Translations under genes and position numbers: made by a program
Notes under the pieces: generated by a model
Databases searched by the model: none
Seen by the model: the letters and a program-made list of their open reading frames with translations, nothing else
What the model was told of the DNA's origin: nothing
Sequence record: NC_041975.1
Reading direction: 5' to 3' (one strand)
Length of the DNA stretch: 64,000 bases
Part shown: piece after piece, positions 1 through 64,000 of the stretch
Layout: each line of letters begins with the position of its first letter
How positions within the stretch are numbered: position 1 is the first letter of the stretch

Positions 1-15
1 TAAGGAATAAAGAAC

Positions 16-765
16 ATGACGACGACTTTTCCGAAAGAGATGAATGCAGCTTTCCATCCTGATAACGAGCAAACCACCCAGTTGTGCAAAACGATCCAGC
101 AGATCAGTGGGGTGGAGATCAAACGTGTACATGTGGTGATGGCGATCCACCATTACAAACAAAACGATACGGCACATCAGCCTGACCACATGCTGGCGGT
201 CTTAGCAGAAGCAGCCCACATCATCCAGTCGTTTCCTGACCTGGAGAAATGGCGCACCCAGATCATGTTAGGGTGCCTGTTCCATGACACCCACTGTCAC
301 ATCGATCGGGATATGCACCACCTGCTAGGCGCCGAACATGCTCAAGAGGCATTACTGGAGTATGCGTGTGGTTATGGGATGTCACGTGCGGATGTCTACC
401 TGATCAGTCAGGCCGTACTGGAGCATCGGGCTTCCTGGAAGTACCCGCGTATTAACCCTGTATCCAACGCTGTAGCGTCTGCAGATCGTGGCTACCCTGA
501 TCTAAAGAAATACATCCGTCGTGCTGTACAGTACCGTTACAAGCGTATGGCAGTCATCAACATGAACACCATCATCGATGAGTCGATCGAACACATGGTA
601 GAGAAGTTCGGTGATGGCGGTTATGCCTGGGAAAGCTACCCGACGTATGCAGCGGTGATGCACGGTGATGCGATTCAACAAGTGAAGCAACAACTGCGCA
701 GTAAAGAAGGAAAGGCGCAGCTCAAAGAGTACGCTGAACTCCACTTTGATGAGTGGGTAGAATAA
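16..765 (+). CDS. HD-domain metal-dependent phosphohydrolase
   Basis: H...LFHD...H...EH...AD spacing typical of the HD superfamily; AAGGA RBS. Confidence 0.75.
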   Translation: MTTTFPKEMNAAFHPDNEQTTQLCKTIQQISGVEIKRVHVVMAIHHYKQNDTAHQPDHMLAVLAEAAHIIQSFPDLEKWRTQIMLGCLFHDTHCHIDRDMHHLLGAEHAQEALLEYACGYGMSRADVYLISQAVLEHRASWKYPRINPVSNAVASADRGYPDLKKYIRRAVQYRYKRMAVINMNTIIDESIEHMVEKFGDGGYAWESYPTYAAVMHGDAIQQVKQQLRSKEGKAQLKEYAELHFDEWVE

Positions 766-773
766 GCTACGTG

Positions 774-802
774 GCCGGAGGATTACCTCCGGCTGTTATG
801 CC
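774..802 (+). terminator. Hairpin terminator with TTATGCC tail
   Basis: GCCGGAGG-atta-CCTCCGGC then TGTTATGCC and a T-rich run. Confidence 0.8.
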
Positions 803-925
803 TGTTCTTTCTTCTTTGTAATTCTCAACACATTCGGTCTTTGTTATACAAAGGCTATAATCTTTGTCCCGAGCTAAGGGTAACGTGAACAGTTATGCTG
901 GCTTACTTTTTAAAGGTATCTTTTC

Positions 926-1456
926 ATGGATGGTTTATTTAATCTCTCCTCATGGCAATCGCTTTTACTTGTGGTAGTTGTACTCCTGCTGTGGGCGTAT
1001 TACCAACGACTTCAACACCTGCGTCGTAAGTATCATCGCCGTAATGAACGCATGATGGCGCAGAGCGTGGTCATGACATCCCGGCTGTTACTGAGTACCT
1101 TCTCGGAGATTGTGGAACGCGCTAAAGAGGAGGACATCTACCAGCGTGATCCTAACTCCCCGATTGCGGCAGACCGGGCCAGTGCGATGGCCTGCTCCTC
1201 CATCTTCAGTGGGTTGTATAACCTGGTTGTGGTGCCCGTCACCACCCTTGATCCGGTGTTCAACGATTTATTGATTACCGGTACTGAGCGGGAAGATGTT
1301 GAGGAAGGGGTCTTTGTGTCGTTTTATTTGGGTGAACAGCGTAATGATGTGGTTAGGCATTTTATACCCGACCGGTCGTTACAGGCCTTTATCACCCAAA
1401 CGCGTGCCTTCAGTGCTTACCTGCGACAGGCTGCGAATACAAAACCACCACAATGA
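926..1456 (+). CDS. N-terminally membrane-anchored hypothetical protein (paralogue family with 1465 and 5542)
   Basis: N-terminal hydrophobic helix followed by a basic stop-transfer patch. Confidence 0.75.
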   Translation: MDGLFNLSSWQSLLLVVVVLLLWAYYQRLQHLRRKYHRRNERMMAQSVVMTSRLLLSTFSEIVERAKEEDIYQRDPNSPIAADRASAMACSSIFSGLYNLVVVPVTTLDPVFNDLLITGTEREDVEEGVFVSFYLGEQRNDVVRHFIPDRSLQAFITQTRAFSAYLRQAANTKPPQ

Positions 1457-1464
1457 GGTGACAC

Positions 1465-1995
1465 ATGACCAATTATGGTTTTCTGCTGAACACAGTACTT
1501 CTGGCTTTTCTTATTTGGTTTGGTTACCGACTGCACACGTTGGTAAACAACAGCGAGAAAGCCACCCTCGCCGCTGATCATAACGCCAAGCTGCGCTTCC
1601 TGACCTATGCAGCCCGGCAGATAATGAGTGACTTGTATACGTCGCTCAATCTTCCGACGCTCACCGGGTGTGCGAAGATGTATCTACGCGATGACGGCAA
1701 GCTTGATAATATTGAAGTCATTATGCGACTCTTCATGAAAACCCATAATGAGATTATTACCAAGCTCTCCGAGGGATTGGTGTCGGATCATTTGAAGATC
1801 ACCGATGTTAAAGTTACCCATGATCTGGTGACCAACGAAGTGCTCATCACACTCTTGTATCCGAATAAAGTCACTGACATCCTGGTCTTCCATCATAACC
1901 ACCTGGCGCAGGCGATCTACCAACTGGATCGATTGCAACATCGGCTCTCAACGTTCCACAAAGCGGTGCCGAACCGCGACCTGTACCAACTCTAA
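1465..1995 (+). CDS. N-terminally membrane-anchored hypothetical protein
   Basis: GAGGTG RBS; same architecture and length (176 aa) as the 926 ORF. Confidence 0.75.
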   Translation: MTNYGFLLNTVLLAFLIWFGYRLHTLVNNSEKATLAADHNAKLRFLTYAARQIMSDLYTSLNLPTLTGCAKMYLRDDGKLDNIEVIMRLFMKTHNEIITKLSEGLVSDHLKITDVKVTHDLVTNEVLITLLYPNKVTDILVFHHNHLAQAIYQLDRLQHRLSTFHKAVPNRDLYQL

Positions 1996-1998
1996 ACC

Positions 1999-2027
1999 AA
2001 GGGAGGGCTTCGGCTCTCCCTTATGCC
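1999..2027 (+). terminator. UUCG hairpin terminator with TTATGCC tail
   Basis: AAGGGAGGG-cttcgg-CTCTCCCTT-ATGCC. Confidence 0.8.
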
Positions 2028-2115
2028 ATCCGTTCTTCTTTTTTGGTTATTACTATGAATTGCAAGATTCACCACGTAGTTCGTTTCACTTATTAACCCC
2101 TAAAGAGGAATAGTC

Positions 2116-4038
2116 ATGACAGATAGCACTACAGCGCAGAGCCAGACCGTGACGTTAGACCAAGTCATCGCGTCAGGCGGCCAGATTGTCTTCCTGGACA
2201 ATGGGCAACTGAAAAGCTTTCCTGTCTCTCAGATCACTGACTTACTGAAAAGCGGCATGTCTACTGACGTGTTGGGTCAGGCTGATTCTCTGAGTATGTT
2301 TGGTCAAGTGGAGTCGTTCGAGGCTCTACGTAAGCTTAAGCCACAGAAAGAAGGTGCACGCATCTCTCTTCGTGGCTGGAACAAAGGCAGTTGTCTGGGT
2401 GGCGGTGAGTTCATTGGTCATCTCGTCACCAAAGATCTTAAAGCCCGTCCAGATGATGGCGGTATGATTGCAGCCGGCAGCGGGTTCTTCTGGGAACGTG
2501 TGTGCTCAGATTGCGGGCAAATGAATGTCACTCACTTCGGTGCGCTTCCTGGCGCAACTGCAGCGACTGATTGCGTGCCAGCAATGACCGCCATGCTGAA
2601 CTGGAGTAATGCCAACGCTGTTGGTTTAGGAATTCAATTCCCAGCCGGTACTTTCTTCGCTTCCAGTTTAAAGTTCACCAAAGAGATCGGGTATTTCCGT
2701 ATCGCCGGTAACCACATCAACTTTGGTTATTTTGCTAACACGGTATTGGTGAGTGACGCTACTGAAAACTTTATGTTGGATGTTGCGGCCCGTCGGGTCG
2801 AGTTGGCAAACATCATCTTCCGCGGTGTGAGTACTACTGAGAAGCCGAATAAGAAAGGGATCTTTAATAACATCGTCATTGGTGGTCAGTACTTCAACAT
2901 GACCTGTGTGCGGTTTGAGAAAATCGGCGGGACCTGTGTTAATCTGATCGATACTCTCGATACCAAGATGACACAATGGTACGCGTCACAATGTACTGGT
3001 GATGTGATCGTTAACAAATGGTCCGATCGTCAGGCAGGTGGCTGGAACCATACCACTGCTGTTGAAATGACCAACTTTAACATCCAGAAGTGTGTTGGTG
3101 GTAAAGTGTTTGACATGCAGCGCTGCGCTCAGTCGTTTATCACTAATGGCTGGATCGAGCACTGTGATGATCCAGGCGACCTGTCTAATGGTCAATGGAC
3201 GGTAAATGGCCTGAGTATCGAAGATTGTAAGAAACCATTAAAGGCCTCTTACGCTCGCTTTATTGAGATCCAGCGTAACCTGCAGTCCGGGTCACGGATC
3301 GACTACTCCATTGACCCAGAGCTCGAAGAGTGGCTGAGTGAATGGGAACGCGGTCGTCTGGATATCGCCAACCACGGCATCTTCATCGACGGTACCTTAG
3401 AACCGGGTACGATCATGTCTCGCAACAAGCTGAGCAACAGCAGCGACAAAGCGAAATGGTTCCGGGTCGGTACCTGGTACAGTCCATCTGAAGGCGATTC
3501 CATTGACATCAACCTGGTTGGTACCGGTAACTTCCTGTCGGTCGCACCAAAGCTTGATGATATCGATGGTGTACGTCAAGGTGGCGGTAACACCCTGATC
3601 CGTGTGCAGTTGAAGAAAGACTCCGTAGGTGCGACCTTAGAACCACATGGTTCAAGCCCCCTGCAAGCGGCGAAGATTGCCAAAGTCGGTGCCGGTAAGT
3701 TTGTGGTCTACGCCCAGCTGAAACCGTATACCCGTAATGTGATCCCGGTGATTGTTGCAACCGGCGCCACGCACTACGAAGCCGGCGTCTCTTATTACTT
3801 CCGTCCGGCGATTGCCTCGATGAGTGATGAAGAGATCGCAGCAGTGCCGGATGCGGTAGTGATTGCTGAACAGTGGTCGCTCGGTCAAATGGCCGGTGTG
3901 GGCGCCACTAACGAAGGTAACCTGATGCTGAAGAGTAAGATCGTTAACGATCACTTGCAGGTACAGGTCATGGTTAGCCAAGCACAATGGGCGAAACCAG
4001 AACTTCGTTATATCGAGCTGAAGAAAGAAGCCAAGTAA
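2116..4038 (+). CDS. Exopolysaccharide depolymerase / tailspike (pectin-lyase-like beta-helix, AmsF/Dpo-related)
   Basis: N-terminal GQVESFEALR...GGGEF tailspike module; NVTHFGA...GIQFPAG beta-helix start; 640 aa. Confidence 0.7.
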   Translation: MTDSTTAQSQTVTLDQVIASGGQIVFLDNGQLKSFPVSQITDLLKSGMSTDVLGQADSLSMFGQVESFEALRKLKPQKEGARISLRGWNKGSCLGGGEFIGHLVTKDLKARPDDGGMIAAGSGFFWERVCSDCGQMNVTHFGALPGATAATDCVPAMTAMLNWSNANAVGLGIQFPAGTFFASSLKFTKEIGYFRIAGNHINFGYFANTVLVSDATENFMLDVAARRVELANIIFRGVSTTEKPNKKGIFNNIVIGGQYFNMTCVRFEKIGGTCVNLIDTLDTKMTQWYASQCTGDVIVNKWSDRQAGGWNHTTAVEMTNFNIQKCVGGKVFDMQRCAQSFITNGWIEHCDDPGDLSNGQWTVNGLSIEDCKKPLKASYARFIEIQRNLQSGSRIDYSIDPELEEWLSEWERGRLDIANHGIFIDGTLEPGTIMSRNKLSNSSDKAKWFRVGTWYSPSEGDSIDINLVGTGNFLSVAPKLDDIDGVRQGGGNTLIRVQLKKDSVGATLEPHGSSPLQAAKIAKVGAGKFVVYAQLKPYTRNVIPVIVATGATHYEAGVSYYFRPAIASMSDEEIAAVPDAVVIAEQWSLGQMAGVGATNEGNLMLKSKIVNDHLQVQVMVSQAQWAKPELRYIELKKEAK

Positions 4039-4063
4039 GGCAAGCGCGTTATACCGCTAACTG

Positions 4064-4095
4064 GAGGAGGGGAATCCCCTCCTCTTTATGCCGCC
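4064..4095 (+). terminator. Hairpin terminator with TTTATGCCG tail
   Basis: GAGGAGGGG-aat-CCCCTCCTC-TTTATGCCGCC. Confidence 0.8.
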
Positions 4096-4110
4096 CTAGA
4101 TTTTACCAGA

Positions 4111-4120
4111 CCTATATTAC
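4111..4120 (+). promoter_or_regulatory. Putative early (virion RNAP) promoter
   Basis: CCTATATTAC-N4-GTGAT; contains the phiKZ early consensus TATATTAC. Confidence 0.7.
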
Positions 4121-4212
4121 CCTTGTGATCTCTGTAGAAATAAACGGAATCACCCAGTCTTATAACCCGCTGACCAAACCGAGTGTCGGCTAAACAAAGA
4201 AGAGGAAATACC

Positions 4213-4914
4213 ATGACTACCCGTAAGATTGCCCGCTTAGACAAACTCGCTAAATTTATAAACGACAATTTTGATCGTGATTACAACCTGCCCTTTGCGA
4301 TCGAGATCGAACAGCATGAAGATAAATGGCACGGTACTCGATACAGTCTCAGCCTGACTCAGCCAGAGTGTGACGGCAGTCCAGTAAAAACGTTATTCCG
4401 TTCGAAGGTGTTAACGGCTGAATTCGTTGGTGATCGGTTTACACGGCTAGAAGGTAGTGTGGCCGGGATGGCGCCTGGTATCGAACTCCTGGGACAAGTT
4501 GCCTGGTACTGGATGTTATCAGAGGCAAACGACACTGATCGCGAATTGGGTGTGCAGGTAGCGTTGATGGCCTGGGATGCCTGGACACTGGCAACCGCCA
4601 TATTTGATGGCTCTAAGGCCCGTGATCTCTTCGAGCGTGACGATTTCCTTTGCCCTGGCGTAACACTGAATCAGCACGTCCTGTGCGAAAAGTTTGTCAG
4701 AATGGATCGTGAAGTATGGCTAAAGCGTCGCACTAAACTGCTCGATGATGTTGTGGTTATTGAAAGTCGCTGGACCTTCGTAAAACAATATATCGGGGCA
4801 GGTGGCCTGGGTCATGAAGAGAAACACACTGTCGCCGAGGTTACCAAACGCAGGCAAGCACCGGCGCCTTTTGAAATTATCTTTAAGGCCAAATCGTCTC
4901 CTTTTAATCCATGA
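4213..4914 (+). CDS. Hypothetical protein
   Basis: Long ORF; GAGGA RBS before ATG at 4213. Confidence 0.75.
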   Translation: MTTRKIARLDKLAKFINDNFDRDYNLPFAIEIEQHEDKWHGTRYSLSLTQPECDGSPVKTLFRSKVLTAEFVGDRFTRLEGSVAGMAPGIELLGQVAWYWMLSEANDTDRELGVQVALMAWDAWTLATAIFDGSKARDLFERDDFLCPGVTLNQHVLCEKFVRMDREVWLKRRTKLLDDVVVIESRWTFVKQYIGAGGLGHEEKHTVAEVTKRRQAPAPFEIIFKAKSSPFNP

Positions 4915-4976
4915 GAATGAGGAGGGGGTTTCGACCTCCTCCATTATTGCTATTTTAAGTTGCAGAAAATCTAACG

Positions 4977-4986
4977 CCTACATTAC
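4977..4986 (+). promoter_or_regulatory. Putative early promoter
   Basis: TGCAGAAAAT-N6-CCTACATTAC-N4-GGGAT, intergenic. Confidence 0.7.
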
Positions 4987-5031
4987 TAATGGGATAGGCC
5001 TGATCAACAATTCTAATTAAGGGAATTTGTA

Positions 5032-5502
5032 ATGAGTGAAATCACGTTTAAAGACGCGCGGTATTACGACCTGATTACCAAAGAACAATTGCAGCCTGGA
5101 CACACCATTCTGTTGAGCCTCAAAGGGCAACCAGCGGGCGTCATGACCCCAGCAGTACAGTGGACTAAAGACAACCTGGAAAACGCGGTCGTGGTGTACG
5201 GTACGGTTGACGATCTGCAATCAATCCGTAAAGAGATCAGCAGTTGCGATCAACCGGTAGCTGTGGTCCTTACCGGCGGCTACCATGCAACGTATGAACT
5301 TACTCACTGGGCGCGGGAAAACCACGTAGTCGTGTTCCTGGCTTCAGATGCCGATGCACCGCGTCCACGTTATGCAGCACTGCTCGGTACCTGTCTGGTC
5401 CAGCTGACTTATGACCAGACTGGTCGGGTGAGCTCTGCTACCGCCATTCGTAATCAAGCAACCGCATCAGGCTGGGTGATCGACTTCACCGCTGACGCAT
5501 AA
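5032..5502 (+). CDS. Hypothetical protein (Rossmann-like alpha/beta pattern)
   Basis: ORF with AAGGG RBS downstream of the promoter motif. Confidence 0.7.
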   Translation: MSEITFKDARYYDLITKEQLQPGHTILLSLKGQPAGVMTPAVQWTKDNLENAVVVYGTVDDLQSIRKEISSCDQPVAVVLTGGYHATYELTHWARENHVVVFLASDADAPRPRYAALLGTCLVQLTYDQTGRVSSATAIRNQATASGWVIDFTADA

Positions 5503-5541
5503 TCCTTTATTCATCCAACCAATTTAACCTGAGGTAATACC

Positions 5542-6147
5542 ATGCAACTTCATCAATACGTCGCCCTCTTACTCGGTGTGGGTTTAATCACGATCATTCT
5601 CGTTATGCTGGTCGGCTGGCTCGTGCTTGAGAACCAACGCAAATACGCCGCATTCCAACGGGTGCGTTACGAAAACATGCTGCGCTATCGCCTGACCGAT
5701 TTCAGCAACCAGGTGACGGCAGATCTCTCCGCCATGTTCTTGCGCTATTTACTCTCCCCGCGGGTTGGTAGTACCGAGCGGGCGAGTGTGGAGGCAATAG
5801 CCGGTACCATCCAAGGCATGCTGCAAGCGATCGCTGCTCACCACAACCATGAGTTTAAAAGCTCAGAGGTTGGTGATACGTTACTGGGTCTGTTGATTAA
5901 AGAGGTTTCTTACGAAACACAGAGCGACCGGATCATCTTTACCCTGACACGTCCAGGTGCCACGAACCTCACTTATACCTTGACACATCCCGAAGCGTAC
6001 GGCGCGATGCTCTGCTGTGAGCTGGAAGACTATCGCATGCGTCTGCGTGACCGCGCAACCCTGCAGATCAAGCGTGAGCTCGATCAGGCACCGCAAACGT
6101 ATAAAGCCGTCTTCCCTAACTCGGAGCGGATTAATACCACTGCGTAA
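5542..6147 (+). CDS. N-terminally membrane-anchored hypothetical protein
   Basis: GAGGT RBS; N-terminal TM; architecture like 926 and 1465. Confidence 0.75.
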   Translation: MQLHQYVALLLGVGLITIILVMLVGWLVLENQRKYAAFQRVRYENMLRYRLTDFSNQVTADLSAMFLRYLLSPRVGSTERASVEAIAGTIQGMLQAIAAHHNHEFKSSEVGDTLLGLLIKEVSYETQSDRIIFTLTRPGATNLTYTLTHPEAYGAMLCCELEDYRMRLRDRATLQIKRELDQAPQTYKAVFPNSERINTTA

Positions 6148-6246
6148 TAAATGGGAGGCCTTGCCTCCCTTTATTTTTTGTCATTGTAGTAAATGTGTAC
6201 AACTTAACTAAATCATTTAGTAAACGTAAAAAGGAAAGTCAGCATC

Positions 6247-6543
6247 ATGTCAAACGAAGCCATTCTGAAAGCCCTGGAAACCATTGCCACTACATACCCA
6301 AAAGTTGAGGTGGTGTCGATTGGTGGGATTATCGCCTGCTTCGGCACGATGAAAGATGGAAAGGTAGAAACCACGGTGTTTGGCAATCTGCCCGAGTTCA
6401 CTGTCGCCAATGTGAAGAAGCTTTACAACGCGAAGTGGTCACAACGTCAATTGGGTTATATGTACGGTACATCACAGGCCCAGATCGCTAACTTCATGAA
6501 GAACCGTGAGGTTAACGTTCCCAATACGGTAAAAGGTTATTAG
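6247..6543 (+). CDS. Small protein with C-terminal HTH-like motif
   Basis: WSQRQLGYMYGTSQAQIANFMK matches an HTH pattern. Confidence 0.55.
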   Translation: MSNEAILKALETIATTYPKVEVVSIGGIIACFGTMKDGKVETTVFGNLPEFTVANVKKLYNAKWSQRQLGYMYGTSQAQIANFMKNREVNVPNTVKGY

Positions 6544-6544
6544 C

Positions 6545-6835
6545 ATGAAATGGTACGAACGACTGGTCGAGAGCACGGTGTTGCGGTTTATGGCAACCTT
6601 CCTCTTAGCCTGCTTGTGGTCCCTGCTCCTTTTAAGCCAATGCTCGTTAGCGCTCGATCTCACCTTAAGCGTGATCTCTCTGGTGATCGTGTATAACCTG
6701 CGGGATTTCTTAAAGGACTTGCACCACGGTGTTTCAACCCGTCATGACTTTGCAGGGTGGTTTGTGCTGAACGCTGCTGGCATGGCACTGCTCTCGGCAA
6801 TCATTAACGCCCTGTTCATCTTACATAGACTCTAG
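6545..6835 (+). CDS. Small multi-pass membrane protein
   Basis: Three hydrophobic segments in 96 aa. Confidence 0.7.
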   Translation: MKWYERLVESTVLRFMATFLLACLWSLLLLSQCSLALDLTLSVISLVIVYNLRDFLKDLHHGVSTRHDFAGWFVLNAAGMALLSAIINALFILHRL

Positions 6836-6843
6836 GAGTTCTC

Positions 6844-7425
6844 ATGTCAAAGAAACTCGATACCCGTAAAAGTATGTTTCTGGCCTTGGTGTTACGCCAC
6901 CGTCCTGAAGAGATCGGAATTACCCTGGATGAGAACGGCTGGGCCAAAGTCAGCGAAGTGATCACTGGGTTCACCTTTACCGGGCGTGGGCTCTCATTAC
7001 CTGAGCTTGAGATCATCGTTGAGACGGATGAGAAGAAGCGTTACCAGCTCTCTGACGACAAGTGCTATATCCGCGCTGTGCAGGGGCATTCTCACGAGAG
7101 CGTGATGAACATGCAGCTGGAAGTGGCGACACCGCCAAAGTACTTGTATCACGGCACCCAACAGATCTCCTGTGAATCGATCGAACGACAAGGGATCTTG
7201 CGCCTTAAACGTTTATATGTCCACCTAACGGATGACATCGAAGCGGCTTGGCGCGCAGCAACTCGTAAACGAACAGCCGGTGCAGTCTACCGAATCGACA
7301 CCGAGAAGATGACGCGGATGGGCCATGTGTTCTATCGCGCTGAGAACGGGGTCTGGCTGGCGAAGCGCATTCCTTTCTCAGTCATTGAGATGGTTGATGC
7401 ACATGACGAAGAAACAAGTACCTGA
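6844..7425 (+). CDS. kptA: RNA 2'-phosphotransferase (Tpt1/KptA family)
   Basis: LRHRPEEIGITLDENGW, KKRYQLS...IRAVQGHS, LYHGT, VHLT, FYRAENGVWL motifs. Confidence 0.92.
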   Translation: MSKKLDTRKSMFLALVLRHRPEEIGITLDENGWAKVSEVITGFTFTGRGLSLPELEIIVETDEKKRYQLSDDKCYIRAVQGHSHESVMNMQLEVATPPKYLYHGTQQISCESIERQGILRLKRLYVHLTDDIEAAWRAATRKRTAGAVYRIDTEKMTRMGHVFYRAENGVWLAKRIPFSVIEMVDAHDEETST

Positions 7426-7687
7426 GTGGTGGAACAGCATCTTGTTACCGGTTGGTTTCATGATGATCTGGGTAGGGTGTGTAATAGGTGGGCAGTTCCT
7501 CAGTTTCTGGGGGTGTATCTGTGTCACGTTGATTTGTGGTGGGGTTTCGTACCAGCACTGCATGCGCTCAACCAAGTATCGCAAAAATTCCGTAAGCTGG
7601 TTTATCTGTTGGAATGCTTACGGTATCATCGCGTGTTTGGGTATTGGGTTTATGGTAGCAGCAATTTATCTAGGCGGAGTCAAATAA
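7403..7687 (+). CDS. Small membrane protein
   Basis: ATG at 7403 overlapping the kptA end; three hydrophobic segments. Confidence 0.6.
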   Translation: MTKKQVPEWWNSILLPVGFMMIWVGCVIGGQFLSFWGCICVTLICGGVSYQHCMRSTKYRKNSVSWFICWNAYGIIACLGIGFMVAAIYLGGVK

Positions 7688-7960
7688 GTGAAAAGTAAAA
7701 CAGGCAGTAAGTTAACACGCACGTTGTTGTTTTGTTTTGGTGCTTACATCACAGGGATGTTTGCCTTGATGATGATCCTGTCATCACAAAGCACTGCAGA
7801 CATCACTGCAGGGAACTATGACAAAATGAGCGTGGATGACTCGCCTGAGTTTATTTTAACAGATCGCAGTAATGGATGTAGATACGTCTATGACTCGGTT
7901 ACCAAAACAGCCCACACTGCAACAGGCTTCGATTACTGTCTGTCGCTAAGGAAAGAATAA
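7688..7960 (+). CDS. Membrane-anchored hypothetical protein
   Basis: GTG start abutting the previous stop; N-terminal TM; Cys pair. Confidence 0.6.
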   Translation: MKSKTGSKLTRTLLFCFGAYITGMFALMMILSSQSTADITAGNYDKMSVDDSPEFILTDRSNGCRYVYDSVTKTAHTATGFDYCLSLRKE

Positions 7961-8032
7961 TGGTTCGTGCGTATCGACACTCTGAGCTGCTACGATGGCC
8001 GCATCCCGCGGCCTGCACTCGGAGTTCGTTCT

Positions 8033-8260
8033 ATGTCTATTGCAGTCAACCGTCACCACGCTAAACGTTTAAAGGCCAAACGTAAACACTACTGGAACGT
8101 CGGCGGGAAACGCCAGAACAACAAGGCCGTGGGAATTATCTTCCACACCCCGTGTAAATGCAGCTGCACCATGTGCGGCAACCAACGCAAGCATTGGGGA
8201 CGTCCGATCCAGGAAGTGAAACAAGCGGCCCGTTTTAGCGATACGGTCACTGACATTTAA
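8033..8260 (+). CDS. Small basic Cys-rich protein (PCxCxMCGNxRK phage family)
   Basis: GGAG RBS; RHHAKRLKAKR...HTPCKCSCTMCGNQRK. Confidence 0.7.
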   Translation: MSIAVNRHHAKRLKAKRKHYWNVGGKRQNNKAVGIIFHTPCKCSCTMCGNQRKHWGRPIQEVKQAARFSDTVTDI

Positions 8261-8308
8261 CCATGCAAGGGGAGTTGTTGGCTCCCCTTCTTTATTTGAG
8301 GAATCCGC

Positions 8309-8674
8309 ATGAAACGCGGTTACCCATCAGGCCAACCGATTGAAGTCGAAGTCGGTGGGGTCATGTACCAATTTAACCCCCTTGAAAACATGCTGGCTGA
8401 TCTGCGTGCCAATAAGTTGATCATCGTGTGTTGCAGTAATAAGAAGCGTGCCATTACCGATATCTGGATGTGTGATGCCGAGATCGACTACTCGACGCAG
8501 TCACGCATGGAACACATCTTGGTCAGTGATCGTTGCAAGCAGTTCACCAAAGACTACGCCTTAACGCGAGTGGTGGATGTTGATAGCCGGTCATTGACGA
8601 TTGCCGGGCCAGATAAAAAGATGCTGTCGATGGTGATCATGGGGGATACCCTCTACGCCGTTAAGCCAAGTTAA
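8309..8674 (+). CDS. Hypothetical protein
   Basis: GAGGA RBS; 121-aa ORF. Confidence 0.7.
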   Translation: MKRGYPSGQPIEVEVGGVMYQFNPLENMLADLRANKLIIVCCSNKKRAITDIWMCDAEIDYSTQSRMEHILVSDRCKQFTKDYALTRVVDVDSRSLTIAGPDKKMLSMVIMGDTLYAVKPS

Positions 8675-8697
8675 CAGAACAGCAGTTGGGAGCCTCT

Positions 8698-8799
8698 ATG
8701 AACAATGTTTGGCTTTTAGTAATGGCCCTTATTTATACAGCAGGGCTTATTGCCGCATGCGTGGTCGCACGCATGGCAGTCTTTCATCATGTGATCTAA
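8698..8799 (+). CDS. 33-aa single-TM micropeptide (not in ORF track)
   Basis: MNNVWLLVMALIYTAGLIAACVVARMAVFHHVI*; GGGAG RBS; fills the intergenic gap. Confidence 0.55.
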   Translation: MNNVWLLVMALIYTAGLIAACVVARMAVFHHVI

Positions 8800-8808
8800 A
8801 GGGCAATT

Positions 8809-9087
8809 ATGAGTAAAGGTACTTTGAAAGGCCTTGGTGTGGTGCTGGCGTGTCTTGTGATTGGCGTATTGCTGTTTGTTTTTGCAACCGCTGTTCAAGC
8901 TGCCGATACACCCGTTAACCCCCACTGTGTTGCCATTACTAACGACAGTACAATTACCACCCAGTGTGACGATGGTACCGTGGTCATTACCAACACCGCA
9001 ACCTCGACGGTGATGGTGTGTCATGTAAGTAAAGAAACAAAAGGTCTTCCGCAATGCGTGAAAGACCGGGTTGTCATTTCTAATTAA
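8809..9087 (+). CDS. Secreted/periplasmic small Cys-containing protein
   Basis: Signal-peptide-like N-terminus with AVQA cleavage pattern; four Cys in the mature part. Confidence 0.7.
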
Positions 9088-9110
9088 CGTTATTCTTCGG
9101 AGCTACACAC

Positions 9111-10244
9111 ATGCAGTACAGTACCTTTAATACCAATAAGAACGATCAGATGGCTGAACCGATGTTCCTGGGTCAGTCGGTTAACGTCTCACGTTATGAT
9201 CAGCAGAAGTACCCCGCGTTTGAAAAGCTGATTGAGAAACAACTTTCATTCTTCTGGCGCCCTGAAGAGGTGGATGTTTCGCAAGACCGTATCGACTTCC
9301 AGGGGTTACCGGATCATGAGAAACACATCTTCGTTTCTAACCTGAAATACCAAACCCTGCTGGACTCGATTCAGGGTCGTAGCCCGAACGTGGCCTTGCT
9401 GCCGATCTGTTCTATCCCGGAACTCGAAACCTGGATTGAAACCTGGGCATTCTCTGAAACGATCCACTCGCGCTCATACACCCACATCATCCGTAATATC
9501 TTTACTGACCCCTCCATCGTGTTTGATGACATCGTGACCAACGAACACATCAAAGCGCGTGCTGAGTCCGTCACGGAGTATTACGACCAGCTGATCGAAA
9601 TGACCATGTACCTCAACTTACTGGGTGAAGGCAGCCATGTAATCAATGGTAAGAAAGTCGTGGTGTCGATGCGGGCGATCAAACGTCTGGTCTACCTGTG
9701 CATCGTGTCAGTCAACGTACTGGAAGCCATCCGCTTCTATGTCTCCTTTGCCTGCTCGTTTGCCTTTGCTGAACGTGAGCTGATGGAAGGTAATGCCAAG
9801 ATCATTAAACTGATCGCCCGTGATGAAGCCCTGCATCTGACCGGCACCCAGCACATGATCATGTTAATGAAGTCCGGTGCTGACGATGCTGAGATGGCGG
9901 AAATCGTTAAAGAGTGTGAAGCAGAAACATACGCACTCTTTAAGGACGCTGCAGAGCAGGAGAAAGACTGGGCGAACTATCTGTTCCAGGATGGGTCGAT
10001 GATCGGTCTGAACAAAGAGATCGTGTGTCAGTACATCGAATACATCACCAACATCCGTATTCGCGCCATCGGTTACGATGACATCTACGCCGGTGTCAAA
10101 GCTAACCCAATCCCGTGGATCAACTCCTGGTTGGTTTCTGACAACGTGCAAGTCGCGCCGCAAGAGTCAGAGATTACCTCGTATTTAGTAGGTCAGATCG
10201 ACTCAACTGTCGATGCAGATGCGTTTGATAACTTCGAACTTTAA
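9111..10244 (+). CDS. nrdB: Ribonucleotide reductase class Ia beta subunit
   Basis: [53 protein letters not shown]; close to enterobacterial NrdB. Confidence 0.97.
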
Positions 10245-11125
10245 TACGTGATCAGCTTCACTCACGTAGAGGGCTGATCGCTAGCCCTTTATGGAGAGTG
10301 TATGTCTGAGATAAAAGATAACCCGGATAACTGGAAAGTGATTCCGGGTTACTCACGTTATGAGATCAACGAAGTCGGCGTTGTAAGAAAGATACATAAC
10401 AAGAAGGTGATGAAACAATGGCTGCGTGGTAATTATACCGCCACTGCTATCACTTCTGATAATAAGTCAACTAGTAGAATAGAATCTATTCATATTTTAC
10501 TGTGCCTTACATTTATTGGTCCAAAGCCCTTACCTGAACCTGGGCACAAACTTGTTACCGCTAACCACAAGGACGGTAACAAACTTAACAATGTGAGGTC
10601 TAATGTAGAATGGTTATCCAATTCTGGTAATATTCTGCATGCTTACAAGAACCGGCTAAATAAATCATCACAGCACCTGCGTCTAACCAATGTGGTCTCT
10701 GGTGAAGTTGTCGACCTGCATTCTTACCGCGAATTATCCAAATGGATGGGTAATCCTAACCTGCGCGGAAGAATGGAGTATCTGAAGTATCGTAACAGGC
10801 TTTATCAAGGCCAGTGGCGAATAGAACTTCTTGGCGAATCAGAGAAGTCTTCAGGGTCTCGTACCAGTAAGCAAGTATGCGTAATGGATGTGGCTAAACG
10901 AATTGGATTGAGGGAGGGTGAGTTTGATACTTTCATCTTTAATTCCATGCATGACGCCGCAGCGGCATTAGGCGTAAGTCGCAAAGGTATTGGTCGATCG
11001 ATTAGTACCAAAGGACGCCATGTTGTAAATGGGTACGCTATATCGCTATCATTTGACGATATGGTTAATGTCACTTATGACAAAGCGTATGTGGAGATTA
11101 GTCTTAAATGGGCGAAACTCAGGGG
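10167..11125 (+). mobile_element. Homing-endonuclease cassette inserted in the nrdB 3' end, carrying a replacement C-terminus
   Basis: Flanked by two versions of the last 25 NrdB codons (10167-10244 and 11126-11203); AT-richer codon usage. Confidence 0.8.
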
Positions 11126-11135
11126 TCAGAAGTAA
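10302..11135 (+). CDS. HNH homing endonuclease (NUMOD4-type N-terminus, HNH core, NUMOD1-like C-terminus)
   Basis: WKVIPGYSRYEIN..G, IHILLCLTFIG, NHKDGNKLNNVRSNVEWLSNSGN, FNSMHDAAAALGVSRKGI. Confidence 0.9.
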   Translation: MSEIKDNPDNWKVIPGYSRYEINEVGVVRKIHNKKVMKQWLRGNYTATAITSDNKSTSRIESIHILLCLTFIGPKPLPEPGHKLVTANHKDGNKLNNVRSNVEWLSNSGNILHAYKNRLNKSSQHLRLTNVVSGEVVDLHSYRELSKWMGNPNLRGRMEYLKYRNRLYQGQWRIELLGESEKSSGSRTSKQVCVMDVAKRIGLREGEFDTFIFNSMHDAAAALGVSRKGIGRSISTKGRHVVNGYAISLSFDDMVNVTYDKAYVEISLKWAKLRGQK

Positions 11136-11203
11136 GTTCTTATCTGGTCGGTCAGATCGACTCGAAAGTGGACGCCAACGATTTCGACGATTTCCAACTG
11201 TAA
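11126..11203 (+). pseudogene. nrdB: Stranded original 3' end of nrdB ([25 protein letters not shown])
   Basis: Direct translation; 25 codons plus TAA paralleling the functional NrdB tail. Confidence 0.9.
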
Positions 11204-11210
11204 CTGCTAG

Positions 11211-11234
11211 GCACCCATGCTTCGGTGTGGGTGC
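11211..11234 (+). terminator. UUCG hairpin, probably the original nrdB terminator
   Basis: GCACCCATGC-ttcg-GTGTGGGTGC, 7 nt after the remnant stop codon. Confidence 0.65.
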
Positions 11235-11251
11235 TGTATAAAGGAGGATGT

Positions 11252-11848
11252 ATGGATGTAGGGCAACGCAATGTCCAGATCTCAGATCAGTATGAGATTA
11301 TCGGCATGGCGGGTGTAAACTACCTGCCTTTAAAGAAGTCTTCCTCCGATACATACCGCGTGGTGTTGTGTCGGTTGGATGGGTTAGGGCGTGACAACAC
11401 TAACTTGCATTATGACATCGATGATGCCTTCACTGACCACTACCGCTTTATCACCCAGCAACTCCCCTTTGCCGAATTTGATGGCAGGGATCGTGTCACC
11501 ACACTCATGCAGAACTGGCAAGGCAAAGCCACCACCGAGATCATTGACAATATCTTTAGTTCAATTGATCCCGATGCAGGCGCCTTTACGCTAGAAAGCA
11601 TCAGTGTGGAAAACGGTTACCTTTATGGTGAGGTCAGATTAGCCAATAGCATTGTGGGAACGAATCTCTCCATGATGCTGAACCATCCACGCCCCGATCA
11701 GGCTGCCTTGATCTTTGGGGTCCGCTATCTGTCCGTCAATACCAGGCTTGACGGGCTGCAGTATGCTGACGTCAAGAAGATCTGTGCGTATGACGTGAAT
11801 ATCGTCAGCGAAACCGAATTAACCCAACGTCGTAACGGGGTAAAATAA
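11252..11848 (+). CDS. Prohead-protease-like protein (phiKZ gp175 / T4 gp21 fold), probably inactive
   Basis: AGGAGG RBS; YRVVLCRL..., LYGEV, FGVRY...VKKICAYDV resemble the protease-family pattern; expected catalytic His and Ser absent. Confidence 0.45.
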   Translation: MDVGQRNVQISDQYEIIGMAGVNYLPLKKSSSDTYRVVLCRLDGLGRDNTNLHYDIDDAFTDHYRFITQQLPFAEFDGRDRVTTLMQNWQGKATTEIIDNIFSSIDPDAGAFTLESISVENGYLYGEVRLANSIVGTNLSMMLNHPRPDQAALIFGVRYLSVNTRLDGLQYADVKKICAYDVNIVSETELTQRRNGVK

Positions 11849-11882
11849 TGAACCGTTTAAAAGGTGCTGTGAGAGCCTATAA

Positions 11883-12500
11883 ATGAAAAGAACAAAAAAT
11901 ATAAAGCTTGATCGTTTTCGTAAGGCATGGAAATTTAAGAAGGTTTCGCTGGCATTGATGGTGGTAACCGGATCGTTTTACCTGGTGGCGTGCGATGAGC
12001 CGCGTGATCAGCAAGTGCAGATGTATCAGAATGCGGATGACTGTAGTCGAGCTCGCCCGCAAGACAAGCAGCGCTGTTCTGATGCGTACAATAATGCCCT
12101 GCGTGAATCTGAGCGTACTGCCCCGCGTTACGGATCGAAAGGAGATTGTGATGCCGAGTTTGGCTCTGACAATTGTTACCAATCCACGGCCCATAGCTCG
12201 ACCTGGATGCCGTATATGGGCGGATACATGTACGGGCGCAACGGGAGTTACGCACAGCCGTTGTATTCCTCACGGGTAATGTCAAGTCCTGCCTATCACC
12301 GCTACGTCGATGCTGGCGGGCATAGCTACGGCAGTGCCATCTCTGGCCGCTCGATTAATACCACACGCAGCGCGCTAGCACCCAAGCCTGCAGTCACTTC
12401 AACCATTACCCGTGGCGGATTCGGTGCAAGTGTGGCACATATGAGTAGTTCCCATTCTTCGTCCGGTCACAGCAGTGGCGGACATTCATCTGGCGGTTAA
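11883..12500 (+). CDS. ygiB: YgiB/DUF1190-family lipoprotein
   Basis: MKRTKNIK...LVAC lipobox; MYQNADDC, AYNNALRESERTAPRY, WMPYMGGYM, SPAYHRYVDA, APKPAVTSTITRGGFG as in E. coli YgiB. Confidence 0.9.
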   Translation: MKRTKNIKLDRFRKAWKFKKVSLALMVVTGSFYLVACDEPRDQQVQMYQNADDCSRARPQDKQRCSDAYNNALRESERTAPRYGSKGDCDAEFGSDNCYQSTAHSSTWMPYMGGYMYGRNGSYAQPLYSSRVMSSPAYHRYVDAGGHSYGSAISGRSINTTRSALAPKPAVTSTITRGGFGASVAHMSSSHSSSGHSSGGHSSGG

Positions 12501-12509
12501 GGAACAGTA

Positions 12510-13031
12510 ATGCAAATCCCCGGTATGCCAACTTCATTTGAAGAGCTGTGCAGTATCATTGTTAAACTCGGGTTAGTTGACGCCTCGGTTGAAAAGACCA
12601 CTGAGCTTTTGTGGCAGTCTGTCGAAGACCACGGCTACACCCATCGGTGGGATGATCCGGATCAAGAGATGACGTCAACAGAACGTTGGTTCAGCCGAGC
12701 AGAAGAGTTGAAAATGACGTTCCATGGTGATGTTGTCGCCATGCTGGTTGATTGGTCTATTATGACGGGTCGTATGGATCAGTACCATAATGACATTGAT
12801 TATAAGCAACATTGTCGCAACTGGTTGGCTTCGCAGATCAGTGTTAAGCTACAGCTCGATGATGAAGGCGTCACTGAAACAACCCTGCATCCACCAACCT
12901 ATCGCTACCTTCAAGGCGGCAAGATCTTTGTCATCAATGCAGCCACTTCTGGTAACGGCGGCGGCATCAACTATTACACCATGTCATTAGAGGAGTACGT
13001 GAAGTACATTAAAACGCAACCGGTTATTTAA
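12510..13031 (+). CDS. Hypothetical protein
   Basis: AAGGA RBS; 173 aa. Confidence 0.7.
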   Translation: MQIPGMPTSFEELCSIIVKLGLVDASVEKTTELLWQSVEDHGYTHRWDDPDQEMTSTERWFSRAEELKMTFHGDVVAMLVDWSIMTGRMDQYHNDIDYKQHCRNWLASQISVKLQLDDEGVTETTLHPPTYRYLQGGKIFVINAATSGNGGGINYYTMSLEEYVKYIKTQPVI

Positions 13032-13064
13032 TGTAAGAGCCCGCTATCAGTAGGAGAGTTACGT

Positions 13065-13367
13065 ATGGCGAACAAAAGTGTTATCGGTGTGATCAAATAC
13101 AGCCGGGTGGATAACAAAGACACCTGGACCGTCTACCAGCACGGTAAACACGTTGAGCTTTTCCAGAAAGCTTTCCAGCATCCCATCGAGGCGTTTAAGC
13201 TTCGGGATATTTCCAAAGTAGGTCGATCTGAAGTCAGTCATGATTCGGGTCATTATCCGATCGTTGATAACCCCAGTATCCGCGTCTTCTACGAAGATGG
13301 CAGTATCGGTGTGGGTGCTGGCGCGTTAATCAACATCATGTTGCAGCAGTATCAATTAACGGAGTGA
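13065..13367 (+). CDS. Hypothetical protein (possible degenerate HigB/RelE-like)
   Basis: AGGAG RBS; 100 aa directly upstream of the HigA-like gene. Confidence 0.6.
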   Translation: MANKSVIGVIKYSRVDNKDTWTVYQHGKHVELFQKAFQHPIEAFKLRDISKVGRSEVSHDSGHYPIVDNPSIRVFYEDGSIGVGAGALINIMLQQYQLTE

Positions 13368-13371
13368 TATC

Positions 13372-13662
13372 ATGGGTAAAGTCAAAGAGATTTTGTATGG
13401 TCGTCGCGGTAGCACGGCCGGTGAGATTCTTAAGTTAGAATACATGGAGCCGTTAAACCTCACCGTCGATGAAACAGCAAAGAAACTGAAAGTTGCAAAG
13501 TCTACCATCAGCCGGATTATTAATGGCCGTTGCCGCTTGAGCAAGCCCCTTGCCACCAAACTTGCCAAAGCGTTCGCCACCACGCCGGAATACTGGATGA
13601 ACTTTGCTGACAACTGCACCAACCCCTATCCAAACTTGCGGGCCAAGGGCTGGTACAGATGA
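13372..13662 (+). CDS. HigA-family antitoxin-like XRE HTH protein
   Basis: GEILKLEYMEPLNLT...AKKLKVAKSTISRIING...LATKLAKAFATTPEYWMN. Confidence 0.85.
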   Translation: MGKVKEILYGRRGSTAGEILKLEYMEPLNLTVDETAKKLKVAKSTISRIINGRCRLSKPLATKLAKAFATTPEYWMNFADNCTNPYPNLRAKGWYR

Positions 13663-13880
13663 ACATCGCCGAACCCATCTATGAGGTGGAAGTCGGCAAA
13701 ACGTATCTGTCACCTTCGGGCTTGCCGTTCGAAGTGTTGTTCTTAGCCGCCCATGGTCAGGACTGCACGGTACCGATGGTAGTGTACCGCAACCTCACCC
13801 CGACGTACGACAAACCTGCAGGGCAGATCTGGACCACATCGGAGTCACTCTTTCTAACACAATTCCGCGTGCCTGCGTGA
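13659..13880 (+). CDS. DUF1653-like small beta-barrel protein
   Basis: GKTY..SG..FEVL.LA.H......VVYR....G.IW...F pattern. Confidence 0.6.
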   Translation: MNIAEPIYEVEVGKTYLSPSGLPFEVLFLAAHGQDCTVPMVVYRNLTPTYDKPAGQIWTTSESLFLTQFRVPA

Positions 13881-13924
13881 TGCTATGGCGGTAACTGACC
13901 GTCTATCACTGCAGAGGCAAGCGC

Positions 13925-14230
13925 ATGTCTACGAACGAGAACTTTCATGTATCCGATCAGGCGATTATCGATGCCATCCTGGAATACACCCGTAACGGGA
14001 AAGAACCAGCTGTAGTCAAGTACGACCCCGATGGCCCTGAAGCAGAGCGCATGAGTCAGGAGCATCGGATTGTCACCTGGTTTCAAGACATCCGTACCAT
14101 TGTTGACGCGGTATGTCAACGTCCAGGTTTCTCCGGGCTTAACGTGCTGAAGATCGCAACCCGTGCTATGGAACAGGATATCATAGCACAGTCAGCGGGA
14201 CCGGCATCGCCTATTAACCCTGAACTGTAG
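13925..14230 (+). CDS. Hypothetical protein
   Basis: GAGG RBS; ORF in operon context. Confidence 0.65.
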   Translation: MSTNENFHVSDQAIIDAILEYTRNGKEPAVVKYDPDGPEAERMSQEHRIVTWFQDIRTIVDAVCQRPGFSGLNVLKIATRAMEQDIIAQSAGPASPINPEL

Positions 14231-14251
14231 AAAATAAGAAGACTTTCACAC

Positions 14252-14509
14252 ATGCAATTAAAAGACCTGCTTACCTGCATTCGCCCGGGTGATGTTATCA
14301 CCAATACCGCCTGGCCACAGGGACGGACCTTTACCGTCTCAACGGAGTTCATGAAGTTTCATACCGGTCGTGGTACGGATGTTCATGAACGCAATTCATG
14401 CCCAGATGGTGCGTGGCACGGTTGGTCGGTAGCAAACAAATATGCCACCGTACTTAACCGTCGTGCAGTAGCGCAATCCCACAACCCGATCAAAGAGGAT
14501 GTTTCATGA
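14252..14509 (+). CDS. Hypothetical protein
   Basis: ORF with ATGA overlap to the next gene. Confidence 0.6.
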   Translation: MQLKDLLTCIRPGDVITNTAWPQGRTFTVSTEFMKFHTGRGTDVHERNSCPDGAWHGWSVANKYATVLNRRAVAQSHNPIKEDVS

Positions 14510-14907
14510 TCACCATTACGGACATGCACGATGAAGAAGGGTTCACTGACGAAAAGAAAGATGCGTTAGTGAAACTTCTGCCAGAAGACAACAACGGTCT
14601 TGCACACACCTATCGCTTTACTGATGGTGCTGAAGAGAACCCGTTTGAAGGCTTCCTGATCATCGGCGCCCCAACGCTGGTTTATCACTTTATCCGCACC
14701 GGTAAGAATGATGCAGGTGAAGAAGAAGAGACCTACCTGGGTCAGTACGTCCCAACGGTCGATGGCGGTGTAATGCCAGAGAACGGTCTGGGCCAGAACC
14801 TGAGCGACAACGTGGGTACTCGTGTGGCAGAGTTCGAATCTGTTATCCGTAGCTTCCACCGTAAAGTGCTCGAGCGTCTGGGTCAGCCAGTCCCTGGCGC
14901 ACGGTAA
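14506..14907 (+). CDS. Hypothetical protein (paralogue of 15924)
   Basis: GAGGA RBS; shared motifs with 15924. Confidence 0.7.
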   Translation: MITITDMHDEEGFTDEKKDALVKLLPEDNNGLAHTYRFTDGAEENPFEGFLIIGAPTLVYHFIRTGKNDAGEEEETYLGQYVPTVDGGVMPENGLGQNLSDNVGTRVAEFESVIRSFHRKVLERLGQPVPGAR

Positions 14908-14913
14908 GATGAC

Positions 14914-14945
14914 ACCCGGGGGTTCTCCCCGGGTTTTATGCTGTC
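14914..14945 (+). terminator. Hairpin terminator with TTTATGCTGTC tail
   Basis: ACCCGGGG stem paired with CCCCGGGT, then TTTATGCTGTC and a T run. Confidence 0.8.
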
Positions 14946-15013
14946 TTTTTATTTTTTGTTACAGATTACATAGATGGTACTTATTATACACCACTACTGA
15001 AAAGGAATACATC

Positions 15014-15919
15014 ATGTCTGAGCAAGTCGCTGTAAAACCGAAGAATTATACCAACCTGACTGTCACCATCGCTGGTAATGATCCGGTTGCTGCCACTGCT
15101 GTTGCCAGTGTGTTATCCACGTACCTGAACGAAAAGGGTCTGGCCGGTCGTCGTCTGGGTGAGAATGCTATCGCCCCTGACTTCGCGGTGCAATCTGTTG
15201 AAGGTCTGGCTGCTGACCAGAACAACAGTGTAAACGTTTCTGTTGACACCCTGACCATGGAATCCCTGCAGGGCAGAACGCAGGTCTGGGATTGGCCAAC
15301 CTGGGGTGACAGCGAACAACCCTGGACCGCACTGGTCGGTGACGAACTGCGTAACCTCTGGTCAACGTTCTCCGGTGTGCAGAAACGCGCTATCTATAAA
15401 AGCCTGGCGGCACTGAACATCGTGGTGGAAGACGATGAGATGACCGAAGAGAAAGCACAGGAGATCATCAACAACTCTGAAATTTATGTTGATCTGCGCG
15501 ATGTGCGTAACGACGGCAGTTATAGACGCGTGCTGATTGACGGCGCTGCGACCATTGAAGAACTCGACGCCATTAAGTTCATCTTCCAGACCGCACGTGA
15601 AGGCAAACCGGTCACCCACGAAGACATCACACTGCAACAGCAGCAGGATGCCAGCAACGGCGCGCATGCAGCACCTGAATTGCCGGATGGTCGTGAGACA
15701 CCAGAGCTGCCGGATACCCTTGAGCCGCTGGCCAGTCCGGAATACAACCCGGAAGATTTAGAGCCGGGTACAGGCATTCCCGCGGTAAACCCAACCGACC
15801 CTTCGCTGGCGCCACAAACCAAACAGCAGGCTGTGTCGTTTGACAACAGCGATAAAGCTACCCTCGCCGCTGCACCTACTTCAGGAACCGTCCGTCCATC
15901 CGACGACATGGGAGACTAA
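15014..15919 (+). CDS. Modular hypothetical protein with Pro/Glu-rich C-terminus
   Basis: AAGGA RBS before ATG 15014; strong codon bias. Confidence 0.75.
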   Translation: MSEQVAVKPKNYTNLTVTIAGNDPVAATAVASVLSTYLNEKGLAGRRLGENAIAPDFAVQSVEGLAADQNNSVNVSVDTLTMESLQGRTQVWDWPTWGDSEQPWTALVGDELRNLWSTFSGVQKRAIYKSLAALNIVVEDDEMTEEKAQEIINNSEIYVDLRDVRNDGSYRRVLIDGAATIEELDAIKFIFQTAREGKPVTHEDITLQQQQDASNGAHAAPELPDGRETPELPDTLEPLASPEYNPEDLEPGTGIPAVNPTDPSLAPQTKQQAVSFDNSDKATLAAAPTSGTVRPSDDMGD

Positions 15920-15923
15920 GTCA

Positions 15924-16322
15924 ATGCTACCGAAGTCTGAACCAATCTCCATCTTCAGCGTCTCGAGTGTTCAACTGACCGAAGCGTCAGAAGCGCACTT
16001 TCGTAAAGAGCTGAACGAGGCAGATGCCATTCACTCTGTCTACGCCTTTAAAGATGGCTCGCAATTTGGTGCCCGCTTTAATGGCTTTCTGGTGATCACC
16101 GGTCCTATCCTGGCGTACCAGTTATTCCGGGGTAGTGAACTGGAGTCGTCTGAGTTCGTCGGCACCTTTATGTACGGTGAAGGCGGGGAAGCGATTATCC
16201 CAGAGAACGTTAAAACGGTGTTCAGTCAATATGACCGTAACCGAGTGACCCAGTTTAAGGCACTAGCCCAAGCACTGCACTCAGCGGTCACTGACCACAT
16301 CAAAGGGGTACGGCGTGACTGA
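15924..16322 (+). CDS. Hypothetical protein (paralogue of 14506)
   Basis: GGAG RBS before ATG 15924. Confidence 0.7.
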   Translation: MLPKSEPISIFSVSSVQLTEASEAHFRKELNEADAIHSVYAFKDGSQFGARFNGFLVITGPILAYQLFRGSELESSEFVGTFMYGEGGEAIIPENVKTVFSQYDRNRVTQFKALAQALHSAVTDHIKGVRRD

Positions 16323-17019
16323 CATCACTTCAACACCAGAAGCAGCGGCGGCCCTGCCGGCGTTTAAAGGGGTGTTGGGTGAACAGCTAAAAGGCTTCGG
16401 AGCAAGCCAGCTCACCGGCTGGCACATTGTGGTCGCTGATCCGACTGACCTGCCAAAGGGGGTGCAAGAAGGCCTCAGTGCTTTGGTGGGTCGCTCCAGC
16501 ATCTTTACCTATCTCGGTGCCCGCTGGGTATTTGACAGCATCGGCACCGGTTACCTGCAACGCACCCGTATGGTCATTGACCCTGATACGGTTAATATCG
16601 AACAGATTGAAGACCGGTCTGCTCAACACGGTATCGTCCGGGGAAGTGAAGATCGTCGAGAGTGGAACCTGGGTAACTGGGTCGCACACCTCGGGGGTCG
16701 CATCAACCGGGATAGCTACCTGGAGTTCGGTAGTCTGTATGCATTAGATCAGATGATCAATCAGATGCATAAATTGATGTTTCGCACCAAAGATGATGAG
16801 CTGAAGATTCACATCGTGGGTGGGTCACCTGATGATCAAAAAGTTATTGCCCTGCTGATTGGTGGTGTCTTGGACGACTACGACGTCACCCCGAGCACCA
16901 GTCTTGGTAAACTCATTGAAGAGGCATCAGTTAATCCCCCTTCAATGGATAGCCTGAATGACACAGCGGATCATTCGTTGCGTCTTAAAATTGAAATTAA
17001 TATTGTGCCTCGTAACTGA
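16315..17019 (+). CDS. Hypothetical protein
   Basis: GTG start overlapping the previous stop; 234 aa. Confidence 0.7.
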   Translation: MTDITSTPEAAAALPAFKGVLGEQLKGFGASQLTGWHIVVADPTDLPKGVQEGLSALVGRSSIFTYLGARWVFDSIGTGYLQRTRMVIDPDTVNIEQIEDRSAQHGIVRGSEDRREWNLGNWVAHLGGRINRDSYLEFGSLYALDQMINQMHKLMFRTKDDELKIHIVGGSPDDQKVIALLIGGVLDDYDVTPSTSLGKLIEEASVNPPSMDSLNDTADHSLRLKIEINIVPRN

Positions 17020-17048
17020 GGCCTTATTTCTCGTCGAAGGAAAAAGAG

Positions 17049-17696
17049 ATGGCTGACATTAACTATTACGAACTGATTCGCAACTGGGGTAAAGCCCGTA
17101 ACATCATCGGTGGTGGTTCTACCCCGATCGATCAGTTCATCAAAGGCACCACGGAAGCGGCAGAGCTCTGGGCTAATGTGCTGGGTAAAGAACCCGCTAA
17201 GCTGAAAGATGACATCGGTGATACGCTGGTCTGTCTGACACAGTCTTACGGCATTGCTGGCAGTGTGGTGATTGAAGACGCGGCATCTCATGCTGACCAG
17301 TACCTGGCATCACTGCGTAAAGATTACGAAGCCTACGGCAAATGGGCGCTGAAACGCTTTGCCCTGAAAGTGCTGCGTAGCATGTCTGATATCTCAACGC
17401 AGATTGAACACGCTCAGTTCGACCCTGACCGCCATTGTCCGGATCGTCTGTCTGATGAAACTGCAGAGCTGGTAGCCGTTCTGACGGTGATTGCAGAGAA
17501 CCAGGGCTGGACGCTGGAAGAGTGTCTGGAAGAAGCGTACAACGACATCAAAGACCGTAAAGGTGTGATGTTCAACGGTGGCTTCGTAAAAGAAGCGAGC
17601 CTGTCAGTTGAGCGCGCACAAGAGATGCTGGCTTCTGGTACCGTCGGTGGTGTGGGCGCGGAATACCTGAACGGTTACATCAGCGCAAACAGCTAA
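17049..17696 (+). CDS. MazG-like NTP pyrophosphohydrolase
   Basis: W...RN, EAAEL...LKDDIGD, TLEECLEEAYNDIKDRKG...FVKE. Confidence 0.85.
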   Translation: MADINYYELIRNWGKARNIIGGGSTPIDQFIKGTTEAAELWANVLGKEPAKLKDDIGDTLVCLTQSYGIAGSVVIEDAASHADQYLASLRKDYEAYGKWALKRFALKVLRSMSDISTQIEHAQFDPDRHCPDRLSDETAELVAVLTVIAENQGWTLEECLEEAYNDIKDRKGVMFNGGFVKEASLSVERAQEMLASGTVGGVGAEYLNGYISANS

Positions 17697-17713
17697 CTGC
17701 AAATAAAGCTAAA

Positions 17714-17723
17714 CCTACATTAC
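17714..17723 (+). promoter_or_regulatory. Putative early promoter
   Basis: CCTACATTAC-N4-GGGAT, overlapping a terminator hairpin. Confidence 0.7.
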
Positions 17724-17725
17724 CT

Positions 17726-17756
17726 AAGGGATAGTGAAAGCTATCCCTTTTATGCC
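17726..17756 (+). terminator. Hairpin terminator with TTATGCC tail
   Basis: AAGGGATAG-tgaaag-CTATCCCTT-TTATGCC. Confidence 0.75.
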
Positions 17757-17777
17757 AATTATAATTGAGGATTCAAA

Positions 17778-18158
17778 ATGAAACAGGTTGCTGCTAACGT
17801 AAATGTTCTTTCTGTCGATTATCGTTTCGGCGCTAAACAGATGGAGACCTACGCCAAGTTTATCACTGATGCATTAACGGCGGGTCGGAAAGTCTTTATC
17901 TATGCGGATAAAGAAGCGCGGGCAAAAGTGAATGAACTCTTTCCTAAAGTCCTCGGCCAGGAGGTGATGGAGAAGGTACTTGTTCGTGCCTACCCCATCA
18001 GTGAATTGACTGCGGTTAACGTCGGCCGGGGTATGTCCAACATGTCGGCTATCTTCATTAGTGAAACCGGGCGTTATACCGATCTGATCACGAAAACGTT
18101 TTCAGCCGTCAAAGACCATGATGCGTTGATTGTTGAATGCAGCGAAGTGGTGGCGTGA
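17778..18158 (+). CDS. Hypothetical protein
   Basis: GAGGA RBS. Confidence 0.7.
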   Translation: MKQVAANVNVLSVDYRFGAKQMETYAKFITDALTAGRKVFIYADKEARAKVNELFPKVLGQEVMEKVLVRAYPISELTAVNVGRGMSNMSAIFISETGRYTDLITKTFSAVKDHDALIVECSEVVA

Positions 18159-18508
18159 TGTCAAAGGCTAAAGCGGTCTGGGGTGATCTCTCATACGCCC
18201 TGCTCATTCTGGGTGCATGGCTTCTGTATATTGTCTTTGTTGGCTGGTGTGCTTATTTCTTCCCAGAGAAAACTATCATCAAGAACGATGAGGATTTGCT
18301 GGCGTACCAGGAAGGCGATGGGCGTTTCAATCGGTTTGTCAACGAAGCATTAGAGACGGTGATTGCTGACACGGAATGTTTATATCCCATCACAATCACT
18401 AAACGCGGGCATTGGTTCTTTGCCGCAGATATGTTTACTGTTCAGAATGCCAAGTGCATAAGTCAGGTTGGTCTCAATAATAACGTGACGACTACCCCGA
18501 TCAGTTAA
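18158..18508 (+). CDS. Membrane-anchored hypothetical protein
   Basis: TGATG coupling with the previous gene; N-terminal TM. Confidence 0.7.
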   Translation: MSKAKAVWGDLSYALLILGAWLLYIVFVGWCAYFFPEKTIIKNDEDLLAYQEGDGRFNRFVNEALETVIADTECLYPITITKRGHWFFAADMFTVQNAKCISQVGLNNNVTTTPIS

Positions 18509-18565
18509 GCCTCAAGGGAGGTAATCCCTCCCTATCACTCATTAACCTACTTGTGGAGATTTGCC

Positions 18566-18982
18566 ATGACAACGTCGCGTACTGACTTGATTACTAGCCG
18601 GATCAAAGAAGCATTGAATGGGGTCCGGGTACAAACCAGTGAGCTGTATCATGAATCGACTGATGTCGCATCGTTCGGTGCGGTAAAAACGGTGATGTTC
18701 TTTTGGAACGTAGCTGACAATGATTTAACTGCTGAGATGGTTGAGCGTGAAATCCTGGTCCGACTACAGACCGAGAACATTTACGTGGCCTTTCACAAAA
18801 CCCGCCGGCGTGAAGGGGAGCGCTTAATCGCGGCCAGTATTGCCTGTAATCCGAATAACCCGAATTACACCTACGGCAACCTGCGGGGCTTCACCCAGAT
18901 GTGGCTACAGAAAAGCTTCGGGGCAACGAAAGAACGTCTGCAGCAAAAGCAACGTGACAGCAATTTGTTTATTCGTCGTTAA
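18566..18982 (+). CDS. Hypothetical protein
   Basis: GGAG RBS before ATG 18566. Confidence 0.7.
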   Translation: MTTSRTDLITSRIKEALNGVRVQTSELYHESTDVASFGAVKTVMFFWNVADNDLTAEMVEREILVRLQTENIYVAFHKTRRREGERLIAASIACNPNNPNYTYGNLRGFTQMWLQKSFGATKERLQQKQRDSNLFIRR

Positions 18983-18996
18983 TTAAGGAACGCGTG

Positions 18997-19722
18997 ATGG
19001 GTATTGATAATAAAAAGATCTTGGGTTTGGTGTTGAATGACTTTGTGGACATGTACATGCTACAGCTCAACAACAAGAACCGTGATGTCTGCATCAATGA
19101 GTTAAACTCGGGGTTGTGTGGTGTAGCGGCCATGTGCGTCGGGAATGTCATGCGTGAGCGCTACGGGGCAACTGACATCGACTGGGAGTCACACTGTTTG
19201 CACATGTGGCTGGTATTGGACGGTAAGCGCTACGACACCCTCTATCCGGAAGGTTATGACGTCCCGGTGGTAGATGCCTGGTTACTGAAAGAGCAGAAAT
19301 ATAACAGCCATGTCATGGCCGGGGAAAGTGTCATCGATATTGAAGATAACAGTGGTTATGTGGCGGGCGGTTGGTGGGATTGTCTCTATCTCATCAAAGG
19401 CTGGTATGAGCGCTACGGTATGACGCCTCCTGCTTACGTTAAACGCATGATGACTAACTTACGCGGTAATCATCTCCATCGCCGAGAGCGTCGTGCAGCA
19501 CGCCGTTACCAGCTCGTGTTGAAAGCCCCGCTTCCCTCCTTTACCGATGAAGTGCGCACCAATACCGTATTGCCGATGACTCATTATTGGCACGGTGAGT
19601 TCGAAGGTAGCCAAGAGCGCGTCCTGGCACGTAAGCCGGGCATGCCGTCAGTGAAGACCTATAAAAGCTTATTGAAGTATTACCGTGAGAAAGGTGTGCC
19701 TATCACACAGTACTTCTGTTAA
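18997..19722 (+). CDS. Papain/transglutaminase-fold-like protein (paralogue of 26668)
   Basis: NSGLCG...HMW...RYD putative Cys-His-Asp triad. Confidence 0.55.
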   Translation: MGIDNKKILGLVLNDFVDMYMLQLNNKNRDVCINELNSGLCGVAAMCVGNVMRERYGATDIDWESHCLHMWLVLDGKRYDTLYPEGYDVPVVDAWLLKEQKYNSHVMAGESVIDIEDNSGYVAGGWWDCLYLIKGWYERYGMTPPAYVKRMMTNLRGNHLHRRERRAARRYQLVLKAPLPSFTDEVRTNTVLPMTHYWHGEFEGSQERVLARKPGMPSVKTYKSLLKYYREKGVPITQYFC

Positions 19723-19751
19723 TCAATCATTTACTAAGAAGGAAACGATTC

Positions 19752-19820
19752 ATGACGCTGAAGAGTAATGAACAATTAAATGCCGAAACCCCTGGTAATG
19801 ATGACCAGTCACCAATCTAG
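19752..19820 (+). CDS. Possible 22-aa peptide (MTLKSNEQLNAETPGNDDQSPI*)
   Basis: AAGGA RBS; lies between a gene end and a terminator. Confidence 0.3.
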   Translation: MTLKSNEQLNAETPGNDDQSPI

Positions 19821-19852
19821 TAATTAAATACTAGGCGGCGTAATCATATACG

Positions 19853-19905
19853 TAAAGGGGTCTGGTGAAAGCCATATCCCTTTTGGTTATGCTGTCTTTT
19901 TTTTT
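19853..19905 (+). terminator. Hairpin terminator with TTATGCTGTC and long T run
   Basis: AAAGGG...CCCTTT imperfect stem, then GGTTATGCTGTC and poly-T. Confidence 0.65.
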
Positions 19906-19990
19906 TGGTTAAGAAATACTAGCCTTCTCCATTATATGCAATTTACACGATACACTTTTCTATTTATTACATCAGCAAGAGAGATAAGAC

Positions 19991-20134
19991 ATGAGCGCAC
20001 CTGAAGAATTTGATATGGACGGCCTGGAATCACTGGATCTGGAAGGCGCTGAGAAAGCGGCAGAAGAGAAAGCAGCCGGCGGTGGCGAAGCCCTGTCTGA
20101 TGGCGAAGCAGATTGCGAAGGTTGCAAGATCTAA
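19991..20134 (+). CDS. 47-aa acidic peptide ending DCEGCKI, resembling the RNR alpha (NrdA) C-terminal redox tail (not in ORF track)
   Basis: MSAPEEFDMDGLESLDLEGAEKAAEEKAAGGGEALSDGEADCEGCKI*; host-like codon bias; AAGAGAG upstream. Confidence 0.75.
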   Translation: MSAPEEFDMDGLESLDLEGAEKAAEEKAAGGGEALSDGEADCEGCKI

Positions 20135-20187
20135 ATGCTGTGATGTGAATCGGGTCTGATATGGGATCAGTTAACCGAGGAAACATC

Positions 20188-20487
20188 ATGAACATCTATC
20201 TTGTCCAACGCAAATCAGAGCCCCGTTACACACCGGATTCATTTATCGCTGTTGCAACATCGACCGAAGAGGTGCTGATGATTCACCCTAGCTACTTTCA
20301 GGGAAAGAACACACCTGTGAAGTTCGACGAGGCAATGGCCGCCCTCTGGGCGAATGAGTTATCTGATAGTCCAATGGATCATCAATGGGTTACCGATAAG
20401 AACGAGCTCGAGGTCACCTATCTGGGTGAGGCTGCGATGGAGTTCACCGACCCCACGATCATTGAGATGTGGTACGGGTACGCCTGA
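20188..20487 (+). CDS. Hypothetical protein
   Basis: GAGGA RBS before ATG 20188. Confidence 0.7.
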   Translation: MNIYLVQRKSEPRYTPDSFIAVATSTEEVLMIHPSYFQGKNTPVKFDEAMAALWANELSDSPMDHQWVTDKNELEVTYLGEAAMEFTDPTIIEMWYGYA

Positions 20488-20494
20488 TCATACG

Positions 20495-20523
20495 GGGAGG
20501 CTTCGGCCTCCCTTTATGCCGGT
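20495..20523 (+). terminator. UUCG hairpin terminator with TTTATGCCG tail
   Basis: GGGAGGC-ttcg-GCCTCCC-TTTATGCCGG. Confidence 0.85.
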
Positions 20524-20627
20524 CGTTATCCTATGACTTGTATTTGGCAGGTCTGAGGTGACGTATGTTTAAACGTTTCATGTTCTATCTGTTCAGTAAG
20601 TTATTTGACCATAAAGGGGAGTACACC

Positions 20628-21176
20628 ATGTCCGAAGCAGTGAAAGATCAGCAAAGCAATGATGTTAATGCAACCAACGATGTTGAGGTGCAGCCAACAC
20701 CTGCTGAGACCTCTGCACCGGAACTGGCATCTAACGATGTGGTTGCCGCACCGGAAGCCGCAGGCGATGCCCGTCCTGAAGTCCAGGATACGGTAGAGTC
20801 GACGCCAGTGGTGATTGAACCGGTTGCAGTTGCTGAACCATCCGCACCTGTCGTGGCACCTGCTCCTGTTGCTGTACCTGCGGCTGAGCCAGCTCCCGCA
20901 CCTGCAGCACCGACCACCCCGACCGACAGCGATAAGACTGAAGGCGAACCCGATACCAATCGCTTCGACCATCTGGCCAGTACCCTGAAGAGTTTACTTC
21001 AGGTAGCCGGTCATGAGCTCGACGAAGCATTTGACGATGCAGTACCTTTGGCAAAACAGATCGCTTCCAGTGACGAAGAGTTCGGTGACAAGCTGAAAGA
21101 CATCCTTGTGGTTGTCGGCCGTGAATACGGCGAAGCTTTCCATCATTTCTTCAGCTATGCGAAGAAGCACATCTAA
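20628..21176 (+). CDS. Ala/Pro/Glu-rich protein with duplicated C-terminal helical unit (alternative start 20565)
   Basis: AAGGGGAG RBS before ATG 20628. Confidence 0.7.
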   Translation: MSEAVKDQQSNDVNATNDVEVQPTPAETSAPELASNDVVAAPEAAGDARPEVQDTVESTPVVIEPVAVAEPSAPVVAPAPVAVPAAEPAPAPAAPTTPTDSDKTEGEPDTNRFDHLASTLKSLLQVAGHELDEAFDDAVPLAKQIASSDEEFGDKLKDILVVVGREYGEAFHHFFSYAKKHI

Positions 21177-21182
21177 GAAAAC

Positions 21183-21214
21183 AGGGGGTGGGATTTCCTG
21201 CCCCTTTTATGCCG
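21183..21214 (+). terminator. Hairpin terminator with TTTATGCCG tail
   Basis: G-rich/C-rich stem, then TTTTATGCCG. Confidence 0.7.
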
Positions 21215-21254
21215 ATTATCTTATAACTGACTTACATCATTAAAGGGTTTTACC

Positions 21255-22220
21255 ATGACAGTTATTCAGCACGAGGCTATTGGTTATTGTGGGCATGCTA
21301 TGATGGTGCACCAAATGGAAAAAGATCAAGTAACCATTAAGCAATACGCAAAGCAGTTGGAAGGTGCCGGGCTGGAGGCGTTTGATACCCCTTCGCACAA
21401 ACTGGTACTGCAGGGCATGTCTGCTCGCTACGGCGATTACATGAAGCTTGGTTCTGGCCAGGAAGGCTTGGGAACAATGGTTCTGTTGGGGGTGGCTATC
21501 GGTGGTGGGGTAGCGGCATACAAGAAATTGATGCTGGCGAAAAACTCGCCGATTACAAAAGATATCAGTGATGTCTTGAGTAAGGTCACTGAAACCTATA
21601 CCCCGAAATGGCTCGAAGGTAAAACCTCGGTTAATAAAGATGTGACTTGCGGAAAACTGAATAAGTTATTCGGTGGGTCTGAGTTGTCAGTACTTGATAC
21701 TGCAGCCATCAAATACGCCACCCAAGCTGAACGTGAAGCAAAAGCAGCTGGCGTATATTTGACAGGGGCGTGGAATAAAATAAAACCTCTGTTAGAGCGG
21801 TGGAAGAAAGCTGGTGAAGGGGAGGAGGATGAAGTCATCGAGCTAATGACTGATCTATACCCAGAGCCACCTTACTCTACTATGCCTGCTATTCACGCCA
21901 ATACCCCTGGCGGTAAAGGTGAAAAAGTTAAAGCTCTCTCAGAGGCTGAATACCCTAAAGCAGTTGCGTTATTGAAAGCACTCCTGAAAGCCGCCGAAGA
22001 AGTCGACGGGATGTCTTACGATATTGCCAATAGCGTTGGCTTTAAAGATCACTGGTACGACGGCATCCCGGCCGATAAACGTGGTGAGGAACACGCATTC
22101 CAATACGGACACTACCGCTACTACCTTGACCATTATGGTGTAAAGACATGGAGTCAACACGAAGCATTGATCAATGCTGCCCGCGGTGTCGAGGAATGGA
22201 TCACCAAGTCATTTAAGTAA
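21255..22220 (+). CDS. Probable virion head/ejection protein with propeptide
   Basis: AGLE-A and SGQE-G sites followed by a hydrophobic segment, typical of processed phiKZ-like head proteins. Confidence 0.55.
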   Translation: MTVIQHEAIGYCGHAMMVHQMEKDQVTIKQYAKQLEGAGLEAFDTPSHKLVLQGMSARYGDYMKLGSGQEGLGTMVLLGVAIGGGVAAYKKLMLAKNSPITKDISDVLSKVTETYTPKWLEGKTSVNKDVTCGKLNKLFGGSELSVLDTAAIKYATQAEREAKAAGVYLTGAWNKIKPLLERWKKAGEGEEDEVIELMTDLYPEPPYSTMPAIHANTPGGKGEKVKALSEAEYPKAVALLKALLKAAEEVDGMSYDIANSVGFKDHWYDGIPADKRGEEHAFQYGHYRYYLDHYGVKTWSQHEALINAARGVEEWITKSFK

Positions 22221-22228
22221 TCGCTACG

Positions 22229-22260
22229 AGGGGAGGGATAACACCTCCCCTTTTATGCCG
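22229..22260 (+). terminator. Hairpin terminator with TTTATGCCG tail
   Basis: AGGGGAGG-gataaca-CCTCCCCT-TTTATGCCG. Confidence 0.8.
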
Positions 22261-22304
22261 GGCGAGGAATCGTATAGGTGCTTTTGCCAACGAGGAATCT
22301 TATC

Positions 22305-23087
22305 GTGTTTGAAATGCTTTTAGGCGGTAGTCCGAATGGGAACTTGCCATTTGGGCAGTTGTTAGCCAAAACAACAACAGACTTTACAGTCCCTGCTGGA
22401 GTGACCGATATTTCCGGTGTTGCTATCGGTGGTGGGGGCGGGAACTCACGCGGCAATACCATTGGTGGGTCAGGGGGTGATTTGCGCTGGCGGAATCACA
22501 TTGCCGTTATTCCAGGTGAAGTGCTGTCACTTATTACCGGTGTGGTAACAGCGGCTGGGAAACCGGGCACCTCCAGTAAGATCATCCGTAAGTCAACCGG
22601 CGAAGTATTACTGGTCGCTAAAGGCGGTGACTCCACTGATGTATCAACACCGATCAATGGAGCTGATATAGGTGGCGGGAACGGTGGTGCTGGTACCAAT
22701 CCATCAGGTGGTGGTGCTGGCGGGTATACCGGCAATGGTGGTAAAGGTGGTTCAGCTGCCGATGTTGATTCTGGCGGGGGTGGCGGCGGTAGCTCTTATA
22801 CCTTCAGCGGAAACAGTTTTGGTTGTGGCGGTGGCGGTGTCTACCCTAACGGCAAAGGCGCTGATGGCGGCGCACCCCCTGTCAATACCGGCAGTCAGGC
22901 GTTTGGTGGTAAAGGGGGTTCTGGTGGTAATCCTGGTCAAAACACGAATGGGGGCTTATACGGCGGCGGCGCTGGCGCACCCGTTAGGATAACCTTTGCA
23001 ACAACAGGGACTGCCGGCTGCATCAGACTCATCTGGGGCTCGGGTCGTGCTTTCCCAGCTACGAAGACCGCAGATATTACAGCATAA
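22305..23087 (+). CDS. Glycine-rich tail-fibre/virion accessory protein (paralogue of 34581)
   Basis: GAGGA RBS before GTG (MFEMLL); FTVPAGVT.I..VAIGGGG and GGGGG tracts. Confidence 0.75.
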   Translation: MFEMLLGGSPNGNLPFGQLLAKTTTDFTVPAGVTDISGVAIGGGGGNSRGNTIGGSGGDLRWRNHIAVIPGEVLSLITGVVTAAGKPGTSSKIIRKSTGEVLLVAKGGDSTDVSTPINGADIGGGNGGAGTNPSGGGAGGYTGNGGKGGSAADVDSGGGGGGSSYTFSGNSFGCGGGGVYPNGKGADGGAPPVNTGSQAFGGKGGSGGNPGQNTNGGLYGGGAGAPVRITFATTGTAGCIRLIWGSGRAFPATKTADITA

Positions 23088-23146
23088 ATGTTAAGGGATA
23101 AATAGGTTATAAATATATGAAACCCTTTCCTCAGTGAGATTGAATT

Positions 23147-23725
23147 ATGGCCAAGATGACTTTCTATTACGCTTCGATGAATGCCGGCAAATCCACCGCC
23201 TGCATCCAAGCAGGTTACAACTATTTAGAACGCGGACTGCGGGCTTTGATGATCAAGCCTGAAGTTGATAACCGTGATGCCACAGAGAAGGTCAGCTCGC
23301 GTGTCGGTCTCAGTGCAAAGGCGGTTGTTTTTGACAGTGAGGTTAATTTAACCGAACTGGTATTACACCAGATGAAGACTTCCAAGGTCTCGGTGGTATT
23401 GGTTGATGAAGCGCAGTTTCTGACGCCGGATCAAGTCAAAGAGCTCAGTGACATCGCCGACTTCGAAGATATCCCCGTGGTCTGTTATGGTTTGCGTACC
23501 GATTTCCAGGGTGAACTCTTTCCTGGGTCTGCAGCCTTAATGGCTCGCTCAGATCGCCTTAAAGAACTGATCGGTGTTTGCCACTGCGGTAAGACAGCTC
23601 ACTTCGTACTGCGCCGTGACGACAAAGGTCAGGTGGTAAAAGAAGGCGAGCAAATCCTGATTGGCGGGAATGACCGCTATGAAGCAGTGTGTCGCAAGCA
23701 CCATCGCGTTGCCATGCTGAGTTAA
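23147..23725 (+). CDS. tdk: Thymidine kinase (type II)
   Basis: FYYASMNAGKST, VLVDEAQFL, CYGLRTDFQGELFPGS, CHCGKTA, YEAVCRKH. Confidence 0.95.
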   Translation: MAKMTFYYASMNAGKSTACIQAGYNYLERGLRALMIKPEVDNRDATEKVSSRVGLSAKAVVFDSEVNLTELVLHQMKTSKVSVVLVDEAQFLTPDQVKELSDIADFEDIPVVCYGLRTDFQGELFPGSAALMARSDRLKELIGVCHCGKTAHFVLRRDDKGQVVKEGEQILIGGNDRYEAVCRKHHRVAMLS

Positions 23726-23740
23726 GTATAAGAGGCAGGT

Positions 23741-24457
23741 ATGTTAGAAATGATAATGGCGATGCCAAAGGCGCTGATACCTAAAGCTGGTCAGCCGCTG
23801 ATGGGATTTAACTTTGACCAGGCTAAAAGTATTAGCGCGCCGAGTGCAACCGCGTACTCCGGCGGGACGATTGAAACACTTAGCACCAGTAACGCCCTTG
23901 CGGGATATGGCCGTAGCTTGCGTTGTAATGGTACGGTGACCAACGTTACCCCGCTGAGCGCATTATCAACCCTCGGACTGGGTGATTTCACCTTAGAGTG
24001 TTACGCCTGGATGACCACGATTCCCAGTACCTATTTCCAACTCTTCCTGCTTCAGTTCGTTAACGGCAAATACATCACCATCCGTGTAGGTGATGGCGGT
24101 TATGGTCAACGCATGCAGGTGGGGATCGATTTAGGTAATGGTGGTAACTACTGCAGTAGCAAGACTGGTCCTTCATTGCGTAACGGCTGGCACCATTATG
24201 CTTTTGTGCGTAAAGCCGGGAAGTGTCGCTTCTTCATTGATGGTCAGCTCCAGTTACTGGCGCTGGGTACTAGCACCACCTTTAACCTCACTGAGTTTAA
24301 CGGGAACTTTGATCTGTCGGGTAATTTGAGTTCGTTCGCTATTGGTAAAGCCAACTCCGGTGCAGGCGATATGTACATGCCTGAATTCCTCTTGTCCAAT
24401 ACCGCACGCTATCAAGAAACCTTTACACCACCTCCCGGCCCTATCTATCGCCCGTGA
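23741..24457 (+). CDS. Concanavalin A-like lectin / LamG-domain virion protein
   Basis: GDFTLECYAW, WHHYAFVRKAG..RFFIDGQL, IG...YMPEF..SNTARY..TFTPP. Confidence 0.8.
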   Translation: MLEMIMAMPKALIPKAGQPLMGFNFDQAKSISAPSATAYSGGTIETLSTSNALAGYGRSLRCNGTVTNVTPLSALSTLGLGDFTLECYAWMTTIPSTYFQLFLLQFVNGKYITIRVGDGGYGQRMQVGIDLGNGGNYCSSKTGPSLRNGWHHYAFVRKAGKCRFFIDGQLQLLALGTSTTFNLTEFNGNFDLSGNLSSFAIGKANSGAGDMYMPEFLLSNTARYQETFTPPPGPIYRP

Positions 24458-24463
24458 CATTCT

Positions 24464-24493
24464 GCCAGGGTTTGTCCCTGGCTTTATGCCGCC
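24464..24493 (+). terminator. Hairpin terminator with TTTATGCCG tail
   Basis: GCCAGGG-tttgt-CCCTGGC-TTTATGCCGCC. Confidence 0.8.
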
Positions 24494-24507
24494 CAAAGTA
24501 TCTCAGT

Positions 24508-24517
24508 CCTACATTAC
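24508..24517 (+). promoter_or_regulatory. Putative early promoter
   Basis: CCTACATTAC-N4-GTGTA. Confidence 0.7.
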
Positions 24518-24580
24518 CCTTGTGTAGAAAACAACATTGTTAACTTAACCTATAGTGTTTTAGCTGGGAGGTTTCTTAAG

Positions 24581-24943
24581 ATGAATCACTTATTATTGGA
24601 TGTGACCGAGAACGTCACACCGATCACGCGCCAATTTACCAATACCGACTGGGATGGCATCTTGCGTGATGTTAGCTTGTACATCATGCGCCTTTACTGT
24701 GCCTCCCGAGTACTTGGCGAACATATTCCCCATAACCCTGCGGCGCACTTAAAGGACATTCAGTGGCGCTATGGCTTTGACCCGAATGACGGGCCGGTCT
24801 CGGTAGAGTTTGTGAAACTGTATAAATGCCTGAGTGAGGCCATCGGGCTTTATGTGACACAGACCAACCCCACTAAACTGTTAACCGTAGTACGTGTTTC
24901 AACGGCTAACAACATTTTTCAACTGCACTTAGGATATGCCTGA
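24581..24943 (+). CDS. Hypothetical protein
   Basis: GGGAGG RBS; TGATG coupling to the HslU-like gene. Confidence 0.7.
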   Translation: MNHLLLDVTENVTPITRQFTNTDWDGILRDVSLYIMRLYCASRVLGEHIPHNPAAHLKDIQWRYGFDPNDGPVSVEFVKLYKCLSEAIGLYVTQTNPTKLLTVVRVSTANNIFQLHLGYA

Positions 24944-26652
24944 TGTCATCATTAACCACCAATGAAGTTGTTGAGCATTTAGACCAGTACGTAATTGGAC
25001 AGGTAAATGCCAAACGGGCGATCGCATTGGCGTATCGTGAACGAAGCTTGAAAGCGGAGAACAGCGGAGAAGGCTGGCGTTACATCACCCCCTCTAACAT
25101 CATGATGGTCGGGCCATCAGGTAGCGGTAAGACGGAACTGGCTAAGCAGTTAGCGGACATGACCAACTCGCCTTTTGTGAAGTGCGAAATCACCGAGTTC
25201 ACACAAGTCGGTTACTACGGGCGTGACGTTAAAACCATTCTGACTGATCTGTTGAAAGAAGCCATTCGGATTGCTCCGGAGATCTGGCGGAAAGAAAACA
25301 AACCAAAACTCAGCAAAGCGAACCGTGACCTGCTGGCACTGATGCTAAAAGACCCGGAGACGTTGGATGCCTTTGCTAAAGCACTGAACATCACCACTGA
25401 TAAATGCACCGTGCCGTTTGTGGAAGAGAAACTCCTCAACGGCACCACCCTGCGTAAGCTCAATGTGCGTTATGGTTGGCGAGCGAATCCTTTACTGGCC
25501 GCCATCGATAAGCGGGCGGATAAACCGGAGAAGGGAGAAGAAGAGCCACCAATGGAAGATGCAGCGGCGTGGACACAGTGGTATGTCCGCACCAAGATGA
25601 ACTTTAGCAAGCTCGGGTATTCAGGCACCGAAGACAGTCTGGTGAAAGAAGCCGCTCGCGTGTTAGAAGCGATTCCTATTAAGGATAAGATGGAACCGGT
25701 GCTGATTGAGGTAATTGGCGAAACCCTTAATGAGAAACGCAAAAAGATCATCGCTGCCCGCGGTGCCAGTCAACCGAAACTGATTCGCCTGTTGCTGGAT
25801 GAGAAAGACTACAAAGCCCTGTGCCGTAAGCTACTGGAAACAATGGGTTCCCGACTGTGGATGAAGCTTGACACCATCATCGATATCGGTGATGCGCTGA
25901 ATCAAAGCAAGAACCCACCGCCGGACTTCATTGTTAAACTGGTTGAAGAACGCGGCATTGTCTTCATTGATGAGTTCGACAAGATCTTCCTCGACAGCCG
26001 GGGCGAGAACGTCGGTAACATGGGTGTAGTGCGTGACCTGATGCCTTACCTTGATGGGGTCGTGACTGAAGTCTCTACGGTCAATGAACGTGAACGGGGT
26101 GGTGGGTTATTTGGTGAACGGAACGAGAAGTACATCATCAATACCGCTAATATCCTCTGGATCGCATCAGGTGCGTTTCATCTCGCTAAGGTGAGTGATG
26201 TGCCCGCTGAGATCTTAGGACGTCTCCCTGTGCATGTGAAGCTCAATCGCTTGACTGCAGACGATCTGGAAAAGGTACTCATCAAACCCCACGGGTCGAT
26301 CATTGCGGGTGTCACGCTGCTGATGTCAGCGGAAGGAGCTGAGTTCGTTATTGATGCCGCTGCGATTCGTGCCATTGCTGATCTGGCCTATGAGTGCAAT
26401 ACCGTCGGTGAGGATACCGGGGCACGTCGTCTGAAAGGCGTCTGCTTCGAGTTGTTCCGCGATATGCTCTATGGCGCATCCAACCTATTACCTGACCAAA
26501 AGAAAGTGCACTTCACCGCAGAGCAAGTGATGGCTGAGCGTGAACGCATTCTGGCGACTGTTGAGCGCCGTAAAGAAAAACCCAAAGAAACCGACCCTGC
26601 TCAGCGCTTTGCAAAAGCCATGAAAGAGCTCGGGACTTTGGTTAACAATTAA
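24943..26652 (+). CDS. hslU: HslU-like AAA+ ATPase/unfoldase
   Basis: YVIGQ..AKRAIA, GPSGSGKTE, FTQVGYYGRDV, IVFIDEFDKI, ILWIASGAF, GRLP, GARRL. Confidence 0.85.
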   Translation: MSSLTTNEVVEHLDQYVIGQVNAKRAIALAYRERSLKAENSGEGWRYITPSNIMMVGPSGSGKTELAKQLADMTNSPFVKCEITEFTQVGYYGRDVKTILTDLLKEAIRIAPEIWRKENKPKLSKANRDLLALMLKDPETLDAFAKALNITTDKCTVPFVEEKLLNGTTLRKLNVRYGWRANPLLAAIDKRADKPEKGEEEPPMEDAAAWTQWYVRTKMNFSKLGYSGTEDSLVKEAARVLEAIPIKDKMEPVLIEVIGETLNEKRKKIIAARGASQPKLIRLLLDEKDYKALCRKLLETMGSRLWMKLDTIIDIGDALNQSKNPPPDFIVKLVEERGIVFIDEFDKIFLDSRGENVGNMGVVRDLMPYLDGVVTEVSTVNERERGGGLFGERNEKYIINTANILWIASGAFHLAKVSDVPAEILGRLPVHVKLNRLTADDLEKVLIKPHGSIIAGVTLLMSAEGAEFVIDAAAIRAIADLAYECNTVGEDTGARRLKGVCFELFRDMLYGASNLLPDQKKVHFTAEQVMAERERILATVERRKEKPKETDPAQRFAKAMKELGTLVNN

Positions 26653-26667
26653 CCCTCTGGAGTTGTC

Positions 26668-27207
26668 ATGGATCACAATACTGAGCTTTGTACGTTAAAC
26701 CCGAAAGTCTTGATTCAGAATGAGCTGTGTCGCTTCATTCGTCTGTACGCTTTGTTTAATGACATGGATGTCCACGATGTGAACGCAATAACCAAGAAGA
26801 TCAATTCTGGCGATTGTGGTCTGGCGGCAATTACCGTGCACCATGTGCTAAAGGAAAAGTACAAACTGGATACGGATATCCTGATGTGCCGTAATCACTG
26901 TTGGCTGGCTTATCAGGAAGGTGAATACGACACGGCCTTTCCCGGCGGGTACACGAAACGGGTGGTGGAAGTCTGGGATGGAGGCCCGGATGAGTCTGTC
27001 CACTACTTAACCTTTCAGGAAGCGTGTGATGAATGGATGCCGTTGGATGTCAAAGGGGCTTACATTGTAAAAGCCTTCTGTGCCATCACGTGGACACAGT
27101 TTCCCAAAGAGCTTCAGCATTGCTTAGACAATGCGGACGAATATGAGATGCCGGGTATTGCAGCGCAGTACGAGGCGAAATGTAAATTTGTCACTGACAA
27201 GATGTAG
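26668..27207 (+). CDS. Papain/transglutaminase-fold-like protein (paralogue of 18997)
   Basis: NSGDCG...HCW...EYD. Confidence 0.55.
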   Translation: MDHNTELCTLNPKVLIQNELCRFIRLYALFNDMDVHDVNAITKKINSGDCGLAAITVHHVLKEKYKLDTDILMCRNHCWLAYQEGEYDTAFPGGYTKRVVEVWDGGPDESVHYLTFQEACDEWMPLDVKGAYIVKAFCAITWTQFPKELQHCLDNADEYEMPGIAAQYEAKCKFVTDKM

Positions 27208-27214
27208 GTGGATT

Positions 27215-27754
27215 ATGTCTGACGTTATCGTTATTCCTCGTTTAAGTGTAGTAAAGGGTGGATCGTATCAGCAGGTCAGTGGCGGTGTGTTAGCACAGCT
27301 GCGACTTATCCTTGGCCCGGATATCCGCAACGTTGTGTTGCATGGCGCTCAGCGCAGTCATGCCAAGCTGTTAGTGGATGCCCTGCGGGCAGAGTACGAA
27401 CCCTTTGGTGTGACGCTGCAGTTCAATGCCAAGCCGCTGTATGACACGCTGGACATCAGCTGGCCAGACAGTGATGCGGTGACGATCCTAACCCTTCGCC
27501 CTGAAGAGTTTGATGTCGAAGCGCCGTTACGTCTGAGCCACGACACCCACATCGTGGTTATCAGCACCAAACCGATCCTAACCACCCAATTGCTCAATCT
27601 CTACGACCATGCCGTTATGAGCGGTGTGCACGTTACACTGTTCACCACTGGGTATGTTCCAGCCGGGATCGTGTTGCTTGAGCCGTTGGAAGGGTTTGTT
27701 TATCAGCCGATGATTGACAACGTTATCAAGACACGGGCGATGGCACACGTGTAA
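27215..27754 (+). CDS. Hypothetical protein
   Basis: AGGTGG RBS before ATG 27215. Confidence 0.7.
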   Translation: MSDVIVIPRLSVVKGGSYQQVSGGVLAQLRLILGPDIRNVVLHGAQRSHAKLLVDALRAEYEPFGVTLQFNAKPLYDTLDISWPDSDAVTILTLRPEEFDVEAPLRLSHDTHIVVISTKPILTTQLLNLYDHAVMSGVHVTLFTTGYVPAGIVLLEPLEGFVYQPMIDNVIKTRAMAHV

Positions 27755-27847
27755 TTGGCGACATAATCTGCTGTTTATATGTTAACCGGCCTCCTGGTTA
27801 TTCCGGGAGGCTTTTATAGCAGCATTCATTTTTTATCGAGGTTGGGT

Positions 27848-28198
27848 ATGGTTGGTATTGGCTTATCTATCTGCTTTCGTTTACGTGCAGAAGAAGTCGA
27901 CCCTTTCTTGGTGGGGGTGTGTAATTACGATGTCCTGATCACCGAGGAGCGGGTGCCCAGTTTATTGAAAGAACTGGAGGGGATGTTTAAGCGGGTGATG
28001 TATCGTTACGATCATCAGTGTGATTTCAAACTGGAAGGTAACCTGCTGGAGATCGTATTGCCGTTTCACCCTAACCCGTTTGAAGGAAAGCTCGCACCGG
28101 CAATCACCGTGCGCATCCCTAAAGATGTGAACTATGCGGTGAATGGCTGTATGAAAGAAACCCATGAAGTGTTGTATCCGCTGACCAAAGCAGCTTAA
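27848..28198 (+). CDS. Hypothetical protein
   Basis: GAGGT upstream of ATG 27848; start uncertain. Confidence 0.6.
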   Translation: MVGIGLSICFRLRAEEVDPFLVGVCNYDVLITEERVPSLLKELEGMFKRVMYRYDHQCDFKLEGNLLEIVLPFHPNPFEGKLAPAITVRIPKDVNYAVNGCMKETHEVLYPLTKAA

Positions 28199-28210
28199 AG
28201 AATTTATAAA

Positions 28211-28220
28211 CCTACATTAC
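28211..28220 (+). promoter_or_regulatory. Putative early promoter
   Basis: CCTACATTAC-N4-GTGAT. Confidence 0.7.
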
Positions 28221-28257
28221 TCTCGTGATGTAAGATAATTAACTAAGTGGGTGCATT

Positions 28258-28875
28258 ATGGCCTGGAATGGGTATGTCCTGGAATTCTTGGGCAATGACC
28301 TCGGGAAGTATTACCTGGGAATCAGTAACATCGATGCTAAGCAGCAAGATGAGTTGATGCTTGCAACATTGCGTGCCGGTGGTCCTGCGCTACCAGTAGA
28401 GATCCAAACAGCCTATAAACAGATGGCTGAGAAAGAAGTCTTGCTGTTTACCCATGTTCCGTTTAATGCGGAGTATGCGGTTGTGGAAGCCTGGCAGAAT
28501 GATCACATTCATGCACAGTCTCTGAAAGCACGTCGGTTTCGATTCCCGAGTCATCGACGAGAGACACTGTTCCAATGTATCAATGCTGAACAGATTGTCA
28601 GTAAGATAAAGCAATTGCGCAGTCGAGTGACCGTGCAAGCCGGTATCCGTTTTGATGGCTTTTATCATCCACAATTGATGATGACAGACCAGCAATGGGT
28701 GCAGGAGCTGGAGATGCTCAATCAACTGCAATCGCTTTATTATTATCTGGGCGATTTCATTGAGTTCTTTGATGAAGAGTTCAAAGAGTTCAAAGGTACC
28801 GAAAGTGTCAAGGCGTTACCGTACCGCAATCCGTATTTCATCAACTTAGGATTGCAGTTAAGTCAGATGTGTTAA
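28258..28875 (+). CDS. Hypothetical protein
   Basis: 205-aa ORF downstream of the promoter. Confidence 0.7.
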   Translation: MAWNGYVLEFLGNDLGKYYLGISNIDAKQQDELMLATLRAGGPALPVEIQTAYKQMAEKEVLLFTHVPFNAEYAVVEAWQNDHIHAQSLKARRFRFPSHRRETLFQCINAEQIVSKIKQLRSRVTVQAGIRFDGFYHPQLMMTDQQWVQELEMLNQLQSLYYYLGDFIEFFDEEFKEFKGTESVKALPYRNPYFINLGLQLSQMC

Positions 28876-28927
28876 CCCTCCTACCTTGGCCTATCATGGC
28901 CGCTTACTAAAGCAAAGAGAGATTACC

Positions 28928-29557
28928 ATGAATATCATCAACACTGTATGTGAACTGACCAACATCTCCATCGCCATCAGCATCACCCATGATGAGGAGG
29001 TGAACTCCACCCTGGTGGCATTGGATATCAACAATGTCCCGTTCTTCAGCTACCAGTGGGGTCAGGTAACCAAAGGTCAGCGTAAAGTCCAGCTGGGTGC
29101 TACAAGTCATGGCCTGAGTGCGTTGTATCTGCACCTGCATCACAATGTCATCGACAGCCGTAACACCGACATCGCCCAGTGCTATCTTACCAACCGGGAT
29201 GAGATCTTAGCCGTCGTGCGAGACCTGGGTGTGATCTTCAATGGCACTGAGTGGATTGAGAAACTCGATATCTCGCATTACCGTCTGGCAATCGAAGAGC
29301 AGTTCCCAGGGGAAACCAAAGCAGTGATGGTGCTGACCAGCAAGGGTGATGAACACCGCGCGGCGTACACTTTCACTGCTAACAATTTAGGTGACCTTAT
29401 GGGGACCGGGATCAAGCGGGGTGAGACGGTGGTGTTGAGCGGACATAACAGTCGCTTTGTTCACGACTACGCATCCACTGTAGTGCCGCCTCAGATCAGC
29501 GATGTTATTAGCAGTCATGCCGATACATTGAAAGCCCGTTTCCCGGCGTTAGTTTAA
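28928..29557 (+). CDS. Hypothetical protein
   Basis: AGAGAG RBS before ATG 28928. Confidence 0.7.
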   Translation: MNIINTVCELTNISIAISITHDEEVNSTLVALDINNVPFFSYQWGQVTKGQRKVQLGATSHGLSALYLHLHHNVIDSRNTDIAQCYLTNRDEILAVVRDLGVIFNGTEWIEKLDISHYRLAIEEQFPGETKAVMVLTSKGDEHRAAYTFTANNLGDLMGTGIKRGETVVLSGHNSRFVHDYASTVVPPQISDVISSHADTLKARFPALV

Positions 29558-29590
29558 TCTCCCCTTTTCCTTCTATTTAGAGAAACCGTT

Positions 29591-31231
29591 ATGCACATTC
29601 AAGATATGACCTTTCACCTTCGCGTAGACACTCACGTTAACCCCGGGCCAACTTACAATACTCTGCGTCTCGTTAACCAGGATGAAGCTGTGGTGATCGA
29701 GCATCCGATCACCATTGGTGCCCTGAACGACATGAGTAATGGCGGGGATTACGATAGCGACGAGTTTAAGAAAGCAGCAGCAGCTTTTCTGTATACCGCT
29801 TATCTCTACACTCGTGATTACCCAGAAGGTAAAGGCGCGGCAAGTTACGACTTCCATCGCACAGCTGGTATTATTCTGGCGCAATATCTGGATGAAGAGC
29901 ATCTGGGTGAGTTTGAGCCCGATGACTGGAACCGGGAAGAAATCAGGGTGCCTGGAAACCCAGATGGTGTCAGTGCCTTTGTGTTCAGCAACGATGGCTC
30001 CGATATCAACATCCGTATCTATCGCCAAGACCGCGGTCTGGTGAATGAGCGTCTGTTTACCTACAGCGATGAAGAGACGGTTCCTTCTATTGAAGAGATG
30101 CTTGCGCAGTGGGATGCTGATGTCGCTCCTGCTGTAGATCCGGTACAGGAAAACGCAGCCAGCATCTCGTTTGGCGACGTCTCCTTTATTTACACTCTAG
30201 ACATGAGCAAGGAAGGACGCGAACAACGTAAAGCTATCATGCAGGTGGTAATTGGTGATCGCCTGGTCGCTCAGCAGAAAGTCCATGAGAACACCCAACC
30301 GCTCATGTATTACATGATGGAGGTGTTCAACATGCTGGCGCTGCGCATGACTGTGGGTCCGGTAGAAGGCATTAACGCTCAAGACCGCGTGACCTTACTA
30401 ACCGCTATCAGTGGGTTTGTGGGCGGGCATTTAGCGATGCCAGATCAGGTGCAGATCGCAGAGGGTATGCAGTACATGCACGAAGGTGCGATCAGTGACG
30501 AAGTAACCTACATGGTTTCACATCAGCTGATTGCTGACAACCATCTGCGGGCAACCTACCAGTTCAATACCGTGGTCGATGAAACGATGCGTCGTTCAAT
30601 CACCATGTGTGATGAAGTGAGCTACCTGGAAAACCCGATGAGTCCACAGGCGTTCTTCACTGCGTATCAGGCAGACCTCAGCCGTGAGCTGAAACTGTCT
30701 CGGATGTTTGATATCGCAATGATTGCGGCCATTGATCGCGGTCAGGGTCTCGGTAAAGATAACGAACTGTTGTATCGTATCAAAGAAGACATGAAGTACT
30801 TCAAAGAGATGACACTGCATTCACCGGTGATCATGGGACGGAAAACATATGAGTCGTTACCGAACCCGTTGGTAGATCGCCTGAACATTGTTATCACTAC
30901 TGCTCCGACCAACACCTATACCACCCGCTCAGGTGTGGTGTTTGTCAACAGCAAAGAAGAAGCGCTGCTGCACGCGAAGGGTTATCTGGCTGAACACGGT
31001 GGTGACAAGATCTGGATCATCGGGGGTGCGAGTATCTATGCTGCATTCCTGCCAGATGCCAAAGAGATCCACCTGACCACCATCGGCACTGAACGTGAAG
31101 ATGCCGATACGTTCTTCCCGGAAGTTGATCTGCGTCAGTTTAACGCTGCACGTCAGTTTGAGGAAGACCAGGTGTTCGAGCGTGAAGGTGAAACCTTTGG
31201 CTACAACCGTGTCATCCTGACCCGTAAGTAA
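29591..31231 (+). CDS. Dihydrofolate reductase (from about 30704) fused to a ~370-aa unknown N-terminal region
   Basis: MIAAIDRGQGLGKDNELLYRIKEDMKYFK, PVIMGRKTYESLP, RLNIVIT, IWIIGGASIY, DADTFFP. Confidence 0.9.
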   Translation: MHIQDMTFHLRVDTHVNPGPTYNTLRLVNQDEAVVIEHPITIGALNDMSNGGDYDSDEFKKAAAAFLYTAYLYTRDYPEGKGAASYDFHRTAGIILAQYLDEEHLGEFEPDDWNREEIRVPGNPDGVSAFVFSNDGSDINIRIYRQDRGLVNERLFTYSDEETVPSIEEMLAQWDADVAPAVDPVQENAASISFGDVSFIYTLDMSKEGREQRKAIMQVVIGDRLVAQQKVHENTQPLMYYMMEVFNMLALRMTVGPVEGINAQDRVTLLTAISGFVGGHLAMPDQVQIAEGMQYMHEGAISDEVTYMVSHQLIADNHLRATYQFNTVVDETMRRSITMCDEVSYLENPMSPQAFFTAYQADLSRELKLSRMFDIAMIAAIDRGQGLGKDNELLYRIKEDMKYFKEMTLHSPVIMGRKTYESLPNPLVDRLNIVITTAPTNTYTTRSGVVFVNSKEEALLHAKGYLAEHGGDKIWIIGGASIYAAFLPDAKEIHLTTIGTEREDADTFFPEVDLRQFNAARQFEEDQVFEREGETFGYNRVILTRK

Positions 31232-31285
31232 TTTAACCCCCGGGGAGGCAACTCCCCATTCTTGTCTATAAAGGAAACATTTCTC

Positions 31286-31918
31286 ATGGCGATTGAAAAA
31301 GCAGCAGTACCGGCAAACGTAGTTGAGATCACTGGCAAGACCCTGGACCAGGCCCGCGGTGATATCCCGAACGCTATCATGTTACTGGACAGCAATACGG
31401 TCGATGTGCGCTACACTCCGGCATTCAATAAACTGCCTGCTGATCTGCAACATGTCATCCTGGTTGCACAGACCGGTAACCCAGTGATCTCATTAGAGCG
31501 CCCACTGGATGCGACCGGAAAGGTTGATGCCACTAACCCGAACATGGTGATTGCCGCGGCAGTCCAGCAAGATGGTCAACCACTGGGGATCTATCATCCA
31601 GCCTTGATGGGTCGTCTGCGTCAGATTCCAAATGGCTATCTGCTTTATACTCACTATCACACTAACAGCAATGCAGACTTCTCTTATCCGGCGTTTGAGA
31701 AAGCCTTGGCTGAATATTGCATGCTGGCGTTTGCGTTAGGTACGAAAGAGCAACCGGTGGTGATCAACATGCCCGGGCTGCAATGTGCCAATAGCTTCGT
31801 CTGGGAAGAGGTCAACGGTGAACGTGTCCCAACACTGAGCCCGCGTCATCTTGAGCGTGTGAAAGAAGTGATTGCTAACACCATGTTCGCCGGGTCAACT
31901 GTTTATCTGGTGTTGTGA
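31286..31918 (+). CDS. Hypothetical protein with degenerate macrodomain-like C-terminal half
   Basis: LLYTHY...DFSYPAFEKAL...INMPGLQCAN...W..V...VIA.....VYLV. Confidence 0.45.
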   Translation: MAIEKAAVPANVVEITGKTLDQARGDIPNAIMLLDSNTVDVRYTPAFNKLPADLQHVILVAQTGNPVISLERPLDATGKVDATNPNMVIAAAVQQDGQPLGIYHPALMGRLRQIPNGYLLYTHYHTNSNADFSYPAFEKALAEYCMLAFALGTKEQPVVINMPGLQCANSFVWEEVNGERVPTLSPRHLERVKEVIANTMFAGSTVYLVL

Positions 31919-32109
31919 TGAAAGCGTGTCCACTCTGTGCTTCATCGGCTAAGACCTACAAATACGCGTTAGTGTTCTGGGGTGTGCGTTGTACCAGCTG
32001 TATGCTGTTCCTCAAAGATATGAACACCTCTGAGGCAGCGGCTATTCGTCAGTGGGATACGCGCATTACCCCAGAAGAGAAAGCAGCAAAGAAACGCAAG
32101 AAAGCTTAA
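31918..32109 (+). CDS. Lar/restriction-alleviation-like zinc-ribbon protein
   Basis: KACPLCAS...VRCTSC...EAAAIRQWDTR. Confidence 0.7.
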   Translation: MKACPLCASSAKTYKYALVFWGVRCTSCMLFLKDMNTSEAAAIRQWDTRITPEEKAAKKRKKA

Positions 32110-32130
32110 CCCCTGGATAAAGGAGTCGTC

Positions 32131-32445
32131 GTGCTGAAAAGAACAGTACTGAGTTTGGTCACCTGCTTTATGCTATCGGGCTGCGGAATGGCAGAATCCG
32201 AAGATGTGCCGGTCAAATCGGTTGAGGGTGTTGTGATCAGCGATGAGGTCTGTCAAGTCGGTCAAAAGTGCGAGGCAGTGATTGCCCGCGATCAAACCGC
32301 CTGGACATACCAGATTGCAGAAGGGCCTTTTAAGAAAGGCACAGTGCTTTATAAAGCGTGTGCATATCACCGTACACACGAGCGCTGCAGTTCGGTCTGG
32401 TCACCCACTCCTGATCGGTTTATTCCGCCGGAGTCAAAGAACTAA
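32131..32445 (+). CDS. Putative lipoprotein
   Basis: AAGGAG RBS; LSGC lipobox; four further Cys in the mature part. Confidence 0.7.
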   Translation: MLKRTVLSLVTCFMLSGCGMAESEDVPVKSVEGVVISDEVCQVGQKCEAVIARDQTAWTYQIAEGPFKKGTVLYKACAYHRTHERCSSVWSPTPDRFIPPESKN

Positions 32446-32505
32446 GTTGTAACCACGGCGTGTCATGCGCCGTTTTAATTTAACCCTGCTGTAAGGTAAC
32501 TCACC

Positions 32506-33594
32506 ATGAAAGACTCAGAACACCAAGATACTACAATTGATAATGTCTCTCCGTATGCGGGGGAACTGGCGGACCTGATTGAAGAGTTTGTGGCAGACCG
32601 ATTTACCTTAATGGATGATGCGGTTCTTGAATCGCTTTATGCCGACTTACCGGATGTCACCTATTTGAAAGGTGTGGTAAAAGGCTTACGTCGAAACCTG
32701 ATGCGGCAGGCAGCATCGATCAATGTCGAAGACGCATACCCGAAAGTTGAGGTGTTTAAAGAACAACCGCTAACTGCGGAGAATGTCAGAGAGATTATCC
32801 AGACTGATTGTCCGGATATGCCGGCGGATGAAGTTACACAAACCGTAACAGAAGTCATGACGGCAACTGATGAAGACGACGACGACGATAACAGCGAAGC
32901 GCTGCGTCTGCGGGAAAGCAACAAACCAGAACATATCCCAAGCCTTGATGAACTCATGCAAGCGGATGGGAAAGGTTGGGGTTCGGTGAGTGCGGTGATC
33001 ACACCCCCGGCAGTCATTGAACCTACTCGTCCTGCAAGACCCTCACGCGCTGAGCGCTTTGGCACCTCAAATGTTGAGTTAGCTGAATTACTGAGCCAGG
33101 CCAAGCCAGGCAGTGTGTTCTCTGTTGACACCATTAAATCTGTAAAAGATAAAAGCCTGGTGTTGGTGAAATCCCCCGAGACAAAACACTTTGAACCCCT
33201 GCGTTTGTTAGAACGTTCTGATCCGCAATATTACCAATACATGTGGCCAGCTTTATTCGAAGCCCTGGAGGTTGTGTTGAATGACACAAGCTTAACCGTG
33301 AATCGGATGCGTCGTCTGGATGAAGAGATGCTTGCGCGCTTTGGTGATACCTTAGCTGCCGCGGTCACGACTATCCTGAGTATTGGTAATCACGATCTGT
33401 TGATTAAAGAGAACGTCAACTATTTCATGCAGCAGTGTAATGACCGTGGACTGGATATCAAACTCTATATGGGTGCTAAGGTTTATAAGCAAAGTCGCTG
33501 GACTAATACCTGGATCGACGCAGCATTACAAACCCCTAAAGGCAAGTTTATCTTTGGTACCCCGGAGGTGGATGTGGTATGGCAAGCGAAATGA
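32506..33594 (+). CDS. Acidic hypothetical protein
   Basis: 362 aa; Asp-rich tract. Confidence 0.75.
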   Translation: MKDSEHQDTTIDNVSPYAGELADLIEEFVADRFTLMDDAVLESLYADLPDVTYLKGVVKGLRRNLMRQAASINVEDAYPKVEVFKEQPLTAENVREIIQTDCPDMPADEVTQTVTEVMTATDEDDDDDNSEALRLRESNKPEHIPSLDELMQADGKGWGSVSAVITPPAVIEPTRPARPSRAERFGTSNVELAELLSQAKPGSVFSVDTIKSVKDKSLVLVKSPETKHFEPLRLLERSDPQYYQYMWPALFEALEVVLNDTSLTVNRMRRLDEEMLARFGDTLAAAVTTILSIGNHDLLIKENVNYFMQQCNDRGLDIKLYMGAKVYKQSRWTNTWIDAALQTPKGKFIFGTPEVDVVWQAK

Positions 33595-33896
33595 TTGAAT
33601 GGGAAAAGCTCTTTAACTCACTAAAAGCGATTGAACAAAGCGACCAGGTCTGTGACTTACCGACGCGCAATCTGTCGGTCATGATGGCACAGCGGCGCCT
33701 CAAGGCTGGATTGCAACGCTCAGTGAAACGGGTGGATGCGATCATGAGCGCACAGGTACAAACCGATGAAGCGTACGATGAACTGATGCATCGACTGCAA
33801 GTGCTGGCATTGCCTGTCACTGTGACGCGCTTTACCGGCGGGAAGTGGAATCATGGAGTGATCAGAACCAAGAAAGGTACGATCATGTATGGTTAG
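33579..33896 (+). CDS. Hypothetical protein
   Basis: GGAGGT RBS. Confidence 0.65.
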   Translation: MASEMIEWEKLFNSLKAIEQSDQVCDLPTRNLSVMMAQRRLKAGLQRSVKRVDAIMSAQVQTDEAYDELMHRLQVLALPVTVTRFTGGKWNHGVIRTKKGTIMYG

Positions 33897-34209
33897 AAAT
33901 AACGTTGTCTCTATTTATAAACCGACGTTTCGTAAACGTCTCGCTGTGGACCCGATGGTACTGATCACCGAGTTGCAGCATGTCTTTACAGTGATTGAAT
34001 TGTGTAAAGCATCTAACAAATATGACCATCGTGTGTATGGTAAATTGCTGAAAGATGAGGTACAATTAGTTCGTGACTGTGCAGCGGTGCTTGTACGACA
34101 CGTGCAGACACCATCCATCGTGCAGATGTTGCAAACCGCAATTACCCACGAGAAGCCGGTTGAGTTGATTGCAGCCCGACACGGTGAGTTTTTACAATTG
34201 ATAAATTAA
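33889..34209 (+). CDS. Hypothetical protein
   Basis: Overlaps the previous stop; AAAGG upstream. Confidence 0.65.
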   Translation: MVRNNVVSIYKPTFRKRLAVDPMVLITELQHVFTVIELCKASNKYDHRVYGKLLKDEVQLVRDCAAVLVRHVQTPSIVQMLQTAITHEKPVELIAARHGEFLQLIN

Positions 34210-34235
34210 CCCCTGAGTATAAGGAAAATAAAAAT

Positions 34236-34526
34236 ATGGCTAAGAAGATTACCGCAGCAGCTTTAGAGAAAGACATCTTTGATCACGAAGGCATCCGTGT
34301 CATCTTCCGTGTACCAACTGGTAAGCGCATTGCTGAACAGAAATACACTGAAGTCTTCACGAATCGTTCGCCAAAGAACTACACGTTAAAAACCTTACGC
34401 GAACGCATCGTCCGTGTGGTGGGTGAGAACATTGAGTTCTCCATCATCACAGGTGGCGGTGAGATCGCAAATGGTAATTACAAGATCGGTAACTTACGCA
34501 CCACCTACGAAGTAATCGAAGAGTAA
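34236..34526 (+). CDS. Small conserved-looking hypothetical protein
   Basis: AAGGA RBS; strong codon bias. Confidence 0.75.
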   Translation: MAKKITAAALEKDIFDHEGIRVIFRVPTGKRIAEQKYTEVFTNRSPKNYTLKTLRERIVRVVGENIEFSIITGGGEIANGNYKIGNLRTTYEVIEE

Positions 34527-34528
34527 TA

Positions 34529-34574
34529 GACGGCATAAGAGGAGGAGCGTTTGCTCCTCCTCTGTTTATGCTGC
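34529..34574. terminator. Bidirectional terminator with TTATGC tails on both strands
   Basis: GACGGCATAA-GAGGAGGAGC-gttt-GCTCCTCCTC-TGTTTATGCTGC between convergent genes. Confidence 0.85.
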
Positions 34575-34580
34575 TTTTTT

Positions 34581-35420
34581 TTATCCCGCGACTACAGTCT
34601 GGTCGGCAGTTAACGCAGAAGGGAAGCTTCGACCTTTACCCCAGATGATACGAATCCCGCCTGTGCCTGGTGTGTAACCAGAACCCATCCCGGCACCCCC
34701 GCCGTATCGCCCACCGGTGCCGCCATTTGCGGCGGTGCCTGCAGACCCGGCCTTACCAAACTGTGTAATTGTACCGCCCGCTCCGGACGTGCTACCGATT
34801 GAGATATCCCCACTGGCACCTTCGCCGTAGAGACCAACACCCCCACCACCGGCGCCATAGCGGTTACCGTTGTAAGACCAACCAGCACCACCGCCACCGC
34901 CACCTCCTTTACCGGCCTGACCATCCACTGTAGGACAGCCACCCATTCCACCATCACCGGAGTAGCCACCTGCGCCACCGCCACCGTTATTGGTGCCGGC
35001 AGTCTGTCCACCCAACCCACCATTGCCACCACCGAGAAGAGGTAGACTAATGGGAGTGCTGGTGCTGGTCGAATCGCCACCCCTGGCTAACAACAAGACC
35101 GTATTACCCCTTAAGAGTTTACTGTCGTTGCCGGTCATGTCACCAACGATCAGGGTCAGAACTTCACCCGGGGTCACTTTCAAACGGTTCACATAACGCA
35201 GATCACCACCACGCGCACCGATATGAGGCGTACCGGTAAGTCCTTTGCCACCCGAGCCAACAGCCACAGCACAGATATCAAACACACCGGCAGGTACCGT
35301 CCAAGAGGTGGTTCCGCCGGTTGCAAATATCTGCTGACCTACCGCAGTGGTATCACTATCCGGTAACGGACCTCCTCCGGATACTGGCCGGTAACTTGAG
35401 TTCAGTAACAGTTCAAACAC
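34581..35420 (-). CDS. Glycine-rich tail-fibre/virion accessory protein
   Basis: MFELLL N-terminus; WTVPAGV..I.AVAVG.GG; GGIRIIWG.GRSFP C-terminus like 22305. Confidence 0.75.
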   Translation of the reverse strand: MFELLLNSSYRPVSGGGPLPDSDTTAVGQQIFATGGTTSWTVPAGVFDICAVAVGSGGKGLTGTPHIGARGGDLRYVNRLKVTPGEVLTLIVGDMTGNDSKLLRGNTVLLLARGGDSTSTSTPISLPLLGGGNGGLGGQTAGTNNGGGGAGGYSGDGGMGGCPTVDGQAGKGGGGGGGAGWSYNGNRYGAGGGGVGLYGEGASGDISIGSTSGAGGTITQFGKAGSAGTAANGGTGGRYGGGAGMGSGYTPGTGGIRIIWGKGRSFPSALTADQTVVAG

Positions 35421-35429
35421 GGTAACTCC

Positions 35430-37553
35430 TTACCAGCTAAATGCTTTATTGGCACGCGGCATAGTCACTTCCATTGGGATATCTTCCGTGACGAGCTCTT
35501 GGCTTTCCAGATCGTCTAGCCACGCTTCCATTCCTGCTGAGAGGAACTGGTGTTCATGTGCACTTTCTTCAAACGATTCCAACCCTACTGCTTCAGCGAT
35601 CTCTTCAACTTCAACGTTCGAACCATAACGGTCCAAGCCCATCAGTGCATCAACCTGAGACTTCGACCAAGCCATGATGTCTTCTGAGCGTGTTGAGATG
35701 TTCGGCATGGCGCCAGTATCCAATACGAAGTTAAAGATATACACTTCGTCTTCCTGACCAATACGGTGCATACGTGAGACAGCCTGCTCGTAGTGGTGGA
35801 AGCGGAAAGGTTTGTTCAACATCAATCCACAGTTCGCTTCAGTCAGGGGTACGGCTTCTGCCAGTGAGCGGAAGGTGGCGATCCCAGGGTTAACGTCTTC
35901 AGAAGCACGGAACGACTTCACCATCTCAACCAGGTCTTTGTTGGTATCGCCGTAAACCACGACGGGCTTATACCCCAGACCCCGACAGATCAACGCCATG
36001 GTTTCCAGCGCGGGCACAAAGTCAGTGAAGATCAGGGTCTTCTTCTTGGCGTTGTCAATGTAGGTGCCGAACGGAATCGCCTCAGCAAGCTCTACGTGAC
36101 ACATGGTGCGTTCTTTACCCAACACCCTACCCAGACACTCCCCTTTGATCTTCAAGTCCACATACTTGATTACAGAGCGGGCATCTTTGAACGGCTTGCG
36201 CATGTGGTCCGGGATCACCGGGATGATGCGCTTGAGTTCGTACTCGTTACAATACTGACTCATGTGGGCCATCGAGTAGGGATCATAGCCCTGGGTAACA
36301 AACGTGTTCACATATTGGTTGTAGAGTTTGAAGTCCTCTTTCTCTTTGGGGGAGTGCAAGGTCTTCTCATACCAGCCCAGTGCATCGTCGTAGATTTTCT
36401 GGTAGGTCGGTTTGTTGTCGGTGTAGAACTTAAACCGCTCTTGAATGAACGCTATCATGATCCGTTGGATGTTATCCAGGGTATAATGCGCACCATTCTT
36501 AATCTTGATCTTCACCGTCATCTCGATCGGCTTGGTGGTCATGAACTTCGACTTCGGTACTGAGAAGCTCACAATCCCCAATCGGTTCGCCAGGATGTCG
36601 TTGGCTTTGGTGGCGGTCTTGCCCCAGATTTTACGCATCGCTAATTCAACATCATTAGTGAAACCGGGGATCAGGGTACGAAACAACGGCACCGCCTCAG
36701 TACCCATCGCGGTCAATGCCGTGCCGGAGGCCCAGACGATATCCTGCGACCCTGAGGCCTGGCAGAGTTCCACAAACAGGTTGGTGCGAATCGACTCTTT
36801 GGTTTTCTGGTTTAAGTTGTGCGACTCATCGAGGATAATCCCGACGTTGGGCAGACGCAGTTCTTTTACCATCTTCACCACTTCATCCAAACGCTCGTAG
36901 TGCGCAACGATCCATTTGGTGCCTTTGCGGTATGGTTGGTCATACTCTGCAACCCAGACCGACTCCTCTGTCGTAAGTTCTGTGGTGATCGTGCGTTCCC
37001 AAACATCGCGGGTGGCTTTCTTGGGGGCAATGACAATCACGTAATCTTTCTTACGACAGAGCATGGTCATGATACTGCAGAGCGTCTTACCAGCACCGGG
37101 TGCGGCAGAGAGTAAAGCACCGCGCAGGCCGTAGCGTGGGATCACGGTGTTGTAGTAGTTCAGCCAGTTACGCTGTTCAGGTAATGGGGTCTTCTTAACG
37201 TACTTCAACTGGTTCAGGTCGATGATATCTTCATACTGCTCCTCGAGGTTGCGCATCCAGGTGTTCTTGCGCAGGAGCTCCAGGATCTTACCCAGACCCC
37301 GACGATCTGACCAGGTCTTATCGTGCTCGTAGAGTTGCTTTAAGATGTACTCGACTTCGATGGCAAAGAAGCTGTTAAAGCTGATCTTGTTCTGGGTTAC
37401 CTCTCGAAAGAGATAGCCAGCAATTTTACTGGTCTTCCAGACCTTGAGGATGTCGCGTGTTGCCAGTGGGGCATTAAAGCCAGTGATGGTAATGATATCG
37501 TTTTTCTCTTCGACGTTAATGAACCCTAACGCCCGACGCAGGTAGTCAAACAT
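35430..37553 (-). CDS. SNF2/SF2-family helicase
   Basis: AAPGAGKT, IILDESHN, SGT, LIFTDF, QAVSRMHRIGQ. Confidence 0.9.
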   Translation of the reverse strand: MFDYLRRALGFINVEEKNDIITITGFNAPLATRDILKVWKTSKIAGYLFREVTQNKISFNSFFAIEVEYILKQLYEHDKTWSDRRGLGKILELLRKNTWMRNLEEQYEDIIDLNQLKYVKKTPLPEQRNWLNYYNTVIPRYGLRGALLSAAPGAGKTLCSIMTMLCRKKDYVIVIAPKKATRDVWERTITTELTTEESVWVAEYDQPYRKGTKWIVAHYERLDEVVKMVKELRLPNVGIILDESHNLNQKTKESIRTNLFVELCQASGSQDIVWASGTALTAMGTEAVPLFRTLIPGFTNDVELAMRKIWGKTATKANDILANRLGIVSFSVPKSKFMTTKPIEMTVKIKIKNGAHYTLDNIQRIMIAFIQERFKFYTDNKPTYQKIYDDALGWYEKTLHSPKEKEDFKLYNQYVNTFVTQGYDPYSMAHMSQYCNEYELKRIIPVIPDHMRKPFKDARSVIKYVDLKIKGECLGRVLGKERTMCHVELAEAIPFGTYIDNAKKKTLIFTDFVPALETMALICRGLGYKPVVVYGDTNKDLVEMVKSFRASEDVNPGIATFRSLAEAVPLTEANCGLMLNKPFRFHHYEQAVSRMHRIGQEDEVYIFNFVLDTGAMPNISTRSEDIMAWSKSQVDALMGLDRYGSNVEVEEIAEAVGLESFEESAHEHQFLSAGMEAWLDDLESQELVTEDIPMEVTMPRANKAFSW

Positions 37554-37632
37554 AAATGCCCCTTAGGAAAGTTAAATCATACTAATGTGATCTATAAAAT
37601 AACGTGCGATATAGAATCTATATTTTTACATA

Positions 37633-37642
37633 CCTACATTAC
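37633..37642 (+). promoter_or_regulatory. Putative early promoter in divergent intergenic region
   Basis: CCTACATTAC-N4-GTGAT. Confidence 0.7.
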
Positions 37643-37650
37643 GGTAGTGA

Positions 37651-37666
37651 TATGTTGTACAACATA
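37651..37666. promoter_or_regulatory. Perfect 16-bp palindrome (operator-like)
   Basis: TATGTTGTACAACATA equals its own reverse complement. Confidence 0.55.
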
Positions 37667-37758
37667 AAACATATTAGTTGGGTATACTAAAGTTTTATTA
37701 GATCCACTACACTTTCGAATAGTGTTTTAGTATACAACCAACAACTTGGAGGTCCACT

Positions 37759-37830
37759 ATGGATCGTTTAATCATTTTCACCGGGGTAATCGTTACATTC
37801 GTCATTAGCATTGCAATGACTGTGACGTAA
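37759..37830 (+). CDS. 23-aa single-TM micropeptide (not in ORF track)
   Basis: GGAGGT RBS; MDRLIIFTGVIVTFVISIAMTVT*. Confidence 0.6.
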   Translation: MDRLIIFTGVIVTFVISIAMTVT

Positions 37831-37846
37831 CACAAAGGAGAGGGTT

Positions 37847-38260
37847 ATGAATCGCCCTACATTGACCGTTCGCGGCATGATCGATGAGCTATTAGCCGCT
37901 GCAAAAGCGCAACACCCAGATATAACTCGACTGGCAATAAAGGTCGCATATATTCAGAATGAAAAAATTAAGTACATTGTGAATATCACCACCGCTACAG
38001 GAGTGATACCATTCACGGATGAAAGTCAGATGGATGTTATGGGAGTTGTCGAGCATGAGGTGGCAAAGATCACCGAACGCGAACGCAATAGACCCAACGT
38101 AGGCGAATTAGACATAGCCAGTAACACCACAATAAACCTGTATACGAAGTTTAGGCGCATCTTTGGGCCTCGACCCATTATCACAGTGAAATTGGGTTAT
38201 CTTGATCCCGTCACCCCTAACGTCAACAGGGTTACCGTGGAATTAGACTACACTTACTAA
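37847..38260 (+). CDS. Hypothetical early protein
   Basis: AGGAG RBS. Confidence 0.7.
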   Translation: MNRPTLTVRGMIDELLAAAKAQHPDITRLAIKVAYIQNEKIKYIVNITTATGVIPFTDESQMDVMGVVEHEVAKITERERNRPNVGELDIASNTTINLYTKFRRIFGPRPIITVKLGYLDPVTPNVNRVTVELDYTY

Positions 38261-38274
38261 AGGGTTTGACAATA

Positions 38275-38850
38275 ATGTTAAACAAAATCATTACTGAGAA
38301 TGTTGGACGCATCTCACTGAAGGTCTGGGATAACTGCGAAGATTATTTGCTTCGCGTTACCCAGGGGATTAAACGTGACATCATGCGGGAAATCAAAACG
38401 CATGGTGGTCGCACGCAATTCCGCGTCACTGTCCGTAACTCACTCGGCTATAACAAGGCCGAGGGGATCTTTCACGATCTGCAAGTGGTGGTCACCTGTC
38501 TGGCCACTTCCAAAGAACTGAAAGAAACCGTGCGCCTGCCCGTCAGCAAAGACAACCCCCTGGCCATTATCCAGGGCACGTTAATGCATGCGGCGATCAA
38601 AGCCAACGCAGTGCGCAGCTATACCTCGATGAACTCACGGGCTGATGAAGTCCGTAAGACACTGAAGAGCAACCTGGATGACATGCTGAAAACGCACTCC
38701 ACGGTCATCTCAGTGCATCAGCACAAATCTGGCCATCCTGAAATTGCTGCGGAATTCATTCAAACTGACGGTCCTTCCATGGCCGCCTTATTTGAGAAAC
38801 TTGCGCAGCACTCCCCATTGGGTGGTCTCTCAACACAACCTTCCATGTAA
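38275..38850 (+). CDS. Hypothetical early protein
   Basis: ORF in operon; start 38266 or 38275. Confidence 0.7.
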   Translation: MLNKIITENVGRISLKVWDNCEDYLLRVTQGIKRDIMREIKTHGGRTQFRVTVRNSLGYNKAEGIFHDLQVVVTCLATSKELKETVRLPVSKDNPLAIIQGTLMHAAIKANAVRSYTSMNSRADEVRKTLKSNLDDMLKTHSTVISVHQHKSGHPEIAAEFIQTDGPSMAALFEKLAQHSPLGGLSTQPSM

Positions 38851-38907
38851 GTTCTCGTAATCGGCTGGGCGGGTGAGTATCACCGCCTGGCTTTCCAGGA
38901 GTCTATT

Positions 38908-39408
38908 ATGAGCACCTTGCTTACAGAACTCCTCTCTGGACCCGCAATTCCTTTCGGGTTGGTAATTGGCATACTCGTTTGGTTATTGCATGTGAAGCTG
39001 TCAAACAAATCACATCGGCATATTTACGATGTGGTCGGTCATCAATTGGTTAATGATATCGAACACCTGTGCCGGGAACTAGCCAGCCCATCAGATCATC
39101 GGCGTTACATCAAAACCGATCTTCCACCACAAGGTGATCAGATTAACTACCTGCGTAAGCACATCGAATCGCACCTTAAAGCGCGTGTAACTAAATACAT
39201 CGATGCTGCTTGTTATAACGACAGGACAGCCCGTAGACCTCGGGCGAAGTTACACGTCAAGGTGGTTAACCTGGCGCATATGGGGCAAGGGCTTGAGATA
39301 AGTTTTAAACTAGGCCGAGGGATCTTCACCGATCACCGTACCTATTTTAAACCATCCACCTATGCCCATGTCAGTCTCTTCTTTAAAGATGAAGTTCTTT
39401 CCAAATAA
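38908..39408 (+). CDS. Membrane-anchored hypothetical protein
   Basis: AGGAG RBS; N-terminal TM. Confidence 0.7.
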   Translation: MSTLLTELLSGPAIPFGLVIGILVWLLHVKLSNKSHRHIYDVVGHQLVNDIEHLCRELASPSDHRRYIKTDLPPQGDQINYLRKHIESHLKARVTKYIDAACYNDRTARRPRAKLHVKVVNLAHMGQGLEISFKLGRGIFTDHRTYFKPSTYAHVSLFFKDEVLSK

Positions 39409-39420
39409 AGGAATCAGTAG

Positions 39421-40737
39421 ATGTCAAGCAAAAAAGCAGCCAAAGTCAATCCAAAGAAACAACACAAACAAGCTGTTGCGCAGCAGACGCAGCAGGTTAA
39501 CGGTGACCTGGAATGGGCCCGTGGTATCTTTAGCCATATCGACAGCTATTTTGTTCAGCAGGTGAATAACCTGGTGCACCGTCGTTATAAAGGCAGCGAC
39601 AACTATCCGAAACATTTCGGTGCCCGTGTTGAGATCAATGAAAAGCACGGTCGCTACGACATCCTGAAATTCCTGAGCTGGGATGAAGCCGGTGTGCTGG
39701 ATGACTTCGGTAACCAGACCGGTGAGTTCGAACTAGGCTATGTGCATTTCCATCGCCTGAAAGAGATCTCGCAGGATGCACACAAAAACAACCGTCCGGT
39801 GGATATCGGCTGGGCGTATGTACCGCACGTTGATTTCGAACACTCCGTTGATGCAGCCATGAAAGCGGCAGCAAAACATGATCACTTCGAAGCGGCGGTG
39901 CGTACACATCTGCAAGGCGCACTGGATGTCTATGCAACACTGGTCGATGAACTCAAAGCTGAATACCAGCCTGAGAACGCAGACGGCCAATACGTTGGCG
40001 TGTGTTTCTATTTCAACCCGGAAACCAACGTATTGGAATACGTGATGCAGAAACACGGCGTAACCGATCTGATCGACGGCAAAGCCTCTGAGCGTGACTT
40101 CCGTGATCTGCCGGCTGGCGCAGAAGTTACTGGTCCAATCGTGGTGGATGGCGATACGGACTTCCGTAACTACAACTCCTGCATGCTGCGTCTGGTCAGT
40201 GAAGTGGCGCGTTGGGAACGTATCAGTAAACCAAACAAAGAGTGCATGGAAACCGCAGCAACGGATCTGGTCGGTCGCATGATCACCAATGCCGAAGCGG
40301 CGTTTGAGAAAGCCAAAGAGAAAGCCGCTGCTGAAGGTATCACAGCAGATCTCTCTCTGCGTTACAATGGTCTGCGTGGTCTGCTGGAAGTGGTCTACAA
40401 AGATGAGCTGGGTAATACCGCGCTGGTTGATATCGGTATGGACGCAGCCGCTGTGCTGTTGATCATGACCCGTATCGAACCGGATCTGCAGATGTACGTC
40501 ACCCCACGTTTCAACAAAGCCTTTGTTGAGCGTTTCGGTTCAGGTGACCAGCACGTCAAAAACGACAACGGTGATGTGATTGCTACCGAAGTCCCGGCGC
40601 GTGGTCTGACTGCTGACTTCCTCGCTTTTGATGAACTCGCTGTCACCGGTCAGGCGTCACCGGTACAGGAGCTGGATGATGCGTTTGATAAAGACGACGA
40701 ACCGGCTGCTGATGAAAACTACGCCCTGAAGGCGTAA
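39421..40737 (+). CDS. Hypothetical protein, probably highly expressed
   Basis: AAGGA RBS; 438 aa; strong host-like codon bias. Confidence 0.8.
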   Translation: MSSKKAAKVNPKKQHKQAVAQQTQQVNGDLEWARGIFSHIDSYFVQQVNNLVHRRYKGSDNYPKHFGARVEINEKHGRYDILKFLSWDEAGVLDDFGNQTGEFELGYVHFHRLKEISQDAHKNNRPVDIGWAYVPHVDFEHSVDAAMKAAAKHDHFEAAVRTHLQGALDVYATLVDELKAEYQPENADGQYVGVCFYFNPETNVLEYVMQKHGVTDLIDGKASERDFRDLPAGAEVTGPIVVDGDTDFRNYNSCMLRLVSEVARWERISKPNKECMETAATDLVGRMITNAEAAFEKAKEKAAAEGITADLSLRYNGLRGLLEVVYKDELGNTALVDIGMDAAAVLLIMTRIEPDLQMYVTPRFNKAFVERFGSGDQHVKNDNGDVIATEVPARGLTADFLAFDELAVTGQASPVQELDDAFDKDDEPAADENYALKA

Positions 40738-40825
40738 GTTCGGTTATGGGGGAGGGCTTAGGCTCTCCCTTTTAACAGTTATCTTTCTTTTTTATTTGAT
40801 TTTTTACAATGCAGATTTTTTCAGA

Positions 40826-40835
40826 CCTATATGAC
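40826..40835 (+). promoter_or_regulatory. Putative early promoter (variant)
   Basis: TGCAGATTTT-N6-CCTATATGAC-N4-GTGAA. Confidence 0.6.
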
Positions 40836-40898
40836 GGAAGTGAATAGAGCCAGTAGTCACTGACTCGACAATCTTAATTCACTTATGGAGTATAGACT

Positions 40899-41336
40899 AT
40901 GAAACTGAATAAACTGCGTTATGTTCTTTCTAAGGGATTCATTTCTCTTTGTGCCGACAACATCGAAGCCATGGGCATGGAAAAAGTTATCCGTATGGCC
41001 GAACGTCGTTACATGTTCGCTAACCCAAAAGCTGACGAAGTCGAAATCGACGAGTCTGATGTTAACCGTGCCCTTAGCATCGCTAAGAACAAAGATGCAC
41101 GCTATGACCGTATTGCTAACCTGTACTCTTGGTTGGCACGTAACATCTCTGGTGTTCGTAACACTGCGGCGTTAAACCGTGATGTAATGAAAAGCCTGTG
41201 GATGAGCTACCGCGGTTATATCACTGCAAACGCTCTGGAAGAACTGTGGGTGGTTACTAAGGTGTATGACAATGGTACTGACCTCGAAGTTGAGTTCAGT
41301 GAAGTTTGTGCCCTGATTGCCAACAGCGAAGTATAA
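40899..41336 (+). CDS. Hypothetical early protein
   Basis: GGAG RBS. Confidence 0.75.
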   Translation: MKLNKLRYVLSKGFISLCADNIEAMGMEKVIRMAERRYMFANPKADEVEIDESDVNRALSIAKNKDARYDRIANLYSWLARNISGVRNTAALNRDVMKSLWMSYRGYITANALEELWVVTKVYDNGTDLEVEFSEVCALIANSEV

Positions 41337-41346
41337 GGAGCACATT

Positions 41347-41832
41347 ATGTCAAACGGGGTAATGTGGATGATGCTAGCGGCCTGTATCGCTATCGGCTTC
41401 AAGATTATCGGTACGGCCTTATCTTCCCCGGCCTCGACCGTTGCAGATCTAAAACGCTGGGCTTCTATTAAGACACCAGATTTCATTGATGCGGCTTTCA
41501 CCGGGGAAACGATGTATTGCATTACTGAGCGTACTGCGAAACGCCATTTGGAACTTTATGGCCCAGACGGTATCGTGGGAATGTACAGTGATGTGTTTGA
41601 TGAACTTAGACAATGTACCACTATGGACGGGTGGTTAATCGACGGTAGGATTGTCGACAATAAAAACGGAGCAGTACAGATCGCCTTGACCATGACCCGC
41701 AACGAAGTGGTTCTCAATAAAGCATACGTTGTCCCATACTTGCAAATCCTGCGAGTCACCGACACGTTCTCTCCTGAGATTCTCCGTCGTTCTGTTCGTG
41801 ATGTTCAGGTTATTAATGCAAATGTTGTTTGA
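41347..41832 (+). CDS. Membrane-anchored hypothetical protein
   Basis: AAGGAG RBS before ATG 41347; N-terminal TM. Confidence 0.75.
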   Translation: MSNGVMWMMLAACIAIGFKIIGTALSSPASTVADLKRWASIKTPDFIDAAFTGETMYCITERTAKRHLELYGPDGIVGMYSDVFDELRQCTTMDGWLIDGRIVDNKNGAVQIALTMTRNEVVLNKAYVVPYLQILRVTDTFSPEILRRSVRDVQVINANVV

Positions 41833-41846
41833 TCCCTCCGAATTTT

Positions 41847-41876
41847 AGGCCAGGTGCAAACCTGGCCTTTATGCCG
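41847..41876 (+). terminator. GNRA hairpin terminator with TTATGCCG tail
   Basis: AGGCCAGGT-gcaa-ACCTGGCCT-TTATGCCG. Confidence 0.85.
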
Positions 41877-42047
41877 GCCTGGGAATGGTACCCGTTATGC
41901 CACTATCAATTAACCAAAATGTAGAAATGGTAGATTGGCCTAACCAAGGGCCAACTACCTAGCCGTCATACTGCGCTGGGGGTTCGATGTAACCCCCAGG
42001 CAACCCTTATCTATTTAACCTAATTTAACACCAGGGAATTTACTAAA

Positions 42048-42212
42048 ATGGCTTTTATCAAATCACTGTTCCACAAAGCGTCTTCTACTACTCCTGTTAA
42101 CATCAGCGTAATCGAAGCACAGCTGGAAGAGACCCAACGTATCCTGAACCGTTTAAACAAACATCAGGCATCAGCCGTCCGTGGCGAACGTACTCGCCAC
42201 AATCACCACTGA
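42048..42212 (+). CDS. 54-aa hypothetical protein (not in ORF track)
   Basis: MAFIKSLFHK...EAQLEETQRILNRLNK...HNHH*; AGGGA upstream. Confidence 0.55.
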   Translation: MAFIKSLFHKASSTTPVNISVIEAQLEETQRILNRLNKHQASAVRGERTRHNHH

Positions 42213-42258
42213 GTGGTGTGCACGAAAGCAAGAAAAGTGTAGTGCAGAAAATCTCACA

Positions 42259-42268
42259 CCTATATAAC
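42259..42268 (+). promoter_or_regulatory. Putative early promoter (variant)
   Basis: TGCAGAAAAT-N6-CCTATATAAC-N4-GTGAT. Confidence 0.65.
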
Positions 42269-42337
42269 CTGGGTGATATACAGCAGTAAATCAATTGCAG
42301 TAACCAACTTAACCTAATTGTCTTGTGAGGTATTATC

Positions 42338-42967
42338 ATGTCAAACGTACTCGAACTGAACACAACTCCTTCTAACCCGGCAATGGCTGAAGCTTTCCGT
42401 AAAGCAGCAACCAAGGATCTCTCGCCGGAACTGGGCGGTGATACCTTACAAGCCGAATTAGCAAACATGGAACGTGCAAAAACTGAGCCTGAATCAAACA
42501 CTGCACGTCTGGCCAAAACCTTAGCGGGCATGACTTCTTCTGTGAAGGACATGAACGAGACGCTGCACGAAGCAGCAGGAGAGAACACCATGCATCACAC
42601 CGATGGCGCTGATAACATGTTCAGCGAAGTAGAAGAAATGATCGAGCCTGAATTCACTGGCAGTCATGGTCGTGTCAAAGCCATGGCGCTGCTGTCAGCG
42701 GGTTCATTGATTGCGACTACTGCTACTGCTGCGTTATTCACACGTAACAGCAAGACTGTCAAGTCAGTCGCGGTAACGGGTCTGTTAACCAGCAGCATGC
42801 TGATCGGCATGGAAGCGATTCAGGCTAAACGTAATCCGACTATGGCGGATCGTCTGGTTATGGGCAAGAAACGTGCGGCCAAGTTACTTGGCGGTGGTCT
42901 GGCAATCGGTGCGGCAACCATGTCAATCGGTTTAACTGTAGGTCGTATCTTTAACTCCGGAGAGTAG
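42338..42967 (+). CDS. Early membrane protein with C-terminal hydrophobic helices
   Basis: GAGGT RBS; three Gly/Ala-rich hydrophobic segments. Confidence 0.75.
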   Translation: MSNVLELNTTPSNPAMAEAFRKAATKDLSPELGGDTLQAELANMERAKTEPESNTARLAKTLAGMTSSVKDMNETLHEAAGENTMHHTDGADNMFSEVEEMIEPEFTGSHGRVKAMALLSAGSLIATTATAALFTRNSKTVKSVAVTGLLTSSMLIGMEAIQAKRNPTMADRLVMGKKRAAKLLGGGLAIGAATMSIGLTVGRIFNSGE

Positions 42968-42968
42968 C

Positions 42969-43349
42969 ATGAGCCAGTTATTCGAGAACATCGATGACGT
43001 CATCGAACCAGTAGTCGATCTGAATGTGGCGAAACGCACCCTGATGTTAGCGTCGGGGGTACGAGCTGTAGCACTGGCAGTAGGTGTCGGTGTCGGCGCT
43101 GCTGCCATGAAGATCAAACCTTCAACTGCGGTGAAAGCCGCAGTGATCCCAGCGGTGATCGAACTCGGTGCAACTTACCTCGGGGTGAGTCGTGCCAGCG
43201 AAGTCGAGATCCTGGATAAAGAAGCAACCGTCAGCAACAAATCACACCTCAACGATGCAGCCGTCAATTTCATTGCCGGTGCCGTTGCCATTGTAGGCGG
43301 TGCAGTGATTGCCCGTGTACTCAAAGGGCCGGAAACGCCGGCTGAATAA
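42969..43349 (+). CDS. Early membrane protein (paralogous to 43626)
   Basis: EP.V...VAKRTLM followed by a TM segment. Confidence 0.75.
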   Translation: MSQLFENIDDVIEPVVDLNVAKRTLMLASGVRAVALAVGVGVGAAAMKIKPSTAVKAAVIPAVIELGATYLGVSRASEVEILDKEATVSNKSHLNDAAVNFIAGAVAIVGGAVIARVLKGPETPAE

Positions 43350-43364
43350 TCCCAGTAAAGGAAC

Positions 43365-43559
43365 ATGACCATGTTTAACAAAACCTGCGAACAGAAAGAG
43401 CCAGCTTGTGAAGTCACCATCAATCTTAACGTACAGATCGTAGGCATGGCCGTGGGTTGTGTTCTTGCGCAGAGTGAGAACACCATGGTCAAAGCCGGTG
43501 GCGTGGGCTTGGTAGCCGCGTCCTTCCTGGGCATGATTAAGAAACTGTCTAAACTGTAA
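43365..43559 (+). CDS. Small membrane protein
   Basis: AAGGA RBS; two short hydrophobic segments. Confidence 0.65.
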   Translation: MTMFNKTCEQKEPACEVTINLNVQIVGMAVGCVLAQSENTMVKAGGVGLVAASFLGMIKKLSKL

Positions 43560-43625
43560 TTCCTTGTAGTAACCAAACCCAATCAAACTCACTGTAATTA
43601 ACCTAACTGTAAAAGAGAGAATATC

Positions 43626-43925
43626 ATGGAAAACATCAACGCATCTGCAATCAACGAAACTGCTAAAACCGCTGGCGCTACTGTTGAAGGTATCGTAAAA
43701 GAAACCATGTTCGCGAAAGTGGCAGACGCTGTCGAACCAACTGTTGCGAAGAAGATCGCCAAACGCACCCTGATGGCAGGTGGCGTGTTAGCGCTCTGCG
43801 GTCTGGGTTACTTCGGCTACCGTGCGCTGAAGAAAACCAAAGCAGTCGTAATCATCACCGAAGGCGATGCAGCTAACGAAACCACCACTGACACCACCGT
43901 GGTAGCAGACGACACTGCTGCGTAA
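43626..43925 (+). CDS. Early single-TM protein
   Basis: EPTVAKKIAKRTLM followed by a TM segment; acidic tail. Confidence 0.75.
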   Translation: MENINASAINETAKTAGATVEGIVKETMFAKVADAVEPTVAKKIAKRTLMAGGVLALCGLGYFGYRALKKTKAVVIITEGDAANETTTDTTVVADDTAA

Positions 43926-43995
43926 TTTTGTGAGGGCTAGGATATCCTAGCCCTTTCCTTTCTCACTCTTTTTTTTTGTTAAAGTAGGGACGACC

Positions 43996-44466
43996 ATGCA
44001 TGCAATCACAACCGGCACCGTCGCTATTCTGATCTTCATCACCTTCTTGTTTATTTCAGAATGGCGATTAAAGGTAAGTAAGAACCTTATCTTCAAAGAA
44101 GTCACCCGAATCGCGTACTCAATTATTCGCTACACTGACGTCAAGCAGATCACCCCGGAGATCTACCTTATTGCAGCGGAGTTACAAAACCGCATGGTAA
44201 AGGTGGGGAACTTCAGCGTGACTGAGAAGGACCGAGAAGTCGCCATGACGATTGCCAAGTACATTTCAATCTTTGGCAACCAGCGGGTGCGTGATCCGGT
44301 TATCCTGTTGCACGTGATCGCCAGACGGCTAAATGAGTTCGATGGGATATCCGCTAAATCGCTGGTCTCCACCAATGGCCGCCTGGAACTCGTTATAGGG
44401 CGTGATGACGCCACAGACTATGATCGGGTCATCTATCGCTTCAACTCCCCGCAGACGCTCTTCTAG
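43996..44466 (+). CDS. Membrane-anchored hypothetical protein
   Basis: AGGGA RBS; N-terminal TM. Confidence 0.7.
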   Translation: MHAITTGTVAILIFITFLFISEWRLKVSKNLIFKEVTRIAYSIIRYTDVKQITPEIYLIAAELQNRMVKVGNFSVTEKDREVAMTIAKYISIFGNQRVRDPVILLHVIARRLNEFDGISAKSLVSTNGRLELVIGRDDATDYDRVIYRFNSPQTLF

Positions 44467-44502
44467 GCCGGCATAAGGGGCAGGGTTTCCCCCGCCCACT
44501 TA
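44467..44502 (-). terminator. Terminator with TTATGCCG tail on the minus strand
   Basis: Minus strand reads GGGCGGGG..CCCTGCCC-CTTATGCCGG. Confidence 0.7.
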
Positions 44503-45141
44503 TTAACTGGTTAACCGTGCTTCGTAATCCGCAATGATCGTGCGTAACTGGGCAATGGTGTTGTTGGCTTCCAGCAATTGTGCGTGTTCCGTTGTCCGGC
44601 GTTTAATGGCGTTCAAACGGTTCTGTTCAGCCAATCGATATTGCTCAGCCGTCACAGCATTAGTAGAAGGGGCCACCGCAATCGCAATGGTAGGTTCTAT
44701 CCCAATCAAATCACTGATCGCTGCTTTAATCACATCTTGTGTTTGTTGCAATTGATCAATGATCGCCGACGGTACTGCACCCAGCGACATCGACATGACA
44801 ATGTACTGATATTGAATTGCCGAGTCATCAGGGAACTGGGTGATGTACGTACTGGGGATGTAGATCGGGGTACGACCTACCGCGCTTAAGGTGATGATGT
44901 TTGCCGCCACCAATACATCCGCATCCATGTCCGCTTGCTTTAACCCCACCGGGGTATAGACACGCGCCAGAATGTCCACGCCTAAAGCCTGGAGCTCCTG
45001 GAAGGTACGAATGGCTTGCACGGTATAGATCACACCTGGATCAACCCGAGCAAAATCCGTGACGTTAGCAGCACCCATATACGGGGTGGCGACTTTGAAC
45101 AACCCCTTCGTTAGAATGGGTGGGGTTAATGACGTTGCCAT
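44503..45141 (-). CDS. Probable virion structural protein (phiKZ-like core)
   Basis: AAGGAG RBS; C-terminal coiled coil; position next to RNase H. Confidence 0.6.
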   Translation of the reverse strand: MATSLTPPILTKGLFKVATPYMGAANVTDFARVDPGVIYTVQAIRTFQELQALGVDILARVYTPVGLKQADMDADVLVAANIITLSAVGRTPIYIPSTYITQFPDDSAIQYQYIVMSMSLGAVPSAIIDQLQQTQDVIKAAISDLIGIEPTIAIAVAPSTNAVTAEQYRLAEQNRLNAIKRRTTEHAQLLEANNTIAQLRTIIADYEARLTS

Positions 45142-45151
45142 GGACTACTCC

Positions 45152-46465
45152 TTATGCGTACAGTGACTCAACATAAGGTTTCGCCACGACTAAAAACTTA
45201 ATACCATTAACAGACTTCGCTGCACAGATTACACCGTCACGCACCACGCGGGAGATCTCTGATGGCAACTCACTGAACTCCGACATGGTCTCAGCGGCAA
45301 TCAGCATCTGTTGCATGGCAAAGATAAACGCCTGGGTGTCTGGTGAGATACGGTCAAACTCCACATCGTCAGACGGCAGCAGGGCGTAATCCGGGTAGAG
45401 CTCTTTCAGCTTGATCTGACCGCCGCGGTTAGTCGGTTTCGCCACGCTGTAGAGTGCCAGGGATTTGTGCAATGCCGGGAAGACCTGCAGTGACGCTTTG
45501 ATGTGATCAGCCGGATACCACTTCATTACCTTGGTCGGCATCTCCAGCATTGTTTCGTAATCCACAACCGGAGAGTTGGTGCCCGCTTCGGTGGTTTTGT
45601 TAGGAATGCTATAGGAGCGCCAGTCAGGTGCAATGACATACTCGATCGGGTTAAAAAGATCAGGGATGACCAACGCCCACTCATCTTCACCGAACTTTGA
45701 GTTCGCCAGGATATCGGCTTTCAGCAACTCATAGATCGCATCATCGTTGTTACCGTTCTTACCGTAACCGACGATGGTGAAATATCCCGTCTGCCATTTA
45801 CTGGTATTCTCTTTGTCGTAGATCTTGAATTCAATATCACGGACAAAGGTCGGCGGATTAATGCCCATGATGGCATTAATGTTCTTGGCGATATCGCCTT
45901 TCGTTACCGAATCGATTGCAGTTTTTGCTGTTGCGTAATCTTCGTGCAACACATCAATTTGGCTCAATGGGACAGGATAGTCAGCAAAGAGTTCATAGCG
46001 CGGGTAGCTCAGCTCGAACGACTCATCAGATAACCAAATCTTGATGGTGTTGTCATCGCTGCCACTCAGTTTACCTGAGACCCATTCAGGCGCCCAGTAC
46101 TTACCGTCAGTGATCATGTCACCGATTGCTAAGTTTTCCCATGACGTATCGAAGTCTGCTTTGATCTGCTGCAGCGCAATCGTCTTGTCATTGGTGAAAC
46201 GACCATCAGCAATACGCACGAGCATCCACGCCTGCAAACTAAGGATTGCCAGACTGTAAGTATTCGCTAATTGGAACGCTACGTTATTCTCATCAACTGC
46301 TGTGAAAACAAGTAGAGCAGTACCTGGTTTATCCGTGTTAGTGTACGTCCCAATATCCCGTGAAAAAGACATTGAGAGTTGCGATATTTCGCCAATGGGG
46401 TTAGTAACACCTTTCTGGTTGTTATTCAGTGACGGATACACCGAAAACCCTAAGATCGTTTTCAT
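45152..46465 (-). CDS. Probable virion structural protein (phiKZ-like core)
   Basis: AAAGGG RBS before ATG 46465 (MKTILGF). Confidence 0.6.
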   Translation of the reverse strand: MKTILGFSVYPSLNNNQKGVTNPIGEISQLSMSFSRDIGTYTNTDKPGTALLVFTAVDENNVAFQLANTYSLAILSLQAWMLVRIADGRFTNDKTIALQQIKADFDTSWENLAIGDMITDGKYWAPEWVSGKLSGSDDNTIKIWLSDESFELSYPRYELFADYPVPLSQIDVLHEDYATAKTAIDSVTKGDIAKNINAIMGINPPTFVRDIEFKIYDKENTSKWQTGYFTIVGYGKNGNNDDAIYELLKADILANSKFGEDEWALVIPDLFNPIEYVIAPDWRSYSIPNKTTEAGTNSPVVDYETMLEMPTKVMKWYPADHIKASLQVFPALHKSLALYSVAKPTNRGGQIKLKELYPDYALLPSDDVEFDRISPDTQAFIFAMQQMLIAAETMSEFSELPSEISRVVRDGVICAAKSVNGIKFLVVAKPYVESLYA

Positions 46466-46543
46466 AGCTCGCCCTTTACATGGGATGGGATTAAGATACA
46501 TAACATTTAACACAGTGTACGAGGGCCTGTAGGGAGACGAGAC

Positions 46544-46951
46544 GTGTTGTGGTTAAAGCTATTCTTTTGGAGTCTTCCTTTCATAAAAAAGCGGTCAAAG
46601 ACTTTCATGGCCGATGGAGCGACTCGTTATAATGCATCGAAAAAAGCACGGGGTTGGTTCTACGCTATTTCGATGTCATTCTTTCTATTCCTTGGCATCC
46701 TTACCTGGGGCTACCGCCAGTATGACTACCTGTCCAAACAGAACCGTCATATGACTGAAGAGATCTCCCAGCTTAAAGGTCGCATCAACATCTACCCTAC
46801 TCTTTCTGATACAATTGAACAGAACCGTTTGTTATTGACACAAAACCATGATCTTGCAGAGGAACTCATTAAAACTCGTCAAAACAATAACGAGTTATAT
46901 AAAGAGAACCAAAAACTGCAAAGTCAGCTTGAAAAAGCATTAGGTAAATGA
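46544..46951 (+). CDS. Membrane-anchored coiled-coil protein
   Basis: AGGGAG RBS; TM followed by heptad repeats. Confidence 0.7.
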   Translation: MLWLKLFFWSLPFIKKRSKTFMADGATRYNASKKARGWFYAISMSFFLFLGILTWGYRQYDYLSKQNRHMTEEISQLKGRINIYPTLSDTIEQNRLLLTQNHDLAEELIKTRQNNNELYKENQKLQSQLEKALGK

Positions 46952-47025
46952 TGAACACCCGTTTTGGTAATTTATTACGTAGTTGATCAATTATAAGAGA
47001 GATATTGTTTATTCGAGGGTGTTTC

Positions 47026-48546
47026 ATGGACAAGTTACCAAGTACCGCACTGCCAAAGGTATCAATGGTTTTATACACCGATGGCGGTTGTCGTCAAAAC
47101 ATCGGAGGCTGGGGAATACATGGTTATTCCTGGCTGGTTGAAGACGATGACAAAAAGAAAAAGAAAAAGCCGGCGCGTGACGTTCCGTCAACGACTGGCT
47201 ACATTGTAAAAGACGATCCGAAACTCGACAGTCGTGAAGTGGTCAGGCCCCACGAAGTGATTGAAGGGTTCGGAGGGATTTTACCTAACACCACGAATAA
47301 CGTTGCGGAACTCACAGCAACTATTAATGGTATTGACTTAGCACTGCAGCAGAACACAGAAAAGCTCCTCGTCATCTCCGATTCCAAATATGTCGGCGAC
47401 AATGCAAAGAACCAATTGCATCGTTGGATGAAAGCCGGCTGGAAGAAAGCGGATGGCGGGGATGTTGCCAACAAAGAGCTGTGGGAAACCCTCAGCAGCA
47501 AACTTGATGAGCTGAAATACCGCGGTATCTCGTTTGACATCGAATGGTTGAAAGGGCATGCGGGTCACCGTGGAAATCAGTTCGCTGACTACATGGCAAC
47601 CCGTGGTGTCTTTAAAGGCCGTGTTGGTGACGCTACCCCGTATTATCAGATCCAGGATGCCGGTGAGTACGATAAGTACAAAACTGAACGTCCGCGCTTT
47701 GTCACGCACTCGCGCTGGTACTTCACGTTACAGACTGAAAAGTTGATGAACAAGAATGAACAGGGCTTGTACGAGTATTGCTTTGGCCACCCAAGTAAAG
47801 GGGACGCTGATCAGCAGTACTTAGGCAAAGCGTTAGCCGATACCGCCTTTAGCGTGGTGTGGTTGAAAGCACCTGAAGAGTGTTTGGATCTGGTTTATTC
47901 ACGCACCAAAGAGATCGCTACCGACGTTTACGGTAACGCCTTCATTGGTCGCTTGGATAACATTTACAACTCATTCATTCACAAAGAGATCATGGACTAC
48001 GGCGGGTCGTTATTGCAACGTGCGAATAAGTACAACAATGACATCACCAACTGTACCGATGCTCAAGTGGTGCGTGAGTGTAACCCGCCAGGTATCTCTT
48101 ACCGGGCACTGTCGAATTTAGGACAGCTTAGTAAGATCCTGAATGAATTTGTCAGCGACAGTTTACCTGCGACAACCAGGGTGGTAGAGATTACTGACAA
48201 AATCTACCAGACCGTGAAAGGTAAGAAAGAAGATAAGCTGGCATTGCTCGGTTCGATTCGTCAAACCGACAAAGCGCTCAAGTTCGATGTACCGTGTGAT
48301 GTACTCGACAAAGCGATCTCCGTCGAAGTTACAGCCACGCTTGGATTGACCCTACCCAACCGTAATACGTTAAACGGTCTTACGGAACTCAATCCAAAGG
48401 TATACCTGTTCTTGACAAAAGAGTCCGACATTGCATTTCGCTACGGATCGATTGTGGTATGCGATGAAGGGTATTGCATCATGGCCAACGTATACGCTGA
48501 CCTGCGTACGCTGTCAAAAAAGGATCTGGAGCGTTGCGGGCAGTAA
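47026..48546 (+). CDS. rnhA: Ribonuclease HI (long phiKZ-type)
   Basis: LYTDGGC, TNNVAEL, VISDSKYV, VANKELWE, WLKGHAGHRGNQFADYMA. Confidence 0.92.
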   Translation: MDKLPSTALPKVSMVLYTDGGCRQNIGGWGIHGYSWLVEDDDKKKKKKPARDVPSTTGYIVKDDPKLDSREVVRPHEVIEGFGGILPNTTNNVAELTATINGIDLALQQNTEKLLVISDSKYVGDNAKNQLHRWMKAGWKKADGGDVANKELWETLSSKLDELKYRGISFDIEWLKGHAGHRGNQFADYMATRGVFKGRVGDATPYYQIQDAGEYDKYKTERPRFVTHSRWYFTLQTEKLMNKNEQGLYEYCFGHPSKGDADQQYLGKALADTAFSVVWLKAPEECLDLVYSRTKEIATDVYGNAFIGRLDNIYNSFIHKEIMDYGGSLLQRANKYNNDITNCTDAQVVRECNPPGISYRALSNLGQLSKILNEFVSDSLPATTRVVEITDKIYQTVKGKKEDKLALLGSIRQTDKALKFDVPCDVLDKAISVEVTATLGLTLPNRNTLNGLTELNPKVYLFLTKESDIAFRYGSIVVCDEGYCIMANVYADLRTLSKKDLERCGQ

Positions 48547-48556
48547 AGGGTGACTT

Positions 48557-48913
48557 GTGACCACGTTATTCGCCGGTGCACCAACCAAGCTTCCGATGAT
48601 GGACCTGTCTGCGATCATTGATCCAGATAAGGATATCGAGTCTCGGCTTAAACGGAAACTGTTATTAACTTTCGTTTGTCATTGTCGACGTCCTCGTGCG
48701 AGTGCAGATGAGCTTAACCGCACACATGCGCTATGCGAGGACTCGGCAGACGTTGAGCAGTGTCTTGATTACATCTCGCGCATGGGTCCTGAGTTCAGTG
48801 AAGCTTACGATGGTGTTGATCTTGAATGTGTGATGGATATCATCGGGCGTACGCCTGAATGGCTCCGTTACGGATCTGCTATTGAAATGTGGACAGACCT
48901 CAAGCAGTTGTAG
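48557..48913 (+). CDS. Hypothetical protein
   Basis: AAGGGTG upstream of GTG start. Confidence 0.65.
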   Translation: MTTLFAGAPTKLPMMDLSAIIDPDKDIESRLKRKLLLTFVCHCRRPRASADELNRTHALCEDSADVEQCLDYISRMGPEFSEAYDGVDLECVMDIIGRTPEWLRYGSAIEMWTDLKQL

Positions 48914-48955
48914 GGCATAAGAGGAGGGCGTGAGCCCTCCTCTACTTTATGCTGC
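48914..48955. terminator. Bidirectional terminator with TTATGC tails
   Basis: GGCATAA-GAGGAGGGC-gtga-GCCCTCCTC-TACTTTATGCTGC. Confidence 0.85.
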
Positions 48956-48962
48956 TTTTTTT

Positions 48963-49760
48963 TTATTTGACTTCTTTTGCCAACTTCACTGCAGTGTTGT
49001 TCAGTGCCGTTCCTGTTGAAATGAACAGGGTATGACAAACACTATAGAGATCAGCCGCACGGGCCGTAGACAGCAGCGTCTTCGCCAGGTTGTCGATATC
49101 AGCCTTACTGAGTACCAGTTCACCAGACTCAATCTGACTGAAGACCAGATCAGACAGTTCCGCCACGCGTTTCACCGCCAGGTTGAAATTGTAGATCTGC
49201 CCACGCTTTAACATCGCCACGAGCTTATTAAAGTCAGTGTAGACGTTGGTGAATTCCGTCAGGTTTGGGAAGCGGGCGGCGAAGCTGATATCAGTGACAT
49301 CTTTTCCACCCAGTGATTTACCCAACATCGCTTCCACTTTACCCAGGATAGCCTTGTCCACGTTCGGGGCGTACGCCACACTGGCATTACCCGCAGAGAC
49401 ACCCGCGAGCCAAGAGTGCAGCTTACTGATGTGGGTCGACTCCAGCATGGTGCAGAAAGCCCGGGCGGTTGCCAGGTTCTCAACCCATTCCTGATAGCTG
49501 ACATTCAGACGCGCCGGTTGATAGATCATGCGATCCATGAAGTCAGTGTAGTTGTGAGATGCCAGCGCTTTGGATAACGGGCTGAGGTCAGCGGTGATCA
49601 GATCCTGTGCAGTGCCATACGCACGATCACTGAAGAACTTCTTAATGCCATCAAAGAAGTTGCGGATGGGGGCAATAATGTTTAATGCTTCGAGGCCGGC
49701 ACCGGTTGACTCACGCAGTTCCTGGTAGTCGGCTTCGAGGTTTTCAATGTTGTACGACAT
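48963..49760 (-). CDS. Virion head protein with propeptide
   Basis: GAGLE-ALNII processing-like site; located between RNase H and UvsX as in phiKZ-like phages. Confidence 0.6.
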   Translation of the reverse strand: MSYNIENLEADYQELRESTGAGLEALNIIAPIRNFFDGIKKFFSDRAYGTAQDLITADLSPLSKALASHNYTDFMDRMIYQPARLNVSYQEWVENLATARAFCTMLESTHISKLHSWLAGVSAGNASVAYAPNVDKAILGKVEAMLGKSLGGKDVTDISFAARFPNLTEFTNVYTDFNKLVAMLKRGQIYNFNLAVKRVAELSDLVFSQIESGELVLSKADIDNLAKTLLSTARAADLYSVCHTLFISTGTALNNTAVKLAKEVK

Positions 49761-49841
49761 ATGTACTCCGTGAGATAAAAGTAATCTGTTACATAAGATG
49801 ACTTATTATGAAGGTATTATTAATTAAAAGGACCGCACACA

Positions 49842-51227
49842 ATGTTGTCATTCGGTGAATTTGTTGAGAAGTCACGCCCTATTCGACCTTTCTTGAATAT
49901 CGGCGCGGGCTTTGATATCCCAACCGGTAGCTATCGTTTCGGTAAGCACGGTGAATCTATTCTTAATGGTGGTCTGGCACCATTCATTGCGATTGTTGGT
50001 AAAGGCAACACCTTTAAAACAGCGATCGGTTGTTTCATGATGACCCGCGTGCTGGAGCGCTACAATAACTCTAACGGCCTGCACTACGACACCGAGTGTA
50101 CGTTCAGTGCTGATCGTCTTACCAGTCTTACCAGTCGTCTGGGTCCGAATGCTGCTGCAGAGTGGCTGGCCAACGAACGTATCTACCTGACTGATGACTC
50201 TATCATTAAAGGTAACCAGTGGTTTAAGAAGTCGGTGCAGGAATACTCCGAAGCGAAGAAGAAAGCCAAAATGGGCACGCTGCCGTTTGTGGATAAAGAT
50301 GGGAATTTGATCCCGTATCCATACCCGACAGTCAACTTTGGCGATTCCATGTCTGAGATGAAATTCGACGATCTGGAAAAGAACTACGCCAAGATGGAAA
50401 TCGGCCAGGGTGAAATGCAAACGGAAGCCATGCGTGTGTCGAACGCCAAACGCATGTTAATCGAAAAGACCCAGGGTTACGCCAACGCCGGCGGCATGTA
50501 TGTCATCATGACAGCGCACTTAGGTAAAGAGCTGAACATGGATGGTAAACCACAAGAGAAGAAAACCACCTTTATGAAACAAGGTGACAAAATCTCTAAG
50601 GTGCCTTCACAGATCCTCTCTCTGCCAAACAACGCCTGGGAGATCTCTACCGGTACGGTGTTGATTGATAAGAACACCAAAGAGTGGATGTACCCGAAAC
50701 AGGGTCGCAATGACGTGGATACCAACGGTAACCCGGACATGATCACTCTGGTGGCGAAGAACCTGCGCGGGAAGAATGGCCCGTCTGGCGTGCCGTGGGA
50801 ATTCGTCATGTCACAGTCTGAAGGTCTGCTGCCGTCCCTGACAGAGTTCCATTACATTAAGAACAACGGCCGTTATGGCCTGGGTGGCAATGACCGTAAT
50901 TATTATGTTGAATTGTGCCCAGATATCAAGCTGCAGCGCACCACCGTGCGTGATCGCATCGACGACAACCCTGAGTTACGTCGGGCATTAGAGATCACCA
51001 TGGAGATGTGTCAGATGCGTTTCCTGTGGCACACCCGCGATCCAAAGTACAACATGACTCCTCAGGAACTGCGTGAAGGCCTGGAGAAGAAAGGGTACAA
51101 ATGGGATCAGCTGCTCAACACCCGTGGGTTCTGGACGTTTGAAGAAGACAACCATCCATTACCATTCTTAAGCACAATGGATCTACTCCGCATGTATCAT
51201 GATGAGTATCGCCCATACTGGCTGTAA
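49842..51227 (+). CDS. uvsX: UvsX/RecA-like recombinase (phiKZ-type)
   Basis: FDIPTG, AIVGKGNTFKT Walker A, HYDTE, DSMSE, GPSG. Confidence 0.85.
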   Translation: MLSFGEFVEKSRPIRPFLNIGAGFDIPTGSYRFGKHGESILNGGLAPFIAIVGKGNTFKTAIGCFMMTRVLERYNNSNGLHYDTECTFSADRLTSLTSRLGPNAAAEWLANERIYLTDDSIIKGNQWFKKSVQEYSEAKKKAKMGTLPFVDKDGNLIPYPYPTVNFGDSMSEMKFDDLEKNYAKMEIGQGEMQTEAMRVSNAKRMLIEKTQGYANAGGMYVIMTAHLGKELNMDGKPQEKKTTFMKQGDKISKVPSQILSLPNNAWEISTGTVLIDKNTKEWMYPKQGRNDVDTNGNPDMITLVAKNLRGKNGPSGVPWEFVMSQSEGLLPSLTEFHYIKNNGRYGLGGNDRNYYVELCPDIKLQRTTVRDRIDDNPELRRALEITMEMCQMRFLWHTRDPKYNMTPQELREGLEKKGYKWDQLLNTRGFWTFEEDNHPLPFLSTMDLLRMYHDEYRPYWL

Positions 51228-51307
51228 GTGTACCCACTGTGGGAGAGGGATAACCCTCTCCTTCTTATACCGTCAGTAGAGGGAAATAAGCTAATAGGAA
51301 GCAGTAT

Positions 51308-51727
51308 ATGCTTAACAAAGAAATACGCATTGTCGTTGCGTCGACTAAAGGTTTCAACGACGCAGAGCGTTTAAAACTGACTATTGACGGCCTCCTGGAA
51401 GATATCTACTACCTCAACGAAGGGGTAGGTGATGAGGACGAGGAGTTGATCACTGATGCCAAGATAGTTTTCATCACCAATGGCGAACACAAAACAGCGG
51501 CTGAGTTGCTGCCTGGTGTGTTGGGTGATCGGAACATCGACATCGAAGTGATCAAGGTTGATTGGTCAAAAGGTAAGAAAGCGTTTTTTGATAACTGCGC
51601 TGTATTGGGTGCGAAGTCGACCCACGGCGTCATTTTTACGGACAGCAAAGATGACGGGATGCAGACACTGCTGAAAGCATGTCTCGATGCCGGCTCACGC
51701 GTTCGTACTTATAGCTCTGCTATTTGA
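51308..51727 (+). CDS. SLOG/YspA-like (DUF2493-type) domain protein, divergent
   Basis: IVVASTKGFND, VIKVDWSKGKKAFFDN, VIFTD...GMQTLL; aligns by eye with the C-terminal domain of 52218. Confidence 0.6.
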   Translation: MLNKEIRIVVASTKGFNDAERLKLTIDGLLEDIYYLNEGVGDEDEELITDAKIVFITNGEHKTAAELLPGVLGDRNIDIEVIKVDWSKGKKAFFDNCAVLGAKSTHGVIFTDSKDDGMQTLLKACLDAGSRVRTYSSAI

Positions 51728-51741
51728 GAAAGGTAACCCCC

Positions 51742-52188
51742 ATGATAGCCTCAGAAGCTCACGTTAGTATACTTGACGTTAATGTCACCCACGTTATATG
51801 CACAGTTAATTGCGAAGGGCATATGGGTCGTGGCATAGCCTTGTATCTGCGTAAGTGTATTCCGGGGCTATATGAGCGGTATAAACACCTGTGCAGTTTA
51901 GGGATCATCACGGTAGACAAACTCTGGATCTACCCATCACACCCCCGTCAGATTCTCTGCTTTCCAACCAAAGATAAAACCTGGGAAGACAGCAAGCTTG
52001 AATGGATCGAAGCCAATCTCATAAAGCTTCGTGACAACTACAAAACAAAAGGCATTGTCTCTGTGGCGATGCCTCCTCTTGGATGTGGAAACGGTAACCT
52101 AAAGTGGGATGAGGTGCGGAGCCTCATTTATGCCATCTTGGGTGATTGTGACCTTGAAGTCCACATCTGTTTAGGTAAACCGAAGTGA
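51742..52188 (+). CDS. Macrodomain protein, DarG-like ADP-ribosylhydrolase
   Basis: TVNCEGHMGRGIA, CFPTK...SKLEWI, VAMPPLGCGNGNLKWDEV. Confidence 0.88.
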   Translation: MIASEAHVSILDVNVTHVICTVNCEGHMGRGIALYLRKCIPGLYERYKHLCSLGIITVDKLWIYPSHPRQILCFPTKDKTWEDSKLEWIEANLIKLRDNYKTKGIVSVAMPPLGCGNGNLKWDEVRSLIYAILGDCDLEVHICLGKPK

Positions 52189-52217
52189 GGGAAACACCCT
52201 GAATAGGAGCCAGTATT

Positions 52218-53099
52218 ATGTCTGATAACGCACACGTTTTACCCGATCCACGCGAAGATGGCAAGACGCACATCAACGTCTATAGCCGTGGCGCTTCCTG
52301 GTTAGGGCAGCAACTTTCTAATATGTCCTACTACGACTTCGCACATCCACGCTACGGTGTGTTCGCCTCGTTGGAGGGCTTCTGGTATTGGTTGTCTACG
52401 GGCAAGCAACACGAGGAGTTACGGAAGCTTGCCGGGGTCAAAGCGAAAATGACCGGCCGGGAGTTCGAGACGATCCCAAATGAAAACTTTGAAGAAGAGT
52501 TCAAAGAAGCCATGCGTCTGCGTCTGGAGCAACACCCGATCATCGCCAATGCCCTGGCTGAATCGTTACTGCCGTTAAAGCACTACTATTGTTACGGCGG
52601 GAAAGTGGTCGACTTGTATGACCGTCACAAATGGCAGATGGACTTCTACGAGGAGTGGCGTAAAGCCAACGCCCCCGAAGACACCACGTTGGTGCTGTTG
52701 ATCTCTGGCTCGCGTAAAGAGAAAGACTACGACGCCTTTAAGCACATCGTGATGACCTACCTGCAGCCGTATATCGACAAGATAAAGGACACGTACAAAA
52801 TCACCCTGCTTTCGGGGCTCGCCTGGGAAGGTCCCGATGACATGGCAATTCGTCTGTGTCGGGAAGAAGGCTTCATGTTGATTGGTCTGCCGGCTAAGTG
52901 GAAAGAGCAAGGTAAAGCCGCGGGCATGATCCGCAATGGTGCCATGGGGCGGTTGTGTAACAAGGCTCTGGTGTTCTGGGATGGCGAATCACCGGGGACA
53001 AAAGGGATGATTGATTACCTGAAGAAAAATACTATAGACCATCTTGTGTATTTACACGGTAAACATGAACCTGACTGGAAAGCCCCGGAGACATCATGA
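52218..53099 (+). CDS. NADAR-like N-terminal domain fused to a SLOG/YspA domain
   Basis: LSNM...F...G.FASLEGFW...AK..GR...LEQHP; C-terminal ISGSR, G.A.GPD, W...GKAAGMIRN, FWDGESPGTKGMI. Confidence 0.65.
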   Translation: MSDNAHVLPDPREDGKTHINVYSRGASWLGQQLSNMSYYDFAHPRYGVFASLEGFWYWLSTGKQHEELRKLAGVKAKMTGREFETIPNENFEEEFKEAMRLRLEQHPIIANALAESLLPLKHYYCYGGKVVDLYDRHKWQMDFYEEWRKANAPEDTTLVLLISGSRKEKDYDAFKHIVMTYLQPYIDKIKDTYKITLLSGLAWEGPDDMAIRLCREEGFMLIGLPAKWKEQGKAAGMIRNGAMGRLCNKALVFWDGESPGTKGMIDYLKKNTIDHLVYLHGKHEPDWKAPETS

Positions 53100-53770
53100 C
53101 CCCAGCACGCGAACAGACCCAGCAATTTGTGATCGAGGCTATTGCTGAGATTCTCCCCGGTTCTAAGAACCGGGATATCTATATCGACTTCTTCTCGCGG
53201 TTGAGCGATGAGGCGTTTGATGCCCTGATGCAGCGGATGGATGAAGACCAGGAGATCTTCCCCTTCTACCATCCGAACTTTACCGGCACGGTAATTGATG
53301 TTGAACGTGTGATCAAGTTAATTGAAAAGCACGGCGACACCATCATGGAACAGCTCTGGGATATCGACCCGGAAACCGGACTGCAGTACCTGACTCCATT
53401 GAAGTATCCGGTGCTGTTACTTCCGCTGCGTATTCAGCAGCAGAAGCTGCAGAAGAAGATGTCGATTCCAAAAGACAACAACCACATCGACGATCTGACT
53501 AACCAGCCCACTACCGAATCCAAAGGAGCTTCCTTGTCTTACCCGGAAGTGCAGATCATCTATGCCATGGGTGGTGACAAGATTCTGGAAGAGACCATGA
53601 AGGTTCGTGGTGGTGATGAGAAGGCGTTTCGTGATTACAATAACGAAATCATTGCAAGCGGCGGTGTCACCATTGGCGCAATCAGCAGCAGCAAGACAAA
53701 GGTGAAGTCCACCAAAACCGTGCAAGTGATTCTTGAGGCCATGCACCTGAGCAACAACCTGGCCAGTTAA
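53096..53770 (+). CDS. Virion RNA polymerase beta subunit, C-terminal fragment (phiKZ gp149-like)
   Basis: IDDLTNQPT.ESKGASLSYPEVQ...AMG...EETMKVRGGD parallels RpoB SLVTQQPLGG...GEME..AL..YG...EMLTVKSDD. Confidence 0.8.
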   Translation: MTPAREQTQQFVIEAIAEILPGSKNRDIYIDFFSRLSDEAFDALMQRMDEDQEIFPFYHPNFTGTVIDVERVIKLIEKHGDTIMEQLWDIDPETGLQYLTPLKYPVLLLPLRIQQQKLQKKMSIPKDNNHIDDLTNQPTTESKGASLSYPEVQIIYAMGGDKILEETMKVRGGDEKAFRDYNNEIIASGGVTIGAISSSKTKVKSTKTVQVILEAMHLSNNLAS

Positions 53771-53779
53771 GGATGCAAC

Positions 53780-54340
53780 ATGAGTAGCTTGATAAACAAC
53801 CTGACCGGTAAAAACAAAGTTGAGTTCAGCCCGATTGATCTTGACAGTGAAGTCGAGCGGGTTGTCTCTGAGTATGTCGGTACATACTTACGCAACCGTA
53901 TCTTTCTGGCAGCACAATCGAAGATACCGGTGAATGAAGACCCAGGGTATCTGCAGATTGTAAACTTCTTGGCTTTGGTGAACATGGAGTTCAACCATAT
54001 GCGCATGTGGTCTACGTCCGACATGACCAATACCGTCTGGCCGCAGATCGTTGAAGATGAGTATGTGTTGCGCTTTGTGTTTAAAGGCACTACCCATGTC
54101 AGTGTGCGGTGCTTTGATGGCGATGTGCCCTTTCAGAAACTGGTCGACCATGTGGCCGGTTCTCTAAGCTGCATGTCACACGGCGGAAATGAAATCATCG
54201 CAGCAGCGTTAACCCAGGTCCTGCCACGCAATGACGAACTGGTTGAGCTCTTTACCGGTAACCAATGGTCGTTGTTCATTTATTACCTAACGCGCATTAA
54301 CATCATTGAGATTGTGACCAATTCGGGAGGTAGTGTATAA
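53780..54340 (+). CDS. Conserved hypothetical protein
   Basis: AAGGA RBS; core-region context. Confidence 0.7.
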   Translation: MSSLINNLTGKNKVEFSPIDLDSEVERVVSEYVGTYLRNRIFLAAQSKIPVNEDPGYLQIVNFLALVNMEFNHMRMWSTSDMTNTVWPQIVEDEYVLRFVFKGTTHVSVRCFDGDVPFQKLVDHVAGSLSCMSHGGNEIIAAALTQVLPRNDELVELFTGNQWSLFIYYLTRINIIEIVTNSGGSV

Positions 54341-55068
54341 TGGTGGGCGGAGATCGTATTGGGTGTTACGTCCCCCTGGATGCTTTGTTGGATACCCGTA
54401 TCGGGGTCATTGACCAAGTGGCCGGGGAAGTAGGATTGGAGTTGGTTAAGTCATGGTACCATACTCGCACGGCTGATCGCTTTGACCGAAAAGGCACACC
54501 GTTAACGCAGACGGCATATCAGGCAGCCTGGGCCGCCCGCAGTGAAGAGACCTTAAAGCGTACACGCATGACCTTTGTGCCGATGTACCTGATGAACCTG
54601 ATCAGTCGCTTTAACACCTCACACGGCATGCCGATCATGGCGGCGACCTACAACATCACGGTGAACACGTATCCGTATCGGTTATCCGATGAGCGCAAAG
54701 AGCAACTGCAGAAGATCATCGAAACGTACACGTCGGGCATTGCTGAAATCACCATTGACTATATCAGTCCAGCAGACCTGACTGTCGAGTACGTGAAGGC
54801 GAACTACTCCGTGTGCATCATGTATGAGTTTGATGAGTGGTTGATGTTGCATAAAGACGAGTTCAGTCAGACCCAGATGCCCGGGACCGTAATCCTGGCA
54901 CCTAAGTTGTATCTGGCGGATGTGGGGGAAGATGTGATTAAGCGGGCAGAGCAGACCGATGGCTTTGCAGGCCTGAGCCTGGCACTCTGTGCATTGGTGA
55001 CAGTGGTGTTCCTGGATGTAAGGTTGTTCTCTTATGTCACAGACACACCACCGAATCTGGATGAGTGA
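54340..55068 (+). CDS. Conserved hypothetical protein (phiKZ-like core)
   Basis: TAATG coupling; YVPLDALLDTR motif. Confidence 0.7.
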   Translation: MVGGDRIGCYVPLDALLDTRIGVIDQVAGEVGLELVKSWYHTRTADRFDRKGTPLTQTAYQAAWAARSEETLKRTRMTFVPMYLMNLISRFNTSHGMPIMAATYNITVNTYPYRLSDERKEQLQKIIETYTSGIAEITIDYISPADLTVEYVKANYSVCIMYEFDEWLMLHKDEFSQTQMPGTVILAPKLYLADVGEDVIKRAEQTDGFAGLSLALCALVTVVFLDVRLFSYVTDTPPNLDE

Positions 55069-55527
55069 TTACTTCTTTTCGCCGCCTGGGTTCATGATAT
55101 CATCGTACTCGATGTGTTCACTGCCTTGACGGGTCTCACCTGCTTTAAACTCCGGGACCGGTAACTGACTGGCATCCGGGGTTGGGGCAGGGACGGCGGC
55201 AATCGAGGTGTCTGCACCTTCACCACGCAGGGCAAAACCACCGGCAGCCAACACTTGCTTAACTGCACCGATGATAACAGCACCTTGCGCTTCGTCGTTC
55301 TCTTGGGCTTTCTGCTCAAGGTCAAGGCGTTGACGGTTAATGATGGATTTGTCGATATCACCCATCGCGGTCAAGGCGATCTTCAGCATCTTCGGGTCTT
55401 GTCGGGATGCCTTGATGGGAGCACCGGACTCAGAGTCCTTCTCATCAAGGATATCTTCGACAATCCCTAACCGTCGCATTTGCATACGACGCATCAAGGC
55501 CGCATCGTCTAATTCATAATCAGCCAT
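55069..55527 (-). CDS. Conserved hypothetical protein
   Basis: GGAGG RBS before ATG 55527; stop abuts the convergent stop. Confidence 0.7.
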   Translation of the reverse strand: MADYELDDAALMRRMQMRRLGIVEDILDEKDSESGAPIKASRQDPKMLKIALTAMGDIDKSIINRQRLDLEQKAQENDEAQGAVIIGAVKQVLAAGGFALRGEGADTSIAAVPAPTPDASQLPVPEFKAGETRQGSEHIEYDDIMNPGGEKK

Positions 55528-55549
55528 GAGGCCTCCAGAATAATTCACA

Positions 55550-55559
55550 CCTACATTAT
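55550..55559 (+). promoter_or_regulatory. Putative early promoter
   Basis: CCTACATTAT-N4-GTGAT. Confidence 0.65.
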
Positions 55560-55592
55560 CTAGGTGATCGTAGTGTATTAAAAGGAATCGTT

Positions 55593-56123
55593 ATGCGCTT
55601 TTTTAAAAAGCTTGCACTCAAACGATGCATGGCGATGTTGCGTGATGCGAAGCACGATACCTTCACCGCGCAAGAAAGCATGAACGTTCTACATGTGCTT
55701 GATACCGTGATTTCCACGGACGGCATCATAAAATATTTCGATGTTCGGGTTTCGCTCTCCATATTGATGGAAACACAACTCCCCAATGCGATGGCGATGC
55801 TGGACTTGATCACCGAAATAAACAAACACATTCAAAAGGATTTGGATGCCACGTTACCGGATCACGGGACACTATTTGCTGAGTTTCGTGATCTGCGAGT
55901 CTTAAGCTTATATGACTGGTTATCTGATAGCGCGGGTCGAGTAGTAGATGCACCACACTTTTACCAACTGTTCATTGATCAGTTGAACCAATTAATTACC
56001 GTTATAGTGAACTGTGAAGACCAGGCAACCCAACAGTATTATCTGCGTAGATTGCAACCGCTCTACAACGAATTACTGGGAACAGTGTATGCGGCGTTAC
56101 ACTGCGGAATGCTGAGTCTCTAA
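55593..56123 (+). CDS. Conserved hypothetical protein
   Basis: AAGGA RBS. Confidence 0.7.
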   Translation: MRFFKKLALKRCMAMLRDAKHDTFTAQESMNVLHVLDTVISTDGIIKYFDVRVSLSILMETQLPNAMAMLDLITEINKHIQKDLDATLPDHGTLFAEFRDLRVLSLYDWLSDSAGRVVDAPHFYQLFIDQLNQLITVIVNCEDQATQQYYLRRLQPLYNELLGTVYAALHCGMLSL

Positions 56124-56134
56124 GGAGTTATCAG

Positions 56135-56599
56135 GTGTCTGACAAGAAAAAACCAAGGGATCAATTGACGGAGATGTTAACCGATCCGACAAAGCGGTCA
56201 CGGCAGACCGCGCATCCGTTGGTGAGGCTCTGGCGACAATTCATGGCACGGGAGCTCATCACTCCTTCCAAATGGGGTGCCTTGATTGCCGAGCACATCA
56301 CTCGATTGCGACAATACAAAGAAATGGATGTCCAGGCTGTTGGTACCGAACGGGGTAATTTAAAGAAAGCGTTTATTGAAAAGAACACCATGTCTTTTTC
56401 GGCGTTTCAACGTGGCTTACGTTTCCTGGGTTTTGCCAAGGTCACGATCATCGTCATTGCAGAGCGACCTAATGGTGAGAAGGTTGAAGAGCGTGTCGAG
56501 ATTGAATTAATTAAGCGTATGTTTACAGCAGGAACACCGCCAGCCACACCGCCGACAGAGAAAGATAAACCCGATTCTGATAAACCGCCTGAGAAGTAA
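56135..56599 (+). CDS. Conserved hypothetical protein, possibly DNA-binding
   Basis: AAGGAG RBS; basic helical protein. Confidence 0.65.
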   Translation: MSDKKKPRDQLTEMLTDPTKRSRQTAHPLVRLWRQFMARELITPSKWGALIAEHITRLRQYKEMDVQAVGTERGNLKKAFIEKNTMSFSAFQRGLRFLGFAKVTIIVIAERPNGEKVEERVEIELIKRMFTAGTPPATPPTEKDKPDSDKPPEK

Positions 56600-56670
56600 A
56601 GACGATACTATAGAAGATGGGGCTTCGGTCCCATCGCTATTCCCTTCTTTTTTTTTGTTGAGGTTTGATC

Positions 56671-57741
56671 ATGGCTGGAGTGGATATTGGGCAATCGATT
56701 CAAAACTCGATTAAGGCAGCAGGTTCAGTAACAACCAACGCCGTGAACAAAGTTCAATCAACTTTTGTCGGAGGCGTGAAAGAAGACCTGGCATTAATCG
56801 ATGCCAAAGCGAAGTCAGCGGTACAAACCCTGAACTCGTTTAAAGATACCCAGATTGGTGCTATCGATGGCTTTATCAAGAAAGTCTCCGGGGGTGCGCT
56901 CAGCATCTCTGAACTCTCGAGCATCATCGATGTACGCAACGGGATCAGCATTGACTACCAGCGCCTCTATCGTCGCTTAGGAGATGCGGCGGGTTTCCCG
57001 ATGGATTCAATCATTGGGATGACAGCTGATCTTAAAATGGAAGTGGCGAATCTCCTTGATGCCTATTCCAGCAAGAACTACACCTACCTGCTTAATAAAG
57101 CCGGGGTGAAGATCGGGGTCAATGACTCAAGCTATCAAGCGGCACAGTTGATTGCTGGCGTGATCAGTAAGATGTCCAAGTCGGACTCTGACTTTAATAC
57201 CATGGTGGATGAAGCAGCGCAACTGGCGCTGTTGAATGTCATGGTGCGTAATGCGGTGCAGGTCGGACTCTGGTCAGGGATTGATACCTTACTGGGTCAG
57301 TACACTGATAAAGCAGCTGGGATCACCAATCTGGCGACCTGTGCCCAGATCTCGATTCGGGGCGGGGATGTCTTTACCACCAAGTACATCATTGACACCG
57401 TCGGGATCGCGCGGGTCACTGCACTGAACACCGATTTCCTGACTGACATGTTGCGTTACTTTAAGTTCAAGAGTGATGTGACTGCGGATCAGTACGCGAA
57501 CTACCTGGCGACGTTGACTTACTGTTTACAGCAGGCCGAAGCCGATTGGGCGTATATGCAGTTCGGTACAGTGCGGGCGTTACGGTTAAAGCCGTTCACC
57601 AATGCGTCTACCGATGCGATTACCTTGTTTCAGCACACTGACGAATACCGTCAGCACGTCATGATTGCCCGGACTTATCCACCTCGTGATCTGATGGATT
57701 TACTGAAACAGAATTACCCGTATATGGCTGTTGTGCAATAA
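56671..57741 (+). CDS. Probable tail/baseplate structural protein
   Basis: GAGGT RBS; adjacent to tail genes. Confidence 0.55.
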   Translation: MAGVDIGQSIQNSIKAAGSVTTNAVNKVQSTFVGGVKEDLALIDAKAKSAVQTLNSFKDTQIGAIDGFIKKVSGGALSISELSSIIDVRNGISIDYQRLYRRLGDAAGFPMDSIIGMTADLKMEVANLLDAYSSKNYTYLLNKAGVKIGVNDSSYQAAQLIAGVISKMSKSDSDFNTMVDEAAQLALLNVMVRNAVQVGLWSGIDTLLGQYTDKAAGITNLATCAQISIRGGDVFTTKYIIDTVGIARVTALNTDFLTDMLRYFKFKSDVTADQYANYLATLTYCLQQAEADWAYMQFGTVRALRLKPFTNASTDAITLFQHTDEYRQHVMIARTYPPRDLMDLLKQNYPYMAVVQ

Positions 57742-57744
57742 CCA

Positions 57745-57783
57745 ACATAAGGAGAGGGCGTTTGCCCTCTCCTCTATGCCGTC
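57745..57783. terminator. Bidirectional terminator
   Basis: ACATAA-GGAGAGGGC-gttt-GCCCTCTCC-TCTATGCCGTC and poly-T. Confidence 0.85.
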
Positions 57784-57805
57784 TTTTTTTTTGTGCAAGG
57801 TACAT

Positions 57806-59794
57806 CTAATTGCGGTAGGTACCCTCGACAAATGCGCTGATTGCCTGCCCGACCAGCGAGGACGAGAAGGTTGCAGCCATTTGGGTTGGAGACACCCACT
57901 GTTTCACATCGAGCTGGGTCTTGGCTAACACGCGTGCCAGTTTGTCTGAACGGTAGATCTGTTCATTCAATCCCATGCCAGACAGCACTGCCAGATAGTC
58001 GGAGTAGTTGTTGTCATCGGTCATGAGCTTAGCAGCCGCACGTGCCGGGTTGGTTAAGTCACCCGGGTTCAACGCAGGGTCGATCGGTGCATGTAGCATT
58101 GGTGACATATCGGCCACCGAGAACGTCACGTCAATCCCCAAAGGATGTTTGTCTTTGTTCCAGCCCACGTTACCCACACCACGTTGAATACTCATTGAGT
58201 CGATCATCCCTAAACGGGTTTGTGAGCGACCTTTTGAATACGCTTCGACTAAGAACGGTGAGGTATAGGCCTGAGCGCCCACAGAACGCGGTAGGACCAT
58301 GTTTAACAAACAAACCAAGGGAATGATCAGGTTCTGGATGCGTGCCACTGGGTGACCGTACGGAGAGCGTAGATTGATGGTGTAGGTTTCCCGGGGTAAG
58401 GATGCCGTCGAGCCTGTCCAGTGTTGTGGGATCTCAATATACCCTTGGCCCAACATCAGGTTAACAATCCCACCAAGACTGGTGCCGGATGCATAACCTT
58501 GGACTACCTGCATACTGGAGTCAATCAAGGCATCGATCGGTGCAAAGCCAGTCTTGCCACCGCCAGCCATGAAGCGAGCATCCTGTGCTGCAGTAGACGC
58601 GCCGTTCAGTATCCCGGTTAACTGGTTTTCACCAAACGAACTCTGGAAGGATTCCCCGATCGCACCGTTATGGTTGACCTTGAAACCAATAAAGGAACCG
58701 CCATCCCGCAACTCCGATTCCATGTGGTCGAGTACACTGTTAAAGAACCCGGTGGATTTCTCCACATCAGTGACCGACGCAGCATCACCTGTGGCAGTTG
58801 GTGCAGTTACTCCGGTATCACCATCAGCATCCGTGGTGTAGTTCCCCGCCCCTTCCATCCCGGTACCAGACGGATCTTTCACCTGACCCAATCCCGAACT
58901 GAAGTAGGACTGCAGATACGTGGTCAGATTAGACTCTGGGCTGTCGCCAGCCGGATCGGTCCATTCGTTACCGTGTTTGTTAATCGCCCGGATCGCACTA
59001 TTACGTTCAGTTACCGAAGAGGACTCGATACGCTGGGCCAGTGCTTTCTGCCAACGAATGTGTTTACGGTTTGCACGGTTAGCAAGATAGAAAAGGTCAA
59101 CAGAACCATCAGCACGCCACAAACCAGGCAACATGTTCGCAAGCAGTTTACGCTCGTTCGGTGTGTAAGCAGAGAAGTCAAACGTTTGTTCCTTAGCCTG
59201 AGCATGACGCGTACGAAATGCCGGTGGGATAATCCCCATGTTGATCATGATGGCGTTCAACATGTTGGTGCAGGATTTCCAATAGAGCGGCATTGCGTTC
59301 TTGGAGTAATAGAATTTGGATTTCGGAATCCCCATCAACCAGGTAACCGTGGTATAGGTGACCGAGATGGCCTGCAGTGGCCAGTGTACAATTGCTGACG
59401 CCGCTTCGGCAAAGTGGAACAGCCAACCCGGGGCACGTCCGGTACGCGCCAGGTAGGCGGCGTTGGCATCAAACATGTTGGCCAGGAAACTGAAGATCCC
59501 GTTGAACTCCGGCACCCCCATACGGAAATAGACCACATCGGCATTGTCATCAATGTTAGCACTATAGTCCGACCCCATTCCACCAAACTGATCATTCCAC
59601 CAACGACTGGCACGAATGTCACAGCTCGGCGACCACTGAGGCGGTGGGTTAATCCAGAAGTTACCACCCGGGGTTGTGTCTGTGAATTTGTTTCGGGCCT
59701 TCTGATATTGCCTACGGTCTTTTAACCCGTCATCAATATTTACACCAGAAAGCATAAATGCCTGTTGTAAATAATCATGGTCTTTAATGTTCAT
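57806..59794 (-). CDS. Probable tail tip/baseplate hub protein
   Basis: 662 aa directly downstream of the giant tail protein; IDSMSIQRG..W...VTF motif. Confidence 0.6.
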   Translation of the reverse strand: MNIKDHDYLQQAFMLSGVNIDDGLKDRRQYQKARNKFTDTTPGGNFWINPPPQWSPSCDIRASRWWNDQFGGMGSDYSANIDDNADVVYFRMGVPEFNGIFSFLANMFDANAAYLARTGRAPGWLFHFAEAASAIVHWPLQAISVTYTTVTWLMGIPKSKFYYSKNAMPLYWKSCTNMLNAIMINMGIIPPAFRTRHAQAKEQTFDFSAYTPNERKLLANMLPGLWRADGSVDLFYLANRANRKHIRWQKALAQRIESSSVTERNSAIRAINKHGNEWTDPAGDSPESNLTTYLQSYFSSGLGQVKDPSGTGMEGAGNYTTDADGDTGVTAPTATGDAASVTDVEKSTGFFNSVLDHMESELRDGGSFIGFKVNHNGAIGESFQSSFGENQLTGILNGASTAAQDARFMAGGGKTGFAPIDALIDSSMQVVQGYASGTSLGGIVNLMLGQGYIEIPQHWTGSTASLPRETYTINLRSPYGHPVARIQNLIIPLVCLLNMVLPRSVGAQAYTSPFLVEAYSKGRSQTRLGMIDSMSIQRGVGNVGWNKDKHPLGIDVTFSVADMSPMLHAPIDPALNPGDLTNPARAAAKLMTDDNNYSDYLAVLSGMGLNEQIYRSDKLARVLAKTQLDVKQWVSPTQMAATFSSSLVGQAISAFVEGTYRN

Positions 59795-59856
59795 TCACCA
59801 ACTCCGAATGATTAAGAATAAGAAGGCGGGGTATGACCCCCGCCTGATGTTACTGA

Positions 59857-62800
59857 CTAGCCATTACCGTACTTGCGAGCAAAGCTCACCGGTGGTGTAC
59901 CAGCACCACTGGCAGGTGCTTGCGGTGCCGCCGGTGCAGGTTTGTTCAACATCTGGGTTTGCACCGCAATGAACTGCTTCATGATCTCAACCAACGAGTT
60001 CATGTTATTGTCGATGTTCGCCAGGTGGTCTTTACTGCCAGAGATCGCCGCAGCGGACTCTTTCGGTAAGACCGGTACGGGTGCCGGGGCAGGGGCTACT
60101 GTCGTGACCTGCGGGGCATTAGGAACCTGCCCTTGGGTCGGTTGCATCCGAGGAGGCGTGTTAAGGGTTGGGGTGGTTGGTGTTGGTGTAGACGCATCAG
60201 CGGCTGCTTGCTTATCGATAGCCGATGCCGTGGAGTCTTTGGCATTCGGTGTCGATGAACCTGCAGAAACGGCTGCTGCTACACTTGGTCCGCTTGTTGA
60301 CTTCAATGCTGGCGCATCACCCTGGCCCGGAGGTGGTGCTACGGCATTAGCCGCAGACGCACCCGGTGCAGTCAGCTCAGCTGCCGTCTTCGCACCCGAC
60401 AATGCCGGAGTAGAAGGTCCGCTCTGTGCTTGACCGGATGCCAAGGTTTGTGCCTGGTTATCTTCAGCTGCATCACCTTGTGGGCCAGCAGACTGATCTT
60501 TACCCGAGAGAATGTCATCAAACTTCCCAGTCCCCATCAGATCCGTATACTGTTTGAACAACTGACCACGTTCAGCTAAACCGTGTGTCCCGCCGTTAAC
60601 CAATTTGGTAACAGTATTCAGATCCCCTTTCTTCGCAGCTTCCTCAATCCCATTACGCGACTTCCAATACCACAGTGCTGACTTCGCAGCCATGGTTGGG
60701 TCAGTCGAGAGTTTATCGGGATCGGACACCAGGTCAACGCCAAGGCCTTTACTGGCGGCTGCGTAGTTGGCTTTACCGGTCAGCTGCATGAAGCCACGTC
60801 CACGGTACTTCCAACCATCACCCGGTTTGTCGTTCCCCATACGACCGCCGTAGATCGAGTTGGCAATCGCCACTGGACCCGCTGTCGCTAACTGCTGCGC
60901 GGCTGCCAGGGTGGGGAAGCGGTTAGGCCAGAGCCTCATCAGAGTCTCTGCTTTATAACGCAGGTTCTCTTCGAGTTTGCTAAAGCCTCCGGACTCCAGG
61001 TGAGTCTGGGCCAAGAGCATGGCGAGTTCTTGTTTATCCGTAATGCCGGACTTCATGGCTTCACGAATCAAGATACGCGCACCCTCTTCAGCGCCTGGAC
61101 CTAACTTGATCGGCCCAACCTTCCCGGTGTTGTCAATCCCCCCACCTGCACCTGCCGCACCACCTGCCGCACCACCACCATAGGCTGTCTCGATACGTCC
61201 CGTTTCCGGGTTGTATGTGGTTACCTGACGCTGAGAGGTATAGACTTGACCGGTACTCGTCTTCACCTGGTTGTTCACCATGTTACCGGACGAGTCCTTA
61301 CGCCAATCTTTCTCAGTAGTGCCATCGGCCCGTTGTTGCACACCGCCTTTTACCGCTTCAGCAGAATACTGCGCTTGTTTGACTTGTGCCTTCAGGTTAT
61401 TCAGGTGGTTTTGAACAACAGAGGCATCATCATTAAGTTCACCGGTTGACCACGGCGAGGTCTTAATGGTCCAAACAGAGATCGCATTCACACCGTCACT
61501 GTATTTGGCATTGGTCATCGCTGTCGCTGCAGCGAACTTCAACTCCGGTGGCATCTTCGGTACAGCAAGGGTCGGTCGACTGTCTCCGGTCTGGGTATAG
61601 ACCGTGCTGGCAAACGCTAAGTACGCCGGCAAGAAGCGACGAGTAAACCACGGTTCCCATGATTTGTAAGACCACTGGTTGGATGGACTCAAACCAAAGC
61701 TTGCAGCAACAACCCGGTAGATGTCTGAGGCTTTACCGTCAAACGTCGCACCGTTATCTGCAAACTTGATCTTGTTCGCCATCACCAGTTCCAACTGCAG
61801 GAGTGTCGACACACGATCAACATCCAACGTTGGCAGGCCATACACTTTCATCCGCAGCGCAGTGAGATCATCCATCGGCTGACCGGCTTTAGGTAGCAAG
61901 CCACCTAAGAGATCCCCGGCACTGACCACAGTACGATCACCGGTAAACCACGACGACTCTTTATGCCCAACCGTTTTCAGCTCAGGGATATCGCCATTTG
62001 GGTTAATGGCTTTGACCATGTCACTGCTGAGTTCACGACTGGAGGCAACCTTATCCATCCCGGTTGCAAAGACCGACGCTGATTTCCCCGTGGTCATCTT
62101 CTGAGCTTTGTTGCGCAGACGATCCAGCACATCTTTTACCAGCGCTTCGGTCTGTTTGCGATCGGTTGCATTCAGATCCGGGAAGATACGGCCGGTAAAC
62201 ATGTACGGGTGATCAGATGACTCATCGAACTGTTGTGCACGTTTGGCGATCTCGTACTTCGCCGCTTCATCCGTCGACTTATCGAGATCCATGAAGGCCT
62301 GGCTTGGCAGGACTTGTTTCGCCACAGCTTTGTGGGTCAGGTAAACCGGTTTGAAGCGATGCAGGAACCAACCCGCGAATTGCTCCACTTGCTCACGGTC
62401 ATTCGGGTCATCAACAAACAATGAACCGAGTTGGGCGATTGGGGCTTTCGGGTCGAGTGAGGCATAGCCATCATCGGTGGTTTTGACATACGGTTCTAAC
62501 GCGGCTTCCAACTTCAGGATGGCCGAGACATGACTGGAGTCATTATCCGGAACACCATACTGACGTAGGCGCATCTGCTGCAGTAAACCCGGGTCATTAA
62601 ACCAGGTGTATAAAGAACGACCGATAGCACCGCCCCCTAATGCACCAATGGCACCGCCCGCAATGGCACCAATGGCTGTACCGACAACCGGCACGACTGA
62701 ACCGATAGCCGCACCCATTGCTGCACCACCCAGGATACCACCAACACCGGAGCCAGCTGCTTCTGCCATACCTGCGTTGTCACCCGCCTTGTACGAATCC

Positions 62801-64000
62801 CACGCTTCCAGTGCTGAAACCCCGGCTGTGACAATCCCGCCGCCTTTAACCAGTAGCTTCAGGTTACCGGCAACACCACGACCCAGCATACCGCCTGTAC
62901 GACCAACGATACCCCTACCCAGACCACGAACACCCCGGGCAGCTTTGCCGGCTAAGCGACTGATCAACCCACCACGTGGACGAGGGCCACCGCCTCCGCC
63001 AGCACCACCGCGATTACGACGACCACCCCGACGCCTGCGACGCCTGCGACCGCCTTCCTCTTCACCGCCCTCATCATCACCGAGCGCATCGCTGAGTTCG
63101 TCCATGACACCTTTGCCGCCGGAGATCACACTACCGATCCCTTTGACAATATCGCCGATCCAACCCAGTCCTAAGAACTTGGCCAGTCCGCCGAGGATAC
63201 CGAACTCCTTGATACCGGAGACCAGACCAGTAACGGAGGAGAACAGCCCTGCCACCAATCCAAACAGTGTGGTGGGTTTCTCCTTGTCTTTGGCGTGGTC
63301 ATCAGAGTCATGTGCGTGTTGGGCTTCTTCACGTTCTTTCTTCTGTTGAGCACGGCGACGAATCAGATCAGCAACCGAGTTATTGCGTACACCATCATGA
63401 TCCGGGTCACTGGCATCTTCCCGTTTCTTATCACGCAACATCCGCCATAAGCCACGAGTCGCTTTGAACCCTAATACTGCCGGCATGACGGTAGTCCACT
63501 TCGCAACGGTCAAGACAGGGCTGTTGATGTTCGGTAAGCTTTTGAAGACTTTACGAATCAACCCAGATGACTTGCCTTGGTTACTCATCCGACCCGACAG
63601 TTTACGCAACCAACCCTGACGCTCATTCACCGAATCCTTCATAATGTCAGGATCACCGGTCACTTGCGCAATGGTGGCATCTTTGGTTGCTGTTACGCTA
63701 TCGCGCACAGAAGCCAAGACACCGATGGTTTCACGCAGCAAGGCATTGTTATCAAGTTGGGCCTGTACAATCGCTGCCGTCTCTGAGGCACTGCCCGCAT
63801 CTGGAGCAGTAATCCCTTCAGAAGGTAAGCGAGTGCGTGACGCCCGATCCGCCGTACCGTCATTGAACACACCAGAGGAGCGTACGACTTCTGCTTCCTG
63901 AGCAATCTCTGACGCTGCCTCTTCTACAGCTTGACGACCAAAGCGACGTTGCAGTTCGGTGGTGGCATTACGCAACGCTTCCTTACCACTGGACGCTGCA
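59857..64000 (-). CDS. Giant tail tape-measure/ejection protein with GH19 peptidoglycan hydrolase domain (5' end outside the window)
   Basis: Frame open to the window edge; AQTHLESGGF..LEENL.Y, GDGWKYRGRGFMQLTGKANY, AAKSALWYW; glycine-zipper helices. Confidence 0.8.
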   Translation of the reverse strand, partial: AASSGKEALRNATTELQRRFGRQAVEEAASEIAQEAEVVRSSGVFNDGTADRASRTRLPSEGITAPDAGSASETAAIVQAQLDNNALLRETIGVLASVRDSVTATKDATIAQVTGDPDIMKDSVNERQGWLRKLSGRMSNQGKSSGLIRKVFKSLPNINSPVLTVAKWTTVMPAVLGFKATRGLWRMLRDKKREDASDPDHDGVRNNSVADLIRRRAQQKKEREEAQHAHDSDDHAKDKEKPTTLFGLVAGLFSSVTGLVSGIKEFGILGGLAKFLGLGWIGDIVKGIGSVISGGKGVMDELSDALGDDEGGEEEGGRRRRRRRGGRRNRGGAGGGGGPRPRGGLISRLAGKAARGVRGLGRGIVGRTGGMLGRGVAGNLKLLVKGGGIVTAGVSALEAWDSYKAGDNAGMAEAAGSGVGGILGGAAMGAAIGSVVPVVGTAIGAIAGGAIGALGGGAIGRSLYTWFNDPGLLQQMRLRQYGVPDNDSSHVSAILKLEAALEPYVKTTDDGYASLDPKAPIAQLGSLFVDDPNDREQVEQFAGWFLHRFKPVYLTHKAVAKQVLPSQAFMDLDKSTDEAAKYEIAKRAQQFDESSDHPYMFTGRIFPDLNATDRKQTEALVKDVLDRLRNKAQKMTTGKSASVFATGMDKVASSRELSSDMVKAINPNGDIPELKTVGHKESSWFTGDRTVVSAGDLLGGLLPKAGQPMDDLTALRMKVYGLPTLDVDRVSTLLQLELVMANKIKFADNGATFDGKASDIYRVVAASFGLSPSNQWSYKSWEPWFTRRFLPAYLAFASTVYTQTGDSRPTLAVPKMPPELKFAAATAMTNAKYSDGVNAISVWTIKTSPWSTGELNDDASVVQNHLNNLKAQVKQAQYSAEAVKGGVQQRADGTTEKDWRKDSSGNMVNNQVKTSTGQVYTSQRQVTTYNPETGRIETAYGGGAAGGAAGAGGGIDNTGKVGPIKLGPGAEEGARILIREAMKSGITDKQELAMLLAQTHLESGGFSKLEENLRYKAETLMRLWPNRFPTLAAAQQLATAGPVAIANSIYGGRMGNDKPGDGWKYRGRGFMQLTGKANYAAASKGLGVDLVSDPDKLSTDPTMAAKSALWYWKSRNGIEEAAKKGDLNTVTKLVNGGTHGLAERGQLFKQYTDLMGTGKFDDILSGKDQSAGPQGDAAEDNQAQTLASGQAQSGPSTPALSGAKTAAELTAPGASAANAVAPPPGQGDAPALKSTSGPSVAAAVSAGSSTPNAKDSTASAIDKQAAADASTPTPTTPTLNTPPRMQPTQGQVPNAPQVTTVAPAPAPVPVLPKESAAAISGSKDHLANIDNNMNSLVEIMKQFIAVQTQMLNKPAPAAPQAPASGAGTPPVSFARKYGNG

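Follow-up and report, generated by a model that had tools for sequence, protein, structure and literature searches.

Probable one-sided homing of an HNH endonuclease gene gave a jumbo phage NrdB a foreign tail and stranded the native one

The nrdB gene of the jumbo phage Special G, which infects Erwinia, ends in a segment derived from another phage and is followed by a free-standing gene for an I-HmuI-like HNH homing endonuclease and by a second, stranded copy of the last 25 nrdB codons (Table 1). This locus was analysed within a 64-kb stretch of the Special G genome (record NC_041975.1; hereafter the window). We consider it probable that the HNH gene entered an Ea35-70-like Agricanvirus genome from a donor-type nrdB-HNH locus by one-sided homing. 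The duplication of the tail looks like a by-product of one-sided repair, and the element does not appear to need such a device.

Table 1. Features of the nrdB-HNH region of Special G, in window coordinates
Feature	Position	Strand	Description
nrdB ORF	9111-10244	+	377 aa; ends in the 25-codon tail
nrdB body	9111-10152	+	Agricanvirus-lineage (native) DNA for the beta subunit of class Ia ribonucleotide reductase
Donor-derived nrdB 3′ end	10153-10244	+	Functional tail (10167-10244) plus a few preceding codons
Cassette-borne spacer	10245-10301	+	Hairpin at 10259-10300, whose 3′ arm contains the HNH ribosome-binding site GGAGAG (10293-10298)
Free-standing I-HmuI-like HNH homing endonuclease gene	10302-11135	+	277 aa
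Right junction	11126-11136	+	HNH-specific DNA to about 11125; native tail from 11129
Stranded native nrdB tail	11126-11203	+	25 codons plus stop; no nrdB frame joined
Native post-nrdB hairpin	11210-11235	+	UUCG loop; from RNA folding
gp93	11252-11848	+	Right flank of the insertion; function unknown (annotation); PHROG match phrog_11672

In a codon alignment, the two tail copies (10167-10244 and 11126-11203) are identical at 53 of 78 nucleotides (68%) and at 18 of 25 residues. Eighteen codons differ, 11 of them synonymously and seven non-synonymously, and an exact core of 14 nucleotides is common to both copies. A degenerate codon pattern for Y-L-V-G-Q-I-D-S has exactly two matches in the window and none in 100 shuffled sequences. 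A repeat search with a 10-nt seed does not report the pair as a direct repeat, and thus the duplication is best seen at the codon level. The HNH stop codon (11133-11135) falls within the second tail copy and is read in a different frame. A first-pass annotation, made from the sequence without database searches, had described a second 25-codon tail behind the HNH gene that overlaps the HNH stop, and every coordinate of that description holds. The UUCG hairpin that it placed after the stranded tail is likewise present, with a folding energy of about −18 kcal/mol (z = −2.0), and its view that the upstream tail is AT-richer, like the HNH gene, agrees with the G+C fractions of the upstream tail (0.40), the HNH gene (0.42), the stranded tail (0.45) and the nrdB body (0.50).

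A 31-aa ORF (11108-11203) also spans the stranded tail, and in phage RAY there is one stop codon within it. A function for this ORF was considered and set aside given the stop in the RAY copy. For the purposes of annotation, the ORF called after the HNH gene is the remnant of a gene and not itself a gene.

The HNH gene is carried by the isolates Special G, Simmy50, RAY, Mortimer and Bosolaphorus, and is absent from the nrdB locus of Ea35-70 and AH06. Ea35-70 is the closest HNH-less relative, with flanks approximately 97% identical to those of Special G. The nrdB body is 93-100% identical between the two phages per 60-nt window and gp93 is 95-99% identical, whereas identity falls to approximately 70-75% in the region of the upstream tail. 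The BLAST match between the genomes resumes at 11129, and from this position on the stranded tail is identical to the Ea35-70 nrdB tail at 74 of 75 nucleotides and is followed by the same hairpin. From the Tyr codon onward, the stranded tail is also identical to the tail of Deimos-Minion. In Ea35-70 the cassette spacer is missing and the native hairpin stands directly after nrdB; a UUCG hairpin occupies the same position after the nrdB stop codon in Deimos-Minion and AH06. Because nrdB of Ea35-70 ends in the downstream version with the same hairpin, the downstream copy must be the native tail.

The boundaries of the foreign DNA are also informative. Its left end lies at approximately 10152, 10157 or 10166, depending on the isolate, a spread within about 15 nt, and the right junction is the same in five isolates and in two metagenomic contigs (L087 and L088). 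Two marks of a free-standing homing gene are thus found at this locus: a presence/absence polymorphism at one site in near-identical genomes, and a foreign, co-converted flanking tract with variable end points. The first-pass annotation had anticipated that HNH-less relatives would end nrdB with the downstream version, as Ea35-70 does, and had placed the join at about CAA GAG/TCA, close to the observed start of foreign DNA at 10152-10166 and the return of native DNA at 11126-11129.

The upstream tail is nearest to the tails of AH06 and of a metagenomic phage contig, L089, in which nrdB is followed by the same HNH gene with no tail duplication. L089 is collinear with Special G positions 9112-11136 at 80% identity, and further downstream only a 92-nt match at 73% remains. 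The HNH genes of the two phages are 82% identical, 23 of the 25 residues of the Special G functional tail match the L089 tail, and rare TTA and GTA codons are common to both. The spacer hairpin is nearly identical in L087 and L089. The upstream tail had initially been read as a recoded copy; instead, it is the donor's own nrdB end, collinear with the tail, spacer and HNH gene of L089. The claim of an entry without splicing is supported, in that there is no intron signal. The HNH gene of L089 is intergenic and unaccompanied by a duplication, which indicates that the ordinary home of the element is the space after nrdB and not a coding site. Downstream of the HNH gene, donor type and recipient have almost no DNA similarity. 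The exact donor was not found in the collections searched, and consequently the right junction is not placed to the base and the microhomology there, between the donor-type HNH stop region and the native tail, is just 6 of 7 nt.

Every full-length relative of the HNH protein that was found (41-86% identity) adjoins nrdB. These relatives comprise P0002 to P0005 on contigs L087 to L093, Klebsiella phage N1M2 and the Deimos-Minion clade; P0006, on a 1-kb contig, was left out. In L089, L090 and L091 to L093, which represent three lineages, the HNH gene follows nrdB and the second tail is missing. Scans of IMG/VR and JGI metagenomes yielded 89 loci with distant relatives that match the N-terminal domain only, and none of these has nrdB nearby; they are uninformative on the nrdB-linked HNH subfamily. 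Among at least 113 nrdB-tail loci in IMG/VR, none has this HNH gene or a second tail downstream, and these loci served as codon background only. Pfam gave no match for the genes downstream of the HNH gene in L004, L085, L090 and L091.

These data are best explained by the following route. An I-HmuI-like free-standing HNH gene has its home immediately 3′ of nrdB in several phage lineages. Its product would nick or cut an HNH-less nrdB allele at a putative site in the codons that immediately precede the conserved S-Y-L-V-G-Q-I-D motif. On the left side of the break, homologous repair within nrdB would copy the donor tail, the hairpin and the HNH gene. The right side would be completed without homology, by joining the HNH stop region to the native tail at a short microhomology, and as a result the native tail and its hairpin, lying to the right of the break, would be kept as a dead copy. 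Once formed, the block could spread from one Agricanvirus genome to another through ordinary homology-based repair, in which the stranded tail would provide the right-hand homology. For the HNH element itself, we infer cleavage, target site and immunity from these comparisons.

An experimental precedent for one-sided, microhomology-joined homing exists in phage T4 (reviewed in PMC2988022). As in the T4 experiments, the Special G locus has extensive homology on one side and a junction at microhomology on the other, and the element was acquired at a site without full homology. The T4 events were engineered and involved an intron, whereas Special G presents a natural product that is fixed in field isolates and includes no intron.

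A second, independent tail duplication is present in Klebsiella phage N1M2, where the stranded copy matches the relatives Yubaba and Sureiya, downstream spacer included. The last HNH codons have been lost in this phage, and the HNH gene is fused in frame to the NrdB tail. The occurrence of the same layout twice, in Agricanvirus and in N1M2, could mean that the duplication is a designed feature of an adapted cassette, which always carries a replacement tail so that it can live in coding sequence. The apparent spread or recombination of the two-tail block within Agricanvirus is compatible with such a cassette, given the variable left ends and the composition of L087, in which identity to Special G is 75-87% across the cassette tail and the leading two-thirds of the HNH gene but 97-99% in the flanks. 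We nevertheless judge this explanation unlikely. The nrdB-HNH loci of L089, L090 and L091 to L093 manage without a second tail, the supposed replacement tail of L089 is that phage's own gene end, and the right junctions of the two duplications differ, with the N1M2 gene truncated and fused as described.

In the Deimos-Minion clade, an HNH paralogue lies 5′ of an nrdB gene that has been wholly replaced, and the foreign nrdB meets native DNA exactly at the tail core. When diverged nrdB alleles are compared, this core is their best-conserved DNA patch. The position of the join and the conservation of the core speak for a reading in which the HNH gene is a mere passenger and the mosaic arose, with no endonuclease action, through ordinary recombination of diverged phages that crossed over in the conserved tail. 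We find this very unlikely for Special G, since a duplication cannot arise from homologous crossover in the tail and the right junction is non-homologous. Moreover, the HNH ORF is undamaged in all five isolates, ORF and nuclease motif are both undamaged in all seven sequenced copies, and the association of the HNH subfamily with nrdB holds in all lineages seen. The one genus holds three allelic states, namely a naive nrdB, an nrdB with the 3′ cassette and stranded tail, and a wholly replaced nrdB with the 5′ paralogue. The locus has been described as having a 'reversed gene order' (PMC6690015), a description that is corrected here: two different HNH paralogues gave two different invasion products.

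For the HNH protein, the Pfam scores for HNH_3 (17.4 bits, cut-off 24.8) and NUMOD4 (18.7 bits, cut-off 23.4) are both below the curated cut-offs, and family membership therefore rests on PDB and PHROG matches. Specifically, the protein matches the HNH endonuclease family phrog_59 (E = 6e-32) and, over residues 9-130, I-HmuI (PDB 1u3e; E = 6.7e-7), the only solved structure matched by sequence. I-HmuI is a nicking HNH endonuclease from Bacillus phage SPO1. An H-K-D-G-N-K...N...E-W motif is invariant across the aligned relatives, and the alignment to I-HmuI runs through the HNH beta-beta-alpha metal motif with its catalytic His and conserved Asn residues. The Special G protein also has the N-terminal strand domain of I-HmuI. 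I-HmuI has 174 aa and is encoded in an intron, whereas the 277-aa Special G protein is free-standing and has a C-terminal half that matched no recognised family. A structure model built from six sequences (mean pLDDT 62) is poor in the catalytic region (below 50 at residues 38-123), and a fold search with this model returned 1u3e as its top, weak match (E = 0.013, TM 0.17-0.24). The enzyme could be inactive today.

Splicing deserves consideration because the nrdB gene of T4 contains a group I intron that bears an HNH gene (PMC3653736), and an insert that scores weakly as a group I intron splits nrdB in Serratia phage Sureiya. If an intron, other splicing or recoding joined nrdB to the downstream tail, then this tail would be a true exon. 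In Special G, however, the upstream ORF is complete, has its own stop codon and aligns to the last residue of Escherichia coli NrdB, there is no Rfam match in 8800-11900 at E values up to 1, upstream-tail changes between isolates are synonymous only, and L089 offers no second tail for splicing; the probability that remains for this explanation is negligible. Just as little credence is due to an in-place duplication of the tail followed by divergence of the upstream copy, or to loss of the cassette in Ea35-70 through inter-tail deletion, even though the 14-nt core could support such recombination: the upstream copy is closest to the L089 and AH06 tails and contiguous with a foreign spacer and HNH gene, the tail copies diverge by 32% of nucleotides against about 3% in the flanks, and the native codons of Ea35-70 just left of the junction occur nowhere in Special G. 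One-sided homing from a donor-type locus remains the reading that we favour.

The C-terminal tail of NrdB is a peptide that docks on the large (alpha) subunit of the reductase and holds the radical-transfer Tyr. The Special G product has the Pfam domain Ribonuc_red_sm (179.6 bits, cut-off 33.6) and matches E. coli NrdB over its full length (PDB 7ai8_A, E = 7e-201), with residues 1-377 aligned to 1-376. In this alignment Tyr358 is paired with Tyr357 of 7ai8_A, which in mature-protein numbering is Y356, the radical-transfer Tyr. With a small-chain domain above the cut-off and this Tyr aligned in the C-terminal tail, the protein belongs to the class Ia NrdB proteins. As the first-pass annotation had stated, it is chimeric at its alpha-binding tail, being foreign for the last 25 or more residues, and 7 of 25 positions in the docking peptide differ between the functional and native tails. 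Across four sister isolates, all differences in the 25 upstream-tail codons are synonymous, and the donor tail appears to be in use in its new NrdB under purifying selection. The window does not contain nrdA.

The Leu codon of the S-Y-L motif is TTA or CTT in all six HNH-linked functional tails (approximately four independent lineages), and CTG in all eight tails that are HNH-less or stranded (again approximately four independent lineages). CTG accounts for 42-68% of Leu codons in the nrdB genes compared, and TTA or CTT is found in 7 of 85 HNH-less tails among the IMG/VR matches listed. The synonymous change from CTG to TTA or CTT may contribute to immunity from the HNH enzyme, and the functional tail might thereby resist cleavage, a suggestion whose one source is this codon association in a small sample. 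CTG is retained in the stranded copy, so that the phage would still hold a cleavable site were the target wholly to the right of the junction. A more far-reaching possibility, which we regard as doubtful, is that a small, nrdB-specific subfamily of HNH enzymes has the NrdB-tail codons as its dedicated target and, by attacking them repeatedly, drives allele replacement at the docking contact in jumbo phages, with immunity gained by synonymous changes such as that of the Leu codon and the stranded tail acting as the right homology arm of a self-contained mobile block. If true, then the N1M2 nuclease, which itself bears an NrdB tail, might be brought to the large subunit of the reductase.

A literature search found no phage report of an endonuclease with a duplicated tail, a layout that is known from fungal mitochondria. 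The nrdB-HNH locus is a phage counterpart of mobile ORFs in fungal mitochondria that bring a replacement C-terminus with them, such as those in atp6 of Allomyces macrogynus and in atp6, atp9, cox2 and nad3 of Glomus sp. (PMC3630166). In both settings a gene core is followed by a foreign C-terminus, an endonuclease ORF and the native C-terminus; an ORF-less sister has a nearly identical version of the native copy; the hybrid gene is in use; and the inserted copy is approximately 64-81% identical at the DNA level while encoding a similar protein. The fungal elements reside in an organelle, encode LAGLIDADG or GIY-YIG nucleases and often form in-frame fusions with the host gene, whereas the Special G element resides in a bacteriophage and its I-HmuI-like HNH gene is a separate ORF after the nrdB stop codon, with a 57-nt spacer, its own ribosome-binding site and a hairpin. 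Furthermore, relatives without the duplication indicate that the tail carried in Special G is the donor's ordinary gene end, unlike the situation in the fungal elements.

MobE of T4, a free-standing HNH enzyme encoded between nrdA and nrdB that nicks nrdB in T-even phages (PMC2790892), resembles the Special G enzyme in being the product of a free-standing HNH gene beside ribonucleotide reductase genes (PMC2790892, PMC2988022). Flanking DNA is co-converted in both systems, and RNA structure keeps mobE expression low. In Special G a hairpin is predicted in the corresponding role (−24.7 kcal/mol, z = −3.6, with 0 of 200 shuffled sequences as good), and there is experimental precedent for homing genes of this sort having their ribosome-binding site masked by a hairpin (PMC2988022). 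MobE makes a strand-specific nick in the neighbouring nrdB, where the Special G enzyme would also find its target. However, mobE is upstream of nrdB, and its product acts on the 5′ region of that gene with no duplication. This product is a Mob-class enzyme, with HNH and a zinc finger, whereas the Special G protein has a NUMOD4/I-HmuI-like N-terminus. The Deimos-Minion clade, with its paralogue 5′ of a replaced nrdB, is closer to the MobE situation than is Special G. Aeromonas phage Aeh1, as it is cited in PMC2988022 and PMC3653736, has mobE inside nrdA, an example of 'genes in pieces'. By these accounts, Aeh1 resembles Special G in having an HNH gene within a ribonucleotide reductase coding region, with no intron or intein and with the enzyme still functional, but its nrdA yields two complementary polypeptides. 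In Special G nothing is split: the gene is complete and the extra tail is dead, the two tails being redundant copies of the same 25 codons.

The empty site, the donor-type locus and several products are all available in sequence, which makes this a clean natural case of entry with one-sided homology. The seven differences among the 25 tail positions make the locus a natural experiment on how much change the contact between NrdB and the large subunit tolerates. The locus also shows that an essential enzyme can have its end rewritten by the entry of a homing gene, with no intron or intein involved.

The DNA between positions 9000 and 11900 of the window is a 100% match to Erwinia phage vB_EamM_Special G (KU886222), a jumbo phage of the genus Agricanvirus with a genome of 273 kb. 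The first-pass annotation had reported that a second nrdB tail overlaps the stop codon of the HNH endonuclease gene and is followed by a UUCG hairpin, and this layout is borne out by codon comparison, a pattern scan and RNA folding. Specifically, the HNH stop codon falls inside the second tail, although the two are read in different frames. The tail copies are identical at 53 of 78 nt and 18 of 25 residues, and 11 of the 18 codons that differ do so synonymously. Scanning the 64 kb with a degenerate tail-core pattern finds only these two tails, and 100 shuffles give no match.

Features of the nrdB-HNH locus in the window
Feature	Position	Strand	Basis
nrdB	9111-10244	+	ORF and annotation
HNH ORF	10302-11135 (stop 11133-11135)	+	ORF and annotation
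Second copy of last 25 nrdB codons and stop	11126-11203	+	Codon comparison
UUCG-loop hairpin	11210-11235	+	RNA fold

An assembly artefact can be excluded as the source of this layout because it recurs without indels, and with intact nrdB and HNH ORFs, in every one of the five carriers sequenced (Special G, Simmy50, RAY, Mortimer and Bosolaphorus). The intronless arrangement proposed earlier is upheld by a scan of 8800-11900 with Rfam families, introns included, that yields no match at E values up to 1. In Serratia phage Sureiya (L086 2501-4595), an HNH-less relative of Klebsiella phage N1M2, nrdB is annotated as two pieces around an insert of ~900 nt that contains a 'winged helix-turn-helix' ORF; the Rfam group I intron model scores just 19-20 bits there (cut-off 50; E ~0.03).

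The closest HNH-less relative, Ea35-70, reveals which tail is native. Its flanks are ~97% identical to those of Special G, its locus lacks the HNH gene, and its nrdB ends with the downstream version of the tail, as the first-pass annotation had expected of such a relative, with the same hairpin immediately behind. BLAST homology between the two phages breaks off within the upstream tail and restarts at 11129, from which point the stranded copy matches the Ea35-70 tail at 74 of 75 nt. Because the Ea35-70 gene ends in this way, the downstream copy is the tail native to the phage, and its upstream counterpart arrived with the HNH gene.

The same annotation had taken the upstream tail to be a recoded copy, but comparison with a donor-type metagenomic contig, L089, shows the 'replacement tail' to be the donor's own gene end. 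This contig is collinear with window 9112-11136 at 80% identity, and its HNH protein is 82% identical to that of Special G. The nrdB tail of L089 agrees with the functional tail of Special G at 23 of 25 residues and also uses its unusual TTA and GTA codons; the spacer hairpin behind it is nearly identical as well. No second tail is present in L089, and its next gene begins 9 nt past the HNH stop. Similarly, four more contigs, L090 (HNH 45% identical) and L091-L093 (41%), carry nrdB and then HNH without tail duplication. Full-length HNH relatives number only a handful in a large protein collection, and all those with context examined (P0006, on a 1-kb contig, was left out) lie directly 3' of nrdB. 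Because the loci on these contigs are unduplicated, the element ordinarily exists as a free-standing gene located just behind nrdB. The true donor was not found in the collections searched. On the 3' side of HNH, L089 and Special G have in common just 92 nt at 73% identity, such that this kind of donor would have matched the recipient well to the left of HNH but hardly at all to the right.

The foreign tract begins at ~10166 in Simmy50, ~10157 in Special G and ~10152 in RAY, Mortimer and Bosolaphorus, and metagenomic contig L087 has another pattern again. The right junction is identical in the five isolates and L087, with HNH-specific sequence extending to ~11125 and native tail resuming at 11129; the last HNH codons and stop resemble both the L089 HNH stop region and the native tail (6 of 7 nt). 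Relative to the position equivalent to the right junction, the left end points fall 1-17 nt upstream, which fits a break in the HNH-less allele at or near that site. Repair of such a break would have proceeded by homologous invasion on the left and by joining at microhomology on the right. Experiments with a T4 intron have demonstrated one-sided homing in which illegitimate junctions form at microhomology (summarised in PMC2988022), and we infer a similar event in the ancestry of Special G. Along L087 (1-3570 versus window 9434-13000), DNA that is otherwise 97-99% identical diverges strongly over the cassette tail (76%) and over HNH for the first two-thirds of its length (75-87%), whereas the spacer and last third of HNH are ~97% identical. 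This pattern suggests that cassette variants are exchanged, with tail and nuclease changing together.

A profile built from the HNH protein and two relatives has a single match among solved structures, I-HmuI (1u3e, E 6.7e-7, residues 9-130), in an alignment that spans the HNH motif. HNH endonuclease families in PHROGs are also matched (best E 6e-32), Pfam NUMOD4 and HNH_3 fall below their cut-offs, and the structure model is poor in its catalytic part and only weakly matches the I-HmuI fold. Both I-HmuI and the Mob proteins of T4 act by nicking DNA (PMC2988022), and the Special G protein may do likewise. The Leu codon of the S-Y-L motif is TTA or CTT in all six HNH-linked functional tails and CTG in all eight HNH-less or stranded tails, against 42-68% CTG and 14-31% TTA plus CTT over all Leu codons of the same nrdB genes. 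Among the IMG/VR matches listed, 85 HNH-less tails use CTG (47), CTC (26), CTT (5), TTG (4), TTA (2) and CTA (1). With only about four independent lineages per side, the link of this codon to HNH target or immunity is suggestive rather than proof. Cutting by HNH, its target site, immunity and any mobility today are likewise our inferences.

Special G NrdB is very close to E. coli NrdB, to which it aligns over its full length (7ai8_A, E 7e-201), its Tyr358 falling on the residue numbered Y356 in the literature. Differences between isolates in the 25 codons of the upstream tail are all synonymous, as would fit a tail in use; the stranded tail shows 0-2 differences. A 31-aa ORF (11108-11203) joins six new residues to the stranded tail, and a weak GGAG precedes it by 11 nt; gene calls on metagenomic contigs L087 and L088 include this ORF, which has one stop in RAY. 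The HNH ribosome-binding site lies in the 3' arm of the spacer hairpin (10259-10300, -24.7 kcal/mol, z = -3.6). Phage homing endonuclease genes are known to be controlled by hairpins that sequester this site (PMC2988022), and N1M2, L090 and L091 likewise have a strong hairpin or terminator 3' of nrdB. The 64-kb window contains no nrdA homologue, so the partner large subunit would be encoded elsewhere in the phage or by the host. A few genes separate nrdB from an upstream gene annotated as RNA 2'-phosphotransferase (6844-7425), which also occurs in phage AH06.

Among 137 tail-bearing phage records, a query with the 25-residue tail matches twice in one genome only for the Special G clade and for Klebsiella phage N1M2, whose HNH is 46% identical. 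N1M2 has the order nrdB with tail, hairpin, HNH and second tail; the second tail and the DNA beyond match HNH-less Yubaba and Sureiya, whereas the first tail and hairpin do not. Its HNH ORF (L004 2498-3295) lacks the final few codons and instead continues in frame through 22 stranded NrdB tail codons. This nuclease is therefore predicted to end in the peptide by which NrdB normally docks on the large subunit. Because this right junction is unlike that of Special G, the two duplications arose independently. The Deimos-Minion clade of Agricanvirus (L002 1604-3590) carries an HNH paralogue, 42% identical, upstream of nrdB. There, flanks 98-100% identical to Ea35-70 enclose an nrdB that is foreign over its entire length (55-95% identity per 60-nt window), and native sequence restarts at the tail Tyr codon. 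The junctions of Special G, N1M2 and Deimos-Minion thus lie within ~12 nt of one another, although that of Deimos-Minion could alternatively reflect simple crossing over within the best-conserved patch of DNA. A published comparison of these phages notes only the 'reversed order' of HNH and reductase genes (PMC6690015).

Full-text literature searches yielded no report of such an element duplicating the end of a phage gene, and a survey of phage reductase genes stated that duplicated ones were not known (PMC3653736). The Special G HNH belongs among the free-standing HNH genes near phage reductase genes, such as T4 mobE (PMC2790892), and its locus is unlike that of phage Aeh1, where nrdA is split (PMC2988022). 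In anatomy, the locus equals those mobile ORF elements of fungal mitochondria that bring in a foreign C-terminus while the native one stays stranded, as in Allomyces atp6 and Glomus atp6, atp9, cox2 and nad3 (PMC3630166). It differs from them in host, in nuclease family and in having a separate HNH ORF.

Follow-up and report, generated by a model that had tools for sequence, protein, structure and literature searches.

We found that the C-terminus of gp110, a 47-residue protein of the Erwinia phage vB_EamM_Special G, is an exact replica of the redox tail of NrdA, the alpha subunit of class Ia ribonucleotide reductase, and that gp110 as a whole is a phage-borne copy of a small acidic host protein. 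Judged from sequence comparison, the NrdA-type tail is also a movable module that is carried by unrelated phage proteins, including homologues of the anti-CBASS protein Acb4. We tentatively favor the interpretation that gp110 is an alpha-subunit tail that acts in trans on the host thioredoxin/glutaredoxin–NrdA relay and carries electrons to host NrdA, an interpretation that we regard as plausible but short of probable.

The window that we analyzed is a stretch of 64,000 nucleotides corresponding to bases 62001–126000 of the Special G genome (KU886222.1). Special G is an Agricanvirus jumbo phage with a genome of 273 kb (273,224 bases) and split multisubunit RNA polymerases. An earlier, sequence-only reading of the window had pointed to a 47-codon open reading frame with its own ATG at positions 19991–20134 (plus strand), and this frame does encode the residues that were quoted, followed by a stop codon. 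The frame had been described as lying below the cutoff of the list of open reading frames; it is real, but it is not a new gene, as it is already annotated as gp110 with the label “hypothetical protein.” The protein is a member of PHROG 10239, the profile of which matches gp110 over positions 1–47 of 47 (E = 9.3e-30), and a homologue of a 43-residue chromosomal protein of the Enterobacterales that is described below. PHROG 10239 is a family of unknown function without annotation, so both the protein and its family were already on record without a function. Scans of gp110 against Pfam and NCBIfam profiles gave no match.

gp110 is a real phage gene, and we infer that it is translated. The gene is conserved: all Agricanvirus genomes, together with metagenomic relatives, carry the same 47 residues or variants that are 83–98% identical, and the gene is also kept in further phage genera. 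Pairwise pN/pS values of 0.24–0.45 indicate purifying selection, and the codons of the invariant tail differ synonymously. The strong codon bias attributed to the frame was confirmed with a score computed on the window's own codon table, which gave 0.669 bits per codon for gp110 and 0.341 for the window genes; the five other frames of gp110 score negative, and none of 2000 synonymous recodings reached its score.

The gene had also been placed directly after a terminator, and we found an intrinsic-terminator-like hairpin followed by ten U at 19836–19906 (plus strand), which by RNA folding closes the transcription unit of the upstream gene gp109. The hairpin has a folding energy of -26.6 kcal/mol (z = -4.57), was equaled by 0 of 200 shuffles, and is kept in AH06 and in two metagenomic relatives; a simple consensus scan missed it because it contains an interior loop. 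Between the hairpin and the ATG lies a conserved upstream region (19907–19990, plus strand), in which the promoter is undefined and a purine-rich ribosome-binding stretch precedes the start codon; alignment identified conserved blocks in this region in four Agricanvirus-like genomes. A consensus scan upstream of gp110 found no match to a sigma-70-type promoter, which is expected because the phage has its own RNA polymerases. A candidate promoter decamer upstream of gp110 was discarded, as it was neither enriched in the window nor conserved. The codon score, the purifying selection, and the terminator-bounded unit are signs that expression of the gene is probably real and high.

These data bear on the alternative that gp110 is not functional and represents either a chance open reading frame or a decaying remnant of the 3′ end of nrdA. 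The gene is very short and of low complexity, and the gp110 peptide is absent from the mass spectrometry protein table for the sister phages RAY and Deimos-Minion (PMC6690015), which confirms no gp110 product. A nonfunctional sequence would nevertheless be hard to reconcile with the pN/pS values, with the synonymous changes within the tail codons, or with a codon score that exceeds that of the window genes. The family is found at a fixed length in at least five phage genera and in hundreds of bacterial genomes, and the N-terminal motif of gp110 has no counterpart in NrdA, which also argues against a remnant. We consider this alternative highly improbable.

The protein can be divided into two parts. 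Residues 1–30 (19991–20080, plus strand) contain an acidic N-terminal motif of aromatic, acidic, and hydrophobic residues, defined by conserved columns, and an amphipathic helix predicted by AF2 at residues 17–30; conserved F and L columns in this part are common to the phage and host families. Residues 31–47 (20081–20131, plus strand) are made up of a hinge rich in Gly, an acidic stretch, and, at the C-terminus, the two-cysteine heptapeptide that replicates the NrdA tail. Overall, 15 of the 47 residues are Asp or Glu and 7 are Gly. In an alignment of 25 phage and host members, F7, L17, A20, and the last seven columns are invariant, which covers the two cysteines with their spacing as well as the final two residues; among about 150 collected members, nearly all have the same cysteine spacing. 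The protein is predicted to be mostly disordered: the AF2 model has low confidence overall (pLDDT 64.7), with a helix at residues 17–30 (pLDDT about 70) and disorder in the last 17 residues (pLDDT 53–57). A sequence search of solved structures with the gp110 peptide found no match. The N-terminal motif has some acidic-aromatic likeness to the C-terminal alpha-binding tail of NrdB and to the SSB tip, but mimicry of either was set aside because the motif is not C-terminal and key positions differ.

Class Ia reductase makes all DNA precursors, and its turnover is limited by re-reduction of the active site through a tethered C-terminal arm. In class I alpha subunits, a disordered C-terminal cysteine pair reduces the active site (PMC9669993). 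The sequence-only reading had compared the end of gp110 with this arm on the basis of a CxxC motif, and we found that the likeness goes further, as the last seven residues and the stop codon of gp110 coincide with the C-terminus of the NrdA of T4-like phages. As in NrdA tails, in which two cysteines lie 2–4 residues apart, the second cysteine of gp110 is third from the C-terminus, and the terminal residues are the same. The NrdA proteins of E. coli, Erwinia, and Pantoea carry the gp110 tail motif with two extra residues between the cysteines, a longer form that is present in 79 of the 80 Enterobacterales NrdA proteins examined.

When IMG/VR was scanned with a back-translation of the last seven residues and the stop codon, 92 loci were obtained. 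A chance motif was rejected as an explanation: about 60 of the loci represent a single artefact, in which the antisense frame of one KilA-N/Ant-like prophage gene recurs because the prophages are nearly identical, and the remaining loci are NrdA or real tail-bearing open reading frames. Five of the 92 are nrdA genes, full-length or truncated, with nrdB downstream of them. One of these five encodes an NrdA of 748 residues in which Pfam profiles identify the ATP-cone, the all-alpha domain, and the barrel, and which comes from T4-like phages that infect Enterobacter, Cronobacter, Klebsiella, and Citrobacter.

Homologues of gp110 are also encoded on bacterial chromosomes, in the Erwiniaceae and Budviciaceae as well as in Serratia/Rouxiella and Sodalis. 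A metagenome scan identified more than 120 loci, most of which encode peptides of 43–45 residues on large bacterial contigs; at one bacterial locus the gene order is dcm, vsr, yedI (DUF808), the peptide gene, and a GGDEF cyclase gene. Exact-sequence look-ups found the protein in Pantoea, many Erwinia species, Winslowiella, Mixta, Serratia, and Rouxiella, in every case as a “hypothetical protein,” and a profile search added Erwinia amylovora, the host of Special G (323 contigs), as well as Sodalis, Biostraticola, Chania, Pragia, Budvicia, and others. The E. amylovora gene (copy P0239) is part of the core chromosome, with yedI 34 bases upstream of it and yodC downstream; yedI and yodC are present in E. 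coli, and the peptide gene is absent from that locus. Members of the bacterial family are almost always 43 residues long and have a nearly invariant tail, and gp110 is homologous to them over its full length (hhalign probability 98.1%, E = 9e-14; 55% identity by BLASTP). An exhaustive profile search of 1.84 billion representatives found only 26 clusters, nearly all of them small. Some host copies bear the UniRef name “conjugal transfer protein TraD,” which we judged to be spurious because no profile supports it. We found no useful literature on DUF808/yedI or on the gp110 heptapeptide. The sequence-only reading had missed both the host homologue and the phage tail module.

All of the tail-bearing small proteins that could be placed are encoded by Erwinia or Pantoea phages. 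The gp110 module forms the last 45 residues of the 208-residue protein 00034 of the Rivsvirus pEa_SNUABM_5, and the tail is also found on a 75-residue protein of Wellington (gp259) and Kwan and on the 146-residue gp34 of Yoloswag. The Dibbivirus phages PSKM, AAM37, and DIBBI (50 kb) encode a family member of 41 residues, and in the N4-like phage phiEaP8 a PF13876 protein is extended at its C-terminus by the tail. Besides gp110, the PHROG 10239 profile matches the 41-residue protein of PSKM and the C-terminal parts of three longer proteins, Yoloswag gp34, Wellington gp259, and pEa_SNUABM_5 00034. A scan for the host-type tail identified family members of 54 residues in the Alexandra-like jumbo phages of Erwinia. 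These proteins share their last nine residues with host NrdA, and 31 of 33 bases of the DNA encoding this tail match the 3′ end of a Pantoea nrdA; the Alexandra-like tail is a second, independent match to an NrdA tail. A further family of small proteins carries both versions of the tail (loci L045/L318 and L266/L294).

In three separate jumbo lineages, a gene for thymidylate synthase, MazG, dCMP deaminase, or thymidine kinase is found at a distance of 0.5–3 kb, and in Special G the neighbors of gp110 are hypothetical phage genes, MazG, and thymidine kinase. An all-versus-all comparison of the open reading frames surrounding the gene in 14 lineages found no constant partner gene; only nucleotide-metabolism genes recur. 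In PSKM, the gene is flanked by a helicase/tRNA region on one side and by the terminase genes on the other, and neither NrdA nor NrdB was found in that genome.

The presence of nrdB and the absence of nrdA had been noted for the window, and the same holds for the whole 273-kb genome of Special G. A tblastn search of the complete genome with two phage NrdA proteins found nothing better than E = 0.2, and no nrdA is annotated; the proposed inspection of the phage nrdA for a missing C-terminal cysteine pair accordingly yielded no gene to inspect. The only reductase gene found in the genome is nrdB (gp91; 9111–10244, plus strand), which encodes an intact class Ia beta subunit (Pfam Ribonuc_red_sm, E = 1e-52). 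This NrdB is 76% identical to that of E. coli and 75–77% identical to those of Pantoea and Erwinia, keeps all nine of the residues that form the iron site, the tyrosyl radical, and the transfer path, and has a host-like C-terminal alpha-binding tail. NrdB protein was detected by mass spectrometry in lysates of a sister phage (PMC6690015). Other jumbo phages of the chimallivirus type and GJ1-like phages commonly carry host-like nrdB genes as well. As Special G has no detectable NrdA and an intact, host-like NrdB, it is natural to suppose that the phage NrdB pairs with the host NrdA.

The sequence-only reading had raised the possibility of a split reductase, in which gp110 would be the missing tail of a tail-less phage NrdA. 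Such an arrangement would recall the Aeromonas phage Aeh1, in which the reductase gene is in pieces (cited among the references of PMC6690015). Neither annotation nor the two tblastn queries revealed an nrdA gene in Special G, PSKM carries the peptide and lacks both subunits, and every NrdA that we examined bears its own tail. Because the genome-wide search for NrdA was empty, the split-reductase proposal is refuted for Special G, and we regard it as scarcely conceivable.

We prefer the interpretation that gp110 serves the host enzyme, in which case the free peptide would do in trans what the tethered NrdA tail does. Host thioredoxin or glutaredoxin would reduce the two cysteines of gp110, and the reduced arm would then dock at the active site of NrdA and re-reduce the disulfide that is formed in each turnover. 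In Special G, gp110 would provide host NrdA with additional reducing arms, the phage NrdB would be compatible with the host subunit, and the two phage proteins together could raise the supply of dNTPs for a 273-kb genome without a phage NrdA. The C-terminal tail of the yeast alpha subunit reportedly acts between subunits (that is, in trans), and an NrdA tail peptide of 25 residues is said to bind glutaredoxin-1. We infer the redox cycling, the partner proteins, and the direction of the effect (boost or block). The neighborhoods of the gene in jumbo phages, together with the lone, intact, and host-compatible NrdB, point to the supply of DNA precursors, and the invariance of the cysteines and of their spacing suggests a pair that cycles between dithiol and disulfide rather than a trap.

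Several observations argue against a trans-acting arm. The host copy in E. amylovora is not near nrd, trx, or grx genes, and the gain from free tails is uncertain because host NrdA has its own tethered tail. The cysteine spacing of gp110 is of the phage NrdA type, unlike that of the host NrdA that it would serve. The PSKM peptide adjoins tRNA and terminase genes in a genome without reductase genes, and the presence of the tail on Acb4 sponges suggests a role in counter-defence. A weak motif scan of the open reading frames of Special G and PSKM found no thioredoxin/glutaredoxin-type CxxC in an annotated gene of suitable size, and hence no thioredoxin-fold gene was seen in Special G. Finally, gp110 is not among the sister-phage proteins reported by mass spectrometry in PMC6690015.

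A copy of the tail could also work in the opposite direction, as a competitive decoy or inhibitor that occupies thioredoxin/glutaredoxin or the tail-docking site of NrdA and slows re-reduction, much as small disordered inhibitors act on the eukaryotic reductase. The target would be either the host reductase or that of a rival T4-like phage, in which NrdA ends in exactly the tail of gp110. The identity of the tail to NrdA tails and the small, acidic, and predicted disordered nature of gp110 are consistent with such a role, and yeast Sml1 is said to compete with the C-terminal domain of the alpha subunit. The spacing in gp110 matches T4-like NrdA and not host NrdA, and therefore a decoy could be selective. 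However, both cysteines are invariant, and a substrate that has both is reduced and released and would therefore be a poor trap. In addition, the gene lies among DNA-precursor genes in a phage that brings its own NrdB and would be harmed if the only available alpha subunit were blocked, and the Alexandra-like phages use the host-type tail. We consider it unlikely that gp110 is a decoy.

Among the unrelated proteins that carry the tail are members of PF13876, to which Acb4 belongs; Acb4 inhibits CBASS by acting as a sponge for cyclic nucleotides (bioRxiv 10.1101/2024.12.30.630793). A profile of the tail-bearing PF13876 group and its relatives matches the structure of Acb4 (PDB 9e4w, E = 2.5e-8). 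Among the 120 Acb4 homologues in the matches listed, 11 (~9%) have a C-terminal extension with a cysteine pair, in several versions, and the remaining homologues among these 120 end after the domain. The extensions resemble the tail of host NrdA over about 20 residues and comprise several NrdA-like versions. Fusions among counter-defence proteins are frequent (bioRxiv 10.1101/2025.07.12.664507), and together with the Acb4 grafts they mean that a role in conflict has to be considered.

gp110 could accordingly be a copy of a host factor that is used in phage–host conflict and is unrelated to reductase catalysis. The phage would maintain or override the level of the host small protein after host shut-off, and could mimic a labile regulator; alternatively, gp110 would inhibit a defence pathway in hosts of the Erwiniaceae/Serratia type. 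In either case the NrdA-like tail would only be a handle for a shared binding partner. This explanation would account for the full-length homology to a host chromosomal protein, for the fact that every identified phage carrying the family infects Erwinia or Pantoea, which are lineages with the host gene, and for the presence of the peptide in PSKM, which has no reductase genes; the tail on ~9% of the listed Acb4 homologues and the frequent fusion of counter-defence modules noted above are also in keeping with it. The host gene, however, lies in a housekeeping neighborhood and not in a defence island, and the parallel switching between two natural versions of the NrdA tail is most simply explained by reductase or thiol-redox partners. 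We found no defence system that uses the NrdA tail or thioredoxin in this analysis, and we know of none. Overall, a host-factor copy of this kind seems to us fairly unlikely.

We also considered whether gp110 is a metal-binding peptide, two copies of which would form one four-cysteine site, or the precursor of an enzyme-modified ribosomal natural product. The acidic, leader-like N-terminus, the glycine hinge, and the cysteine-containing C-terminal core resemble such a precursor, and one family member is weakly FeoC-like at a sub-threshold E value of 0.11. Against this, no modifying enzyme or transporter is adjacent to the gene in the phage and host contexts examined, there are no Pfam or NCBIfam matches, and the identity to two different natural NrdA tails would be left unexplained, and we consider both possibilities very unlikely.

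What is new in this analysis is the homology of gp110 to a host protein, the host-type NrdA tail in Alexandra-like phages, and the grafting of the tail onto unrelated proteins. We found no literature that links gp110 or PHROG 10239 to NrdA tails or to the host gene, and to our knowledge a conserved, separately encoded alpha arm in bacteria and at least five phage genera has not been described to date. With some reserve, we raise the possibility that free-standing alpha tails are an unrecognized class of trans-acting small proteins that tune the electron relay to the reductase and the supply of dNTPs, a core-genome version of which is present in many Enterobacterales outside the Enterobacteriaceae and has repeatedly been taken up by phages, either alone or grafted onto proteins such as Acb4. 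If electrons are fed in trans, this would be a new way of regulating dNTP supply and would explain how the host enzyme is manipulated by phages that encode a beta subunit alone or lack a reductase altogether. If instead the relay is blocked, or the role is in counter-defence, the peptides would represent a new bacterial small-protein regulator that works by copying a tail. In each case, PHROG 10239 and the unannotated 43-residue protein of the fire-blight pathogen, Pantoea, and Serratia gain names and a testable hypothesis.

Comparison with known systems helps to define what is particular to gp110. The 43-residue host protein has the same architecture and an identical tail, but in the phage copy four residues are inserted behind the first motif, and the hinge is Gly-Gly-Gly where the host protein has a Val-Pro segment; it also lies in a nucleotide-metabolism block, whereas the host gene lies downstream of yedI. 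NrdA tails and gp110 are both acidic, glycine-containing, and disordered (by prediction in gp110), with the second cysteine third from the end, and the Gly-Ala-Gly-Glu and acidic stretch that precede the heptapeptide in T4-like NrdA resemble the Gly-Gly-Gly-Glu and acidic stretch of gp110. Unlike an NrdA tail, gp110 has no reductase barrel (Ribonuc_red_lgC) attached, and it has its own start codon, an N-terminal motif and helix, and its own promoter–terminator unit. With the Acb4 homologues it has only the tail module in common, as it lacks the PF13876 domain. Nor is gp110 a redoxin of the thioredoxin fold: thioredoxin, glutaredoxin, NrdH, and T4 NrdC share a fold of ~75–110 residues in which one helix bears the CxxC at its N-terminal end, whereas gp110 has no Pfam or NCBIfam match and its AF2 model contains helices only and no fold. 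The nearest functional parallels may be Sml1 of yeast and Spd1 of fission yeast, although no such family was among the results of the Pfam scan of gp110. Both are small and disordered, and they target the alpha subunit at the step in which its C-terminal arm restores the active site; they are inhibitors without a cysteine-pair tail, whereas gp110 copies the tail itself.

The tail module found in gp110 recurs in other genomes. When the tail-coding DNA of the gp110 family member in the Alexandra-like phage pEa_SNUABM_35 (locus L285, 6513-6677) was compared with the 3' end of a Pantoea nrdA gene (L104), 31 of 33 positions were identical, and there was no similarity between the two downstream of the tail. 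Judged from these sequences, the Alexandra-like tail may have been copied out of a host nrdA by recombination. The module also occurs on larger proteins. A cysteine-rich protein of 269 aa, encoded on the minus strand of metagenome contig RCUI01000004.1 (L319, 10994-11800) and without a Pfam match, ends in a full gp110-like module, and an Acb4-like protein of 159 aa at a further locus (L406) bears the tail. These two proteins are more cases in which the module has been grafted onto other proteins.

The match to the gp110 heptapeptide at L013 (6895-7416, minus strand) was rejected as a chance occurrence: a KilA-N/Ant-like prophage gene, read in its antisense frame, happens to end in these seven residues. 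The same holds for about 60 comparable prophage loci. In redundant prophage collections, pattern scans thus turn one chance match into many and call for caution.

Just downstream of gp110 are two hypothetical genes of unusual composition: the product of gp112 (20565-21176) has a long, acidic, low-complexity center rich in Pro, Ala, and Val, and that of gp114 (22305-23087) is repetitive and glycine-rich, with Gly-Gly-x-Gly runs. Further along, gp124 (29591-31231) is annotated as dihydrofolate reductase but, at 546 aa, far exceeds the length of a plain DHFR; it may encode a fusion protein.

The last 27 residues of NrdB are duplicated on the plus strand at 11120-11200, just within and past the 3' end of gp92, an HNH homing-endonuclease gene (10302-11135). 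This second copy has its own stop codon and is 70% identical to the C terminus of gp91. Seemingly, this was once the 3' end of nrdB itself, pushed aside by insertion of the HNH cassette, which appears to have brought a replacement nrdB end with it. Comparison of 9111-11135 with other Agricanvirus genomes revealed two nrdB alleles: members of the Special G group share 97-100% identity in theirs, and the type found in MadMel, Deimos-Minion, Desertfox, and Rebecca is only 78% identical to it. Together with the reversed nrdB/HNH order described in a published study of the family (PMC6690015), the two alleles suggest endonuclease-driven allele replacement at Agricanvirus nrdB.

We found no nrdA anywhere in the Special G genome, although nrdB (gp91, 9111-10244) is present. 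Comparable host-like nrdB genes (72-75% identical) are carried by many chimallivirus-type jumbo phages, including OBP, Kc263, AH04, pEt-SU, PCH45, and N1M2, and also by 52-kb GJ1-like phages.

Follow-up and report, generated by a model that had tools for sequence, protein, structure and literature searches.

A macrodomain, NADAR-like and SLOG gene cluster beside uvsX in Erwinia phage vB_EamM_Special G: a candidate cassette for DNA de-ADP-ribosylation

The window analyzed here is a stretch of 64,000 nucleotides from record NC_041975.1, which derives from Erwinia phage vB_EamM_Special G, a nucleus-forming jumbo phage (Agricanvirus, chimallivirus). Three consecutive, co-oriented genes in this window, g153, g154 and g155, are flanked by uvsX and a virion RNA polymerase beta-subunit gene. 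The sequence-only reading had placed them between these two landmarks, and its coordinates and co-orientation match. The following features were identified.

49842..51227, + strand: uvsX, UvsX/RecA-like recombinase (Special G gp152); phrog_97, 1.8e-56; called UvsX in the records of Special G and RAY
51241..51262, + strand: terminator-like hairpin in the gap between uvsX and g153; 9-bp G+C-rich stem, 4-nt loop, short T-rich tail
51308-53099, + strand: the three-gene cluster g153-g155, bounded exactly by the g153 start and the g155 stop
51308..51727, + strand: g153 (gp153), 139 aa, acidic, motif-degenerate SLOG-like Rossmannoid protein, by phrog_289 and profile comparisons
51742..52188, + strand: g154 (gp154), 148 aa, predicted stand-alone DarG-type macrodomain and AdfM homologue, by Pfam Macro, NCBIfam DarG, PADLOC DarG and PDB matches
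52218..53099, + strand: g155 (gp155), 293 aa, two-domain protein; phrog_11222, 8e-214
52242..52673, + strand: g155 N-terminal domain, about residues 9-152, predicted divergent NADAR-superfamily domain of gp30.3/AdfN type; phrog_652, 2e-35
52683..53072, + strand: g155 C-terminal domain, about residues 156-285, predicted SLOG domain of the YAcAr/DprA-like clade; phrog_289, 1.1e-20
53096..53770, + strand: virion RNA polymerase beta-subunit fragment gene; phrog_3233, 1.7e-99; annotated in RAY as 'putative vRNAP beta subunit 2'

The hairpin was detected in a terminator scan and is a putative terminator (RNA fold z = -2.0). At the other end of the cluster, the start of the RNA polymerase gene (53096) overlaps the stop of g155 (53099). 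A sigma-70 promoter scan returned sites no commoner than in shuffled sequence and is uninformative here, since the phage encodes RNA polymerases of its own. The folds named in the sequence-only reading, SLOG, macrodomain and NADAR-like plus SLOG, hold for all three genes by profile comparison. Two qualifications apply: the NADAR likeness of g155 is remote, with gp30.3 (AdfN) as the nearest relative, and the SLOG protein g153 lacks the canonical motifs.

The g154 gene most likely begins at ATG 51742, as annotated in RAY, rather than at TTG 51724, which opens the listed reading frame; its deposited annotation is 'putative phosphatase'. The protein matched Pfam Macro (1.2e-09), NCBIfam DarG (1.4e-37, versus 0.021 for the ADP-ribose-binding family) and PADLOC DarG (9.8e-41), and its PDB matches are the DarG macrodomains 5m3i (1.1e-22) and 5m31 (8.5e-21). 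It covers positions 8-145 of the 338-position NCBIfam DarG model, that is, the macro part only; lacking the DarT-binding domain, it scores 129.7, short of the equivalog cut-off of 250. Residues N23 and K77 align with N23/K78 of AdfM and N22/K80 of T. aquaticus DarG2. The roles of these active-site Asn and Lys residues have been described for TaqDarG2 (N22/K80) and PhiKZ AdfM (N23/K78) (PMC13309987), and both columns are invariant in the alignment of g154 with the PhiKZ-type, Asesino and phiEco32 proteins. Judged by its sequence, g154 is a stand-alone DarG-type macrodomain that keeps both active-site residues and is homologous to AdfM.

AdfM is a chimallivirus anti-DarT2 enzyme published in 2026 (PMC13309987). 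[quoted passage not shown] The AdfM proteins are PhiKZ gp104, PhiPA3 gp108, Asesino gp217 and Goslar gp83 (PMC13309987). Like these, g154 is a stand-alone chimallivirus macrodomain of about 150 aa, nearest to bacterial DarG2 and without the DarT-binding domain. It differs from them in sequence, with 31-32% identity to the PhiKZ-type and Asesino proteins (42% to the macrodomain of podophage phiEco32), and in context, since it sits elsewhere in the genome, inside a SLOG/NADAR-like cassette, and is fused in sister phages. Because the active site is conserved and the homologues are active, g154 is predicted to hydrolyze thymidine-linked ADP-ribose on single-stranded DNA, as an AdfM-type, DarG2-like macrodomain without a DarT-binding domain.

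The g155 protein is 99% identical to RAY gp153, a 'DprA-like protein' and its top BFVD match, and its AF2 model has a mean pLDDT of 92.5. As a GFP fusion, this RAY orthologue co-localizes with DNA in the phage nucleus (PMC10299810). Relatives of g155 were sampled as 149 representatives. The C-terminal domain matched Pfam YAcAr (PF10686) at 1.3e-4, under the gathering cut-off; the same family was matched by 59 of the 149 relatives, with E-values down to 1e-14, and PF02481 (DprA) by 27. The domain keeps G-S-R in the loop that follows strand 1, as well as the S-G-x-A-x-G-x-D and R-N motifs, and the motif columns are conserved. In Foldseek, the best PDB matches of g155 were DprA (3uqz/4ljk, prob 1.00) and ShosA; ThsA came further down, at ranks 30 and 41, and BFVD matches of the model were mostly YspA/cpYpsA-related SLOG and DUF2493 proteins. 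The domain has the same fold and SLOG loop motifs as DprA (3uqz, 4ljk), YpsA (2nx2) and ThsA (6lhx/8btp). Unlike DprA, it has neither SAM nor winged-helix domains, and its Pfam family is YAcAr; binding of ligand or DNA is putative. Sequence profiles thus assign the C-terminal domain to the YAcAr/DprA-like clade of SLOG domains, and by its model it is more like the ssDNA-binding DprA than ThsA.

The resemblance to DprA bears on the possibility that g155 is chiefly a DprA-like recombination mediator working with UvsX, in which case g154 would be an unrelated AdfM gene and the N-terminal domain a non-catalytic accessory. DprA is indeed the best structural match, PF02481 is found in 27 of the 149 relatives, RAY carries the 'DprA-like' annotation, the RAY orthologue is nuclear, and the g155 gene adjoins uvsX in 21 phage records. 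However, g155 has the Rossmann-like core of DprA only, and its best-fitting Pfam family is YAcAr, not DprA. The N-terminal domain, moreover, carries a near-invariant Glu/His pair of the kind typical of enzymes, and the fusion of Macro to this domain in relatives is unexplained by independent functions. A chiefly recombinational role is decidedly unlikely. The sequence-only reading had taken the placement beside the recombinase as fitting protection of single-stranded DNA. Adjacency to uvsX holds in this clade, in 21 phage records, and is confined to it; it fails in PhiKZ-like phages and Asesino, and the argument from placement is weak.

The N-terminal half of g155 has no Pfam match of its own, and PF08010 and PF08719 fail to detect the domain. 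It belongs to a family with 1011 representatives at E<=1e-10 (phrog_652 / phrog_11222), which is frequent in large phages. With family profiles, NADAR structures ranked 1-2 in the PDB (2b3w, which is YbiA, and 8bau), and hhalign against gp30.3 of phage Pm5461 gave 95.4% probability (E 1.8e-8). This gp30.3 reference was taken from a T4-like phage record and matches PF08010 at 4.7e-41. In the same phage, a DprA-like gene, RNA ligase genes and a macro-like ORF lie within a few kb of each other. PF08010 was matched weakly by 4 of 52 stand-alone members of the N-domain family. Two of the 149 g155 relatives also matched it; they were not among the multi-domain relatives selected for Pfam scans. A word-index protein search with the N-domain profile returned close family members only, without Pfam labels, and in the BFVD search with the g155 model the matches of the N-terminal domain were unnamed phage proteins. 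Foldseek against the PDB with the whole two-domain model found no NADAR entry among the best 50 matches, because SLOG matches filled the list.

Within the N-terminal domain, the S-x-E Glu of 8bau and gp30.3 corresponds to E53, which 148 of 149 relatives share. H122 is equally conserved (148/149) and opens the penultimate strand; its L-x-H surroundings resemble those in gp30.3, and it falls outside the confident hhalign segment. K77 is kept in 139 of 149. The Lys at catalytic Glu+7, which is phosphate-binding and essential in DarT1-linked NADARs, is not kept: g155 has S60, and Lys occurs in 22 of 148 relatives. Three residues beyond that position, K or R is found in 68 of 149. The AF2 model has five helices (52-60, 66-70, 73-80, 91-105, 107-115) between a 3-stranded sheet (18-20, 41-43, 47-49) and a 2-stranded sheet (123-126, 129-132), an order of secondary structure compatible with NADAR.

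Like AdfN/T4 gp30.3 (PF08010), the domain has LSNF, SxEG and AK..G motifs along with the catalytic Glu; H122, outside the confident alignment, may correspond to the last-strand His that gp30.3 has in place of the Glu or Asp of other NADARs. Exchange of this Glu for His is described as the distinguishing mark of gp30.3 NADARs from phages (PMC11543638, PMC11125620). Unlike gp30.3, the domain lies beyond Pfam detection in a large unnamed family of its own, lacks the conserved Lys at Glu+7 and is fused to SLOG. These comparisons identify it as a remote NADAR relative whose closest branch is that of phage gp30.3 (AdfN). Phage NADARs, AdfN among them, undo guanine ADP-ribosylation and act against DarTG1 (PMC11825919); in one study, T4 gp30.3 outside infection gave no protection from DarT1 (PMC11125620). 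Reversal of guanine ADP-ribosylation by the g155 domain is plausible from its homology to AdfN, but the domain is divergent and has no Lys at the phosphate-binding position.

NADAR and Macro domains are also tied to RNA-repair contexts (PMC9503650), and the cassette might serve RNA repair, RNA-end or NAD-cap processing, with an Appr-1''-p phosphatase role. The deposited 'phosphatase' annotation of g154 and the neighborhood of DprA-like, RNA ligase and macro-like genes in Pm5461 would suit such a function. Yet within the 64-kb window, RNA ligase, kinase-phosphatase and Tpt1/KptA genes are absent near g153-g155. In RAY, the RtcB protein is cytoplasmic, whereas gp153 is nuclear (PMC10299810), and the macrodomain is of the DarG/TARG1 type with a catalytic Lys. 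A role in RNA processing is highly improbable.

The g153 protein (pI 4.8) gave no match in the Pfam scan, and BLASTP found no similarity between g153 and g155; their kinship is visible only with profiles. It matched phrog_289 at 1.6e-6, and PF10686 is precomputed in 2 of 15 g153 homologues. In hhalign, the g153 family profile matched the g155-type SLOG with 97% probability (E 1.2e-10), and plain hmmsearch gave 1.5e-4 for g153 and about 1e-4 to 5e-6 across six phages. The AF2 model shows a beta-alpha x5 order at low confidence (pLDDT 66), and Foldseek with this low-confidence model returned generic Rossmann-like folds, with YpsA at rank 13, a non-specific result. The structural comparison proposed in the sequence-only reading (AlphaFold and Foldseek) bore out the C-terminal SLOG domain of g155 (DprA, prob 1.00), with no NADAR among the best 50 and no specific fold for g153. 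The best PDB profile-search matches of the g153 family were HAD-type phosphatases (E 0.008-0.02). This assignment was dropped on the grounds of partial domain coverage, absence of the N-terminal HAD catalytic motif and a far stronger SLOG profile match.

The canonical SLOG motifs GSR, SGxAxGxD and RN are replaced in g153. The first loop has lost its Gly/Arg, the second motif its Asp and R-N its Arg, and the replacements are invariant across the g153 family. This family is known from 21 phage records only, in this slot every time. By profile comparison, g153 is a SLOG homologue that has lost the canonical ligand-loop residues. We speculate that this acidic paralogue, conserved in its slot, is most likely a non-catalytic partner of the g155 SLOG domain.

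Fusions in related phages connect the parts of the cassette. In the same slot, pEa_SNUABM_48 encodes a single Macro-Ndom-SLOG protein, Proteus phage 10 a Macro-SLOG protein, and SA002 a Macro-Ndom plus an Ndom-SLOG protein. Metagenomic relatives have Macro and DUF4326 fusions, and among the 149 representative relatives of g155 these domains occur in 4 and 39, respectively. In relatives of the N-terminal domain, the fusion partners include BRCT and a pyrimidine-dimer DNA glycosylase domain. The grouping of macrodomain, NADAR-like and SLOG genes is not chance, and their fusion at one slot indicates that the parts work together. Synteny, which the sequence-only reading had proposed as a check, holds among related phages with fused domains in the same slot. 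It does not extend to PhiKZ-like phages and Asesino, in which the macrodomain is placed elsewhere and the AdfM genes stand alone within +/-4 kb.

Similar viral architectures of SLOG, Macro, NADAR and DUF4326 were predicted by Iyer, Burroughs, Anantharaman and Aravind in 2022, with the same domains, in jumbo phages, as fusions and as neighborhoods (PMC9503650). That work is computational and general and prefers soluble ADPr derivatives as substrates, and a degenerate SLOG such as g153 is not described in the text searched. Here, the localization of the RAY protein, the DarG-type macrodomain and the DNA-repair fusions point instead to DNA adducts.

The soluble-substrate proposal that Iyer, Burroughs and Aravind made in 2022 (PMC9503650), applied to this locus, would have the cassette degrade or bind soluble ADPR-derived immune molecules (cyclic ADPR isomers, ADPr-1''-phosphate and the like), with SLOG sensing or cleaving the adenine-ribose bond and Macro and NADAR cutting other bonds. 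The SLOG domain of ThsA binds gcADPR, and ThsA is found at Foldseek ranks 30 and 41 for g155. DUF4326, a predicted phosphatase for ADPr breakdown products (PMC9503650), is fused in 39 of the 149 relatives, and two SLOG copies per cassette would suit ligand binding. Against this, g154 resembles DarG specifically (1.4e-37, versus 0.021 with the ADP-ribose-binding family), and DNA is the substrate of its homologues. RAY gp153, the g155 orthologue, lies with DNA in the nucleus (PMC10299810), the SLOG domain of g155 is structurally nearest to DprA rather than ThsA, and DNA-repair domains are fused to relatives. In g153, the canonical SLOG loop residues are gone, and Thoeris is unmentioned in a survey of 317 E. 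amylovora genomes (PMC13480210). Action on soluble molecules is, on this evidence, rather unlikely. The claim of the sequence-only reading that the module senses or sequesters ADPR-derived signals gained no direct support, and the nuclear RAY orthologue, the DprA-like SLOG and the DNA-repair fusions of relatives speak against it.

The favored, DNA-directed reading, that g153-g155 form one counter-defense cassette stripping DarT-type ADP-ribose from phage DNA bases in the phage nucleus, is in our judgment about evenly balanced between true and false. Host DarT-type ADP-ribosyltransferases would mark phage DNA bases, and the cassette would erase the ADP-ribose inside the nucleus. The N-terminal domain of g155, with its conserved Glu/His pair, would most likely cleave a second base-ADP-ribose N-glycosidic bond, for which guanine is the precedent. 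The DprA-like SLOG domain would most likely hold this hydrolase, and in relatives also the fused macrodomain, on single-stranded DNA, the site of both DarT modification and UvsX action. Reversal of both types of DNA ADP-ribosylation had been suggested from the sequence alone; its thymidine part has experimental support in the AdfM homologues (PMC13309987), whose active-site residues g154 keeps, and its guanine part is suggested by AdfN homology. Running counter to a DNA target, DarTG is rare in E. amylovora genomes (PMC13480210), and the first describers of the phage SLOG/Macro/NADAR association preferred soluble ADPr derivatives (PMC9503650).

Earlier publications cover both the function of the macrodomain and the association of SLOG, Macro and NADAR domains in phages, and the cassette would be a new instance of a described counter-defense rather than a novel type. 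A more specific proposal, which we offer tentatively and rate somewhat below an even chance, is that g155 gives nucleus-forming phages a second, previously undescribed factor against DarT, in the form of a gp30.3-like hydrolase held on ssDNA by a DprA-like SLOG domain. Beside the AdfM macrodomain, it would erase thymine- and guanine-type (or further base) adducts in the nucleus, with g153 as a dedicated partner or regulator.

The comparisons tie a very large unnamed phage family (phrog_652 / phrog_11222) to NADAR/gp30.3 hydrolases and offer an identity that can be tested for two proteins annotated as 'hypothetical' and 'DprA-like'. The fusions at one slot present macrodomain, NADAR-like and SLOG domains as a single unit, which bears on the role of viral SLOG domains. 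If the proposal is true, the unnamed N-domain family would be a major unrecognized branch of DNA de-ADP-ribosylases. The cassette, if it acts as predicted, places the Agricanvirus group, which infects the fire-blight bacterium and comprises RAY, Special G and their relatives, among the chimalliviruses that back their nucleus with enzymatic DNA de-ADP-ribosylation.

The region 49800-54400 is identical (100%) to Erwinia phage vB_EamM_Special G (KU886222 / NC_041975), with 97.8-99.4% identity to other Agricanvirus phages (RAY, Simmy50, Deimos-Minion, Ea35-70 and others) and 84% identity to Erwinia phage AH06. Agricanvirus phages are nucleus-forming jumbo phages (chimalliviruses), of which RAY is the studied member (PMC10299810). 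The sequence-only reading had placed a cluster of SLOG, macrodomain and NADAR-like+SLOG genes at 51308-53099, and these coordinates run exactly from the start of g153 to the stop of g155. The gene layout is as follows:

49842-51227, + strand: uvsX, first in order
51241-51262, within the 80-bp uvsX-g153 spacer: terminator-like hairpin, G+C-rich 9-bp stem and short T-rich tail
51308-51727, + strand: g153
51742-52188, + strand: g154, annotated and likely start ATG at 51742 rather than the TTG at 51724 where the ORF opens
52218-53099, + strand: g155
53096-53770, + strand: virion RNA polymerase (vRNAP) beta-subunit gene, its start overlapping the g155 stop

Given this hairpin directly 3' of uvsX, g153-g155 together with the vRNAP subunit gene may begin a transcription unit of their own. 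The uvsX adjacency itself is weak evidence, since it is clade-specific. Elsewhere in the window, in a 513-aa protein (47005-48546), an RNase H domain covers just residues 93-202 (PF00075, 3.8e-25; phrog_3265 'ribonuclease'), and the other ~300 residues are without a family match.

The middle gene, g154, matches Pfam Macro (1.2e-09) and two DarG models, that of PADLOC (9.8e-41) and, over its macrodomain part, that of NCBIfam (1.4e-37). Its PDB matches are the DarG macrodomains 5m3i (1e-22) and 5m31 (8.5e-21), above human TARG1. Such phage macrodomains, named AdfM in 2026, are present in about half of chimalliviruses; PhiKZ gp104 strips thymidine-linked ADP-ribose off DNA and neutralises DarT2, and import of AdfM proteins into the phage nucleus has been reported for PhiKZ, PhiPA3 and Erwinia phage Asesino (PMC13309987). 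The active-site residues N22/K80 of T. aquaticus DarG2 and N23/K78 of PhiKZ AdfM (PMC13309987) fall in two invariant alignment columns, with N23 and K77 as the g154 counterparts. The DarG-type matches and retention of both residues thus identify g154 as a predicted AdfM-type enzyme. It is a distant member, sharing 31-32% identity with the proteins of Asesino and the PhiKZ-type phages. In those phages AdfM is solitary within 4 kb, unlike the Special G cassette. The macrodomain closest to g154 outside chimalliviruses is that of the podophage phiEco32 (42% identity).

A SLOG fold had been claimed for g155, and its C-terminal half bears this out. Pfam YAcAr, a SLOG family, matches g155 below the gathering cut-off (1.3e-4) and 59/149 representative relatives (E down to 1e-14), and the DprA family matches 27 of the 149. 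An AlphaFold model built from the alignment of relatives was confident (mean pLDDT 92.5). In the PDB it comes closest to the ssDNA-binding core of DprA, from S. pneumoniae and from H. pylori (both at probability 1.00), followed by ShosA, with ThsA and YpsA-type SLOG proteins lower. The named matches in a viral structure library are almost all 'YspA cpYpsA-related SLOG' or DUF2493 proteins. The canonical SLOG loop motifs are kept.

No Pfam family was found for the N-terminal half of g155 (N-domain), a member of a very large family without a name (phrog_652 / phrog_11222). Whole g155, searched against all of 1.84 billion representatives, yielded 5212 proteins at E<=0.001, 1011 of them at E<=1e-10; stand-alone proteins of ~150 aa are frequent among the best 150. 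Two independent N-domain profiles put 2b3w (E. coli YbiA) and 8bau (a NADAR protein) in the first two places among 177,635 PDB sequences, at weak E-values (0.006-0.19); the alignments span ~100 residues with four common motifs. Among 52 stand-alone members, four weakly matched Pfam Phage_30_3 (the T4 gp30.3 family) and one matched NADAR. Against a bona fide gp30.3 of the T4-like Proteus phage Pm5461 (PF08010 4.7e-41, NADAR 4e-05), hhalign gave the N-domain family 95.4% probability, E 1.8e-8 and 30% identity over 94 columns. E53 of g155 aligns with the NADAR catalytic Glu and is kept in 148/149. H122, likewise kept in 148/149, stands where the final beta hairpin begins, in an L-x-H context resembling that of gp30.3 but outside the confidently aligned segment; phage gp30.3 NADARs are marked out by such a His in place of Glu or Asp (PMC11543638, PMC11125620). 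The predicted secondary structure, three-stranded and two-stranded sheets flanking five helices, fits the published NADAR description. The phosphate-binding Lys at catalytic Glu +7, however, is not kept, which counts against full membership. The NADAR-like fold proposed earlier thus stands as remote homology to gp30.3 with E53 in place, but lacks this Lys at its position, and the N-domain family may be placed in the gp30.3 branch of NADARs.

For g153, a Pfam scan gave no match and BLASTP showed no similarity to g155. It matches phrog_289, a family also matched by the g155 SLOG domain, and 2/15 of its homologues carry a precomputed YAcAr label. The g153 family profile aligns with g155-type SLOG over 120 columns (97% probability, E 1.2e-10), a relation recovered by plain hmmsearch in 6/6 clade members. 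The proposed SLOG relation is thereby upheld, with degenerate motifs: the conserved SLOG loop residues give way to others that are invariant in turn. With a pI of 4.8, against 8.5 for the g155 SLOG domain, the protein is acidic, and its model is of low confidence with generic fold matches. Homologues occur in only 21 phage records, always between uvsX and vRNAP. From these comparisons, g153 is recognised as a degenerate SLOG confined to this cassette. The protein is 100% identical across 16/16 Agricanvirus records, while the surrounding 4.6 kb differ by up to 2.2% in DNA.

In relatives, the domains are fused at the same uvsX-vRNAP slot. In pEa_SNUABM_48 a g153 homologue precedes a single 429-aa Macro-Ndomain-SLOG protein, and in Proteus phage 10 it precedes a Macro-SLOG protein without N-domain. 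Salmonella phage SA002 (MN445183, 2934-4810) has two ORFs here, Macro-Ndomain and then a macrodomain remnant-Ndomain-SLOG. These fusions across phages show that macrodomain, N-domain and SLOG belong together. The twofold N-domain of SA002 resembles one partial tandem duplication inside a formerly fused gene. AH06 (MZ501268) has the Special G arrangement plus insertions at 5395-5742 and 6627-6911, a 115-aa ORF that matches no family and, with the annotation 'RNA binding protein', a 94-aa member of phrog_625. In phiEco32 (EU330206, 2995-4491), the macrodomain gene and a stand-alone SLOG gene annotated 'putative GTP-binding protein' are separated by an ECF-type sigma factor gene. In Pm5461 (NC_028762), these three domain types are dispersed, not clustered, over a SLOG gene of DprA-like type, an ORF resembling a macrodomain and the gp30.3 gene (2305-2868, 5316-5756 and 25129-25584); the ORF matches the macro profile at 4.7e-17, and the record annotates several short hypothetical genes there. 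A 683-aa metagenomic relative carries a GIY-YIG nuclease and I-TevI-type DNA-binding domain between macrodomain and N-domain-SLOG, and looks like a homing-endonuclease insertion into a fused cassette gene or a gene call spanning one.

Other metagenomic relatives include Macro-DUF4326-Ndomain-SLOG, DUF4326-Macro-Ndomain-SLOG, Ndomain-BRCT and pyrimidine-dimer-glycosylase-Ndomain-SLOG. A cassette that acts on soluble ADPr-derived signals (PMC9503650) would accord with the DUF4326 fusions and with the ThsA SLOG as a ligand-binding precedent. Such a role is less probable in view of the DarG-type macrodomain, the fusions to DNA-repair domains and the nuclear localisation of RAY gp153, which is 99% identical to g155 and co-localises with phage DNA (PMC10299810). 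Action on DNA itself is the mechanism proposed here. DarT2 marks are erased in the phage nucleus by AdfM-type macrodomains (PMC13309987), and DarT1 guanine marks by phage NADARs (PMC11825919). By analogy with its homologues, g154 would do the AdfM job, the g155 N-domain may hydrolyse another base-ADP-ribose bond, the DprA-like SLOG would hold the hydrolases on single-stranded DNA, and g153 would be a non-catalytic partner. A survey of E. amylovora genomes (PMC13480210) reports DarTG as present but rare and makes no mention of Thoeris.

The macrodomain function was published in 2026 (PMC13309987), and the viral association of SLOG, Macro, NADAR and DUF4326 in 2022 (PMC9503650). Three points are new here: the probable placement of the N-domain in the gp30.3 branch, the recognition of g153 as a cassette-restricted degenerate SLOG, and the fusion series at one conserved slot.
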